Made by a program: the position numbers and the translations under genes. 64,000 bases of DNA. Origin: Glaucostegus cemiculus (Eukaryota). Shown one piece after another: positions 1 through 64,000 of the stretch (position 1 is the stretch's first letter; each line of letters opens with the position of its first letter). The stretch is from positions 1,798,001 through 1,862,000 of the forward strand of contig CDPCPM010000049.1 of the NCBI GenBank assembly GCA_976551045.1. The letters run 5' to 3'. The notes beneath the pieces are model-generated. The model saw only the letters and a program-made list of their open reading frames with translations. It did no database searches and was not told the origin of the DNA.

Positions 1-2527
1 GTAATTAGCATAAGAGCCTGCTGGATCCCTGGTCTTGAATATTTATCTGAAAAACACAGCTCTAGCTCAGTTCTAAAATCACAGAATTTGTCAGTAACCT
101 CCACAGCTAGATTAAAGTCACAGTATATCCAAATTGTGCTGTTGATGGATTTCTCCAATATTTCAGTGACTGCTGCCAGCTGAGGCATAAAGTTGTTTCC
201 TCGAGGTTGTGAGGTACCATTTCTGGGAAGCTAATGTGAAGAGTGTACTCAGGGGGGAAGTGTTGAGAATAAGACACATGATCAAAAAAAACTGAACAAT
301 TGCAGGAGTTGGTTGTACACTTAAGAGAGTGATACATCAAAGTTACTGTCATCTTTAAACTGCAGTAATAGAGCTAGTATACCTGTCCAAGCTGTGTTTT
401 ATTGAACATGAACATGTGTAGATGGTAACCCCCATTGCCGATGTCCTCAGGATCCAGATCACCTGTCTTATCATCCCAATGTTTTCAGTTTGACTGACAC
501 TGCTTCATTCCCATTCCAGCCTTCCCTGGCCCAAATCCCTCTCCTGTCCCAACCCACCTCCCCAAGATGCTCCTTACTCCACCAATCCAACCTTGACCCA
601 AGATCCTTGCCACCACCAGTGCCTTTGCACTCTCTCACAATCTGCAGACAACTGGCTTCCTCTGTTTGCCTCACTGGGGCAGTGCTACCCAAGAACAGGC
701 CTGTTGCACTGTACAATGTCTTCTGCCTTGTGACGATTTGGAGACCAATGGCAAACCAGGCACAAGCTGTCCTGCTCTCAAACTGGGCAAAGCTACTTTA
801 ATGCACCTTTTTAGGCAAAGCGCAATTTCTAACTCCAAACGTCACTAATTTTTCCTCATCCTTCAGAAAACTTCCTCTTGTTTGACTACTTTTGCAGCCT
901 GAATGCTTCTTTTTTGCCCACTGCACTCTCCCATGCATTCTGGATAACAGGCCATCTCATTCAACTTTTAACTACTATTGAAGCACTTTAACAATTTGTT
1001 TATTGTTTAAAGTTTTTGGAGGTATAAGCACAATTATAATTTACCGAATTGGTGATGTAGTTAAATGTATTACTATGTGATAATTCAAGCACGACCTTTG
1101 AAAAGTAACAATCTTTTCCAAATCCTTCCTGAACCAAAATAAAATCCCTCTAATGTAATGGACAAAGAGTGGAGCATTGGGTTTATGTGCTGGAGTAAGC
1201 GTTAATTGACAGTGGGATATTGCATCACTGTTGTGGGCCAGGGAGTTGTCAACTGCATCAGTATACACTTTCGGAAAGGGCAGAAAGAAATGCAAAGTGA
1301 TTAGGAAGGGGGGAGGGAAGGAATGGAACAATAGTATCTTTTTAACTCGGTTGGAGCGCAGTGAGCCCTTATATTGTTGAGGGAGACACAGAAGAGCACC
1401 AATCTGATCTGAAAGTCTCAGAAGAGAGTCTATAAAGAAGGATGGAGAATTGGACATGGAAGAATGATTGCTGAAGTTGTTCTTGGGGAAGCGGTGGTCT
1501 GATCTATTGAACATGACAACCCTTTGATGGTAAAAATATATTTATTCTGTGCAAAAGTGCTTAAAGAATCTACTTTTAATATAAAATTCACATTTTTCCA
1601 GGGAATATGCCCCCGGACTCCCTTACAAATGAACCATCAATTTTGTGCTACCTGCCTTTCAGCTTCCCACTCGGCCTTCCAGGTACTTGTGTTTCATTAT
1701 CTCCAATGGCTATAAAGGGCTATTAGACCAGTCTTTTTTCCATGGGATGCAAAGATCCTTGTGAAGAGAAAATTCAGGCAGCGAACTATTCACTTGGCAC
1801 TCATCTCTACATTCCTCCCTCTCCCATCATTTTACTGTTAGTGGTTCACCCAGGTCAGACACTACAGAGGAAACTCTTCCCCAGTTACGCATGCCCAGCC
1901 CGTCAACTGGGTGATTCACTTTCACTTCTGAACCATTCTTGATTTGTCAGTTCTAGGGGCCAGTAAGAATTGCCATTTCTGCCAACTGTTACTCTTCCTA
2001 CCTTAAAGGTTCCAAATTTAATCCAACTCAAGAAACTTGTTTGTGACTACAACCAACCTCTACAACGGCAGATATATTAGTTGTAAGCATGTACATTCAA
2101 TATAATGACATAGTATTTAACAATGACAATAGTCACGGTTTGTTGCTTGGAATCTTGATAGTCACCTTCTGGTGACTATCGCATGCTCTCTTTTCCTCCC
2201 ACTCTGACCTACAGATTAAGGTCCTCTCCTCATGGTCAGGAGTACTGACTCTGACCCTGTACTTGAAAATACTTTGTAATCTTTGATCTTACCAAGAAAC
2301 AAGTGTTTCCTGAACTGTCATACTCCTTGTCATTTGTTCAGTGCTTTTTGTGTTGTATTACTTGGCCGTTTTCCTTCCTTTGCAGATTGAGCTATTTCAT
2401 ATCATCTTTATTTGCCTTTGCATAGATTGAGCTGTTACTTGAATTGCACACTCCATAATTACCTCAAGTTCCCTTCCAAATGTTATACAGCATGAAAACA
2501 GGCTCTTTGGCCCAGCTCTTGTTGTCT

Positions 2528-2935
2528 TGTAGCGGCCAGTATAATCAAAGACCCCACTCATCTGGGACATTCTCTCTTCTCTCCTCTTCCATCAGGTAGA
2601 AGATACAGGTGCCTGAGGGCACGCACCACCAGACTTAAAGACAGCTTCTTCCCCACTGTGATAAGGCTATTGAACGGTTCCCTTATACAATGAGGTGGTC
2701 TGTGACCTCACGTTCTACCTTGTACGACCTTGCACCTTATTGCACTGCACTTTGTCTGTAACTGTGACACTTTACTCTGTACTGTCACTGTTTTTACTGT
2801 ACTACATCAATGCACTTTGTACTAACTATGTAACTGCACTGTGTAATGAATTAACCTGTACCATTGGTTTGTAAGACAAGCTTTTCACTGTACCTCGGTA
2901 CAAGTGACAATAATAAACCAGTACCAATACCAATA
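2528..2935 (+). mobile_element. Rex1/Babar-type non-LTR retrotransposon, 3' fragment
   Basis: Translates to AASIIKDPTHLGHSLFSPLPSGRRYRCLRARTTRLKDSFFPTVIRLLN, the typical C-terminus of Rex/Babar RT ORFs. Followed by a 3'UTR ending AATAATAAACCAGTACCAATACCAATA. Confidence 0.8.
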
Positions 2936-3045
2936 CATCGGCACCAGACATCAAGCACCGGTCTGCACTAAACCTATATGCGAGGTTCATTGTCACTTTA
3001 AATCATTCAACTCCTGGTTGAATGATTTAACTCCTGGTTGAATGA

Positions 3046-4389
3046 TTAGAAAGGATTCTGAGGGATAGGATCTGTGAACACCTGGAGAGTCACAGACTGA
3101 TTAGGGACAGTCAGCATGGCTTTGTGAAGGGAAGATCTTGCCTCACGAGCCTGATAGAATTCTTTGAGGAGGTGACGAGGAAGCTTGATGAGGGCAGTGC
3201 GGTGGATGTAGTCTATATGGATTTTAGTAAGGCGTTCGATAAGGTTCCTCATGGCAGGCTTCTTCAGAAGGTCAGAGGTCGAGGCATCCAGGGGAGTTTG
3301 GCTGTGTGGATCAGGAATTGGCTTGCCGGTAGAAAGCAGAGGGTTGTGGTGGAGGGAGTGTCCTCGGATTGGAGGGCTGTGACTAGTGGTGTCCTGCAGG
3401 GATCGGTTCTGGGACCTCTACTCTTTGTTATATTTATAGATGACTTAGATGAAGGAGTGGAAGGATGGGTTGGTAAGTTTGTGGATGACACCAAGATCAG
3501 CGGTGTGGTGGATAGTGTGGAGGACTGTCGGAGCTTACAGAGGGATATTGATAGGATGCAGAGCTGGGCAGACAGGTGGCAGATGGAGTTTAATCCGGAG
3601 AAGTGTGAGGTGGTGCACTTTGGTAGGACGAACTCCAAGGCAGAGTATGAGGTAAATGGTAAGGTACTTGGCAGTGTAGCGGAGCAGAGGGATCTGGGGG
3701 TTCATATCCACAGTTCACCCAAAGTTGCCTCGCAGGTGGATAGGGCAGTTAAGAAGGTTTATGGGATGTTAGCTTTTATAAATTGTGGGATTGAGTTCAA
3801 GAGCAGAGAGGTGATGATGCTGCTTTACAAAACTCTAGTTAGGCTGCACTTAGAATATTGTGTTCAGTTCTGGTCGCCGCATTATAGGAAGGATGTGGAG
3901 GCGTTGGAGAGGGTACAGGGGCGATTTACCAGGATGATGCCTGGATTAGAGGGTATGGAATATGAGGAGAGGCTTAAGGTGCTAGAGCTCTACTCGTTGG
4001 AAAGGAGGAGGATGAGAGGGGACTTGATAGAGGTGTATAAGATATTGAGAGGAATAGATAGAGTTGACAGCCAGTGCCTCTTTCCCAGAGTGCAGATGCA
4101 CAAGACGAGAGGGCATGGCTTTAAGATATTGGGTGGAAAGTTTAGGGAAGATGTCAGAGGGAAGTTTTTCACCCAGAGAGTGGTTGGCGCATGGAATGCA
4201 CTGCCTGGGGTGGTAGTAGAGGCAGATACGTTGGACAGGTTCAAGAGATTGTTGGATAGGCACATGGAAGAATGTGGAATAGTAGGATATGTGGGAGGAA
4301 AGAGTTAGATTGTGAGACGTTTGAAGGATGGCACAACTTGGTGGGCCAAAGGGCTTGTTTTGTGCTGTATTTTCTATGGTTCTATGGTT
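3046..4389 (+). mobile_element. CR1-clade LINE, 5'-truncated, relatively young copy
   Basis: Starts LERILRDRI, carries the RT ORF, then a short 3'UTR with the GGGCCAAAGGGCTT stem-loop region and a TTCTATGGTTCTATGG tail. Confidence 0.95.
3124..4308 (+). CDS. CR1 ORF2 reverse transcriptase domain and C-terminus (394 aa open, N-terminally truncated, no endonuclease)
   Basis: Motifs GRSCLTSLIEFF, DVVYMDFSKAFDKVPH, GVLQGSVLGPLLFVIFI, FVDDTK, LEYCVQFWSPHYRKD, FFTQRVVGAWNALP. No native start, so it is part of a truncated TE and probably not expressed. Confidence 0.9.
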   Translation: MKGRSCLTSLIEFFEEVTRKLDEGSAVDVVYMDFSKAFDKVPHGRLLQKVRGRGIQGSLAVWIRNWLAGRKQRVVVEGVSSDWRAVTSGVLQGSVLGPLLFVIFIDDLDEGVEGWVGKFVDDTKISGVVDSVEDCRSLQRDIDRMQSWADRWQMEFNPEKCEVVHFGRTNSKAEYEVNGKVLGSVAEQRDLGVHIHSSPKVASQVDRAVKKVYGMLAFINCGIEFKSREVMMLLYKTLVRLHLEYCVQFWSPHYRKDVEALERVQGRFTRMMPGLEGMEYEERLKVLELYSLERRRMRGDLIEVYKILRGIDRVDSQCLFPRVQMHKTRGHGFKILGGKFREDVRGKFFTQRVVGAWNALPGVVVEADTLDRFKRLLDRHMEECGIVGYVGGKS

Positions 4390-4429
4390 TGTTTCCTCAG
4401 ACCAGAGGTGAAAATAAGCTGGTACAAGA

Positions 4430-4670
4430 CTATAAAAAGTTGAAACAGGAGTAGTCTGTTCAGCCCCTCAAGCCCAATCTGCCAATCTGTAGGATCATGG
4501 CTGATCCAACATTCCTCCAGTCCACGTCAGTGCATTTCCCCACAACTGAAACTAAGTATACCCAAGGACTCTGCCCACAGCTCTCCGTAGCAAGAAGTTC
4601 CAAAGACTTACAAAGCTCTGAGAGAAGAAATTCTTCCTCGTCTGTTTTAAGCGTATAACCCCTCATTCTG
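4430..4670 (-). mobile_element. Old CR1 3' end fragment
   Basis: Reverse strand reads like the CR1 end (…EEFLLSELCKSLELL…) plus a 3'UTR with GATCAGCCATGATC. Confidence 0.6.
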
Positions 4671-5439
4671 ACACCAGTAAACACAGGGATACACATAATT
4701 CACAGCCACATTAGGCACTGCATGAAATCACATTCTGAAATCAGTTTTACACCAATTCATTCATGTTGCATGTATAAAACCATGCTGTGCAATTGAATTA
4801 TTAGACCAATGCTAAACAAGAAAGCAAGTGAGAATTGCATGATACCGTGGCCTGAAAATTTATTTGCACCACTTTACTGCCACCAAAGCAAGTTTAGCAA
4901 TCGACCTAACAGAATTTCAAAAGTCTCTAAAAAAAAGACTTTGCAAAGTTTGTTGGTAATAGTTCAAAAAGGGTGACAGTGTGCTCCTTCATCAAACACT
5001 GCTCTGCTTCATGTTGGATTTCCTGTGTTGGTTGCACGCTTCATCTCACCTCAGGCAGTAGCCCTCATATGGTCACTCCAGAATACAACCAGCAATCCTT
5101 CTGGTATGAGGGAGTATTGGCAGGAAGTTAGTGCATGCAGCACTGGTGGGAAGGGAATCCTGCCAGAGGAAACTGATGGACCTCTGATGAATAGTGTTTG
5201 CAGAGGGAGCACTGTAGGAAGTTGCCTAGGAGACATCCGTAAGCCATGAGTGCCTGCAATTTTTCAGGGCTGTGAGTTATAGTCAAATGTTCCTTCATTC
5301 CTTTGAGGAAAGTGTGCAATAGTTGCGTTTGTCTGAAATACTCGCCAGCGAGTTTCTCGTGACCTCTTCTATACAGCAGTGAGCAGCGAAATATCACTTG
5401 GGGCATGTCTCAGCAGATGTAGGCTGACAAATCCTCAGA

Positions 5440-5785
5440 GTCATAGGGAGATATAGCATGGAAACAGGCCCTTTGGCCCACCAAGTCCATGCTGACTGTC
5501 AACTGCTCATTTACACTAATCCGGCATTAATCCCATTTTTTATTCTCCCCACCCACAATTTTACCAACTGCCCCAGATTCTACCATTCACCTGCACACTA
5601 AATGGCAATTTGGAGTGGCCAATTAACCTACCAGTCTTTGGGAAATAGGAGGAAATTGGAATACCTGGAGGAAAACCACACAGTTACAGGGAGAACATGC
5701 AAACTCCACACAGACAGCACCCTAGATCAGGATTGAACCCAGGCCTCCGGCACTGTGAGGTAGAGGCTATACAAGCTGTGCCATT
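5440..5785 (-). mobile_element. V-SINE (HE1-like) with CR1-type tail
   Basis: Minus strand has a tRNA-like head (GGTTCAATCC B-box), the V-domain GTGTGGAGTTTGCATGTTCTCCC and the CR1 tail GGGCCAAAGGGCCTGTTTCCATGCT. Confidence 0.8.
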
Positions 5786-6399
5786 GTGACACACCCACCC
5801 ACCTCACTGCCATCACCGCATCTTGATACAAGGTCTCTGTGATTCCCATTGTGAGAGCAATGTATCTTTTGCTGAGAGAAACTTGTAGGCACTGGTAATA
5901 TTCTGTCCACCAGTCTTTGACCTGAAGTGTTAACTCCAGTTCTGTTCCCACAGTCACTGCCTGACCTGCCGAGTGTTTCCAATGCTTTTGCTTTACTTGT
6001 GTTGTTTGCTGGACCAACCACAAGTAACAAAAGTATGTGGAAGAAGGGTCACCCTCCCTCTCACCTGCAAGGGGCATTTGGCTTCAATCCAATTTGGCAC
6101 GGCAGGCATTCAGAAAGGGCACTCATGCCCGTACCAATCTTCTGGACAACTTGCTGCCATATGTACCACCACTTTTGTCAAGACATCTTACTCCAGATTA
6201 TACTTGTCTCTGGTTTGAAAAGCATGGGACCACTCCCCTTTTTGCAGCATTTCTTCAGGCACTTGTGGCCCCTGGATTTGCCATTTTTGCCTTACAGCGG
6301 AGAAGGAGGCTATTCAACCCATTAAGTTCATCTCAGCTCTCAAATCAGTCCCCTTCCCCCCAGCAATTTTCCCTGCAAGGACATCTCCATCAACTCATT

Positions 6400-6930
6400 C
6401 ACACACTGGGGATGATTTACAACGGCCATTTGGCCTACTAACCTGCACAGCTTTGGGGTGTGTGAGGAAACCAGAGCACCCAGGGGAAACCCACATGGTC
6501 AAAGAGTCATACAGCATGGAAACAGGCCCTTCAGCCCAACTGGTCCATGCCGACCAATTGTCCATCCAAGCTAGTCCTATTTGCCCACATTTGGCCCGTA
6601 TTCTTCTAAACCGTTCCTATTCATGTCCAACTGCCTTTTAAAAGTTGTTATTGTACCTGCCTCAACTATTTCCTCTGGCAGCTCATTCAATGCACGTACC
6701 ACCCTCTGGGTAAAAAAAATTGCTCCTCAAATTCTGATTCAATCTTTCCCTTCTCACCTTAAACCTATACCCTCTAATTCTTGATTCCCCAATCCTGGGA
6801 AAAAGACTGCATGCATTCCTCCTATCTCTGCCCCTCATGATCATGGTCATGGGGAGAATTTGCAAAACTGAGAATTTAACCCATGTCACCGGTGCTGTGA
6901 GGCAGCAGTTCGACTAGCCACTGTGGTGCC
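6400..6930 (-). mobile_element. V-SINE interrupted by a CR1 3' fragment (6502-6841)
   Basis: V-domain halves lie at about 6400-6501 and 6842-6930. The insert is a CR1 3' end on the minus strand flanked by the 8-bp duplication CATGGTCA (6494-6501, 6842-6849). Confidence 0.8.
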
Positions 6931-8593
6931 TTTCGAGTTGGGATCTGCTGAACCCCCCACTCCCCACTTACTGGGATCCCAGTGTAAATCAATTTGAAGT
7001 TTGCTCCGGGACATATAAGCCTGACCCTGTTAATATTGTTCCATTTGAGCCTTCAGTGTTATTAAAAAGCTAGTTCTTCCATGGGTGAATGGAGGGACTG
7101 TGATTCAAACCAATCCAGAAACAAATTCTGGGCAATGCATGACTGCTGATGTCACTTGGCATGCTGGGCACAGAAACACAGCTCAAAGGTACACCAGGTC
7201 CTCACACCACATTGACTGGCATCAACTCAGGAACGTGTGCTAAATTCATTAACATTGCATTGATGTGACTTTTGACTGCATGGTTGTTTTTTGAGCTTTA
7301 CATGGACACTTTCTAGTTCGATATGCTTGATTAGGTTAAAGGTAGAGATGAGAAAAAAAGTGTATAAACTGGTAAAAAGAAGTTCGGGACTGATGTCAGG
7401 AAGCATTTCCTCATTTGGCCCAGATAACTTTAAGTTCACATTATGTAAAATAAGGGGGAATCAATTTGTCTGTTTGTTATACACCTTTGAGATTAAAGGG
7501 TGGGAATATGAAAAGGCCATCAGTCCGATCTTGCCCATTTTATGCATCACCTCTGAAGTCATCATATGATTGGATTCCGTAGGTGTCTCTAAACAAAATC
7601 TGTGCTTAGCCTTGTTTGGTAGAAGCATTTAAAGGGCTATAAGCCTTATCATGGAAGGGTTAATTACCTGTCTGTCAGTGGCTCTCCATGCGACTAACAA
7701 CAGTGCATTCACTTTTACTGTGAATTGAGTGATGATTTTCTGGCCTGCAGCTACACTCGGCTTCCTGCCGCTGCATTACAGCTAGTTTTTCGTCTCTCGT
7801 TCCATGCCCAGAGCCGGAGGATATTTAGGTGTGGTCTGACACATAGCAAAACAAATTTGGGGCTTTCTTCATGCCAGGCTATAAATCACTTTGCACTTAC
7901 ACAGTCCTTGGACGCACAGTTATTGCATGGAGCTCTCTGGTCCTGTTGTTTTGAGTGTCCAGCACCACTTAATGGACTGGAAAGGCAGGCAGACAGACAA
8001 ATGTCCCATTTACACACTGCAACAGGGCCTTGGTGGATTAGCTTGACTGCTAATAAACTAAACAAATCCACAGGTGACGGAGGATCTGTGTTTACACAGT
8101 GCCGAAATGAAAAGTCTGTCCATTGTAAGTGGTCAGAATGAATAAATAAAAAGACGTCATCATTTGGAATGCTTCCCTTGCATTTTGTTGGTGACTTTGG
8201 TTAAGTCAAACCTTTAGGGCATTTCTATTGTGCTTTCAGTGGACGATTGAATAAAAAGGAAGATTTTCTTGCATTCCCTTGTCAGTATCCTGAGGCATAC
8301 AAAAGTTTAGGACCCATTTGGGCATCTTTGAGAGGGGTCAACAGAACACAAGAAGGAAGAATAAAAAGGAACATTAAATAAACACTAAAACATACCATCA
8401 ATTGTGCCCAGAGGAAGATTTCATGCAACATGGACTTCAACTGCAAAGCAGATGAGAAGGGCATTGAACAGTTTTCACTGATATTCCGACAACATCCGAA
8501 GGATCACCATTGACCCAAACATTAAACTAGATCAATCCCATCATTGGAACAGCAGGAGCATTTACAGTTTAGAGTAAGTACAGTTCAGTTGCA

Positions 8594-8875
8594 GGCACGG
8601 TGGTGCAGCGGTTAGTGTAACACAATTACAGCACCAGCGACCCGGGTTCAATTCCGGCCACTGTCTGTTAGGAGTTCGTATGTTCTCCCCATGTCGACTT
8701 GGGTTTCCTCCGGTTTCCTCCCACATTCCAAAAGACATGCAGGTTAGGAAGTTGTGGGCATGCTGTGTTGGCCCCAGAAGCATGGCGACACTTGTGGGCT
8801 GCCCCAGAATACTCTTCATAAAAGATATATTTCACTGTGTCTTCCGATGTACACGTGACTAATAAAGATATCTGA
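8594..8875 (+). mobile_element. V-SINE (tRNA head + V domain) with Rex/Babar-like tail
   Basis: A-box-like GGTGGTGCAGCGGTTAG, B-box GGTTCAATTCC, V-domain GGGTTTCCTCCGGTTTCCTCCCACA, tail TTTCACTGTG…GTACACGTGACTAATAAA. Confidence 0.85.
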
Positions 8876-9299
8876 AGATATGCAAGTCCAAGATGTCCAT
8901 CTTATTTTCTGCGGGATTTTGGAAGTCAATGATTAAGTCACTGGCACATAGTCCCACATTTAATTCCAAGGAAGCCTGGACATGTTTTAAATTCATCTGT
9001 GATACTGTGATAGAGAATTACATTATGGATTAAAAATTGTGGATATCCCCAGAATTGCAGTGGTGCAAAAAGGCCACTTGCACCAAGTGTTGCTGAATAC
9101 GGAGTAATCATCATTGAACATCCCCAGTTCTGACCTTAAGGATGATTATTGATGAAGCAGTTGAAGATAGCTGGGTTGAACACTGGCCTCAAGGAATTCC
9201 TGCAGCGATTCTCTTGAACTTTGATATTTAGTACCACTATCTTCCTTTGTGCGAGGTATAGCTTCAGTCAGGGACAGATTTCCACTTTTGAACTTTAAA

Positions 9300-9445
9300 A
9301 ACTTTATTTATACAGCACGGTAACAGGCCGTTCTGGCCCAACAAGCCCGCACTGCCCAGTACACCCATGTTAACTGACTAACCTGTATGGCTTTGGAATG
9401 TGGGAGGAAACCAGAGCACCCGGAGGAAACCCACACAGTCGCAGG
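9300..9445 (-). mobile_element. Partial V-SINE with CR1-type tail
   Basis: Plus strand reads TACAGCACGGTAACAGGCC… then GGAGGAAACCAGAGCACCCGGAGGAAACCCAC. Confidence 0.75.
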
Positions 9446-9459
9446 GATATATATTGATA

Positions 9460-9735
9460 TTTATTTATAAGTCACATGTACAAGTGAAATGCATCTTTTT
9501 GCATTATTGAGAATGTGCTGGGAGCAGCCTGCAAGTGTCATCACTCTTCCGGTGCCAACATAGCATGCTCTCAGCTCCTAACCTGTACGGCTTTGGAATG
9601 TGGGAGGAAACTGGAGCACCCAGAGGAAACCCACGCAGACATAGGAAGAATGTACAAATGCCTTACAGACAGCGGCTGGAATTGAACCCAGGTCACTGAC
9701 ACTGTAATAGTGTTACGGTAACTGCTGTGCTACTG
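9460..9735 (-). mobile_element. V-SINE with Rex/Babar-like tail
   Basis: Its reverse complement closely matches the 8594-8875 element. Confidence 0.85.
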
Positions 9736-10384
9736 GACTTGATTGCCAATGGCTCCAGTTTTACTGGGGCATTTGGTCAAGTTTTGCCTTGATATAAAAA
9801 GTAGTCATTCCCAATTCACTTTTAGTTCTTTTGCCCATCAGCAAGTGAGTTATTGATATGTGTCCCTTAGCAGGATTGCTGATGACTTTCTCCCTCACTT
9901 AGCTGATGAATGAGGCTCCATTATTGAAGCAGTAATTGGTCAACTTGGGTTGCCAGTCTTCCTGCAATATTTTCAACTTTTGTAGGCAGGGCAGGTAACT
10001 CTGGAGCACAAATCTCTGTCCTACAACCTTGGCCATATCATGGTATCAAATTAAGTGAACAGAATTGACTGATGACTTATTATTGTGGTGGAGGAGATAT
10101 CAGAAGGAAGCTGATTGGTTACAAATGTTTAGCCTTGTCATCAGCACAGATGCAGGGCTCCTCCATCACTGATGGTGGAGCTGCTCCTGGAGCTCTTTGG
10201 CTGTTTAATTGCCCATCACCACCCCTGTCTGAATATGTCTTTATTTTTGTTCTAATTCCAATGTGAATTGATTACAGGCAAATCAACAGGTCATGGCTGA
10301 GAGGATGCTAAACACCCCAATTAACCTTCTCACAGGGTTACAGGATTCATCTATTCAAAGTGAAGTAATTGAGTACTACTTCAA

Positions 10385-10785
10385 AGACTATGGGATGAGA
10401 ACAGGAAGCAGGGGGAACCTGATAGAATTTTATAAAATAATAAAGGGGAGAGATGGGGTAAATAGGATGAATCTTTTCCATTGGTGAGGGGTCAAAAACA
10501 AGAATGCATGGGTATATGGTGAGAGGTAGGAGATTTAGAGGGAATCTAAGGGGGTATTTTTTCACACAGAGAGTTGTTGGAAACTGAAACTGCCTTAAGA
10601 GGTGGTGGAGGCTGGTACTCTCACAATCTTTATGAGCTCTTTATGATGAACTCTTGAATCTCCAGGACACGGAAGATATGGTTTCCAAATGCAGGTAAAT
10701 GGGAATAGTATCAATGGATACTTGATGGTCAGCATGGACATGATGGGCCAAAGAGCCTGTTTTTGTACTTTTGGACTCTGACTCT
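10385..10785 (+). mobile_element. CR1 3' fragment
   Basis: RGNLIEFYKIIKGRDGVNRMNLF, FFTQRVVG, and a 3'UTR with GGGCCAAAGAGCCTG. Confidence 0.8.
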
Positions 10786-11094
10786 TAAGAACTTGTTGTA
10801 ATACTTTATGCACTGTCCAAATCCTGCCCTGAGGTGTACATGTGCCTCAGCGTCAACTCTGTAGAGGAAGGGAGTGGGCTCAGACTCAAACAGTGACTGG
10901 GCATGTAATCATTGACAACCAATCTACTGAGTGCAGAAATACTGCTACACTATTTTCAGGAACAGGGAAGTATATCGTTAGGCCAATCACTTTTTATTCA
11001 GATTTATCCCCACCTGCCCCTTCATATCCACGGTCTTGCATCCAACCATGTTCCCCATCCAAACGTGTTCTCCCCCCAATTAAGTGCTCCACCC

Positions 11095-11225
11095 GAGCAC
11101 CTGCCCCATCCATTCACCTCCCATACCCAACCACCTGCCCCATCCATTCACCTCCCACACCCAACCACCTGCTCCATCCAATCACCTGCCATTCTCAACC
11201 ATCCATCTCCCCAACAACCAGCTTT
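11095..11225. repeat. C-rich imperfect tandem repeat, about 34-bp unit
   Basis: CACCTGCCCCATCCATTCACCTCCCA(T/C)ACCCAAC twice, plus a decayed third unit. Confidence 0.8.
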
Positions 11226-12499
11226 CCATATCCTTCACTCCTTCATTCGCCTTTCTTCCCAGACATGTACCAACTATCTTTTAAATACATTGACAGTTCA
11301 GTAGGGTAGAACTTATTGGCTATTAATAATCAGTACAATAGCACATGATTTATAAAGGAGTATGTTAAGTGGGAAGGATGACACTTTTAATTCTTAAACT
11401 GTTTACTAGCGAGAAGCTATAGGAATTCTTGATTGTATCAGGGTGAAATGTGTTTTTCTCCTCTTTCTTTTTAACCCACCAGATCCTCCATTTAGTGCCC
11501 TGGCTGAGGAACTTTTGGCATGTTATCAGTGCAATGTTTGGGCATTGAGGATGTGAAGTGAGGATCTTACTCCCTGATAAATAAAAGTAATGATTGCTTT
11601 GATATTTCAATCAGTAGGGAAATTGCAAGATGATGGGTGCCAAACAGGAAGATTGATAAAATTAAATCAACAATTGAGGGCTACTAGTTGTGCACTATTA
11701 ATCCACTGTTTATTTTTCCTGCCCATTAACATTCTGCTTCATGTTTTGAAATGGTCACTAAATAGTTATAGAGAGAAAGAAAAATAAATACAATCCTGCT
11801 CTTGTTATTCCGAAGTTTCTAAATGAATGTTTAGTTCTGCACTTTGACATGGCCACTGTCAATCATGGGACATTCTTAATTGCCATAGGGAAAGTTATAA
11901 ACTTTTTAAAATTCCAAGCCCGTTGTGTAATTGCAGTGTTGCACACCAGAACTGTGCAAAGCTAAGGAAGTTAACTGTGGGCTTTAAATAAAGCATAATG
12001 AGTGCTGAACAGTACTGTGAACTGTAACTGGAAAGTCCTCAAGGGATCTGGAGACGCCTGTGGTGAAAACAGCCACTTTTATTGGTAAAATTAAGATGTA
12101 GAATATGGACAATGAGGTCATTCTTATTTAATAGCTGCCAGTGACCTGCAGTTTCTTAATTCCGAGGGAATCCAAATGAACCCTTAAGAAGTTGGTGGCA
12201 AAAGTGTGTTTCCTTCTTAGTTATCTATAATGAGGGATTGCACTACTCAGAGAGAGGCTACAAGATTCTATCTTCAAAGTGGATGAGAGATAGAACATTA
12301 GAATCAATAAGCAGCATACCCTCACCTTTGGTAGTTGATGAGAGATTCGGAAGAGAAAATATATAGATATTGGAAGTCATATGAAGACAAAATGTATAAA
12401 TGTCTATTTGTTGAGGTTTAAAGACCAATGTTACCTTTATTATACCTGTTCTTCCAGTACATTAGCTGAAGCTCATTTCAAATAAATTTTGAATTTATT

Positions 12500-12715
12500 T
12501 GAGTGGCGGGAATGTGGAACGGGCTGCCATCTGATGTAGTAAATGTGGGCTCACTCTTAAGTTTTAAGAATAAATCGAATAGATACATGGATGGGCAAGG
12601 TCTGGAGGGTTATGGACTGCATGCAGGTCAATGGGACTAGCAGAATAAAGTTTTGGCACAGACTAGAAGGGCTGAGTGGTCTGTTTTCTGTGCTGTAGTG
12701 ATCTATGGTTCTAAA
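12500..12715 (+). mobile_element. CR1 extreme 3' fragment
   Basis: MWNGLPSDVVNVG…DRYMD, then GGGCTGAGTGGTCTG…TCTATGGTTCTA tail. Confidence 0.75.
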
Positions 12716-14156
12716 TAAAAGATAAATTTGCACCCCATCAGAAGTAGCCCCAGAAAGTAGCCAGAGCTTGCAATAATGAAGTAATTGTGTCAACATTATC
12801 CATCAGGTCTTTCCAGTTAATTGAGCAGGTGGAGGTCTGGTGATCAGCTGTGATGTCTGACTGTCAGTGTCCTTCACTACAGTACAGCACAAGAACAGGC
12901 CCTTCAGTCCATGATATCTGTGCTGAACCTTCTGCCGATCCAAACTAATCCCCTCTGCCTCCTGTTACCAACACAGAGAGAAACCACAGAGATGGAAGTT
13001 TTGCGCACTTGCTCAGTAGTCTGTAGTGAGCTTACAAAGGGCAGCAGGAACCTCTCACTACTTCCACATTAAATCAGCACTGTCGCACTTGGAGCCTCAT
13101 TCTCTTTTGCCAGTACCAGTCTCACCACTTTCTTTCCAGTGGGAAAATAATTTGTGGTTGACGGATCCCATTGTCCGCTCATCTCACTGCCAGGGGAAGT
13201 GGTGGAAGCAGATGCAACAGTAACATTTACGAGGCAGCTAGACAGTCACGTGAACAGGCAGGGAATGGATGTCTATTAAACTGCAGTCAAAGTGGTTTCT
13301 GTTTGAACTATAGATGTAACTGGGGTGGGAAATGGTTGCCTTTTTTGACCATTCCACAGTTGCATGCCAAGTCACATGCATGGTTTAAGTGCAGCTTTTG
13401 CTGTTTAACAGGGGTTAGATTATAAAATTAGGTACAGGCACAAGAATAGTTTTGCTTAAAATATGTTCTGACTGCGGTATCACCACAAAAAAGCAGCTTC
13501 AACTAAAGTTTCCGTATAACTCCAAAGACATCCTGACACTCCACCACACTCCCCACACCATTTTGGTCTATATAGTTTCTCTGCAATTAAGTTAACCAGT
13601 TGTAGGGTACACTCATCAAACGTTTCTCCTCCCACCCCGTTCTGTTGGATGCACAGCACCCAAAGTGCAAGGTTTCAGTCGAGGGCCAAGAACACTGGGA
13701 TTGCCTGTCCAAAGTCAATAACCTGCCTCAAGCACCCTGGTGCACTGACAAAACTGGGAGAAAACCAAAGCACGGACATAGGGCTCTTGTGAGTCATATC
13801 CTTGAGGTTAGAACCTTCTGGCTGCCGACAAGACCCCTTATTTTCATGACTCGTCAACAAGCTCACCTGCATGTCTTCAAACACTTTTGAAAACAGAAGC
13901 AGGGGTTGTGATGAGTGATTAACTCATACCCATTGGTTACAGTGCCGGCAGCACTCCAGCCTGTCTCCTGCTCTTAATATTGGCTCCAGAATCTAAGAAG
14001 GTCCAACCAAGCGGCTTATTGACTGGCTGCCTGTCATTCACTTCAAATACATACTCTACACAAATTAAAGCTCTTTTTTAAGTGGGAGGCAGATTATAGT
14101 GGAGCAGATTGTGGGTGTGGTGCAGAAAATGAATCTGACCTGGGAAACAGTAAAGA

Positions 14157-14366
14157 ATGGCACAGCAGGGGCCCTTGTTTCTGAGATTCTGCATTGGAAG
14201 CTTTGGTGGTGCAGTTGGAGCACGAGAGATGTCTGGTATTTACCTCGATCAGAAGGCCCTCCAGACATGGGAACAGACAGCCATAGAGTTCAACATTGGG
14301 AGCAAAGGCATGAGAATTTGAATGCATTGGCTCAAGAAATTTATTGACCTCACAAGGGCTGTCAAG
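14157..14366 (+). pseudogene. Decayed Myb/SANT-like DNA-binding exon of a PIF/Harbinger transposon
   Basis: Across frameshifts and stops: PCF*DSALEALVVQLE…RDVWY…RRPSRH…WEQTAIEFN…RI*MHWLKKFIDLTRAVK, followed by GTCAGT (donor-like). Matches the recalled pattern F-S-x-x-x-L-E-A-L-V…W…CRKKFNDL. Confidence 0.7.
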
Positions 14367-15828
14367 GTCAGTGAATGCCTCTTCAAGTGCCCTGTCCTAC
14401 CAACTGCATGATTGTCCTCAGGCACTGCTCAATGCACCACACCCCCACCAACAGTCTCTGTCAGTTACATCTCAAACCCCACTACCATTTGCTTCACACC
14501 ATTACTGCAAGCTTCACACCAGATTCTACCACTTCTACACACTGTCATATGATCCAGCGTGACAACCACATCAGCCGCACAGATTGCACGACTTCACCGT
14601 TGTACCTCCCTCTCTCTTGTTGAAGCCAGTCCTCGAGGAGCTACAGAGCAAGGCCACCATGCAAGTCAGCACTGCTGTCATCCTGGCTGAGGACTGCTGC
14701 ATGCAAAGGTGCTTGCAAGTTGTCACAGCAGCCCAGCAACCTGCCCTGCAGTGTTCCTTGGATTGCTGAGGCTCAGTCTCAGGTGAGGAGCATTGCTTTC
14801 CTCGAGGGCAAAATCTACTCAATGCACTTGCAGTTCACCATGACACAACATGGGAAGGCTGTATGGCGGGGTGGATGGGACAGAAGGAGATACACCTCCA
14901 CACCTTTAGCAGCTCATTAGTCAGAAAAGACTGAGGAATGAGGAGGAAGTGGGATGAGAGAAAAGGAATTAAGTGTGAGGGTACCACCATCCACAATCAA
15001 TCAGCTCTGCCATTGACCATGTTCTCAGTCAAGTCCCTTTCCAGCCACACAGTTAGCACATGCAACCACTCCTACTACACCAGCAGCGACATTTGCAGAC
15101 ATTGATACAACTAATCTATCAATAACTGAGGCTATAGCCATCAACCTGGAGACAGTAACAATGCCGTGCCATCCGCCATGTATGATCTAAAGCCAACTTC
15201 CACCACAGCAGCAACAAGGTACCCATGTTAATTTTTAAGCCTGCATCTTCTTCCTGAGGGGCATGGGGATTACCTTCTTCCAGACTGTGGTTCTAAGCTT
15301 GTCAGCCAGTGCTGAATAAAGCACAAATGCACAGATTTCCCCTTGCAAGTGAAATGGGCTATGACTTAGCTGCCCAATCTACTGGAGATACAGGTCAGTG
15401 TTGATGATGTGTAATTGGTTAGTCCCCTGCTCCTAACTTCCAGTCATACCTTCTCAGACATGCATCGTACACAATCCCGGTGCAGATGTGTTTCCATCGC
15501 TTGCAAACTGAGATGCAAAGATAAACCTTGTCTGTGTCAGTGATAGACCCACAATGATGCAAAAGGAATGTGCTGTAGAATGATAATGTCAGTGTTTTCT
15601 ACAAAAAAAATTATTAAATGTAAGTTAGCGCGTGGCATTCATGCAGTTGTCTAAGTTTGTCTCTGGTGAGGAGAACAGAACCGAACGACCGCAAAGTCTG
15701 GCCATATTCTGAAATGTCAGCCGTTGGATGTTCTTCCTGGAAGGTGGTAGAGTGTTTCTCCACCTTGTCTTGAAAAAGCCAGTGAGCTGAAGGGAGGCCC
15801 CTGGATTCACCAGTCTGGAAAACTCTTC

Positions 15829-15995
15829 GGATGCGATAGGGTCTATCAAGAAACTGTTAGGTACATGGATCTGAGTAAAATAGAGGGCTGTGGGTAAGCC
15901 TAATAACTTCTAGGGTAGGGACATGCTCGGCACAGTTTTGTGGGCCGAAGGGCCTGAATTGTGCTGTAGTTTTTCTATGTTTCTGTGTTTCTATA
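15829..15995 (+). mobile_element. CR1 3' tip, same subfamily as the 52.9 and 57.4 kb copies
   Basis: GGTACATGGATCTGAGTAAAATAGAGGGC…GGGCCGAAGGGCCTGAATTGTGCTGTAG…TTCTATG is nearly identical to 54300-54427 and 58630-58755. Confidence 0.9.
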
Positions 15996-17214
15996 CTCAT
16001 TCACACACAGCAGTTAATAATTAATTGATCCACAGGGTTGTGGTTTGGCCTCAGATACAACTGCATTATATGCCCTATTTTAGAGCTTCTTGCCATCTCT
16101 GTAAGCAAGCAATCTTTTAGCAGTGAGCTCCTTGTATAAAACAAATATATTTTAAAATATAGATAAGAAATAAATGGATGCATAAAATGGGTGACCCACA
16201 TTCATAATTCCATCATAATATTTAACTAAATTTTCTTTTGTAGAAGCATAATGTAAATACAAATTTTCTTTTCATGTATTTTAAACCAGTGTGAATTCTC
16301 CCATTGCCACAACTACTTCAGCTGAAAATTTCAAGCAGACTCTAAAGATTTGAATTGCTTCAAATCTACAAATGTCTTTTAAAGTGGTGAATGAAACTCA
16401 CTGTATTTTGAATAACTGTTAACCAATGTATACAAAAAAACCAGGCCATCAAAGTAACATAGTTTGGGAATCTTGATCTTTGCTTTTTTACAGAAATTAT
16501 TTGGGAGAAAATTATCTTCAAATGTGTGTTTTGAAATAAATTAAAGTCACATAGTATCTTTTTAGAAACTATTCCCAGACTTCAGGTATTGAAGATAGAC
16601 ATTAAATCCAGATGTGTTGCCTTATAGAATTTCAGCTTTCCTGTTTTCCTTATGTAAGAGCCATTTGACTCATCGCAGAAGCTAAGCTTGGAATATCCTC
16701 TTCATTTTGACACTGAAGGAAGGTCTTCCCTCAACATACAGTAAGGACAAGGTGACAGTGTGGAGAGGAGTAGCCAACTGGACTGACACACCTACTACTG
16801 TCACTGAATGGAGAACAAATCAGAGGGAAAACCACCTCAGTTCCTGAAAAATAGAAAGGGCGTGGGTCTGGGTCACTTCGCCAGGCAGCTGCTTCTGGGG
16901 AGGGAGTGTGGTTTAAAAAGGGAGAAAGATTCCTGGCCTGTCAGAAAGGGAAAGGCTGCCAGGAAACAAGCAAACCCATTTGGAGGGATAATGCAGGTTG
17001 CCTTGTACTTGATGAATGATCTGCAGGCAATTAGATCCAGGTGATTGTTGATAAGCTACTCCGCAGATTTATTTACTTTCTCCAAAGGAGCAGTGAACAA
17101 CTTTTTTGTGGGCAGGACCAGAGGGCTACTCACCAGAAGAAGTTGTACTTTAACCCTTTATAAATAGGTCCTGATATTTCAAACGATATTCAAAAAGTCT
17201 CACAGTGTTTGTTA

Positions 17215-17915
17215 CTCCATTACCATCTCCTCACTACCTCCCCTCTCTTCTTACTCCACTCCTCACTCTCCCATTCTCCCGTCCCTCTCCCCTCACTCCA
17301 CCACCTCAATCCTCACTCCACCTACTCTCCCCTCCTTCTCTCACTTCACCCCTCTCCAATCACTACTCATTCCCCCTTCACTTCCCTCACTGCCCTCACA
17401 CCACTGCACACACTGCCCCCTCCCCACTACACACACTGCCCCCTCACCACTGCACACACTGCCCTCATCACTGCGCACACTGCCCTCATCACTGCGCACA
17501 CTGCCCCCTCACCACTACACACACTGCCCCCTCACCACTGCACACACTGCCCTCATCACTGCGCACACTGCCCCCTCACCACTACACACACTGTCCCCCC
17601 ACCACTGCACACACTGCCCTCATCACTGCGCACACTGCCCTCATCACTGCACACACTGCCCCCTCACCACTGCACACACTGCCCTCATCACTGCACACAC
17701 TGTCCCCTCACCACTGCACACACTGTCCCCTCACCACTGCACACACTGCCCCCTCCCCACTGCACACACTGCCCCCTCACCACTGCACACACTGCCCTCA
17801 CTGCCCTCTCACTTCTGTACACACTGCCCTCTCACCTCTGTGCACACTGTCCTTTCACCACTGCGCACACTGCCCCCTCACCACTGCCACACTGCCCCCT
17901 CACCGCTGCACACAC
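17215..17915. repeat. CT-rich low-complexity tract followed by a 21/23-bp minisatellite
   Basis: About 20+ units of CACTGCACACACTGCCCCCTCAC / CACTGCGCACACTGCCCTCAT at about 17385-17915. This explains the His/Cys/Pro-rich ORFs. Confidence 0.95.
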
Positions 17916-17917
17916 CA

Positions 17918-18050
17918 CGCTCTCAGAACCTTGCCATCATGCAGACTCCTTTTTTGCCCCCAGCCTTGGATGATAAGGGGGAGGAGCAAAGGAGGCAGTG
18001 AGGACAGCAGGCGTGCTGTGATGGATTGACTCATCACCACAAGACTCCAG
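17918..18050 (+). pseudogene. Possible C-terminal remnant of a Harbinger (DDE_Tnp_4) transposase
   Basis: SQNLAIMQTP resembles LHNLAIMR, followed by an acidic stretch and …MD*LITTRLQ resembling the R-x-x-LI-x-x-RF end. Confidence 0.4.
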
Positions 18051-18269
18051 ACAAGAGGTGGGGCCAGCTCACCATACTCAGGTGCAGCAAGAACTAGGGA
18101 AGGAAGAGCAAAATCCCACTGATGCTGGACATAAAAGCAAAAAATGTTAGTAATGCACAAAAGGCCAGGACACCTACTTTGCTGAGTATTTCAAGCCATT
18201 TCCAGGACGTTGTGCAGGTTGGGCTGCCAGATGCCGTAGAAATTCAGGCAATGACATGCTCCAAGAGAA

Positions 18270-18800
18270 GGCTGAGAAATCTCTCACTGATGTTGAATTC
18301 TCCACCATAAGCATCCTGTGTGTTACAATTGATCATAAACTTAACTGGACCAGACATACAATTATTGTGGCTGCAAGATTCAGCATCCTGTGATGAATCA
18401 CCCAACTCCTGATCCCTCCAAAGCCTTCCCTCTATCAACATGTCAGGAGTGCGTTGGAATGTTCTCCACTTGCCTGAATGAGTGAAGCAGGACAAAGCAA
18501 CCTGCATGGTTGGGATTTCCCTTGACACCCTGAGAAACCCCTCCCACCAATGCAGCATGGCTGCACTCCTGTAACAGCACAAAATGCACAGGCACAATCT
18601 GCTGGAGTGTGTTGGACATATACACAGCCCATGATCAAGGGCAGGGCAGGGCAGCAACTGCATTGGAGTCACAGTGCAAGGAAGTATCATTAGTTGAAGA
18701 TAAAGACTCACCATGAACTTCTCAAGGGCAGTTAACGATGGGCAATCTATCTGTCCCTGGCAGTGACACCCACACCCCATTAGTGATTTAAAATAAATCG
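18270..18800 (+). mobile_element. Ancient CR1-clade LINE 3' part
   Basis: ISILCVTIDHKLNWTRH, VRSALECSPLA*MS, and a 3' end CTTCTCAAGGGCAGTT…GATGGGCAAT. Same family as 37900-38870. Confidence 0.7.
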
Positions 18801-18811
18801 CTGCTTGGAAT

Positions 18812-18920
18812 GAAAACATAAAATGCTGAAAACACTCAGCAGGTCAGGCAGCATGTGTGGAATGAGAAAACAGTTAACGTTCAGGTCTGAAACCCTTCAT
18901 CAGAACTGAGACAGAGAGGA
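18812..18920 (-). mobile_element. Penelope-type terminal repeat copy with hammerhead-like core
   Basis: Family signature ATGCTGCCTGACCTGCTGAGT on the minus strand, preceded by CAGTT-CTGATGA-AGGGTTTCAGACCT-GAA-CGTT-AACTG. Confidence 0.7.
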
Positions 18921-19418
18921 ATAAAATAGTCTTGGTAACGGAGTAGTTGGGGGGAGGTCATGGGATGGAACAAATCTGATAAGTTTGCCTTTGGGATACA
19001 TCCTGTTTTGACTTGGAAGCTGCTTTTGTGTTGCTGGATCAACACCTGCGTGTGATGGTGTTGAAGCTACCACTGTGTCTGTACCTTCATCACAAGGAAG
19101 CAGCTCCTCATTCCCTTCTCATGGCCAGTTCGGTACAACCATTAAATTGAAGCCTGATGAAGACTTCATTGGCCTTGTCCTCTGGTGTTAGGGCATCTCT
19201 CAGCATCCCCATGGGCCATTGTTCCTGAGTGTGACTCCTTCCGCTGTAGCTTGATGATTGACTTGGAGGGTTTCCCAGGCCCTTGAGAAAAGAGGATCCC
19301 TTTAAGAGGGACATATGCAGCTTCAGTTGGTACAAGTCAAAGCAATAAATGTAGCACTTGTGATCCTTGGATGCTGAGATCTTGACAACAATGTTCAAAT
19401 GGTACAGGCTAATTACAC

Positions 19419-19910
19419 ATTGGTATTGGTTTATTATTGTCACATGTACCTAGATACAGTGAAAAGCTTTTTGTTTTGTGTTCCATCCAAACAGATCATT
19501 CCATACATCAGTACATCAAGGTAGTAAAAAGAAAACAATGCAGAATATAGTATTGCAGTTACAGAGGAAGTGCAGTGCAGGTAGACAAATAAAGAGCAAG
19601 AGGCACGATGAGGTAGATTGGGAGATCAAGGGCTCGTTTCTTAGTGTACGAGGGATCTGTTTGAGAGTCCGATAATAATGGGGTAGAAGCTGTCCTTGAG
19701 TCTAGTGGTTCATGCTCTTAGGCTTTTGTATCTTCTGCTGATGGAAGGAAAGTGGCAGGGGGAAGACAGAATGACCAGGGTGGGAGTGGTCCTTGATTAC
19801 ATTAGCTATTTTCCCAAGGCAGCAGGAAGTGCAGACGGAGTCGGTTGTTTTGTGCGATGGACTGGGCTGTGTTCACAATTTCTTGCAGTCTTGGGCAGAG
19901 CAGTTGCCTC
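19419..19910 (-). mobile_element. Rex1/Babar LINE 3' fragment
   Basis: Tail ATTGGTATTGGTTTATTATTGTCAC on the plus strand. Minus strand encodes VIKDHSHPGHSV…PSSRRYKSLRA*TTRLKDSFYP. Confidence 0.8.
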
Positions 19911-20692
19911 TCTTTAAACAACTAATATGACATGGCACTTAACATTGAAGACATATCAAAATGTCATCCACAGGCGTAAATCAAACTGCATGAATGTGCT
20001 GAGTTTTCCCATGGTCCCTTTTTATTTTAATGATACTTAACTGAGGAGTTATCAGTGTAATTTTTGACCTATGCCAAGAGCCATTCAGATGTAACATATT
20101 GAAGTGCAATTAATCATGTATCTGTGCTGCCTTCCAATCAGCCTTTTTCATTACATATAGTAATACCAATACCTGTGTCCTTGTTATTGAGGAGAGCTGC
20201 ATATGTAATTGTTATATTCCATGCTCAAGTCTCTTCCCAAGTACAGACCCATTACTGTGTAGCTCAGCCTTGTAAGATTTGGACAATTTCCAGGATGAAA
20301 GGTAATGAAAACATTTCTAATCCAAATGTAAAAATGAGAGATGAATGTAGGACCTTAAAATAGAATGGGAATTGCTTCTCCATCCCTTGATTTCTGAAAA
20401 CAACTTCTATTAAGGTTGAGAGGTTGTTAGTTCAGCAGATGGTGCCATTGATGTTGAGACAAGGTATGGCTACCTTAACATCAGATGTACTTTAAATCCC
20501 ATCACCAGCACCCTCTAATGAGAAGGGAGCCAGGTTGCGCATCAACCTTGCTACCTTTAAACTAACACTGTTCTTTCCTATCTTGTTGAGGCCAGCCTGC
20601 ACGGACTCCACGAGCTTTGCCGGCTTTGACCACAGTTTGTTCGATAGTGTTACAATCCAAGCCCAATTTAAACTCGCAGTCATTTGAAAATC

Positions 20693-20915
20693 AAATGCAG
20701 ATGCTGAAGTTCTGAAATAACAATACTGGAAACATTTAGCAGGTCAGACAGCATCTGTTTAGAGAGAAACAAAGTTAATCTTTCAGGATGAAGATCCTTC
20801 ATCAGAAGCAGGAGAGAAAGCAAGTTACACTAATTTAACTTCAAACTAATTTGTTTTCTTTGTCCCACTTCTGACAAAGGATCTTCGATCTGAACTCTGT
20901 TTTCTTTCCACTGAT
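20693..20915. mobile_element. Penelope-type fold-back element, two inverted partial arms
   Basis: The left arm (minus) contains CTGATGA-AGGAT-CTTC-ATCCT-GAAA. The right arm at 20866-20912 is a decayed plus-strand copy. Confidence 0.65.
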
Positions 20916-23900
20916 GATGAGTCATTATAGAGTTGTACAGAACGGAAACGGAGTTGAAGTCACATGGTATGAGCACAGTGAAATATCTTGCCAGTACTGT
21001 GTCCATCCAATCTGCTACTGCAGCCAGTGCCTGGCATTCAGATGCAGCTCCAACTTGATGTGGGCCTGATGACATTTCATCAGATATCCCTGAATGTAAC
21101 ATTGCATCCCCTGGCAACACCCTGCCTCTTTGAGCAGGTTATCCAAGTTGCCATCTCAGAACCAGTGGAAAATTCCCTGCAGGCAAGTTACTGGTCATCC
21201 CCCTCAATGAACCGCAGCAGTGGTGTGAATTAATGGCCAGCTCCTCTTTGAGAACTGGAGCCCTGACACCAATTAGCCGTGGTTCATTTCTACCCAGTCG
21301 CATGTGTTGGTGAAGTGACAAGTGCGTAATGAACACTAATGGGGAAAATCAGAGTGCTGCAGGTTTTAAGCATATACCTGCACTTGCACAAAGAGCAATG
21401 AATAAAACCAGGCTGGAAACACCAGCACGGAGACCGAAGGCATGGATCTGCCTCTGCACTAACTCAGGATGTTTTTAAGAGTGAGAGACTTTCCAGCTCC
21501 AGCTCTTGTGCAGAAAAAATCTGTTGTTAGGGTAACTGGTGACCATTTTTGGTCAGTATTTAAGATTATAAATACTGAAGTAATCATTGTAAAAATTAGT
21601 AGTCAAATTTTTTATATAAACAAGACTATACCTCTAATGATAGGGACTGCATCGGTAGGTCGATTGTCTGCCTTTACTCTGACACACAGGAGATCTATGA
21701 TTGTACGTATAATTGCAATATTCCAAGTAACTCTGGGCATTCCATCTTCAAAGGACAAAACCACAGCAACAAGAGTTCAAAGATGGATGACAGAGATAAT
21801 TTTGATGTTCGCGATCCGAGATCAGAGGAGGAGGAATATGAACAAAGACTTTTCTCATCATGGAAACTAAAACTGAGAGGGAAAATGGTGGAGGTTTTTA
21901 AAATGATGAGCAGCATAAGGAGCACTAACAAAATGTAATGTGTAACTAAATTATCAGAAAACAGAAAAACATGAGCTTTGGCGTCAGTAATTACCATCGG
22001 CCGTTCAGAAATTAGAAAAGTTGTTTAACTTGATTGGTGGATAAATTGATGTGTTGAACAAATTCAGCAAAAGGAGTTGATGTTATGCTGCACAACAGCT
22101 ATATAAATCTCTGGTGGGTGTATGATTGATGTTGGTTCAATCAAGGATAGATTTCTGACAGTGTGTAACGCCTGCTCCTCTCCTGGAACTCTGAATACAA
22201 CTGGTCAGAGTTGAAGCTGGAGAAATAGTGGTGATAGTAAGGTTGGACTGATATCTTGGATTGGTTTGGACAGCTGCTTTCTTGAGCCAAAGAGAAATAT
22301 TCATTTGGTTCAAATGTCATGATTTAACCATCATGCAGGAATATTGTGAAGGACTGGATGATGATGACTTAGCCTATTTTTCCCCACACTTTGTTATAAC
22401 TTTAATATCCTGGTCAGTAATGACATTACAATCACTAAGCAAAAGACATCGGTTTGGCAAGGTCTCCCAAAGTTGAGACTTTCTGACATTTACTTTTCTT
22501 GACTACTTTCGTTGCTTCACTCACTGCTGTGTGTGCTGCAGTCTGGAAATGGGTTGGTTTCATTTGTTTTCGCACTGCATTAGCTGTGACTTTTGAAAGC
22601 TGCCCTGCATACCTTCTGTCAATCCCTTAAATGGGATGTGAAGAAAAGTAAGAACCCATTTATTTTGGCCATCCAATCAGTCACCTGGCGTGGCCATAGC
22701 AACCTCATTATTCACTATTTCACAACAACAAGGTACCTACTGGCATTTCACATCATCAATCATTATCAAGTCAAAATAAAGGGAAGATTGCATGGTCAAT
22801 ATCAGAGAAAGAGCCGTTCTTTAATGAAGACATTTCCCCTTGAGAAGCGAGCTGAGTTTAGAGGTATGTACTCTTTTAAGTTTAATGGAGATGCTTACGG
22901 TTTCCCTTAAATTATTTTCTGTGGGTGAGGCCACTAAAAAAAGAACATGGAACAAATTTCAGCAAATGTGTTGACAGCCTTTTGTGAATGTCTTTAGCTT
23001 GTGGCTAAACAACCAACCTACATTGTTTGCTCTCAGCTTGTCAAACACTCGTGTGTAGAGAAAAAGCTGTCTTATTGCACCAAATGGTTCTATCTACATG
23101 GAACTCTGCCAAGTCCATTGTCACTCAGGCTGAAAAGTTAATGTATCAGATTATAAGACTGTGGCATCTATGAAATTTATTGAGAGTCATTCCCCAAGTA
23201 CTTTTATTGTGTGAAGCTGCACACATCTTGTGCAATAAGTACAGCAGCAGTGGATTCTAATGGTCTGCTGAGGGATTCCAACTCTCGTATTAGGCATGTC
23301 ATAGTCTCTCCAATATGTTGTGATCGAATGCTTAAGCCATATCTCTATGATCCCTGATTGGATTGTCTGCACTGTATGATTATTTTCCTCTCATTTCAGT
23401 AAAACTCCATTGTGACCGCGAGAAAATGTATACTCTGACCAATCTCTCAGTGGACTTTTATCCACCAGGTCAAAGATTCCAAGTCTGCAGAAAATAGCAT
23501 TGTGGTTTAGTTTGAGGATCAACTTGGTGAACTTCACAGTTTAATAGCCACAGCCCATGAATGTTTTCACTGGTCCATCAGAACAGTTAAAATAAATTCC
23601 TTCTGTGAGGAACTGCAGTTTAATCTCTTTGTCTCAAGGCAACACTTGCATTGGCTAAGTTTTCATTGAAAGTCATCAGTTTCTTATTCTCCTGGTTCAA
23701 AGCATGTACCTCAAACAAAAACAGTGTAATAGATGTACAAAAAAACATGATTTTGTACCAGCGCAGAAATATTAAATAAACTTCAATGAAAGGTCAATAT
23801 GGAATGAAAGAGGGAATGATCTTGTATTTACCTTAAGCAGGCCATGACCCCAGGATGTCTGACAAGCTTCAGAACCCTTTCGAAACATTTGAAGTGTAAT

Positions 23901-25079
23901 CAGTGCTGCAGTGCTGGAAGCAGCAGCAGTCAGTGGTCAAGGAAGGACCTCTGAGCAACAATGAAATAAAAGGCATTCCCTTTCTGTGATAGAGGTCAGC
24001 AGAGAAAAATAGGGTGGATGGAACTCCCTAAACCCTTCAAAATCTCTTGGACTTGGCAATCAAGACCTCAGTTTCCCATTTCTAGGCGCAAGAACCTACT
24101 TTTCGAAGTGGAAAAGGAAGAAACCTTTTCACTCTCCGAGACAGAAGTTGTTCTACTGCACATTTACAAATAAGGACAAATTTCTACCAAAGACACAAAA
24201 AAGTTTCATTACTCAGCAACGACATCCTGCACTGGGTAGAGTTTGAGGCTGGTACAAGATAAAATTCCAGAGCAGTCCGGAAATAAAATTTTCAGCATTA
24301 TTGGGGAGTTCATCATCTATTTTTTTCAGGATGGCCCTAATCATTTACTCTTTAAACGTCGAACGCTAAGTACAAGTGTTCTCAATGGTGTCCTTGTTCT
24401 TCCAATCTGTTGCTTGCCAAAAGAAATACAAGTTAACATTTATGTGCATTCGAGAAACAATGGCAGTATTCATTGGAAATGTTCTTCCTAATAGGATAAA
24501 CTCAATAGCTATGGAAGTTACTGTGTGGACTTAGACCTGCTCTTATAGATCCTGCTGAGAGAGTACCATGTCCATGCTGCCCGTGGCAGGAAGGAAAGTA
24601 GCCCTGAGAGTTTTGGAAAGAACAGAAATTCATAGTATTCAGGAAAAACCCTTCCTCTCACCAACCCTCCCCCACTCCCTCCACCTGACACCCCTGTTGT
24701 TTTGGTTAAAAGGAAACTCAAATTTATGAAAGACTGCATTTAGAAGGTTTAATTAAATGTGTTGCCACCCTAAGAGACCAGAGCCCTAATGTGTGAAAGG
24801 ACAGGAAATTCAGAAAGATAAGCACTGTCAAGAGAGGCTAATGCAGCCCACCCTTCCAAACCTACCATTGGCCCATCATCCTGCCTGTCACTTGAACATC
24901 ATCAGAGCTTTTTCCCTTAATTGTGACAAAGGTTATTCCGGTATTAATAATTCATTTTGTGGTGAAGTGTCCCTGAACAGTTACCCTTTAGCAAATTGTT
25001 CCGACCTTGTCATTTTTTGCTGCAGTGGTCTGTCAAGTTGAACTTTATGTGTCGCATCAAATTGGTATTTGAAATATAC

Positions 25080-25320
25080 AGGCATGATAGTGTAGCGGTT
25101 AACATAACACTATTACAGCGCCGGCGACCCAGGCTCCATTCCGGCTGCTCTGTCTAAGGAGTTTGTACGTTTTCCCCATGACTGTGTGGGTTTCCTCCGG
25201 GTGCTCCAGCTTCCTCCCACATTCCAAAGATGTACGGGTTAGGAAGTTGTGGACATGCTATGTTGGCGCCAGAAGCATGGCAGCACTTGGTGGGCTACGC
25301 CCAGAACACTCTAATACCTA
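25080..25320 (+). mobile_element. V-SINE, 3'-truncated
   Basis: Head, V-domain and GGAAGTTGTGGACATGCTATGTTGGCGCC segment match 8594-8875. Confidence 0.85.
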
Positions 25321-27692
25321 ATACATGCTCTGAGTGTCCCTCACCATTTATAACTTATTGACTTTGGTCAGTGTCAAGTCCACAACTTGGCTCTTTCTGT
25401 GTAAAGCCTTATTCATGGAAGAAATATCTTGTTCAGTTCTGCTCACATTTCCCTGGAATGGGCTCATGGTGAGAACATTGGAAGCCTATCATTATGACCA
25501 CCTCTGGTTCTGACTGTATTTGCTGCAAATTGTAAGACAACAAGAAATATTGTTTACATTCTATTTATTTTTGCACGCCATAAAAAAAAACCCACAAGGG
25601 ATATTGAGCTCGTCTGATTTGATCACAGGCTTGTATTACAGCATCTGTCAAATAGTAAAAGTGAAATCTTCTGTCATGTGGTCTGGAGTACTCCTTTATA
25701 TTGTATAGCAATGCCTAGAGGGGGGGAAAGACTCCAAAGAAAACCCATGATCTTTGGGTGAAAGAGATGTCGAAACATTATGGAAACAGTGTGATTACAT
25801 CTCTCAGGTAATTTGATAAGGTAGATAAAGAGAAGCTATTTCTCCTGGTGAGGAATTTGGGAAAAGTCTTACAGTTAAAGCTGAAGTATTTGGAGTAAAA
25901 TGCAGAAATGCAACATGAAAATGGGAGTCCAGAGAGCAAAAGGTTGTGAATGCTGGATCAGGATTGTAAGGATTCAGGGAGGAGCCAGGTGGCCCACTCC
26001 AGGGTCAATCACCCAACCAATGCCTGACCAGTAGCACTGCACCTCATGGAACTGTGCAAATTGTGCCAAGACAACCATTTGTTTTATTTGTAAATTATTC
26101 AGACGCCTTTTACGTTCCTATTGAACCAGGGGAACAGGACAGTAATAATTCTACATATTTGCCAACGTGGTCTTCTGTAGAAATTCAGAACTCTTGTTGA
26201 GTTCAGCCAAAATTAGAATTTTGTTTCCACAAGCAACTACACTGCATCATGTAAAATACAATGGCCCAGAATTTGAAGCCAGCAGCAAACCAGCTGCTAC
26301 TGGCCCAACGCCCACATGGTAGATGAGGCAAGTCTGTCCTCAAGTTGGGGTTTCCTGCATGTACATCTTGTCATATGTGGAAACCAAAACAAGCCCTGCT
26401 CATGAAAATGCCTTGTTCTCTAAGCTACAGCCAGCTGTCAAAGATATTAAAACCTTTGAATGTTTCTGAATAAATTTGACATTCTGAAAATTTAAAACAT
26501 TGTAACTATTGAAATTTAAAAATGAAAACTTGAAAGAGTATTAAAAAGCAAAACAGCAGTACATAAAGCAATTAAAGATGGCTAGATAAGCTAAAATAAT
26601 TTGAAAATGTATAAATTAATAGTCACTTTGATTTGAGTCTTCCACAGTCAATCTTCAAGTATGCAATGACATTGGTCCAGCACCAAACCTGAGCTGACAA
26701 AGAGGATTCCCCACAGTCAGTGGAGGGGTATCATAGTGTTCAGTCTTCACTGGGAGTCCATTAGGAGTCCAGCAGTCAGACAGCTGCCAGGGAGTATACA
26801 ACTTCTCCATTCATATGAGAACTGCAAACCTGCTCACTTTACCTGACTACATTTCCCAGAGAATTCAGGCCATTATATTTCCTGCTGCTGTCATGTATGA
26901 ACATTTGAAGCTGCAGAGTCTCACTTGATAAACAGAATGCATGACTGTTACAACCCAGAAACAAGCCAATAAGTTTAAAGTGTTTACTTCAATGTTCATG
27001 CTCACAGAAGCTTTCTTCCTTTCATTCATGTCAGCAGCATAACTTCCTAGTCATTTTTCCTTCACATATTTATACAGATTCTGCTTCAATGTCTGTGCTA
27101 TTTCTCTCAGCTACTCCATGTGGTGTCACGTCCATGTTCTAACCACAGTCTGGGTAAAGCAGATCCTCCCAATTTCCATACTGGACTTTAATTGTGATGC
27201 CTAGTCTGACTTACTCCACAAAAGAAAACCTCCTCCATTAAGTCACTCATAGTCTTGCTCCATTAATAATTCCTCTGTACTGGTGTCCAATGTAATTCTC
27301 TCCTGCACTTCCTCCATTGTCTCTATCCTTTTCTCTGAAGTGAAGCCAGCATTCAAAGTTAGTGTTTCCAAGATTCTATTCAACCTTGATGTAATCTTGC
27401 TGTCTTTCAGTTCCATGACTGGATTAGTTCATGCACTGGTCAGTTAAAGAGCTGCAGACAGTACAGCTCAGGTCTCTTCTGCTGCTGGAGAGGTTGTTTG
27501 TACGTCACAACTTATTTCCTAGTAGCGGACAGGCCTCTGCTTCAGATGGTGTGCAATGACATGATGTGATTGATATAAAGATTGCAAAATTTTTAAAGTG
27601 TTTATATCTGATCTGTATTAAGGTTGAAATGCAAGAATTTTTTTTTCCTTGAAACATTCAGTTCACTTTTTTTCTTCTTCTTTAACCCTCAG

Positions 27693-27775
27693 GTCCAGGA
27701 GTCACTGTGCAGATCTCCTACATCTTGCTTAGTTTTGGCCTGATGCTTGGTGCCATCAATTGCCTAGAGCTGTGA
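27693..27775 (+). CDS. Probable terminal coding exon of a GPI-anchored protein, contactin-1/2-like C-terminus
   Basis: Strong acceptor (TTTTTTTCTTCTTCTTTAACCCTCAG, AG at 27691-27692). Phase-1 frame gives (G)PGVTVQISYILLSFGLMLGAINCLEL*: small residues then a hydrophobic tail, like a GPI signal. It resembles recalled CNTN1 (GAPTLSPSLLGLLLPAFGILVYLEF) and CNTN2 (…ILIGSLEL) ends. No upstream exon was found in the window. Confidence 0.5.
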
Positions 27776-28558
27776 TTGTAGCCAACGTTATCTCCTCTTT
27801 ACATCGGTAAAGAGCACTCCGTGAGGTGACTGAATCGTCTCAAGCCTGTAAAGATCTTTGCTCGCTGCAGACATCTCTGGTACCATCAAAAGCCAAATAT
27901 AGTATGAATTTGAAAGACTTATTGTATACTTCTAGAGGACAGAAGGCATCAAGGAACTTTATCCCATCCACCACCCACCTTGCCCTCCCACCCCCATTAA
28001 ATACCAAGTAAACATAACATTGGAAGTGAATCAAAGGAATTCTTTTGACATGTTCCAATATGCCTTATATAAACACTTACACTGATCTATGGCAGTTGCA
28101 TGATTTGATCTAATGGTGCAAGTTACCAGTGACAGAATACCATAGCTTAGAGTTTGAGGAAAAGAATTGAAATCACCACACATAGGTGCTTTAACATTTA
28201 ACAAAAAACAGTTAAGTAAACCAGAAATGAATGCATTGGTTGTTTTAAAAGTGAATGGAAGGTTAACCTTGTCATGTACTGTGTCTGTATGCAGCACTGT
28301 TCCTTAGAGTTGACCGCAGCCAATCTCCCATGAATGAGAACCTTCTTTTCCGAGAAACAGTCATAACAAATACAATAGATTGCAGGTTTATGGTTATCAG
28401 GCCATATTTTCCTTTCGAGAAGTGCACACTCTGGGTGTTTGAAATCAGCTGCACCTTTTAGTTGCCATGATATGCATGCTGACATTGAGATATCCTACAG
28501 TCTTGCTCCTATGTAGGATGACTTCTTACACGAAGCCAGACCCTGTAATCAGAAAATA

Positions 28559-28564
28559 GAATAA
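28559..28564 (+). promoter_or_regulatory. Candidate polyadenylation signal for the predicted terminal exon
   Basis: First AATAAA noticed after the stop, at the end of about 0.8 kb of TE-free UTR-like sequence, with U/GU-rich sequence downstream. An ATTAAA variant occurs earlier near 27996. Confidence 0.25.
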
Positions 28565-28770
28565 ACACATTTATACTCATTTACCAATTTGTTTAACTTG
28601 TGTGTAGATTTATACTGTGAAAGTAACATTCCAACATAAATCTTAAAATGTAAATTTATATTGTTTGTTAACCACTCTTCTTTGAAAATCAGATGGAACT
28701 CCACTTTGTTTATATATTTCAGCAAGCTGTCCTTGCCTTCTTTGACCAACATTAGATTAACTGGTTGATT

Positions 28771-28935
28771 ACACTCAGCAGGTCAGGCAGAATGTGTGGA
28801 AAGAGAAACCAGGGGTCTCTGACATGAAACGCTAACTCTGTTTCTCTTTCTGTAGGTGCTGCCTGACACAATGAGTGTTTCCAGCGTTCTTCATTTTTTT
28901 TAATTTCAGGTTTCTAGCATCTGCAGTTTATTTGA
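28771..28935. mobile_element. Penelope-type fold-back element
   Basis: ACACTCAGCAGGTCAGGCAG…GGAAAGAGAAAC is inverted against GTTTCTCTTTCTGTAGGTGCTGCCTGAC…GAGTGT. The loop retains GAAACGCTAAC. Confidence 0.75.
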
Positions 28936-30224
28936 TTCACACTAATTGGTTGACTGCCTATTGTGTCTCTTGTGTCTCCACCTGCCTATTGTTGATTGCA
29001 GGACTTTCCTTCCTGCACTGAATCCTCAGATGCCAGGTTTTCATGAAATAATTCCCTTTTTAAAAACTCATATTCTGACTTGTTTTATAGCTCTATCCCA
29101 GCTGCCCTATTCCGTGACCAGCAGCAAGTGAGCCAGACATTGTCCCTTTACTGTTTGTGGGAGTTTGCTGTTCATAAACTCTTGCCATTCTTTTCTGACT
29201 GAAAAACAACCATTCAGAGGCAACTGATATTACAGGAAGCACTTTGAAACAGTTTTGAGAGACAAGCTGGCAAGCAGCAAGGATCTCCTCAAACTTGAGG
29301 AAGCTCGTAGAACTTTAATACATTCCAGACATCGGACCAAAAATCTTTCCACACTGTAGAAACTTGTAGGATTTTGGGGATGGGTACCACAATGGTTACT
29401 TTTTCTGCTTGAATGTCTTAACGTTTTATGTTGTGTTGGCTGGTGAGTTTCTCCAATCTAACTTGTTAAACATTTTTAACTTGTTATTCAGTCAATCTAT
29501 TTACTTGCTTTTGCCATCTCTTCACTTAAAGTTGCTTCTTTTCAATCGCAGTTTGTCCTCTTCCTTTTTGATGAACTTGGCATCCTCCTCGTGTTGTGAT
29601 AATGCCCAGTTCCCAGGTTACTCCTGAGGAATTACTGTAAGGGTCTGAAAGAATGTCCTTGTTCACATAGTTTGATCTTACCTTCAATCAAGTGTTGTGA
29701 AACCTGTTGATCCAATAGGTTTTTGCAAGCAATTGCAAGTTCTCTACTGGCATTCTGGTTCAATAAACAGATGTGGTAGCCTGAGACATTAACAAAAAAG
29801 ACCTTAAGGCCCTTTGTGCCTGTGCTAGCTCTTTGAAAAATGATATCACATCATCCATTCGCCACTTTTTCTCCAAAGCTTTGCAAATTCCTTCTTTTCA
29901 GTTACATATCCTATTCATTGCAATTGAATTTACTTCCACCACCATTTCAGGAAGATTATTCTGCAACATAACAATTCATTGGATTAAGAAAAATCCCCTC
30001 AAATTCCCTAATTTTTGATCTGTAGTTGGAGAGAGTAGGTGCTTTAGCATTGGTTAATAAATCCCATAAATCAAGCATCGTCAGAGCACTGAAGGTGAAG
30101 GAAAGAATGCCCCCTGTAACGTCAAAAAGTTGGTAAGTCCATGCTTCATGAGGGACATTACAGATCAGCAAGTTCTTGATGATTAGATAGCCCAGAATCT
30201 CTCGTGCAGAGATCATTACTTCTT

Positions 30225-30528
30225 GTTTCCAGAGGCATGGAGGATATTTCCTTGAAGGAGTCCAGTGACAGGGGATATAGTTTGAGAATAAGGACTGAGA
30301 AGACAGTTCTTTACTCAGAGGATGGTGAACCTTGGAACCCTCTACCCTGGAGGACTGTGGAAGCTCAGTCATTGTGTTGACTCAGAACAGAAGTCAATGG
30401 ATTTATGAGCATTAAGGGATATCCTGGATATTGGGGCTGAAGTTAAAGATCAGATATGATCTTGACAAATGGCAGAACGTTGTGAAAGGCCGAATGGCCT
30501 ACTCCTGCTCTTATTTCTTATGTTCTTC
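30225..30528 (+). mobile_element. CR1 3' fragment
   Basis: FFTQRMVNLGTLYP remnant and 3'UTR GGCCGAATGGCCTACTCCTGCTCTTATTTCTTATGTTCTT. Confidence 0.75.
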
Positions 30529-33430
30529 TGATGAACTTGGTATCCAGATAAACTTTAGTGAAACCCTTTAGTGCCCAATCAATGGATGCTTCGCACATCG
30601 GTTTATGATGAAACAGCACATGGTAACATGTCGAATTCATTGTTGAATGAAATATCTTTTGATCTAAATAAGCAGAAATGTATCTATCTTGGAAAAGTAA
30701 CATTGCATGAAGGTGGATTCATTTGATTGGAACTGCAGAGGAGATCACAAATAATTCCAGAAATGTATGGGATTGTCCAATGTAGTGATATTGGTCTGAG
30801 AACAAAAGGATTTGCATTGAGAAACACAGATCATCGTACAGGGTTTCAATGCCAGCATGTTCATAACTAAATTTTGCAGCACTCACGCATTTTAAATGCT
30901 ACTGTCTGTAAACACAACGGTTACATCAAACACCTAAAGTCGAGCACAACCTCCAGTTGGTGTAGAAAGTGCTGCAGCAGCTGCCAAAACGCCTGAAAAT
31001 AGCTAACGCTTTTGTCTATAAAAATTTCAGTGTTACATGTTGGTGCTGTGTGAGGAATTTAAAGTCCATTTATGATTCACTTGTCAATTAGGATTGAATG
31101 TGTGATTTTGCAGGTAACGCAAATGGTGTTGAATCAGCGGGTTAAAATATTAGTGCAATCTCATGCTTTATAACAGAGTAATAGCTTTTGAATGAAACTT
31201 AGCACAATCTTGCTAGATAGAGGTAGATTCTTCTCATAGATTTCATGCTCTCTTCAAGCTTTGTCAGTAATGATGCAGAACTAGGCATTAAGGTATGTTA
31301 TATGTGATTTCAGTAGTTTTAGTAATGATGGATTTTTTGCACTATGTCATTTTTAATATAAACTAAATGAGTTATTCTTATTTCAGTTACTTCATAGTAC
31401 AATCAACCAGATTTATTTTCTGTAGGTTCATTTGTCAGATGAGATGTCTGTTCATCTTTAATTCAAATGTTTCTTGATCAAATTCGTTTGTTACAGCTGA
31501 TTTCTGAACATATAAATAAATCAGAAGGGTTTCCTAAAAGTTATTTTTCCCTGTTGATTTGCTGGTTGTTTTTGATAATCAGTTGTGAAAGAATTGTGCC
31601 TCGTTTTTAACTACATGAATGATTGGCTTGATTTCCACCAACCCCAGTCCATGCCCTTTTTTCATTAAAACTGTTAAATATACAATGTCGAACTCGACTC
31701 AGTTTTGTGGTGGGGTACAAACATGATGCATTCATCTGAAATACCTCTGTCCACTAATTTAAAGGACTTCTTACAAATGATGAAACTCTGAAGTGTTTGT
31801 CCACTGTCTTCCCAGTTACAGCTTAATGCTATACTAAACAATTGCATGATGAAACATATATGTTAATTTGAGGAGTGAGCATACTCTGCTAAATGATCAA
31901 ACAACGAAATAGTTACAATTACAGTTGCAATGTTACCCCACAAGCTAATCTCAAAGGTGTTAGTTACATTCTAATTCAGTTGAGACTTCCTGCCCAGATT
32001 CTTTCATAATACTCAGATTGACCTGATGATATTACCAAAATGTACAAATTCCACAGATGCTGCCTAACCAGCTGAGTGTTTCCAGTGTTTTCTGTTTTTA
32101 TTTAACATTTCTAGTATCTGCAGTGTTTTGATTTTCAAATGGCTTTAACTGTTGAAATAAACTATATTCAGACCGGAAGTGGTATGTAACATTGTGCATG
32201 GGATTACAGTGAAATGCAAAAAAAAGGTTCTTTTTACACCCTCTTTTATTAAACTGAGAGTGCTCTAATTCCTACAATTGGGAGCACAAACTGCCATTTT
32301 TTTTACCAACTGATGTATGGTTTTATGGGATCATTAATTCATACAGGTATTGTAGATTAAATAAACATTAGCTCTCTGCTGATTTATCATACCTGTTCTG
32401 GTATCAACTAATCACTGGTACTGATGTGTAACCACTATTCTCAATTAAAGTTTATATAGACTATAAACACTGGCTAGTGTTTTTGTGAATTATATGGCTC
32501 ACTTGGTCAAGCGTTCTGGTTTGACATTCTCATGGTTTTTACTTAGCTGTGTTCCTTGTGGATTTTCAGTGTGAAATCATGGCAGTTTTATTTGGATAAT
32601 GTGTTGTCATGGCTACAGAAAATCAACTCTCAGTGGCAACACTATATATCCATGTATATCCAACAGCACTTAAATTTTCAAAAGATTTGAGTAATGTCTC
32701 TTGGATGTATTCTGAAGTAAGAGCATCCATCCTATCATCCTTCCAGAAATTGTGGACCTTCATCTGAGCACCAGTCCACTGAGCCGTGGTACAAAACCAG
32801 TTGTCGAAGATACACAGACGTACAGGAAGCAACCAGTAGGAGTGGTCTACAGTCTTGGCTGAACATGTTATTTTTAGTTGCTCACATTTCACAAGCAAAC
32901 CACTGAGCAGCACCTTCAGAGACAGAGACTTTCCAACCATTCTGTCCCTAAAGGAAGTTTCAGTTAGCGATTTAAAACAAAGTAGACAACTAGGATCTAT
33001 TAAGTACATAACTTTATTCGTGGCAGTGTGTTACATCTTCTACAAATACTTGCAATGCTTTAACTGCCACAGTAAATCTCTGATTGCACCCTTGAGACTT
33101 TGGTAGTGCCAGCCTAGCAGATTCTCCTGACTAGATGGATGTTACCTATTAATATCCAAACACACTCCTATTTTGCTTTTTTAACATGTTACACAGTAAC
33201 ATAACACGTTTTCCAATGAACTGTGTGTTTAAAGGGAATGGGAAATATGTAAGCACTTGGGACCCAGGCTCAGGCCACAAACCTATCCCTTTCCTGATCC
33301 TGGTAAACAGGCTCCAGCCACACACCCATCCCAGAGTCTGGATCCCATCCCTGGCCGCACTACAGACACACAGCTCCTTCCACACACCCTGATCGCGCAT
33401 TCCAGATATTCCCGATAATGCACTAGTCTA

Positions 33431-33678
33431 ATGGTATTGGTATTGGTTTATTATAGTCACTAGTACCCAGGTACAGTGAAAAATTTGTCTAGCATACTGA
33501 TCGTACAGGTCAATTCATTACACAGTGCAGTTACATTGAGTTAGTACAGAGTGCACTGATGTAGTACAGGTAATAACAGTAACAGTACAGAGTAAAGTGT
33601 CACAGCTACAGAGAAAGTGCAGTGCAATGAGGTGCAAGGTCACAACAAGGTAGATTGTGAGGTCAGAGTCCATCTCAC
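33431..33678 (-). mobile_element. Rex1/Babar 3'UTR fragment
   Basis: Its reverse complement closely matches 2710-2935. Confidence 0.85.
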
Positions 33679-34535
33679 GTTGTTTCCTTTTGGGTCCGGG
33701 AGTTGGGTCCGCTTCACAGTCGTTCCTGGAGGTTGGAAGGTCACCAGCCCTGTAAGAAGATTTAAAAGAACATTATTATTAATAGTAAGTGACATAGAAT
33801 TTAAATTTAAAAGTGTAGAACAATTGTAGTAAGATGATTGAGTAGGTCTATAGAGAGCAACTTGCAACGAGTCACCACACTCCGGTGCCATCCTGTTGTC
33901 AAACCATCAGGATTTCTGAACAATCGGATGCCTGATTACCAGAGCTTTTCCTGCATTACGTAGCACTTTAGGCTCTTATACTTTCAAATCACTTAAACTA
34001 TTCCGCTCTCAGATCCCTTACTTAACTGACATTGTCCCAGAGTTCCACAGAGAGTCAATTAGGGCAAAACAAATTGTTGATTGACCAGATTGACTCCACC
34101 TGTGTCTGCCATTCCACCTGCCGCTGACCACGGCAGTCGTTATCCTCATTGTCCACCAGGTGGAACCTGCCCAGCTACATAACGAGTTCCAGATTACCCA
34201 CCTGTCGCCTTCTGACAGACTGGCCATCATTGCCATGTTTCTTCACTGTTACACGTGGGCCTAGGCTGTCAGCTTCCAGTGTGAACAGTCTGTCAATGCA
34301 AAGTCCACGGCCAGGTTTCCTTGTGAACTATCCTTCAAGCAGGTTCTGCAGTCTTTTTGAGCTGTACTTTTTACCCTGAACGTTCTTTTCGGTTATCTTG
34401 GGAACAGGATGCAGGAGGAATATTCCACACACTGGAATCAAGCAGAAGGAAAATAAGAATGGCATTGAAATGACTGGTGTAAAGGACAGGCTCTGAGGTC
34501 CACTTCTGGACTTGGATAATCCAGATTATATTTTC

Positions 34536-34945
34536 TGTCATGATTCTGAGTACTGGCCCTTGATTTGGTTCCTTAGATGCCTCATTGTATCAGCCCGTGG
34601 ATTCCATGCTGGACTGATCGCACAATGACACACACCTGAGCCCCATCAGGGGCCTAGTATAAGTACCTGGGTTTCTGCAGCACTAGTTGCCAGAGGATTG
34701 GTCAACCTTTGGGTATACTTTGGCTCCTAGCTGTTTAGAGTGGTCTACCCTAGAGCAGTCCTGCATTCTCTATTCCTGTTTGAAAATTCAGTTTGTGTTG
34801 GGATTACTACTCCGATCTCCAAGGCAAGATTTCCTTCCAGTTGCTGCCTGTGTTTGGTCCCGAGGAAGTATCCTGACTCCAGTCTTGTACCAGTGTGCTG
34901 AATTTGGGTTCTCTGTGAGCTTGCTCTTCAATCAACATTATGACA
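34536..34945 (+). mobile_element. Solo LTR (about 410 bp) of an LTR retrotransposon
   Basis: Termini TGTCAT…ATGACA (TG…CA, 6-bp inverted), flanked by the direct repeat TTTTC (34531-34535, 34946-34950). Internal TATA-like TATAAG near 34658. Confidence 0.75.
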
Positions 34946-35129
34946 TTTTCTACAAAAAAATATCGGATAAGTTCTCAGATCCCATACAACATCTGTTGAG
35001 AGAGTTGATATTTTGGGTCATTAGATGATCTTCCCACAAGTGAGTTGGAGTGTGCACTCCTTGAGTAAGTACCATCTCTAGTCTGTGGTTAGGAAATGTC
35101 ACTGTCCAATGTTAATCTATTTTCTCTCC

Positions 35130-35130
35130 G

Positions 35131-35161
<31 letters not shown>

Positions 35162-35177
35162 GCCTCCCTCTCTCTCT
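35130..35177. repeat. (CT)n microsatellite
   Basis: Direct reading of CTCTCT… with minor interruptions. Confidence 0.95.
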
Positions 35178-35989
35178 TAAATGGGGAATATTACTGTTCT
35201 ATAGTGACTAATATATATGGTTTACCTATGATTGATAATTGGGTTAAGTTAGACAATATCATTTGTCTACAGTTAGGTAGTGTGTATAGTCAGTTTATCA
35301 TGTACAGTGAAACTGTCCTTTATGTCTTAAAGTATGTCTTTTCCATTTGGATTGTTTGCCACGATACATGGAATCTCTGTGAAAGTTAAGGTTAGATGTG
35401 CATGGAGTCAACATGTGTGGTAATCATTGACCTTGATGCTGCCTTGACGATCTCTGGCCTGTTTGGGATATGTATTTGACTGTTTCTCCACACAAATGGT
35501 GAAGAAGTTCTAAGCAACTGGTTATTAATGTCAGAAATAATCGGGACAAATGATGATCACCTGAAAAGCATCAGTGTATCTGGTCCAAGAAAATTAATGT
35601 TCAACACTTGATCAGCTTACACTTAAACAGCCAGAACAGTGTTGTGGTAAATGGACAATACGTAGGAGCATCCTGTGTTCACTTTATTAGAAATCTTGAG
35701 CAAATCAACTCAACAGATGTCCAAGAGCATAGACATTGCCTTGTGTTTTAATTCCACAGCTGCTGTGAGTTGTGTTTTTGGATTGTGCCCAGTACTTTAA
35801 GCAGGAGAGCCATTTGCTTCATCACAAATAAGAGGATGTAACTGCACTCAAGGGGATTGTCAGCAATGTCAGAGTCAGCCTCTCCAGCATTTTAGAAAGT
35901 TCTGATCATGATTGTGATCACTATCATTGTGCTTAAGGGGATGAGAGTCCAGAGAATTTACTTGTTGGCAACATTTTAATGTATGTGAG

Positions 35990-36240
35990 CCAGACCAGTT
36001 CTGTTCAGTGTCAGTCTAGACTCGTATCTCTGAGGCAGAAAGCTGTTGGTTGTTGGTTCAAGCCTCATGGTTGGATTTGAAAGCCTAATCTAGGCTAATA
36101 CTTCACCATAATGCTGCTTTAGAGGTGTAATCTTTCAGATGAGGTTTCAACCAGAGTCCTTTCTATCTATTTTGATGAAGTGGAAGATTTTTATCCTGAG
36201 GAGACTGAGTTCTGCAAGGAGTCTAATTTTCACCCCTCAA
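35990..36240 (+). mobile_element. Decayed Deu-domain SINE (SacSINE1/AmnSINE-like)
   Basis: tRNA-like GGTTCAAGCC, then GAGGTGTAATCTTTCAGATGAGGTTTCAACCAGAG resembling the Deu core. Confidence 0.5.
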
Positions 36241-36342
36241 CTATAGCACTAAAAGCAGTTTAACAAGTCTTGTACCTCACCTAAGATCTGTCCACAGAAT
36301 GGCTCTAGATTACAGAGATCATATTTCAAATCTACTATATTA

Positions 36343-36580
36343 CGGCACGATAGCGTAGCAGTTAGCACAATGCTGTTACAGCACCAGCGATCAGGGTTCA
36401 ATTCCCTTCGCTGACTAAGGAGTTTGTACATTCTCCCGTGTCTGCGTGGGTTTCCTCCGGGTGCTCCGGTTTCCTCCCACATTCTAAAAGACATACGGGT
36501 AGGTTAATTTGGGTGTTTAAAATGGGCAGCGCAGACTCGTTGAGCCGAAAGGGCCTGTTACCACGCTGTAAATAAATTTA
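36343..36580 (+). mobile_element. V-SINE with CR1-type tail
   Basis: Head as in 8594, V-domain CTCCCGTGTCTGCGTGGGTTTCCTCCGGGTGCTCCGG, tail GAGCCGAAAGGGCCTGTTACCACGCTGTAAATAAA. Confidence 0.85.
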
Positions 36581-36609
36581 AAAAGACATTGGCTATGAAG
36601 ATCTTGAGA

Positions 36610-36948
36610 GTCACAAAGTAATAAAGCATGGAAGCTTACCCTTAGGCCTACCAAGTCCATTCCAACCATCATGCACCAATTTACACTAATCCTACACTCA
36701 TCCCATTTTATTCTTCTCACATTTCCATCAACTCCCACAGCCACACACTATGGAATTTTACAGGGCCAATTATCCTACCAACCTGAATGTCTTTGTGAGG
36801 TGGGAAGAAATCAGGGCACTTGGGGAAACCCACACACTCACAGGGACAATGTGCAAACTCGATTGAGACAGCACCAAAGGCCAGGATTGAACCTGGGCCA
36901 CTGGAGCTGTGAGACAGCAGCACTACCCGCTCACCACTGTGCCGTGCC
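36610..36948 (-). mobile_element. V-SINE with CR1-type tail
   Basis: Same architecture as 5440-5785. Lies tail-to-tail with the 36343-36580 copy. Confidence 0.8.
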
Positions 36949-37899
36949 AAGAGTATGGAAGGTAATGATCAATGCAAATTTTCTTTTCACTGCTGATGTT
37001 TTAATGCAGGGTAAATGAAAGCTACAACTTGGTAAAACAGCAGGCAAGTTGGTGTTCTTTGCTGACCCTTAAGATGCAGAAATACATCACCCGAAAAATG
37101 TTGGCATATATTTTAGACATTTTTGGAGTTTGCCTTTTGAAATAAAAAGAATAAATAAAGTCCTGAGAGGAGGCAGCAGCATTTTCGCATCACATCAGGG
37201 AATTTCCTTCGAAGTAAAGAAAACTGAAAGGGGAATTACTGAGGAAGAAAGTGAAGTAGTGTAATTTTTAATATGATGAGTAATCTACATTTCCCTTCAC
37301 TCGCAACCCAGAGGTTGATCATCTCCGGAATGTTTCGAACCATATTAAACATAAAAACTTTTCAACAACATCCTCCTTTACTTTTTCATGGTATAATTTT
37401 GACTAGCCCATTTCGTTATCCTTGCCATTTTTCCAATTTTTGAGTCTTTGTCTCTGCTCTGTTGTCAGTGACTAATCAATGCCCTGTTCACTAGCATTCT
37501 CCTCCAAAGCAGGGTAATCCTCAAGTGCCATCTTGGCTTCAGTGGTAACGCCTTGTCAGTCAGAAGGGTGAAGGATTGAGCCCCATCTTGCACCTGAGCA
37601 CAGAACTGGCCTTAAGCTCCTGGGAAGTGCAACAGTCATGGTCCATTTTTAGCAGAGCTGTTCAGGTGAATTGTGTACATAGGATTTTGTTACAATATTG
37701 TCAGTATAGTAGGACGTCCTCCTGACATCTTGGTCAATATTCCTTCCTCAACTATCAAGCCTTCCTGAGCGAAGGTAAGCCACACATATATATATGAAGA
37801 AATCCCATTGTAAGTACTCCAAATCAACAATGGTCTAACTCTTTAAAAATAATTCTTTTGTCCTTTTTATTAATTTTTCGGGATCTGAACACCAAATAT

Positions 37900-38870
37900 T
37901 TTTCTTATTCATTTTCAGAATCTGGGATTTGCCCGGAAGGCCAGCATTTATTGCCCATAGCTTATTGCTCTTGAGAAGGTGATGGCAAGCCACCACCTTG
38001 AACCTCTGCAGTCCTTCTGGTGGAGGTGCCCCCACAGTGCTCTGGAGGCGGGAGTTCCAAGGTTTAGACTTAGCAGCTATGAACAACCAGCGATACACTT
38101 CGAAATCTAAGTGGTGTGCAGCTTGAGAGAGGAATCCGTGGGTGGCGGTGGTTCCCAGGTGCCTGCTGCCCTTTTCTTTGGTGGTAGAGGTGCTGTCGGA
38201 GTAGTCTGGGTGAGTAACATGATACACACTACAGCCACGGTGGGCAGTGGTGGAGGCAATGAATGTTTTGTGTGGTGGATGGGCTGCAGTCAAGCAGGCA
38301 AGAAAGTGCAAAACTTGCTGAGAGTTTTTGGATCTACACTCATCCAGGCAGGTGGAGTGTATTTCATCATCCTCCTGACTTGTAGACCGCAGGAATTCTT
38401 TGGGGTGTCAGGGATGAGTCACTTGCCACAGCATACCCAAGCTCTGACGCTCTCATAGCAATGGTGCTTCTGTAGCCGCACCAACTGAGTCTCTGATCAG
38501 TAGTGACGGGCAATTCGACAATGGTAATGGAGACACAAGAGACTGTAGATGCTGAAATCTGGAGCAACCATAGAGGTGCTGGAGGAACTCGGCAGGTCAG
38601 GCAGCATCAAGAACTTGCTCCATCCCTTCCCTCCATCTTTTTGAACTGGTTGTCTCCCCCTTTCTTTCTGGTCTGGGTAGGGCATCTTGGCTCAAGGCGT
38701 CAACTGTCCATTTCCCTTCACAGATGCTGCCTGACCTGCTGAGTTTGCCCAGTGCCTTGTGTGTTGCTCGACAATGGTAATGCCATTGAATGTCAAGGAT
38801 AAGTAGTTAGGCTCTCTCAAATTGGAGATGGGCATTGCCTTGTGCTTTTGTAGCAAGCAGTTTACTGTAA
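37900..38870 (-). mobile_element. Ancient CR1-clade LINE 3' part, interrupted at 38530-38767
   Basis: Minus ORF contains KPWNSRLQSTVGAPPPEGLQRFKVVACHHLLKSN, matching the 18270-18800 family end. Confidence 0.7.
38530..38767. mobile_element. Penelope-type fold-back element with 15-bp TSD
   Basis: Inverted arms GGCAGGTCAGGCAGCATC / GATGCTGCCTGACCTGCTG, flanked by TCGACAATGGTAATG at 38515-38529 and 38768-38782. Confidence 0.85.
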
Positions 38871-39414
38871 ATATACAAGTAAATACGTCTGCTTTGTATT
38901 ATTGTAAAGATCTGAAACACGGTAATATATGATCATGCACCCACTGGGCTACAGAAGGTTTCTCAGTTAATAGAGAGAGACAGCATGATTTGGAGAGAGA
39001 AATGAAGGATCTTCCTTGAATAAACAAAACTGACTTTACTTCAATCTCACGTAACCAATTCTGCAATATTCTTGATGCAGTAGCATCACAGATGAGAGTA
39101 ACATAGCAGTTATGCCCCATGTGCAGTCTCTACAGTAGTGAAGTATTTTTAGATATTTTGTCATGTGCTCTTGATCTGAAATGCTGTGTAAACCCAGGAG
39201 CCCCTGGAGTTTTCTTTGATCACAATGCTAAACTTGTTGGATTAGATACTGATCCTAAGGAAGAATGTGTGCTGCAGAAACATGCTGGACTCTCATTGGT
39301 CGAGCTCCATTCACTCCTGAGGAAGCAGTGGTGAGTCAGAAATATTCCCTCCCCTTTATGGAGCAGAGAGTTATTGAGGCTCAGCAGAAATGAAAAGCAG
39401 AAATTAAAGCAACG

Positions 39415-39612
39415 TGCAATGCGCTGAAGGAACTCAGCAGGTCAGGCAGCATCTATGGAGGGAAATGGACAGTCAACATCATCCACATGAAAGGTCTCAA
39501 CCCAAAACATCGACTGTCCATTTCCCTCCATAGATGCTGCCTGACCTGCTGAACTCCTATAGCACTTTGTGTGTTGCTCCAGATTCCAGCATCCACAGTC
39601 TCTTGCGTCGTC
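39415..39612. mobile_element. Penelope-type fold-back element with a perfect 41-bp stem
   Basis: 39434-39474 is the exact reverse complement of 39512-39552, with a 37-nt loop. Confidence 0.9.
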
Positions 39613-42600
39613 AGAAATTAAAGGAATTTTGTATCTGGGGTATTTCCCCATAGTGCCATCTTCATTTTGTGTGTATGCGAGCAGTGAGGGGGTTTGCATG
39701 TTTCAAAACCACTGGAAAACAGGGACAGAGAAGGCCATCCAACCCACTCAAACCTGCTTTCTCATTCATGTTCATCATACCTCTTGATACCCTGACCTAA
39801 CTAAAAATGAGTATAGGTCTTGAATGGTCTAATAGTCATAGCAGCCACAAACATATGGAGGTTCCTTTTTCATGTGTAAAAATGTGTGCTCCTATTTCGT
39901 ATCTGAGTGACCTAATTCTGACAGTAATATCACATCATTATTGATTCCACAGCAGGAGATATAGCTGTGCTGTGTCTCCCTATGGTTTTATTTTAACATT
40001 GAAAGCAACTCAATCAGATCATCTTAATACAGATCTATCTAACCTGTCTCCTTAATTTAACCCTCAAAACCCTGGTATCACACTTCTTGATCTGAGTGCA
40101 GTTCATTAAGTGATTACATAATTATCGAAACAATGAGACTGAACTGCAGCTGTACAATTGTACACAGCAAATGCATTTCCTTGAGGAGGAGGAGAGGCTA
40201 AAATACCGATGTTGATTGCATCTTTTGGAATCCAAGATCAATCAATTATGCATTACTTCTTGCTGCTCCAATGTCTCAAAATCACTGGCACTTCCAGTGA
40301 TGCATTTGGCAGTCTTCTGTGAAAATGTATGAATGCTGATCCTGCGGGAGTTTCAATCAAAGCAGACTGAGTCATGTTTTCAGAGCTCTGTAGAAGTTTG
40401 ATTTCTGGCAGTTTTCATTCCAAATGGGACCCACGTAATGTCAACATGGCAACAAGTTTTGACTTTAATAGGTGTTGGCAGATTTTCAAATGACGGGTGA
40501 ACTTAATTTGCCCTTCATTGTCACATACAACTCAAAGAAAATTCCTCAGATACCTTCCTTTTACCTTCATCAAAATCCCAGCTGTAAAATGACAGGTCCT
40601 CTCCAGAGTTTCTTCAGGTTCAGCAATGAAAAGTTATCTCCTCATTTCTTTTATCTCTGCATTGGATCTTTTGAAAAGTGCAAAAATTCAAGAAGCAGAT
40701 TTGCAAAATAATTGTCATGTGCTTCTACTTCCAGCATATCATGTTGGATTGTTTTAACAAAAAATGAAATATGTGATATCTCCTGTAGTTTGCTGGTTAC
40801 CTGCTCTTGTGTTCATCTTCATCACACTGTCAAGGCTGCTGTTTTTTTTTCTCTAATTCATACCATTTGGGAAGGTCTCTCCTCCTTTCAAACAATGAAA
40901 ACAGATAGATTAAGATTAGAAATGGTGGTTGACTTTAAACAGTAGGGGAATGATGACAAATTTGCTAGGATGTTCAGGCAGGGAAAAAGTTACAACCACA
41001 CATAAGCTCAAAGAAGATCACATTATTTCTCATGGCTTCAAAATTATTGGCATTAATAATTACATTATTTTGATGTTGAATTTGAAAGGTGTTGCAATGA
41101 ATCAGGTCAGCTTAAAGTTAGGATCACAGTCCGTCCCTCGGAGCGTTCCTTCTCCCAGTAATTCTGCAGGAAATTGAGCCCATGGCTTTCCCTCTGTTGC
41201 TTTCAGTAGGCAGTCAGTTGGACCTCACACTTATCCTTTCATACCTTACACCCAAAAAAATGGTCCATCTCAGTCTTAAAATTGATGAAGGATCCGCAGA
41301 AGCTTTCGGGGGGAAAAATTTCAGATTTCCTGATTTCATTTTGGAAATGCTTGTCTCTCATTAAAGGATTGTGCCTTTTTGTTCTGGATTCCCCCTCCAG
41401 AGAATGATAGTTTCTCTTTATCGACCCTGTAAAATCACTTTATTCATTACATGCTGTAATTAAATCAACAATAAGCATTTGAAGCTCAGTGGATTTCAAG
41501 CAAGTTTTTGTAAACTCCCATTGATCAAAGATGATATAATGCTGGTTAAATCACATGACTAGACTGTATAAACTAGATTAGAATTTGGCAGTGCCGTCAA
41601 TCCTGAAGACCCCTGTGAAGTGATGCAGATTTCTTCATCAGTATTATCTTGTGAAATCAACATTCAATTAAGTCAAAGTGGCTATGGTCTGGAAAAGAGC
41701 TCCACAGTTAGGTTTAGAAAGCTTCTATACCAAAATGATGAGGCCATTTATTAGGGTTCAGGTTTCTGCTGCATCACCCACATCTTTGCGTTTGGTGGTG
41801 GTGAACTATATAAGTATCAGTATTGTGCAGCACATGACATTGAAAGCAAATTGTGTGATATGTATGATTTCAACAAGTGGGAGCATCTGCCAACCTTTAT
41901 TTCCTTTGAATGAATGGGTACTTTGAACACATTGTATGCACCCATTTTGTTCCTTCATGATAACAGTCACTTCGATGGCAGAGACTTTTCACACTATGAT
42001 TCCCAAAATTTTATTTTTGTACTAACTGTAAAACGAAACTGTACTGTGGTGGTGTTAAACCAAGGTGGGATCAGATGTTCATGACAGAACAGTTAGTGAG
42101 GGCAATTTGCTTTTGAACTGGTGTGATTTGCCTTTGAACTGCTGTTTGAGTGATACAGAAAATGACTTCTGCAAACCATCCAGCCCAGTTGAATTATCAA
42201 GGCACTGGGTGGAATTAGCTTCAATTTCATTATGTGGAACAAATTTAAGGCCATAATGGCAAACTTGTATTATGAATTCTACCAACTGAGCATTAAATGA
42301 AATCCTGAACAGCCCAAAAGTGGTTGGTGATGAGGTTTATTTGGCTCAATCATGCACAAAAAGCCTTGGAGATCCACTCCCTCGCAATACAACAAACCAC
42401 TTGTCATAAACCGTCTCACCATTTGCCTCTCTGGTAACCAGTTCCAATGTTGCTCCCATTCCACATGTTGACCATTCACAGAAGAAAGTTCTTCTGACTA
42501 AGGACAATAAAACAGAGAGCAGGATTCTAATGATGGTATAGTGTTAAACTCTTGCCATGTTCAATATGATGGTGCCACAGTGTTTACAGACAGCTCACCT

Positions 42601-43329
42601 AAACTCTAAAAGTACTCTGTGTGTCGTTTACCTCAGATTCCAAGAACTGCCAAATGTTTTTAATTGCTTTTGCGCAGTCTGGTGCCAGACTTATAAACCA
42701 TCTGGAAGAGTAACTCAGATTTAAAGGCAGGGCCAGACTCTTTGGCATCAGGTGTTGAAGAAAAGGGGTGAAATTACAAGACTTTAACACTGTCTGCAGA
42801 GGCAAGAGGAGCAGTTGATGACCTACAGTCTTGCAGTACTTTTCAAACGTCATTTCCAACCTATCCCGCAACTATTTGGATTAAAATTTCTTGCTCCTAT
42901 ATCATTTTATAATGCCTTGAGGTTGGCTTGGAAAAACTCACTATTTTGAGTTGCATGTTGAATAAACCCACTGTATAATTTGATCTTTGGCATTTTGCTA
43001 AACAGGCCTACAGGAAGGGGTTGTGGAGGAAGGGGTGTTGGTGAGGGAAGGGTATTAGTAGGAACCTGGGAGACTAGCTCCAGTTAAACAGGAACTACAG
43101 TACTTCTGTGTGCTGTGTTGCTGAAACATCCCAAACTGGACCTGTCTGCTTCCACTGACTTCAGTTCTGAGTGGCACCTCATTGTTTGTGTAATCTTTCT
43201 GGAGGCTGTCACACAAACAATTAATTAAAGTCATGCCATTTGTGTTTATTGACTGTTTATCAGTGTTTACCGTGGCAACATTTGGTAGCACCCTTACCTC
43301 CATCAGAAGTTTGTGTGTTCCAGTCACAT

Positions 43330-43600
43330 TAGAATCTTGAGTTCCAAATTCTAAGCTGGCAGCCCCATTTCAACTGCACACTTAGAAAATATTTTAGACA
43401 GAGGCCCCATGCACGCTCTCAAGTTGATGTGAAAGATCCCATGCTGCAACTTAAAAGAAGAGCAAAGAATTTACCATCTGTGCCCTGGCCTATATTTATG
43501 CACTAAACAATATTCACCAAAGACAGGTTATCTGGCCATTATCATATTTCTGTTTGTGGGAGCTTGTCTGTCCAGACTATGTGCCATTTTGTTTCTTTCT
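43330..43600 (+). mobile_element. Deu-domain SINE (SacSINE1-like)
   Basis: GATGTGAAAGATCCCATGCTG…AAGAAGAGC…CCTGGCCTATATTTAT…TTATCTGGCCATTATCATATTTCTGTTTGTGGGAGCTTG matches the recalled Deu core. Confidence 0.7.
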
Positions 43601-43614
43601 TAATTTAAGATAAG

Positions 43615-43898
43615 ACCTTTTATTAGTCACATGTACATCAAAACACAGCAAAGTGCATCTTTTGCATAGTGTTCTGGGGGACAGCCCGCAAGTGTTGCCA
43701 CTCTTCTGGTGCCAACATAGCATGCCCACAACTTCCTAACCCGTACGTCTTTAGAATGTGGGAGGAAACTGGAGCACCCGGAGAAAACCCATGCAGACTC
43801 GGGCAGAACGTACAAACTCCCTGCAGATAGTGGCCTGAATTGAACCCAGGTTGCTGGCACTGTAATAGCATTACGCTAACCACTACACTACCGTGCCT
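43615..43898 (-). mobile_element. V-SINE with Rex/Babar-like tail
   Basis: Full reverse-complement match to the 8594-8875 architecture. Confidence 0.85.
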
Positions 43899-43999
43899 GA
43901 CTTTTTATGTGACTACATTTAAAGGTAAGGAACTTTCTTTGCTTGTCGTGGTCTTGGAACCTTCTGAGCAGAATATAGGAATAAGAGAGGGGTGAGCAG

Positions 44000-45240
44000 T
44001 TTGCTAGGTTACTCTATAGTCTTCCCAATAGTCAGCAGGAATTAGAGGAACAGATAAGTAAGCAAATTGCAGAAAGTTGTAAGAACGATAGGATTATCAC
44101 AGTGGGAGATTGCCTTAGAACATGGGGCTTTGATGGGGTGGAATTTTGCTAAGTGCACCCAAGACAGGTTTTTGAGACTATGGAGAGTGAGTCCTACTAG
44201 TGACGGGGCAGTAGTTAGGAAGTGAAACCAAGTACGTGGTGGAAGTGTGGGTGGGGGAACACGTTGAGGACAGTGACTATAATTCTGTAAGTTTTGAGGT
44301 AGCTATGGAAAGGGATAAGGTTGGTTCTCAAGACCCAAAATTGGGTGAAGGCTGATTCTTGTGGTGTTGGAGAGTACCTGGCAAAAGTAGATTGGGAGCT
44401 GATGGAATTTAATCCCAACAAGTGCAAGGTGATGCATTTTGGGAAGTCAAACAGGGGTAGGACATATTGAGTAAATGGTGGACCACTAAGGAATGTCGAT
44501 GAACAGAAGGACCTTGGGGTTCAAGTCCATTGCTCCCTGAAAGTGGTAGGGTAGATAGGGTGGTAAGGAAGGCATGTGGCATGCCGTCCAGGTGAAGGGA
44601 CTTGACCCGAAACCTTGACTGTCCATTTCCCTCCATAGATGCTGCCTGACCTGCTGAGATTCTCCAGCAGTTTTTGTGTTGCTCCAGATTCCAGCAACTG
44701 CAGTTTCTCCTGTCTCTGTATGGCATGCTTGCCTTCATGGGTTGGAGCACAGAACATAAAAATTGGGAGGTTGTGTTTGCAACTTTACAAAACACTGGTT
44801 AGGCCACACATGGCATATTGTGTGCCGATTGGGTCACTGCACTACAGAAGAGATAGTGCAGAGGAGATTCACCAGGATGTTGTCTGGATTCTAAAGTCCT
44901 CGAAGTTATGGGGAGAGATTGGATTGGCTGGGCTTGTCAAAATCTTTTCTCCATGGCAGGGGTATCAAGAACAAAAGGGCATTGGATTAAGGCGAGTTTT
45001 AAAGTACATCTGAGGGCTAAGTTTTTTGTTGTGTAGATAGCTAGAACTCGCTGTTAGAGGAGATGGTGGAATCAGATACAATCACTATGAGAGACATTTC
45101 GGCAGGTACTTAAGTAGGCAAGGCATAGAAGGATACCATCCTTGTGGGCAAGTGGGATTAGTGTAGATAGACAAAAAGGTCAACATAGATGTGGTGGGCT
45201 GAAGGGCCTGTTTCTGTGCTGTACGCCTCTATGACTCTAA
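44000..45240 (+). mobile_element. Internally deleted, decayed CR1 (endonuclease remnant joined to RT C-terminus) with a Penelope-type arm inserted at about 44585-44720
   Basis: PNSQQELEEQISKQIAESCKNDRIITVGD (APE region), a jump near 44400 to MEFNPNKCKVMHFGKSN, and a CR1 tail at 45190-45240. The insert is flanked by TGGCATGC (44577-44584, 44721-44728). Confidence 0.75.
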
Positions 45241-46089
45241 TAATATAAGATCATTGTTTTGTTTTGGAGAGAGGCAATGATTTTTTTCTAGGCACTCTCT
45301 CTGTAAGGGGATACAGGGGAAGCTACATTGATTGCAGGAAATGAAAAGGCGGCAGTGTAAACATGACTATTGAAAACCTGCACTGCCAGTGGGGTCAGTC
45401 TCATCAGAGGGAGGCACCAGGGAGGTAAGACAACACTCATGACTGTTTATTGAAAAGGGTTAACAATTGACCATCTCCTGTGCGCAGCCCTTGACCAATA
45501 TCAGACAGTTAGATTATCTGCTCATTATCACATTGTTGCTTGTGGCAAGTACAGAAGGACTCGATGCCTTCAGGATTAGACTGATAACATATATTTTCTC
45601 TTAAATGCAAATGTTAAGCCTTTCACCCCAAATAAAGTGCTTGTACCTGTCCAATATGTTACATATCCTGAATAAAGTAGAACTAAATAGAAGTTGCACT
45701 GTAGAAATGTATCATTTAATTTGCTCCACTACTCCATCCAATCCTATTGTGATATATCTCCTTCCTTCTGCCTTCATATATTTCATTATCATCCCTTTAA
45801 ATGCATTCATGTTATTCACCTTAACCGCATCATCTGGTAGTGTGGTCCATCCTACCCACTATCTGGGTGAAGATGTTTTCCCTCAATTCTTTATTGGATT
45901 TATTCTTAGCTATTTTATATTAATGACTTCTACTTGAGTCTTCTCCCAAATGGAAATTACCCTTTCATAATTTCAAAGAGCTCATTAAGGTCTGCTCTGT
46001 TAATCAAAACACATTTATTTCTAAAGATCCCATTATTTATTCTCAACCACCGATCTGTTATCTGATTTTAACAGAGAATTAACACCCCT

Positions 46090-46425
46090 AGAATCATAGA
46101 GAGAGATACAGGATGGAAACAGGCCCTTCAGCCCACCAAGTCTGTGCTGACCATCAACAACCCATTTACAGTAATCCTACATTAATCCCATTTTTTAATC
46201 TTGCCACATTTGCATCCACTCTCCCCGAATTCTACCACTCACGTACATGTGAGGGGCAACTGAACCTGCCAACCCACACATTGTTGAGATGTGGGAGGAA
46301 TCCCGAGCATCAGGAGGACACCCATGTAGTCTCAGGGAGAATGTGTGAACTCGACACAGACAGCACTGGAGGTCAGTACTGAGTCTGGGTCTCTGGAGCT
46401 TTGAGACAGCAGCTCTACTAGCTGT
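46090..46425 (-). mobile_element. V-SINE with CR1-type tail
   Basis: Same architecture as 5440-5785. Confidence 0.8.
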
Positions 46426-46719
46426 ATCCATCCCTACTTGCATCTAAAAAGACACCACATTTCGAAAGAATACATTGTTACGTGATTGATTTGATAATCT
46501 GCTTAATTAATTTCAATTTAATCCTTTCAAAACTAATGTGGATATCTAAAAAAAAAAGAGGTTTTTGGAGAAGTGGGGAAAGATTAATAAAGTGGGAGTA
46601 GATGGGTCACTTTTTCAAAGAGTTAACATAGACAAAACAACCTCCTTCAGCTGTATAATTCTCTCATTCATCGGGTAGAGAAGACAAGCAACCACCAAAT
46701 TTTGTCCTTGGGGAATTCT

Positions 46720-47390
46720 GCAACAATGACCTTGAAGGGGCTGTAAAAATAGCAAATGATCCTTTGAGGTTCTGGTTTTCAATTTCTCTCTTAATTCCCC
46801 ATATTCATCTTGCAAGACCTCTTTTTTTTACCCATGTTGCTGGTACCAATATATACCATGTTCACCCTCCCCCTTCAGAATGTTTTGTAGCTGCTGCATG
46901 ACATCCTTGACCCTGACACTACAGAGTCACATTTGCTTGCGCAAGAACATCTGTTCATTTTACAACTGTATCCCCATTACTGCAGCTCTACCACTGCTTT
47001 TCCTCCCCTCCTGTGCAGCCAAGTCAACTGTGGTGCCACAGATTTGTCTCTCGCTGTATTCCCTTGAGAAGCCATCGCCTTCAACAGTATCAGAAATGGC
47101 TTGAGGAGATGCACAAGGAACCCCTGCACTACCTACCACCTCTTCTGTCTGTCAACCCATTCCCTTTCTGCCCATGCAGTCTTAGCCTGGGGTGTGACCA
47201 CCTCTCCAAAGGTGTCTTCCATGAAGATCTCAGCCAGTAGTGACTCTAGCCATGGCTCCAACTCAGAAACACAGACTTTCAGTGGTCACTGGAGCCACTT
47301 CCAGCACATGTGTTCACCCTGGACACTGGAAGTGTCTCTGGTTTTCTACACGGCACAAGAGAAGCTGTCTTCTTGTAACGTCATTAACTC
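46720..47390 (-). pseudogene. CR1 ORF1 remnant (zinc-finger-like N-terminus and SGNH-esterase-like domain)
   Basis: Minus-strand fragments TRDTSSVQGEHMCWKW, RAAVMGD, VRVKDVMQQLQNILKGEGE, VYIGTSNMGK, LQDEYGELREKLKTRTSK. Confidence 0.75.
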
Positions 47391-47399
47391 TCTCCCTTT

Positions 47400-48480
47400 A
47401 GAATATAGAACAGTATAGCACAGGAACAGGCCTTTCAGCCCATGATGTTGTGCTGAACTAATTAAACAATTAACTGCCAAACTAAACAAATCCCTTCTGC
47501 CTACACAATGTCCATATTCCTCCATTCTCTGCACATTCATGTGCCTATCTAAGAACCTCTTAAAGCCTCTATTGTATTTGGCTCAACTACCACCCCTGGC
47601 AGTGCATTCCATGCACCCACCACTCTGTGTAAAAAAAACTTGCCTCACACATTTCTTTTGCATTAACCCCCTCTCACCTTAAATGCATGTCCTCTAGTAT
47701 TAGACATTTCAAACCTGGAAAAAAAGATACAGCTGTCTACTCCATTCATGCCTCTCGTAATCTTATCTTCTATCAGGTCTCCCCTCAGCCTTCACCACTC
47801 CAGAGAAATTAACCCAAGTTTGTCCAACCTCTCCTTATAGCACATTCCTTCTAATCCCAGCAACATCCTGATAAACCTCTTCTGCACCCTCTCCAAGGCC
47901 TCCACATCCTTCCTATAATGGGGCCACCAGAACTGAATGCAATACTCCTGATGCAGCCTAGGCAGAGCTTTATAAAGCTGCAACATAACTTCCTGACTTT
48001 TGAACTCATTGCCTCAACTAATAAAGGTAATCATGGCATCTGTTATCTTTACCACCCTATCAACCTGTGCAGCCACTTACAGAGAGCTATGGACTTGGAC
48101 CCCAAGATCTATCTGTACATCAGTGGACCCCAAGATCTATCTGTACATCAGTGGACCCCAAGATCCATCTGTACATCAGTGCTGTTAAGGGTCCTGCCAT
48201 TAACAGAGTACTGTTCCTTTACATTTGATCTCCCAAAGTGCAACACCTCACATTTACTTTCTCTGACTTAGAGAATATTAATTGTACTAGGAAATTATTT
48301 CACACTAAACACTACTTCTATCAGTTGCAGACATTGCTTTCATTTTTACTTTAATTGCTGAAGAAATCAAGATACTCACCTGATCCGACCTACCAATCAG
48401 CTGCCTCCCTGGCCTCACCGTTGGCGCTCCACTTCCAGAGTCAGTGACGACACGCTGCACTGACCCTTAAACTTTTCTTG
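47400..48480 (-). mobile_element. CR1-derived element: about 220-bp 5'UTR-like segment fused to RT C-terminus and 3'UTR
   Basis: 47400-48260 is a CR1 3' part (LQLYKALPRLHQEYCIQFWWPHYRKDVEALERVQ) with tail. 48260-48480 is non-coding and most of it recurs at 62300-62478. Confidence 0.8.
48096..48179. repeat. Triple tandem 28-bp duplication inside CR1
   Basis: TGGACCCCAAGATC(T/C)ATCTGTACATCAG three times, head-to-tail, no spacers. Confidence 0.95.
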
Positions 48481-49834
48481 CCATTGAATGCTGAGCATTC
48501 TGTGGTCCTTGTCCAGCAGGGCAAAAATTCTGTATATTTTTATCCACATTTGAATTATAGTAGCAATGTTGAAGAGAATTTCTTCTGGTAACACGACGCG
48601 CCTGTTGGTGGTAATGAGTTTTCAGTCAATCCATTGTTCTTCAGTTGATGATCCAACGCAATGTGATATTTTGTCTTCCACAAAAGCTAAAAGATCCCAG
48701 TTTCACTTTACTCCATCCTTGTGTTTTGACTCGAATCACAGCACTTGATGTGTTACAATTGTCTTTAGACTACGGACTGAAAGATCAAGTCCCAATGAGT
48801 GCAGACCCAACCTGCTCAACCTCGCCACATGACAACCCCTCTATTGCAGGGATTAGCCTACAGATCTTATCCTGAACTACCTCCAGTGATGAACTTTCCT
48901 TAAATAAGGGGACCAAAATGTGATGTCTAGGGAGGATAGAGCTAGATGCATCTGTGATACCTTCTCCGATTTAAAAAAAACACTTCCAAAATACCATCAG
49001 TATACTTGTGTTGAATATCATTTTGCTAGTTATCCCATGACATTGTACTCCCATCAAGAGATGTTATGTCTTGAAGAAGAAAACAGGAACCATGTGCGCC
49101 AGCTGATCTTGCCTGTGGCTCTAACAACTCTTGGGAATGAAAGCCTTGTTCATTAAAAATATGGGACATTATTGTGGCTCACACTGAGGCAGTCCTAGTC
49201 ACTTTCTCTTCCTACTAAGTACTCCCTCAGCACGTGATGGTACACTGGGGAGCTCATAACCTTGCAGTGCCTTAATTTAACAGTGTGGGAAGGAGCATGA
49301 GAAATTGGATCACCAAATTTTTTACATTAGACTGAAATTTCTGATGCACAGGTTAAAATTGCATATAGACCTTGGAATGCAATAAAATGTAATTGTTCTG
49401 AATGCAGCAATTTAGTCTGCTTTAGGATTAAGGTTGTCAGCTGTTGTTTACACTTAGCCCCTTTATTATCCCCATTTCAACCACTCGACCAAGTACTTAA
49501 ATGTAAGAGTTCACTTGGCCTTGCCATTACAAACGTAAGAAAAATAATCAGTGGATGTTTCCCTCTGGAAATATATTTTCATTTGGCTATGTTTATAGGG
49601 ATCCTGTCTTTACGCAACTGTGATGTATCTGATGCTCACTGAGCCTATGACCCAGATGGAGAAATTGTTAAAGAGAGAAACTCCGACAAGCACTGCAAAA
49701 TCATGACTTGGGAGACTTCATCATTGTGTCAGTGTCACAACAGTCTGACTGACGTAAAGTTCAGAGAAAAGTGTAGAGGCTGCTCAGAGTATAGAAAGAA
49801 CTCTGAGCAGAATGTGGAGCTGTTCATTTCAGAG

Positions 49835-50745
49835 TTATAAAGAGCTATACAGCATGGAAAACAGGCCCTTCAGCCCAACTCATCCATGCCAACCAAGTTG
49901 CCTGACTGAGCTAGTACCATTTGCCTGTGTTTGGCCCATATCCCTCCATACCTTTCCAATCCCTGTACCTGTCTAAATGTCTTTTAAATGTTGTAATTAT
50001 ACCCATCTCTACCATTTCCTCTGGCAGCTCATTCCAAATACGCACCACTCTCTGTGTGGAAAAAGTTTCCCCTCAGGTCCCTTTTAAATCTTTCCCCTCC
50101 CACGTTAAACCAATGCCCTCTAGCTTTGGACTCCCCTACCCTGGGGAGAAGACTGTGGCTATTCACCTTATCTATGCCCCTAATAATTTATAAACATCTA
50201 TAATGTCACCCCTCAGTCTTCTACGCTCTAGGGGAAAAATATCCTCGCCTGCCCAACCTCTCCTTATAACTCAAACCCTCCAGTCCTGGTAACATTCCTG
50301 TAAATCTTTTTTGCACCCTTTCCAGTTTAATGACATCCTTGCAGCAGGGTGATCAGAACTGTACACAGTACTCGAAATGTGGCCTTACCAACTTCTTATT
50401 CAGCTGCAACGTGACTTTCTGTATTCAGTATGCTGACGAATGCCTTCTTCACCACCATGTCCACCTATGTCTCCATTTTCAGGGAACTATGTACCTGCAC
50501 CCCTTGGTCTCTATTCAACAACACTCCCCGGGGACCTACCATTTACTGCAACACCTCACACTTATCCAAGTTAAATTCATCTGCCATTCCTTGGCCCACT
50601 GCCCCAGTTGATCAAGATCCCATGGTAATCTTAGATAATCTTTGTCACTGTCCACTGAATCACCAATTGTACTGCCACCTGCAAACTTACTAACCATGTC
50701 ACTGACATTCTCATGCAAATTGTTGATATATATGATGAACAATTT
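49835..50745 (-). mobile_element. CR1 3' part, decayed
   Basis: Minus strand FIIYINNLHENVSDMVSKFAGGSTIG…WAKEWQM, then a CR1 3'UTR and tail. Confidence 0.85.
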
Positions 50746-51469
50746 TCATGGAGGGTCAAAAGAGTTATCTCATACCCATTTTTATAAATGAATCATGTTT
50801 ATAAATGCAATTAATTTGCATGCTTACCAGACAGTCTGTCGCACTTGCACAAGAAGCAATGTGTTCCTTGTTACCCTGCTTACTGCCAATGGCCACTTTG
50901 AAAAGACAAGTTCTTTTTAGTTTGTCTATGACTTGGACAGAGATCGCTGTCTCTACACTAGTGTTGGGTGAGCTTCCTGAAGTTACCTGAACAACGCCTT
51001 TATGACATGAGCTCCATTATCATTTCTCGTTAAAGAGAAATCCCACCACCATTGACACCAGGTACAAGAAATGGGGAATGAATTAACTTGCATTCCCAGT
51101 ATCATTTGAGCAAATAACAGCCTGAAACAGTTATTTTATCTCTCCACAGATGCTGCCCAATCTGCTGAGTATTTTCTGCACTTGCTATTTCACATTTCTA
51201 AGTTCTGCCGTTTTTTGTTTTGCTCATCAAAGTTAAAAATGGAGGCAGTTTTTGTGTTCAACAAGATCTTATTGATATAATTGAAGGAAATAGATCTGTG
51301 GCCTTTGCCTGTCTTGAAAAATTTTTCAAAAATTTATGGGAAGATTTGCGTAAAGTTAGATTTCCCTCAGCCAGGTCTTCCATAACCCACGGATTCCCTC
51401 ATACCTCTAATTTCCTCATTTATATGTTACCCTAAATCATCAGCAATACTTAGAGGCCTAAAAACAACT

Positions 51470-51720
51470 TCCACCAATGTTTCCAGCCCTGTGCTGCTTC
51501 TTAACACCGCCCAAACTGATTCTAAGTTCACACCATGATCTGCTGTGTCAGGATCCTCCTACCTATTGCACTGATGTCATCTCTCAATAAGAGCACTACT
51601 CTATCTCCTTTTCCTTTTTGCCTGCCTTTCTTTGCTGTCAGATACCCTGGAGAATTTAGTTCCCAGTGTTGTTCACTCAGTAGTCACATTTCTGTGAAGG
51701 CAGTTTCATCATACCAACTT
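51470..51720 (-). mobile_element. CR1 ORF2 endonuclease N-terminal remnant
   Basis: Minus strand YDETAFTEM*LLSEQHWELNSPGY…GRQKGKGDRVVLLLRDDI resembles ITETWL…WELNIPGY…GKGGGVALL. Confidence 0.7.
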
Positions 51721-52094
51721 TTCATCCATAATACTGATCTAAGAGGAAGAGGCTTAAAATTTAATAGTGAATTTCCTGTCGCTGAGTCTCTGCAAGATGT
51801 TTTTGGTTTCAGTTGTGAGTTATAACATCAAGCAGTGGACATAGCTCTGTAGTAGTGAGGCTTCACTCACAAAGTGTATTCAGTGCTTCCTCTCGGACAG
51901 CTGAATGTTTGCATGATCTGTGTTCCCATGCATTTTGGTCATGTGTCCACAGTGCCACAGAATCTGCATTCAGGGAGGTAATGTGAAATATAATGTTGCA
52001 CCTCATATGATCACAGGACAAAGTGCTTTGCAGCCTTTGCCTTGTTTGGTATGCAATCATTGTGGTGATGCAGGTTTAGATACATACTGCTGAA

Positions 52095-52225
52095 GCTAAA
52101 TACTGCTGACACTGGAATTCTGGAAGAAATTATTCTAAGCACTCAGCAGGTCAGTCAGCATCTGTGAAGAATATGAAGAGGGAAACAGACTTAACATTTC
52201 AGGTGGTTAAGCTTTCATCACTTGT
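52095..52225 (-). mobile_element. Penelope-type terminal repeat, single arm
   Basis: Plus strand CACTCAGCAGGTCAGTCAGCATCTGTG. Minus core GTGATGA…CCT-GAAA-TGTT. Confidence 0.6.
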
Positions 52226-52399
52226 CATGTATTGTTAATTATGAGTTGCCTAAAGTTTCATGTCAGTGGGAAATGTGTCTCGGATTTTCTTGCAATATAG
52301 AAAGATGTTATTCAACTCATCAAGTCAATGCCAGCTCACAGAGAAAGCTCTTCAACTCCATTTCCCTATTTTGTTCCCTGAAAACTATTGTCTTTCACA

Positions 52400-52632
52400 T
52401 GTCCATTAACATCCCTGATTCTCCCACCAGCCACCTACACTCGGGTTAATTTACAATGGCAAATTATTCCAGAAACCAGCACACCACTGAGATGTGGGAG
52501 GAAACCAGAGTACCAGAGGAACCCCACACCGTCACAGGGAGAAAATGCAAAGCCTACACAGACAGCTGCCGGCGTCAGAATCGAGCCTGGGTCACTAGAG
52601 CTCTGAGACTCCTGAACTACCATTGTGCCACT
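52400..52632 (-). mobile_element. V-SINE
   Basis: Plus strand GGGAGGAAACCAGAGTACCAGAGGAACCCCAC and head remnant. Confidence 0.7.
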
Positions 52633-52865
52633 CCATTCACTTGAGTTATCTCATTATCGTAAAGTATGCTCGTGCCAGGGTAAAGAAGACACAACACAAT
52701 TATTTGCTTACCCAACCACTCAGCTACTTTGGCACTGATCCTTGACACTGGAAAGAGCATTCTATAAAAACCAGTCTACTTGCAATAAGAGCATTCATGG
52801 TCAATATTTGCAGCATTGAAATGCATGTGTTTGTTCTGAAGGATTACAAGCCAGTTCATGAAGTT

Positions 52866-54427
52866 AGATAAGTTGCCGGGATCGGATGAGATGTACCGCA
52901 GGTTACTGTGGGAGGTGAGGCAGGAGATTGCGGAGCCGCTGACAATGATCTCTCCATCGTCGATGGAGATGGGGGGAGGTTCCGGAAGATTGGAGGGTTG
53001 CGGATGTTGTTCCCTTACTCATGAAGGGGAGTAGGGATAGCCTGGGAAATTAGAGACTGGTGAGTCTTACCTCAGTGGTTGGTAAGCTGATGGAGAGGAT
53101 CCTGAGAGGCAGGATTTATGAACATTTGGAGAGGTATAGTATGATTAGGAATAGTCAGCATAGCTTTGTTAAGGGCAGGTCCTGTCTTACAAGCCTGATA
53201 GAATTTTTTGGGGATGTGACTAAGCACATCACTGAAAGGAGAGCGGTAGATGTAGTGTAGATGGATTTCAGCAAGGCGTTTGTTAAGGTGCCCCATGCGA
53301 GGCTTATGGAGAAGGTGAGGAGACATGGGATCCAAGGGGACATTGCAGTGTGGATCCTGAACTGGCTGGCCCACAGAAGGCAAAGAGTGGTTGTTGAAGG
53401 GTTGTATTCTGAGTAGAGGTCGGTGACCAGTGGTGTGCCTCAGGGGTCTGTACTGGGACCCTTACTCTTTGTCATTTTTATAAATGACCTGGATGAGGAA
53501 GTGGAGGGGTGGGTTAGTAAGCTTGCGGATGACACGAAGGTTGGTGGTGTTGTGGATAGTCTGGAGGACTGTCAGATGTTGCAGAGGGACATAGACAGGA
53601 CGCAAAGTTGGGCTGAGAAGTGGCAGATGCAGTTCAACCCAGATAAATGTGAAGTGGTTCATTTTGGTAGGTCGAATATGTTGGCGGAATATGGTATTAA
53701 TGGTAGGACTCTTGTCAGTGTGGAGGATCAGAGGGATCTTGGGGACCGAGTCCATAGGACGCTCAAGGCGGCTGCGCAGGTTGACTCTGTGGTTAAGAAG
53801 GCATATGGTGTATTGTCCTTCATCAGTCGCGGAATTGAATTTAGGAGCCGAGAGATATTGTTGCAGCTATATAGGTCCCTGGTCAGACCCCACTTGGAGT
53901 ATTGTGCTCAGTTCTGGTCACCTCACTACAGGAAAGATGTGGAAGCCATAGAGAGGGTGCAGAGGAGGTTTACGAGGATGCTGCCTGGAATTTGGATCTT
54001 GCCTTATGAGAGCAGGTTGCGAGAACTCGGCCTTTTCTCCTTGGGGGGAAGGTAGAGAGGGGGGACCTGATAGAGGTGTATAAGATGATGAGAGGTATTG
54101 ATCGGGTAGATACTCAGAGGCTTTTCCCCAGGGCTGAAATGGTGGCCACAAGAGGACATAGGTTTAAGGTGCTGGGGAGTAGATATAGAGGAGATGTCAG
54201 GAGAAAGTTTTTTTTTACTCAGAGTGGTGAGTGTGTGGAATGGGCTGCCGGAGGCAGTGGTGGAGGTGGATACGATAGGGTCTTTCAAGAGACTGTTAGA
54301 TAGGTACATGGAGCTAGGTAAAATAGAGGGCTATGTGTAAGCCTAGAAATTTCTAGTGTGGGGATATGTTCGGCACAGCTTTGTAAGCCGAAGGGCCTGA
54401 ATTGTGCTGTAGTTTTTCTATGTTCTA
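52866..54427 (+). mobile_element. CR1 LINE, 5'-truncated, RT with in-frame stops
   Basis: DKLPGSDEMYRRLL…VSLTSVVGKLMERIL…SGVPQGSVLGPLLFVIFINDL…LADDTK…FWSPHYRKD. TAG stops near 53258, 53413 and 54053. TTCTATGTTCTA tail. Confidence 0.95.
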
Positions 54428-54677
54428 AACAGAAACTGAAGGGGCAAATGGAACACAGAGGCATAACATGGTCAATAGACTGCATGTGCACCCTGAACTT
54501 TGGCCCAGGACAGAAGAAAAAATAAAACACTTGTCAAACTACATGCAAAGCATAGCAAAAGCAATAGAAGACAATGATAAGTTACTGGTTGAACAATTGT
54601 ATGATCCAGGTCAGTTGTCCACCCATATGGGATGAATATCTGTATTTACTGTTTAAATGCCACAACTACTTGTAACT

Positions 54678-54880
54678 TGGAGCAACAAACAATCTGCTGG
54701 AGGAACTCAGCCGGTTGAGCAGCATCTGTGGGGGAAAGGAATTGTCCTGGTGCAGGGTTTCGACCTGAAATGGCAACAATACCTCTCTCCCTACAGATGC
54801 TGCTCGACCCACTGAGTTCCTCCAGCAGATTATGTGTTGCTCCAGATGCCAGCATCTGCAGCCTCTCGTGTCTCCATTTT
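54678..54880. mobile_element. Penelope-type fold-back element with 10-bp flanking duplication
   Basis: Arms AATCTGCTGGAGGAACTCAG…GAGCAGCATCTGT / ACAGATGCTGCTC…CTGAGTTCCTCCAGCAGATT. TGTAACTTGG occurs at 54671-54680 and 54887-54896. Confidence 0.8.
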
Positions 54881-57054
54881 ACAACATGTAACTTGGTGGA
54901 AAAGCCTGCGAGCAGTTTCCCTACATGTGAATACACCGCCTGCATCCTGAGGCCAGACCACAAGGTGTCAACCCTCCTACTTATCACTGTCCACTGAGTT
55001 CAGCATTTCCATCTTACAAACTGAGCTGGGCAATCCCCCTATTTTAGACTGGGACATGCAGGGATCTTTGTGTTTGCCAGCCTCTGGAGAGGCACATGCA
55101 CACACATATATTGGTATTTGGTGAACAAGTGCACCTGCACCAATGACCTAATCAGAATTTTCTTTGGAGGCAGGTGGTGAAAAGGCAGGAAGGGCCAATC
55201 CTCCAACTTGGCCCACTTTGCACACCCTGATTAAAGAGCATCCCAAACTGTCAGTGCACTAAGCTGCAGGTTTCAAAAAGATATCTGAATCTTCATCCTC
55301 CCTTATATTTGTAGAACTGGGGATTTATTTGGCTTTGCAACTGGAACTCTAACTTCAAAGCCTAATTAAATTCCAGTTGGTTATTGATTTTGACATATCC
55401 ACCATTACCAGCACATAGCTGGTTTAGGGATTTGATTGTCTAGACTTGAAGACTTTCCAATCCATCATCACAGAAATATAGCTTTTCCTGTACATGATGC
55501 TGGTTTATTCCTCTGCTCTTCATTCACTTTTATTGTCCCCTGTCCTGTACAAACTCTGGCAAGTTTGAGTCTGCAGTGGAAACTTGAAGTATGTAACTAT
55601 TGCTGTGTGCCTTCTTGAAGTGGGCTTAGAGTAATGCCTTGACAATGACAATCGTTTTCCTCGGGTAGAATAAACTATTAATGGTAATGTGCTCATATGC
55701 TAAGCCTTCGTGGGCTTGAGCTGTAAGGCTCCTAATTTATCATACTCTATATTACACTTAGCCTTTTAAGCCTACTCTACCATTTTGATAACCATGATCT
55801 TCTCCATCTCCTCCATTCCCATTTCCTGCCCTTATTCCGTGCACATTTCATTTCATTTTTAAATGTCAATTGTTTCTGTGTATGTAGTGCTCCTGGGGTT
55901 GCACTCCACATTCTGAGGCTGCTTTTGTATGAATGCATTTTTTCCTTAATCTATTTTGAAGCAGATTGCAAAGTCATTAACTTCATGTGAAATGCTTTTC
56001 AGTGTTTTTCGTTTCAGGGAAAGACACCCATTCATGCAAAAATTCCTTTCTTAAATGGCCTAATTTTAATTGTAATACTGGATTCCTGAATTGAAAGGAA
56101 GATTGGTTTCCTATCTATACTGTCAATTCCCATCGCTGTTTTAATTACTGTCAGGTCTCCTTGTTATCTCTAGAGAATATAGGACATATTCAAAAGCCAC
56201 AGATGAAACTTCATTGGTAAAGAATGCTTGAGAATTCGGGTGGTGTAGGGTTTTGGTCTGGGTCATCCCTTTAAAAGGTTCTCATCACTTTGGTGGTCCC
56301 TTTCTGCTCAAGGGCTGTCAGTTATACATCTATAACTATCTCTTTATCTTTCTAATTATTTTACTGACTTAATATACCATTCTATCAACTGTTTGAGAAA
56401 CTACCCCTGCCAGTTGGAGTGAGTGGGTCATTTAAATTGTGGGGCAACCTTTACATCGCCACCTTGTTGCAGATATAATTCTTGAGCAGGGTTTTAATTA
56501 TTATTTGTCTGACAGCTGTTCTATGGGCAACAATCATATAAAACAAACTGAAACGTTGACCAGGATTGGCTCACTTTTGTTTGTATTGTAAATATTAATT
56601 ATGAAATCAGATCAGTCTGAGAAAAGAATCACCATTTCAAGGTGACTGGTGATCTAATTACTCAGCTCTTCAAAGATAAAATCAGCCTAAGGCAAACTCC
56701 TTCCAATAGACCTTGTATTATATTCAGGTCACTGCTCACCTGTTATGTTTTCTTGTAAGTTAGTAGGAGCATATTGGATACCTGTTAAAACTTGTGAGTA
56801 CATTTTCAATTCAATTTTCTTCCATTTGCCTACATTACTTGTCTCTTGTGGTAGAAGAACAAGCTCACTTTCACTTCAAACTATAAAGATTCTTGAATCA
56901 GAGAATGTCTGTTCAGCACTGCCAGTGTGTAATTTTAAATTAAAATGTCATGGGAATTGTGTCCATAGTGTAAGGAGACACAGTTGGGCTGAAGCTGCAG
57001 CAGCCTTTTGTAGACTGATTAGTGTTGGGACAATAAATATTATAATTGTCAGAA

Positions 57055-59220
57055 TCAAAATTAGGTTTATTATCACTGACGTATATCATGAAATTTGTTG
57101 TTTTGCGGCAGCAATACAGAGCAACACATAAAAATTACTATGTTACCAAAACAAAAGGTGCAAAAGAGGAATAACGAGGTAGTTATTGGGTTTATGGAAT
57201 ATTCAGAAGTCTGATGGTAGAGGGGAAGAAACTGTTCCTAAAACATTGAGTGTGGGTCTTCAGGCTTCTGTACCTCCTCCCTGATGGAAGTAACAAGAAG
57301 AGGGCATGTCCCGCCGGTGAAGGTCCTTAGTGATGGATGCCACCTTCTTGAGGCACTGCCTTTTGAAGATGTCAAAAGGAATGCCCAGGGAATTATAGAC
57401 CGGTGAGTCTTACCTCAGTGGTTGGTAAGCTGATGGAGAAGATCCTGAGAGGCAGGATTTATGAACATTTGGAGAGGTATAATATGAGAGGAACAGTCAG
57501 CATGGCTTTGTCAAGGGCAGGTCCTGCCTTACGAGCCTGATTGAATTTTTTGTGACTAAACACATTGATGAAGGGAGAGCAGTAGATGTAGTGTATATGG
57601 ATTTCAGCAAGGCATTTGATAAGGTACCCCATGCAAGGCTTTTGGGGAAGGTGAGGAGACATGGGATCCAAGGGGACATTGCAGTGTGGATCCAGAACTG
57701 GACGGCTCACAGAAGGCAAAGAGTGGTCGTTGAAGGGTCATATTCTGAGGGGAGGTCGATGACCAGTGGTGTGCCTCAGGGGTCTGTACTGGGACCCTTA
57801 CTCTTTGTCATTTTTATAAATGACCTGGATGAGGAAGTGGAGGGGTGGGTTAGTAAGCTTGCGGATGACACGAAGGTTGGTGGTGTTGTGGATGGTTTGG
57901 AGGGCTGTCAGCGGTTACAGAGGGACATAGACAGGATGCAAAGTTGGGCTGAGCAGTGGCAGATGCAGTTCAACCCAGATGAATGCGAAGTGGTTCATTT
58001 TAGTAGGTTGAATATGTTGGTGGAATATAGTATTAATGGTAGGTCTCTTGGCAGTGTGGGATCAGAGGGATCTTGGGGACCGAGTCCAAAGGACGCTCAA
58101 AGCGGCTGCGCATGTTGACTCTGTGGTTAAGAAGTCATATGGTGTATTGTCCTTCATCAATTGTGAAATTGAATTTAGGAGCCGAGAGGTATTGTTGCAG
58201 CTATATAGGTCCCTGGTCAGACCCCACTTGGAGTATTGTGCTCAGTTCTGGTCGCCTCACTACAGGAAAGATGTGGAAGCCATAGAGAGGGTGCAGAGGA
58301 GATTTATAAGGATGCTGCCTGGAATGCGGAACATGCCTTATGAAAGCAGGTTGTAGGAACTCGGCCTTTTCTCCTTGGAGAGACTGAGGGTGAGGGGGGA
58401 CCTGAGATAAGATGATGAGACGTATTGATCGGGTGGATAGTCAGAGGCTTTTCCCCAGGGCTGAAATGGTGGCCACAAGAGGACATAAGTTTAAGGTGCT
58501 GGGAAGTAGATATGGAGGAGATGTCAGGGGAATGTTTTTTTTTACTCAGAGAGTGGTAAGTGTATGGAATGGGCTGCCGGAAACAGTGGTGGAGGTGGAT
58601 ACAATAGGGTCTTTCAAGAGATTGTTGGATAGGTACATGGAGCTGAGTAAAATAGAGGGCTATGGGTAAGCCTAGTAATTTCTAGAGACATGTTTGGCAC
58701 AGCTTTGTGGGCCGAAGGGTCTGAATTGTGCTGTAGATTTTTTATGTTTCTATGTCCTTGATGGTGGGGAGGTTGTGCCCATGATGGAGATGGCTGAGTC
58801 TACAACCCTCTGCAGCCTCTTTTGATCCTGCACATTGGAGCCTCCATGCCAGGTGGTGATGCAACCAATGAGAATATTCTCCACTATACACCTGTGGAAA
58901 TTTGCAACAGTCTTTGGTGACCTACCAAATCTCCTCAAACTCCTAATGAAGTAGAGTCGTTGGTGTACCTTCTTCGTGTTTGCATCAATGTGTTGGCCCA
59001 GGATAGATCCTCTGAGATGTTGATGCCCAGAAATTGAAGCTGCTCACCCTTTCCACCACTGACCCCTCAATGAGAACTGATGTGTGTTCTCCCGACTTCC
59101 CCTTCTTGAATTCTGCAAACAATTCCTTGCTCTTGCTGACATTGAGTGTGAGGTTGTTGTTGCAACACTACTCAACCAGCCGATCTATCTCACTCCTGTA
59201 AACCTCCTGGTCACCATCTG
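57055..59220 (-). mobile_element. Rex1/Babar LINE 3' part, split by a CR1 insertion
   Basis: Minus ORF RRFGRSPKTVANFHRCIVENILIGCITTWHGGSNVQDQKRLQRVVDSA (58750-58938) continues past the CR1 into KKVASITKDLHRRDM…LPSGRRYRSLKTHTQCFRNSFFP (57375-57210). Confidence 0.85.
57373..58755 (+). mobile_element. CR1 LINE, 5'-truncated, frameshifted; same subfamily as 52866-54427
   Basis: RT motifs DVVYMDFSKAFDKVPH, GVPQGSVLGPLLF, LADDTK. Long near-identical stretches with the 52.9 kb copy. Confidence 0.95.
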
Positions 59221-61009
59221 AGTTGAATCTGAATTGTGGATTCCAATCAAATGCTTGTTAACAAATGCTAATTTGCATGGCGTTGGGTCACGTGCTTGAG
59301 GCATGGAAGTTACTTTGATTGGCAAATATAATTATGTTATAGAGAGATTATCCTGGAGCTATTGTTCAATTAAAAACAAGCACCCAGGACAAGTTGTGAA
59401 TATTCATCAGTGTTGTGACAAGAGCAGCATCCAGCCAATAGATCAGAAGATACCAAGTTCAAGTCTGAGCACAAACTTTGGGACATCAATTCAGTGAGGT
59501 ACTTTGGGAGTGTTGCAAAGTCTGAATGCCGTTGTCAGGAGGAAGGTCAAGCCAATGCTCTGGCTGCCAAATTAAGTGGATATAAAATAATCACATGGCA
59601 AAATTTGATGAACAAATTCTTTTCTTGATCCTGCCAAAATGTGTTCCTCAATCATTATCACAGAAATGCTTCATTTTTTTTTCATTTATCTCTTTGCTGT
59701 TTACATGAGCTTGCTGTGTACAATTTGGTTACATTCCAAGGGAGCGTTTCAAAAATACCTCATTGGTGGGGAGGTGCTTTGGTATCCCCTGACATTGTGG
59801 AAGGCACAACATAAATTTACCTATGTCCTTATGATGGTGCTGTTTGGAAGTGAAGTGCCATTTTAACAATATAGATTGCAACATCTTGTGAATAATCACC
59901 CCATTATGCCCTCTGATGATTTTGTTTGTTTCAATGAGGTGACCTCTCATTTTTCTGAATGTGCTGCATTACTGAAACAAAGCAAGATTCCTGAAGCAAT
60001 GCTACTCACACACCAACCATAACTTTGCAAAAGTGGACACAGCTTTGTTATTTCCTCTTCAAATTCTACTATTTATTTAATGTTACGGTCAAAATAGTTG
60101 TTCAAGATGTAAAGATTTAATCTTTATTTTCCTTTAATTTCTTCCCTTGAAGGATATTCTTATCCTTTATTGCTTCAGAGAACCTGTGGCTCTAGTTGAG
60201 ATCGTATCTCATCAATCAGAGAGGATTTTCTCTTCTGTTAGATCTCCCCTGTTCTGTGCCTGGCCAGACCTGGCAGGATAATTCCAGTCACATATAGAAT
60301 GAGCAGAAACGCACCATTTGGCACAAGAGTTTTATGCTCTACCTGAATATCTTCCTATCTCTTTTCATTTGAGCCTATCATCAGATATCTCATTCTTTTC
60401 TCTGGTGTATAATCTAGTCTAATGAGCTCCAGTTGTAATCTTTGACACTTACAAACCACTATTTTGAAGACCTACTATTACGTCCCTTCCCTTCTGTTTT
60501 CCACAGAATAGGTTTCTAATGAGTCTGTCTCCATTTCTATCAGTACCTCTATATTCCTTTATAGTCCAGATCTGAGTGTGGTTTTCCGTGTGGTCCAGTT
60601 AAGATGGTGTCAGTGTTGTATGTATGAAGTCAGAATAATCACTCCTTCTGACCCAACACAGGAATGTGTTCCAGACATTCAATCATCCTCCTTACAAATA
60701 TCATTGGCCCACCAACCACACCTACCCTCACAGTTTTTGTGTGGCTGCCATTTACCTCTTGAGGGTTGGTGGGATCAATCAGCCTGAAGATCTGGATTCC
60801 ATAGCCATTCTGCATATCAAAGCTGGCCCAGAGTATCATCTAGGTCTAAGATGGTGGATCCATAGGCCCTGTCTGACCTACAGAATACCCTGACAGACTT
60901 TTGACAGCTTACCATTGTTGAGAGCTTTTTAACTGATTTTAAATGCCTCTTATACAGAAACTGTGGCACAACAACTGTGACAAACTCAGTTGCTTGGCTG
61001 AACTTAGTA

Positions 61010-61795
61010 GGTTTATTATTGATGCATGTACTGAGATACAGTGAAAAGCTTTGTTTTGTATGGCATCCATACAGATCATTTCATCACAAGAGTACATCAA
61101 GGTAATAAAAGGGAAACGCAATAACAGAATGTAGAATATAGTGTTATGGTTACAGAGAAAGTGTAGGCAGACAATAAGGAACAAAGTCATAAGGCAGATT
61201 GTGAGGTCAAGAGTTGATCTTATCGTACAAGAGGTCTGTTCAATAGTCATATAACAACAGATAGAAGATGTCCTTGAGCTTGGTGGTACATGCTTTCAGG
61301 CTTTTGTACCTTCTGCCTGATGGGAGGGGGAGAAGAGAGAATGTCTGGGGTGGGAGGAGTCTTTGACTATGAAGGCTGCTTTTCCAAGGCAGCGAGAAGT
61401 GGAGACAGAGTATACAGAGGGGAGGCTTGGTTTTGTGATGTGCTGAGCTGTGTCCACGTCTCTCTGCAGTTTCTTGCAGTCTTGGACAGAGCAGTTACCA
61501 TACCAAGCAGTGATGTGTCTGGATAAGATGCATCATATGGTGCATCTATAAAAATTGGTGAGGGTCAATGGGAACATGTCAAATTTCCTTAGCCTCCTGA
61601 GGAAGTGGAGGCACTGGTGTGCTTTCTTGACCATAGCATCTACGTGGTTGGTCTAGGGAAGATTATTGGTGATGTTCACACCTAGCTCTCAACCCTTGCG
61701 ATTAAAGCACTATTGAAGTAAAGAGGAGCATGTGCACCACACTCCCTTCTTATAGTCAACAATCATCTCTTTTGTTTTGCTGACATTAAGGGAAA
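61010..61795 (-). mobile_element. Rex1/Babar LINE 3' fragment
   Basis: Tail GGTTTATTATTGATGCATGTACTGAGATACAGTGAAAAGC. Minus strand encodes LHFLRRLRKFDM…NFYRCTI…VKDSSHPRHSLFSP. Confidence 0.85.
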
Positions 61796-62094
61796 ATTGT
61801 CCTCACATTGACTTCCCCATAAATTCCACACTCTGTCTTCAATTCAAATGTGTAGCTATGGGCACTTGTCATGTGAAAGGTCATGTGACACCACTGAGTA
61901 CTGGTCAAAAATGACACCACTGTCAATCAGGGTATAGCCCCACCCAGCCATTTGGCAGCACACTCTGACCATTGGTCCCTGTGCACACCTCTTATACCTG
62001 GCCAGAACCCATTGGACTTCTTGAATTACCTGAGCTAGTTCCAACCAGCACTCCAGCACAATAAAGGATGCCACATGAGTGTGGCCCTTGCTCA

Positions 62095-62478
62095 TAACGT
62101 AACTTTCTGACTTTTGAACTCAATGCCTCGACTAATAAAGGTAATCATGGTATCTGCCATTTTTACCACCCTATCAACCTGTGCAGCCACTTTCAGGGAG
62201 CCCATGATCCCTCCGTACATCAGTGCTGTTAAGGGTCCTGCCATTAACAGTGTACCATTCCTATAAATTTGATCTTCCAAAGTGCAATACCTCATATTTA
62301 CTTTCTCTGAATTAAAGAATATTAATTCTACTAGGAAATTATTTCTCTCTAAACACTACTTCCATCAGTTGCAGACATTGCTTTCATTTTTACTTTAGTT
62401 GCTGAAGAAATTGAGATACTCACCTGATCCAACCTAGCAATCAGCTGCCTCCCTGACCTCACCTTTGGAGCTCCACTT
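62095..62478 (-). mobile_element. Second copy of the 5'-segment/CR1-RT chimera
   Basis: Aligns by eye with 47981-48434 across the junction between RT and unique segment. Confidence 0.85.
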
Positions 62479-62939
62479 GAACTTAGCTGAGCAATCTTTC
62501 ACATTGTTGGATAAATACCTATGATGTGACAGTACTGGATGGCTTGGCTTGAGGTGTAGCTAGTTCTGGAGCCCAGGGTTTCAGCAAAGCAGCCAGGATG
62601 TTGTCCAGTGCCTTAGCCTCTGCTGCTTCCAGTATTGTTGGTCATTTCCTGATATCCCAGTAGTAGTGGAGATCTCAAAAGGAAGCTGAGATGGATCACC
62701 TATTCATCTCCTCTGGCTGTAGGTGCTTTGTCTTGGTCTTTGGAAGTTGAGCGCCTGGCTCTTTTTATTGGTGAGAAGGGGGATGTTCTTGAAACTTCCT
62801 CCTCCTCCCTTTTGTCTCTTAATTGTCCACTGCAATTCATGACTGGATGTGACAGGGCAGCATTGGTCGCACAGTTGTGGTATTGTTTGGCTCTGTCCGT
62901 TGCCTTCTGCTTCTCAGAAAAACTGTAGTCCCAACGGTG

Positions 62940-63215
62940 TTAACTTGTTCAACTCCAGCCTCCACCTGCTCCCCATCACCCAATGCATTCAGTTGAATCT
63001 CCTTGTCTTCACCCACTGCCCATTACCTCTTCAAACCTCTGGAATCTCCATCTTATCAACAAACAGCATCTGCTCATCCAATCTGTCCCTGCTTCACCTC
63101 TCTCCTTACAACACATTCCTTTAAGGACCGTTCAGGCATGATCTGAACCACTCTCCCTAAATTGCTGCGTTTTTGATGTACCTTCTTGTAAAAGCCTCCT
63201 CAAAAGCTATGTCAC
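62940..63215 (+). mobile_element. Highly decayed L2-clade LINE 3' remnant
   Basis: SSLHLLPITQCIQLNLLVF resembles LHWLPI..RI.FKIL. A later AAAAGCCTCCTCAAAAGCTAT resembles FK.LLKT. Confidence 0.45.
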
Positions 63216-64000
63216 CTCCACCCACTGCTCTGAACCTGTTTTTGCAACAGTTAATTAACTTTGTCTGCTCAGATATATTTAAGGTATGTTGGCCTGTGTG
63301 ATAGATTTGAAGAGAACAATTACATTTGGGTACTGTAGAAGGATAACAGGCTCAAAGACAATGATACCAAGGCCCACAGTGAAGTGTGTACAGGATCTTT
63401 GACTGCCTTCAAAAGAAACCAAATATCAATTCCTCCCACTGGAAAGTGATGGAAACCAAATGTAATTTGGAAGGAAGGCAAACGTGTCCTTGGGTAGTTT
63501 CAATGGTTATTCCGTGCTTATAATAGGCAATCATTTGAGGAGCAAATGCTCCCAGATGTTAATGTTCTGCCTCAGCTTTTTGCCTATCATAAATTGAACT
63601 GAAGCAGAAATAGGTTTGTCTGGAAATAAAGTTGTGTAAGAGTCATTAACTTGCTAAAATGCTGGCTAAATATTTTTTCAGTTCTAAGGAAAAGAAAATG
63701 GACTACTACTTGCTTCTTATGATGTTTCTATACTTGGGTCACAGGTCACTTAAAACACAGGGTGGGTCACTTGGCTCCTGTACAGCACAGCTGGACAGGC
63801 ACAACAAGGAATCCAAGAGGAATTTCCGTTGGCTTTTGTATTATTAGCATTTTTATGCATTGTTAAAATTGGGGAAGGTCTAGAATGCTGTTTGCATTTT
63901 GATGCATTTGTTTCAGAACTGAGGTAGTGTTTGTGAATCCAGTTTCTAATTACCTGAAGCATTGTGTTGTTCATGTTTTTCTACTTAGTGTAAAATGTAA

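Follow-up and report, generated by a model that had tools for sequence, protein, structure and literature searches.

A likely inert minimal hammerhead motif in a truncated Penelope-like element end of Glaucostegus cemiculus

A 38-nt motif on the minus strand of Glaucostegus cemiculus DNA, at positions 18871-18908 of the 64,000-nucleotide stretch analysed here (the window), is very probably the minimal type I hammerhead of a Penelope-like element (PLE) terminal repeat, lying in a 174-bp 5'-truncated copy and likely inert. Repeat masking and alignment place this copy, hereafter the stub, at 18801-18974 on the minus strand, where it comprises the 3' UTR/pLTR, the hammerhead and the tail of the element. 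The segment 3' of the hammerhead (18801-18870, minus strand) includes a 20-mer shared by the family (18835-18854) and the element end.

A sequence-only reading had claimed a hammerhead-like motif at these positions, and the letters agree with it exactly: from 18908 down to 18871 the minus strand reads CAGUU CUGAUGA A GGGUU UCA GACCU GAA CGUU AACUG. The 5' strand of stem I, CAGUU (18904-18908), has U at position 2.1, as is usual in the stub's subfamily, where the younger subfamily has C. It is followed by the intact core box C3-A9, CUGAUGA (18897-18903), and, in the fold, by an extra A and stem II, GGGUU/GACCU, with the loop UCA and a closing G.U pair (18883-18896). The second core box reads GAA at 18880-18882, so the loss of one A from GAAA that the reading had reported is real in these letters, and both alignment and genome matches identify it as a missing A of G12-A13-A14-A15.1. 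The palindromic ACGU (18880-18877), which would form a loopless stem III, and U17 together span 18876-18880, and the 3' strand of stem I, AACUG, closes the motif at 18871-18875. Numbered by the core definition of PMC3088659, the predicted scissile bond is 18876/18875, after a GUU triplet. Stem I has 5 bp, and stem II also has 5 bp, including two G.U pairs.

Set against the minimal hammerheads of PLEs, the stub copy has the CUGANGA box (18903-18897), helices I and II with an extra nucleotide before helix II, given as a typical trait of the minimal form in PMC4209133, and a palindromic 15.1-16.1 stretch without loop 3 (ACGU). Its GAAA box (G12-A15.1) is GAA only, and a G.U stands in place of the G10.1-C11.1 pair. 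Because the GAAA box is incomplete, the copy is filed, on its letters, as a decayed homologue and not as a complete minimal hammerhead. U17 was considered as a further defect and ruled out, since H17 permits U in the definition of PMC3088659 and UU ends five of seven minimal motifs at loci of the intact PLE family.

The stability of the 38-mer is ordinary (z = -0.97; 33 of 200 shuffles fold equally well), and in the fold of lowest energy the core is paired rather than left open. Rfam gave no hammerhead match in the window at E <= 10, and none in five loci with intact-core copies or in three loci of another PLE family; since it misses intact-core copies too, Rfam is blind to the minimal form and its silence is uninformative.

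The link to PLEs comes from longer copies. A 740-aa ORF of the same genome, above cut-off for the Pfam domains RVT_1 and GIY-YIG, was used as a tblastn probe, and longer copies of the family were found to extend 5' from the hammerhead into same-strand GIY-YIG and RT remnants. For the stub's subfamily, 20 loci were picked by GIY-YIG-coding DNA alone, the query locus among them; at 12 of the 19 others (13 of 20 with the query) the stub's terminus lies a few hundred bases 3' of the GIY-YIG remnants, on the same strand and with the same tail letters, which upholds the earlier suggestion that the family is PLE-derived. Identity between the stub and 34 relatives is 77-88%, with a median of 83%, and the stub aligns over its full length at 77% with loci L014 and L012, both of which extend into GIY-YIG remnants. 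For a sister subfamily, the 2.4-kb alignment of L120 with L121 runs from RT through GIY-YIG and hammerhead to tail, and five of its 20 long loci (L133, L135, L136, L139, L145) have inverted 5' terminal copies. At L122 (oriented 3512-3862) there is also a 44-bp tandem repeat whose units consist of tail sequence from an inverted terminal copy. The family thereby has the marks of an EN+ PLE: a terminus 3' of same-strand RT and GIY-YIG coding, 5' truncation, inverted terminal copies and a tail. A CX2-5CxxC linker stands ahead of the nuclease at L120, L166 and L175-L178 and, judged on this motif alone, the stub's family would belong to the Neptune/Nematis type.

The adjacent RT and GIY-YIG ORFs that the sequence-only reading expected in full-length elements are present as same-strand remnants; among 40 long loci inspected in the sister subfamily, a non-exhaustive set, there was no intact ORF and no full-length copy carrying a 5' terminal repeat in direct orientation. 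The intact ORFs of 738-740 aa that give the best GIY-YIG matches were rejected as parents of the stub, as they come from a separate PLE family whose hammerhead differs.

Copies of the family share their 3' ends, most of them ending 35-85 nt past the start of the 20-mer, and have ragged 5' ends. Together with the described PLE mechanism, in which reverse transcription begins in the tail (an anole element, PMC11167929), these ends imply an early-stop origin for the stub: reverse transcription would have begun in the tail, immediately 3' of the hammerhead, and halted after ~170 nt, and such early termination would leave stubs like 18801-18974. In the active master, two copies of the motif paired through ACGU would have cut tandem precursor RNA after GUU, probably assisted by the element's protein. 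It is very unlikely that the short copies are instead a non-autonomous mobile unit in their own right, SINE-like or a non-LTR retrozyme, that spread via RNA circles and not by truncation. Most copies are short, and of the 34 loci of the stub's subfamily selected on the terminus just 5 continue without a break into coding remnants; non-LTR retrozymes are moreover PLE-derived and have been found in one chondrichthyan (bioRxiv 10.64898/2026.07.22.740005). The 5' ends of the family, however, are ragged, scattered over distances of ~55 to >900 nt 5' of the 20-mer and passing gradually into the ORF, and the stub is solitary and not in tandem, whereas the same preprint defines retrozymes as tandem units each with a full hammerhead.

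Around the stub, no target-site duplication of at least 6 bp was found. Allowing up to 3 mismatches, 11 places in the window match the 20-mer where chance predicts 0.01, a count that none of 100 shuffles attained and that agrees with the previous estimate of about 11 copies. BLAST with both subfamily ends gives 15 remnants in the window, one of which (20774-20805) retains CUGANGA..GAAA..UH. The nearest same-strand remnant, 1.9 kb upstream of the stub (20696-20820, minus strand), keeps CUGAUGA and GAAA; because it has the non-palindromic AGAU instead of ACGU it would make a poor dimer partner, and as far as the letters go the stub is without a suitable tandem partner. No PLE coding remnants were found within the window. 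Nor was a host exon identified there: comparison of 138 of the 169 non-repeat frames of at least 62 aa with Pfam gave two sub-cut-off matches, in a scan that would miss short exons.

The window holds several other repeats. Four head-to-head pairs of family stubs form long hairpins (28771-28888, 38527-38769, 39423-39609 and 54678-54877), and Rfam miRNA matches at 54694-54828 were discarded as spurious, the sequence there being merely a head-to-head stub pair. Another very abundant repeat adjoins the stub (19415-19908), with a sharp start near 19419-19425, and a pyrimidine-rich minisatellite at 17164-18026 is open in all three forward frames. LINE reverse transcriptase remnants, which we take to be CR1-like, lie at 3046-4384, 47396-47917, 53417-54432 and 57483-58748, and the first of these is open for 420 aa (3046-4305).

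Across the 2.85-Gb genome the family 20-mer has 26,632 exact matches (control 0). The intact-core pattern has 1,604 exact matches in its younger form and 31 in the form of the stub's old subfamily with GAAA, and the reversed-pattern control gave 0 for each. Counts that include copies picked by their hammerhead are biased, and subfamily letter counts were made on the unselected set that remains when these are excluded, namely 141 copies: 28 old, 86 young and 27 unclassified (untabulated). Sixteen of the old and 70 of the young copies reach the motif. A consensus lacking CUGANGA or GAAA had been named in advance as telling against the motif; column-majority letters in both subfamilies hold both boxes and spell the complete core CUGANGA, GAAA, UH with palindromic ACGU.

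Pair 2.1-1.1 distinguishes the subfamilies. It is U-A in five of nine parsed old copies; among 54 parsed young copies it is C-G in 33 and C-A in 16, the latter read as CpG decay, and none has U at 2.1. Stem covariation between the subfamilies consists of this one compensatory pair, a single event inherited by many copies, and one such change between master lineages fits selection acting during the element's active period. The old subfamily is further marked by U17 and by a G.U at 10.1-11.1 (U at 11.1 in 9/9 and 8/8 parsed copies). Several copies (L107, L108, L124, L140, L143, L145) have CUGAUGC for CUGAUGA, with C at core position 9 and in some a distinct tail, and these possibly share the core change of a further subfamily. 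At L021-L023, L027, L028 and L030 (contigs C1 and C3) family hammerheads sit inside a larger repeated unit, GA-rich upstream, that runs 0.7-1.5 kb beyond the tail at 75-88% identity; by this arrangement they are secondarily amplified.

Individual copies have decayed. Among unselected copies reaching the motif, the strict intact core is present in none of the 16 old and 3 of the 70 young, and it is absent from all 12 GIY-YIG-linked old copies. Of the 86 young copies, 50 keep G and 32 have A at G12, and at the neighbouring 11.1, C stands in 49 and T in 33; the catalytic G12 thus decays at its CpG as fast as the non-catalytic neighbour. G12 is the general base (PMC6155905). Outside CpG the core is kept better than the pyrimidine linker in the 70 young copies (0.90 vs 0.83, p = 0.009, Fisher test with kinship ignored), a comparison confounded by the filtering of copies on CUGAUGA, by the mixing of sub-lineages and by three unfiltered tail positions that also reach 0.87-0.91; we give its p value no weight. 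The stub copy itself has likely decayed neutrally since insertion.

A look-up for RNA data sets that contain the stretch listed none. RNA was available as two runs of a related organism, B, tissue not stated, of which 18% and 24% were sampled. They contained 3,972 and 4,699 placed family reads in both orientations, all but one in each run partial. Depth was zero on the unique flanks of the stub (18750-18799 and 18940-19020) in these two samples, and they showed no pile-up of molecule starts or ends, such libraries being a weak test of cleavage. Published minimal PLE hammerheads cleave weakly as dimers (PMC4209133), and for the anole element cleavage needs the element's protein and is dispensable for insertion in vitro (PMC11167929).

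These data bear on a reading in which the stub, unable to act as the enzyme half, offers its intact substrate half, GUU/AACUG, to an intact copy that cuts it in trans, so that passing host RNA is cleaved. The stub retains 16.2-17 and the 3' half of stem I without change, potential enzymes number at least 31 old-type plus 1,604 young-type exact intact-core matches in the genome, and family sequence is present in organism B RNA in both orientations. We nevertheless hold this to be most unlikely: recognition would be limited to 5+2 bp, minimal PLE hammerheads are weak even as cis dimers (PMC4209133), organism B has no read on the unique flanks and no end pile-up, and with the nearest same-strand copy stem III would be mismatched. 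There is likewise only the slimmest chance that the stub's subfamily represents a natural U17 / G10.1.U11.1 hammerhead variant with a six-base AACGUU palindrome, and that the genome's many intact-core copies still cut host transcripts carrying substrate halves like the stub's, as a genome-wide RNA-cleavage network. If intact copies did cut host RNA, this would be relevant to gene regulation; nothing here supports such cutting.

The preferred reading, an inert motif in a truncated PLE end, also concerns the missing adenine. In an alignment of the stub with its 19 best relatives, the stub is the sole row gapped in GAAA (1 of 20), and the old-type pattern minus one A has a single genome match, the stub locus, against 31 with GAAA. 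Single-copy contigs from three related organisms reach the stub locus with unique flanks. The orthologous contig of organism D (18833-19020) puts 182 letters on 188 places with 6 gaps; it shows deletions alone, and so has no inserted letter at 18879. That of organism B (18750-18908) has 0 gaps, with only 29 letters beyond the deletion against the 31 advised for bridging. A further 19 and 29 contigs, taken as paralogous, carry the extra letter. Because the orthologous contigs of organisms D and B also lack the letter, the loss of the A likely predates the split of these species and is no assembly slip. Long reads commonly drop single letters in runs, and for X1, the closest organism, the contigs listed include none placed uniquely across the motif, but a slip in a short A run that hides a core-intact copy has next to no probability, given that the letter is absent in the orthologous contigs of two other organisms and that the paralogous contigs show it. 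In the scheme of PMC3088659, A13 and A14 belong to the core where mutation disqualifies a hit, and some natural core variants are active, including one with an insertion in GAAA; no test of exactly this one-A deletion was found in the literature. With one core adenine missing, the stub motif is likely inert.

A different, young PLE family is present in the same genome, at L054:150-215 and 7618-7683 on the plus strand (G000:C744) and further at L056:2921 and L062:1325. Its tandem unit is 7,468 bp long with the first 1,533 bp repeated at 100%, and an 855-aa open frame without a Pfam match precedes the 740-aa RT and GIY-YIG frame. For the L054 hammerhead a full helix III (ACUGG/CCAGU with an 8-nt loop) and an 8-bp helix I with a GUC site are possible, so that, in contrast to the minimal motifs, a monomer might be able to cut. 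This shape is absent from the minimum-energy fold, and Rfam has no match to it. The L054 hammerhead deserves more attention than the stub. Minimal hammerheads of the young family also occur at L051:7076-8900 (minus) and L062:6386-7480 (plus), where degenerate units of ~0.8-1.1 kb repeat in tandem next to the ORF; these units are retrozyme-like, and GUU ends most of their hammerheads.

As a single copy the stub is transposon debris, of little weight. Its family is a large natural variant set, with 26,632 20-mer matches, >1,600 intact cores and at least two subfamilies joined by a compensatory pair, and as such is useful for the question of what PLE hammerheads do, a role called unclear in PMC8557442.

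The arrangement is already published, minimal hammerheads having been described in PLE terminal repeats (PMC4209133). Compared with those metazoan pLTR motifs (Cervera and De la Pena 2014), the stub differs by its missing core A and by U17; the published motifs conserve G10.1-C11.1, where the stub's subfamily has G.U, and the schistosome motifs have a helix II of 7-8 bp against 5 bp in the stub. The main-text parts of that paper do not name cartilaginous fish, although its supplements may list motifs from them. A literature search found nothing on this PLE hammerhead in cartilaginous fish; PLEs are reported from all vertebrates studied, elephant shark included (PMC4350176). The stub's family may be in Repbase or Dfam already.

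EN+ PLEs of the Neptune/Nematis type (PMC8557442) have, like this family, RT followed by a C-terminal GIY-YIG, 5' truncation, an inverted 5' copy and a tail, and they share with it the CX2-5CxxC linker before the nuclease; the copies seen of the stub's family differ in being all broken and 71-86% alike. Non-LTR retrozymes (bioRxiv 10.64898/2026.07.22.740005) have in common with the stub a derivation from PLEs, a type I hammerhead and a non-coding nature, but they are tandem units with complete motifs, whereas the stub is solitary and its core is broken. In PAc (Poseidon) of Anolis carolinensis (PMC11167929) the hammerhead lies next to the tail, as in the stub's family, and there too no RNA-seq reads end at the cut site. 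PAc is intact and assayed and its ORF starts inside the hammerhead, whereas the stub's family is known from sequence alone and, unlike PAc, no ORF start was found following its motif. By analogy, PAc would be the best guide to mechanism, which points to protein-assisted cleavage.
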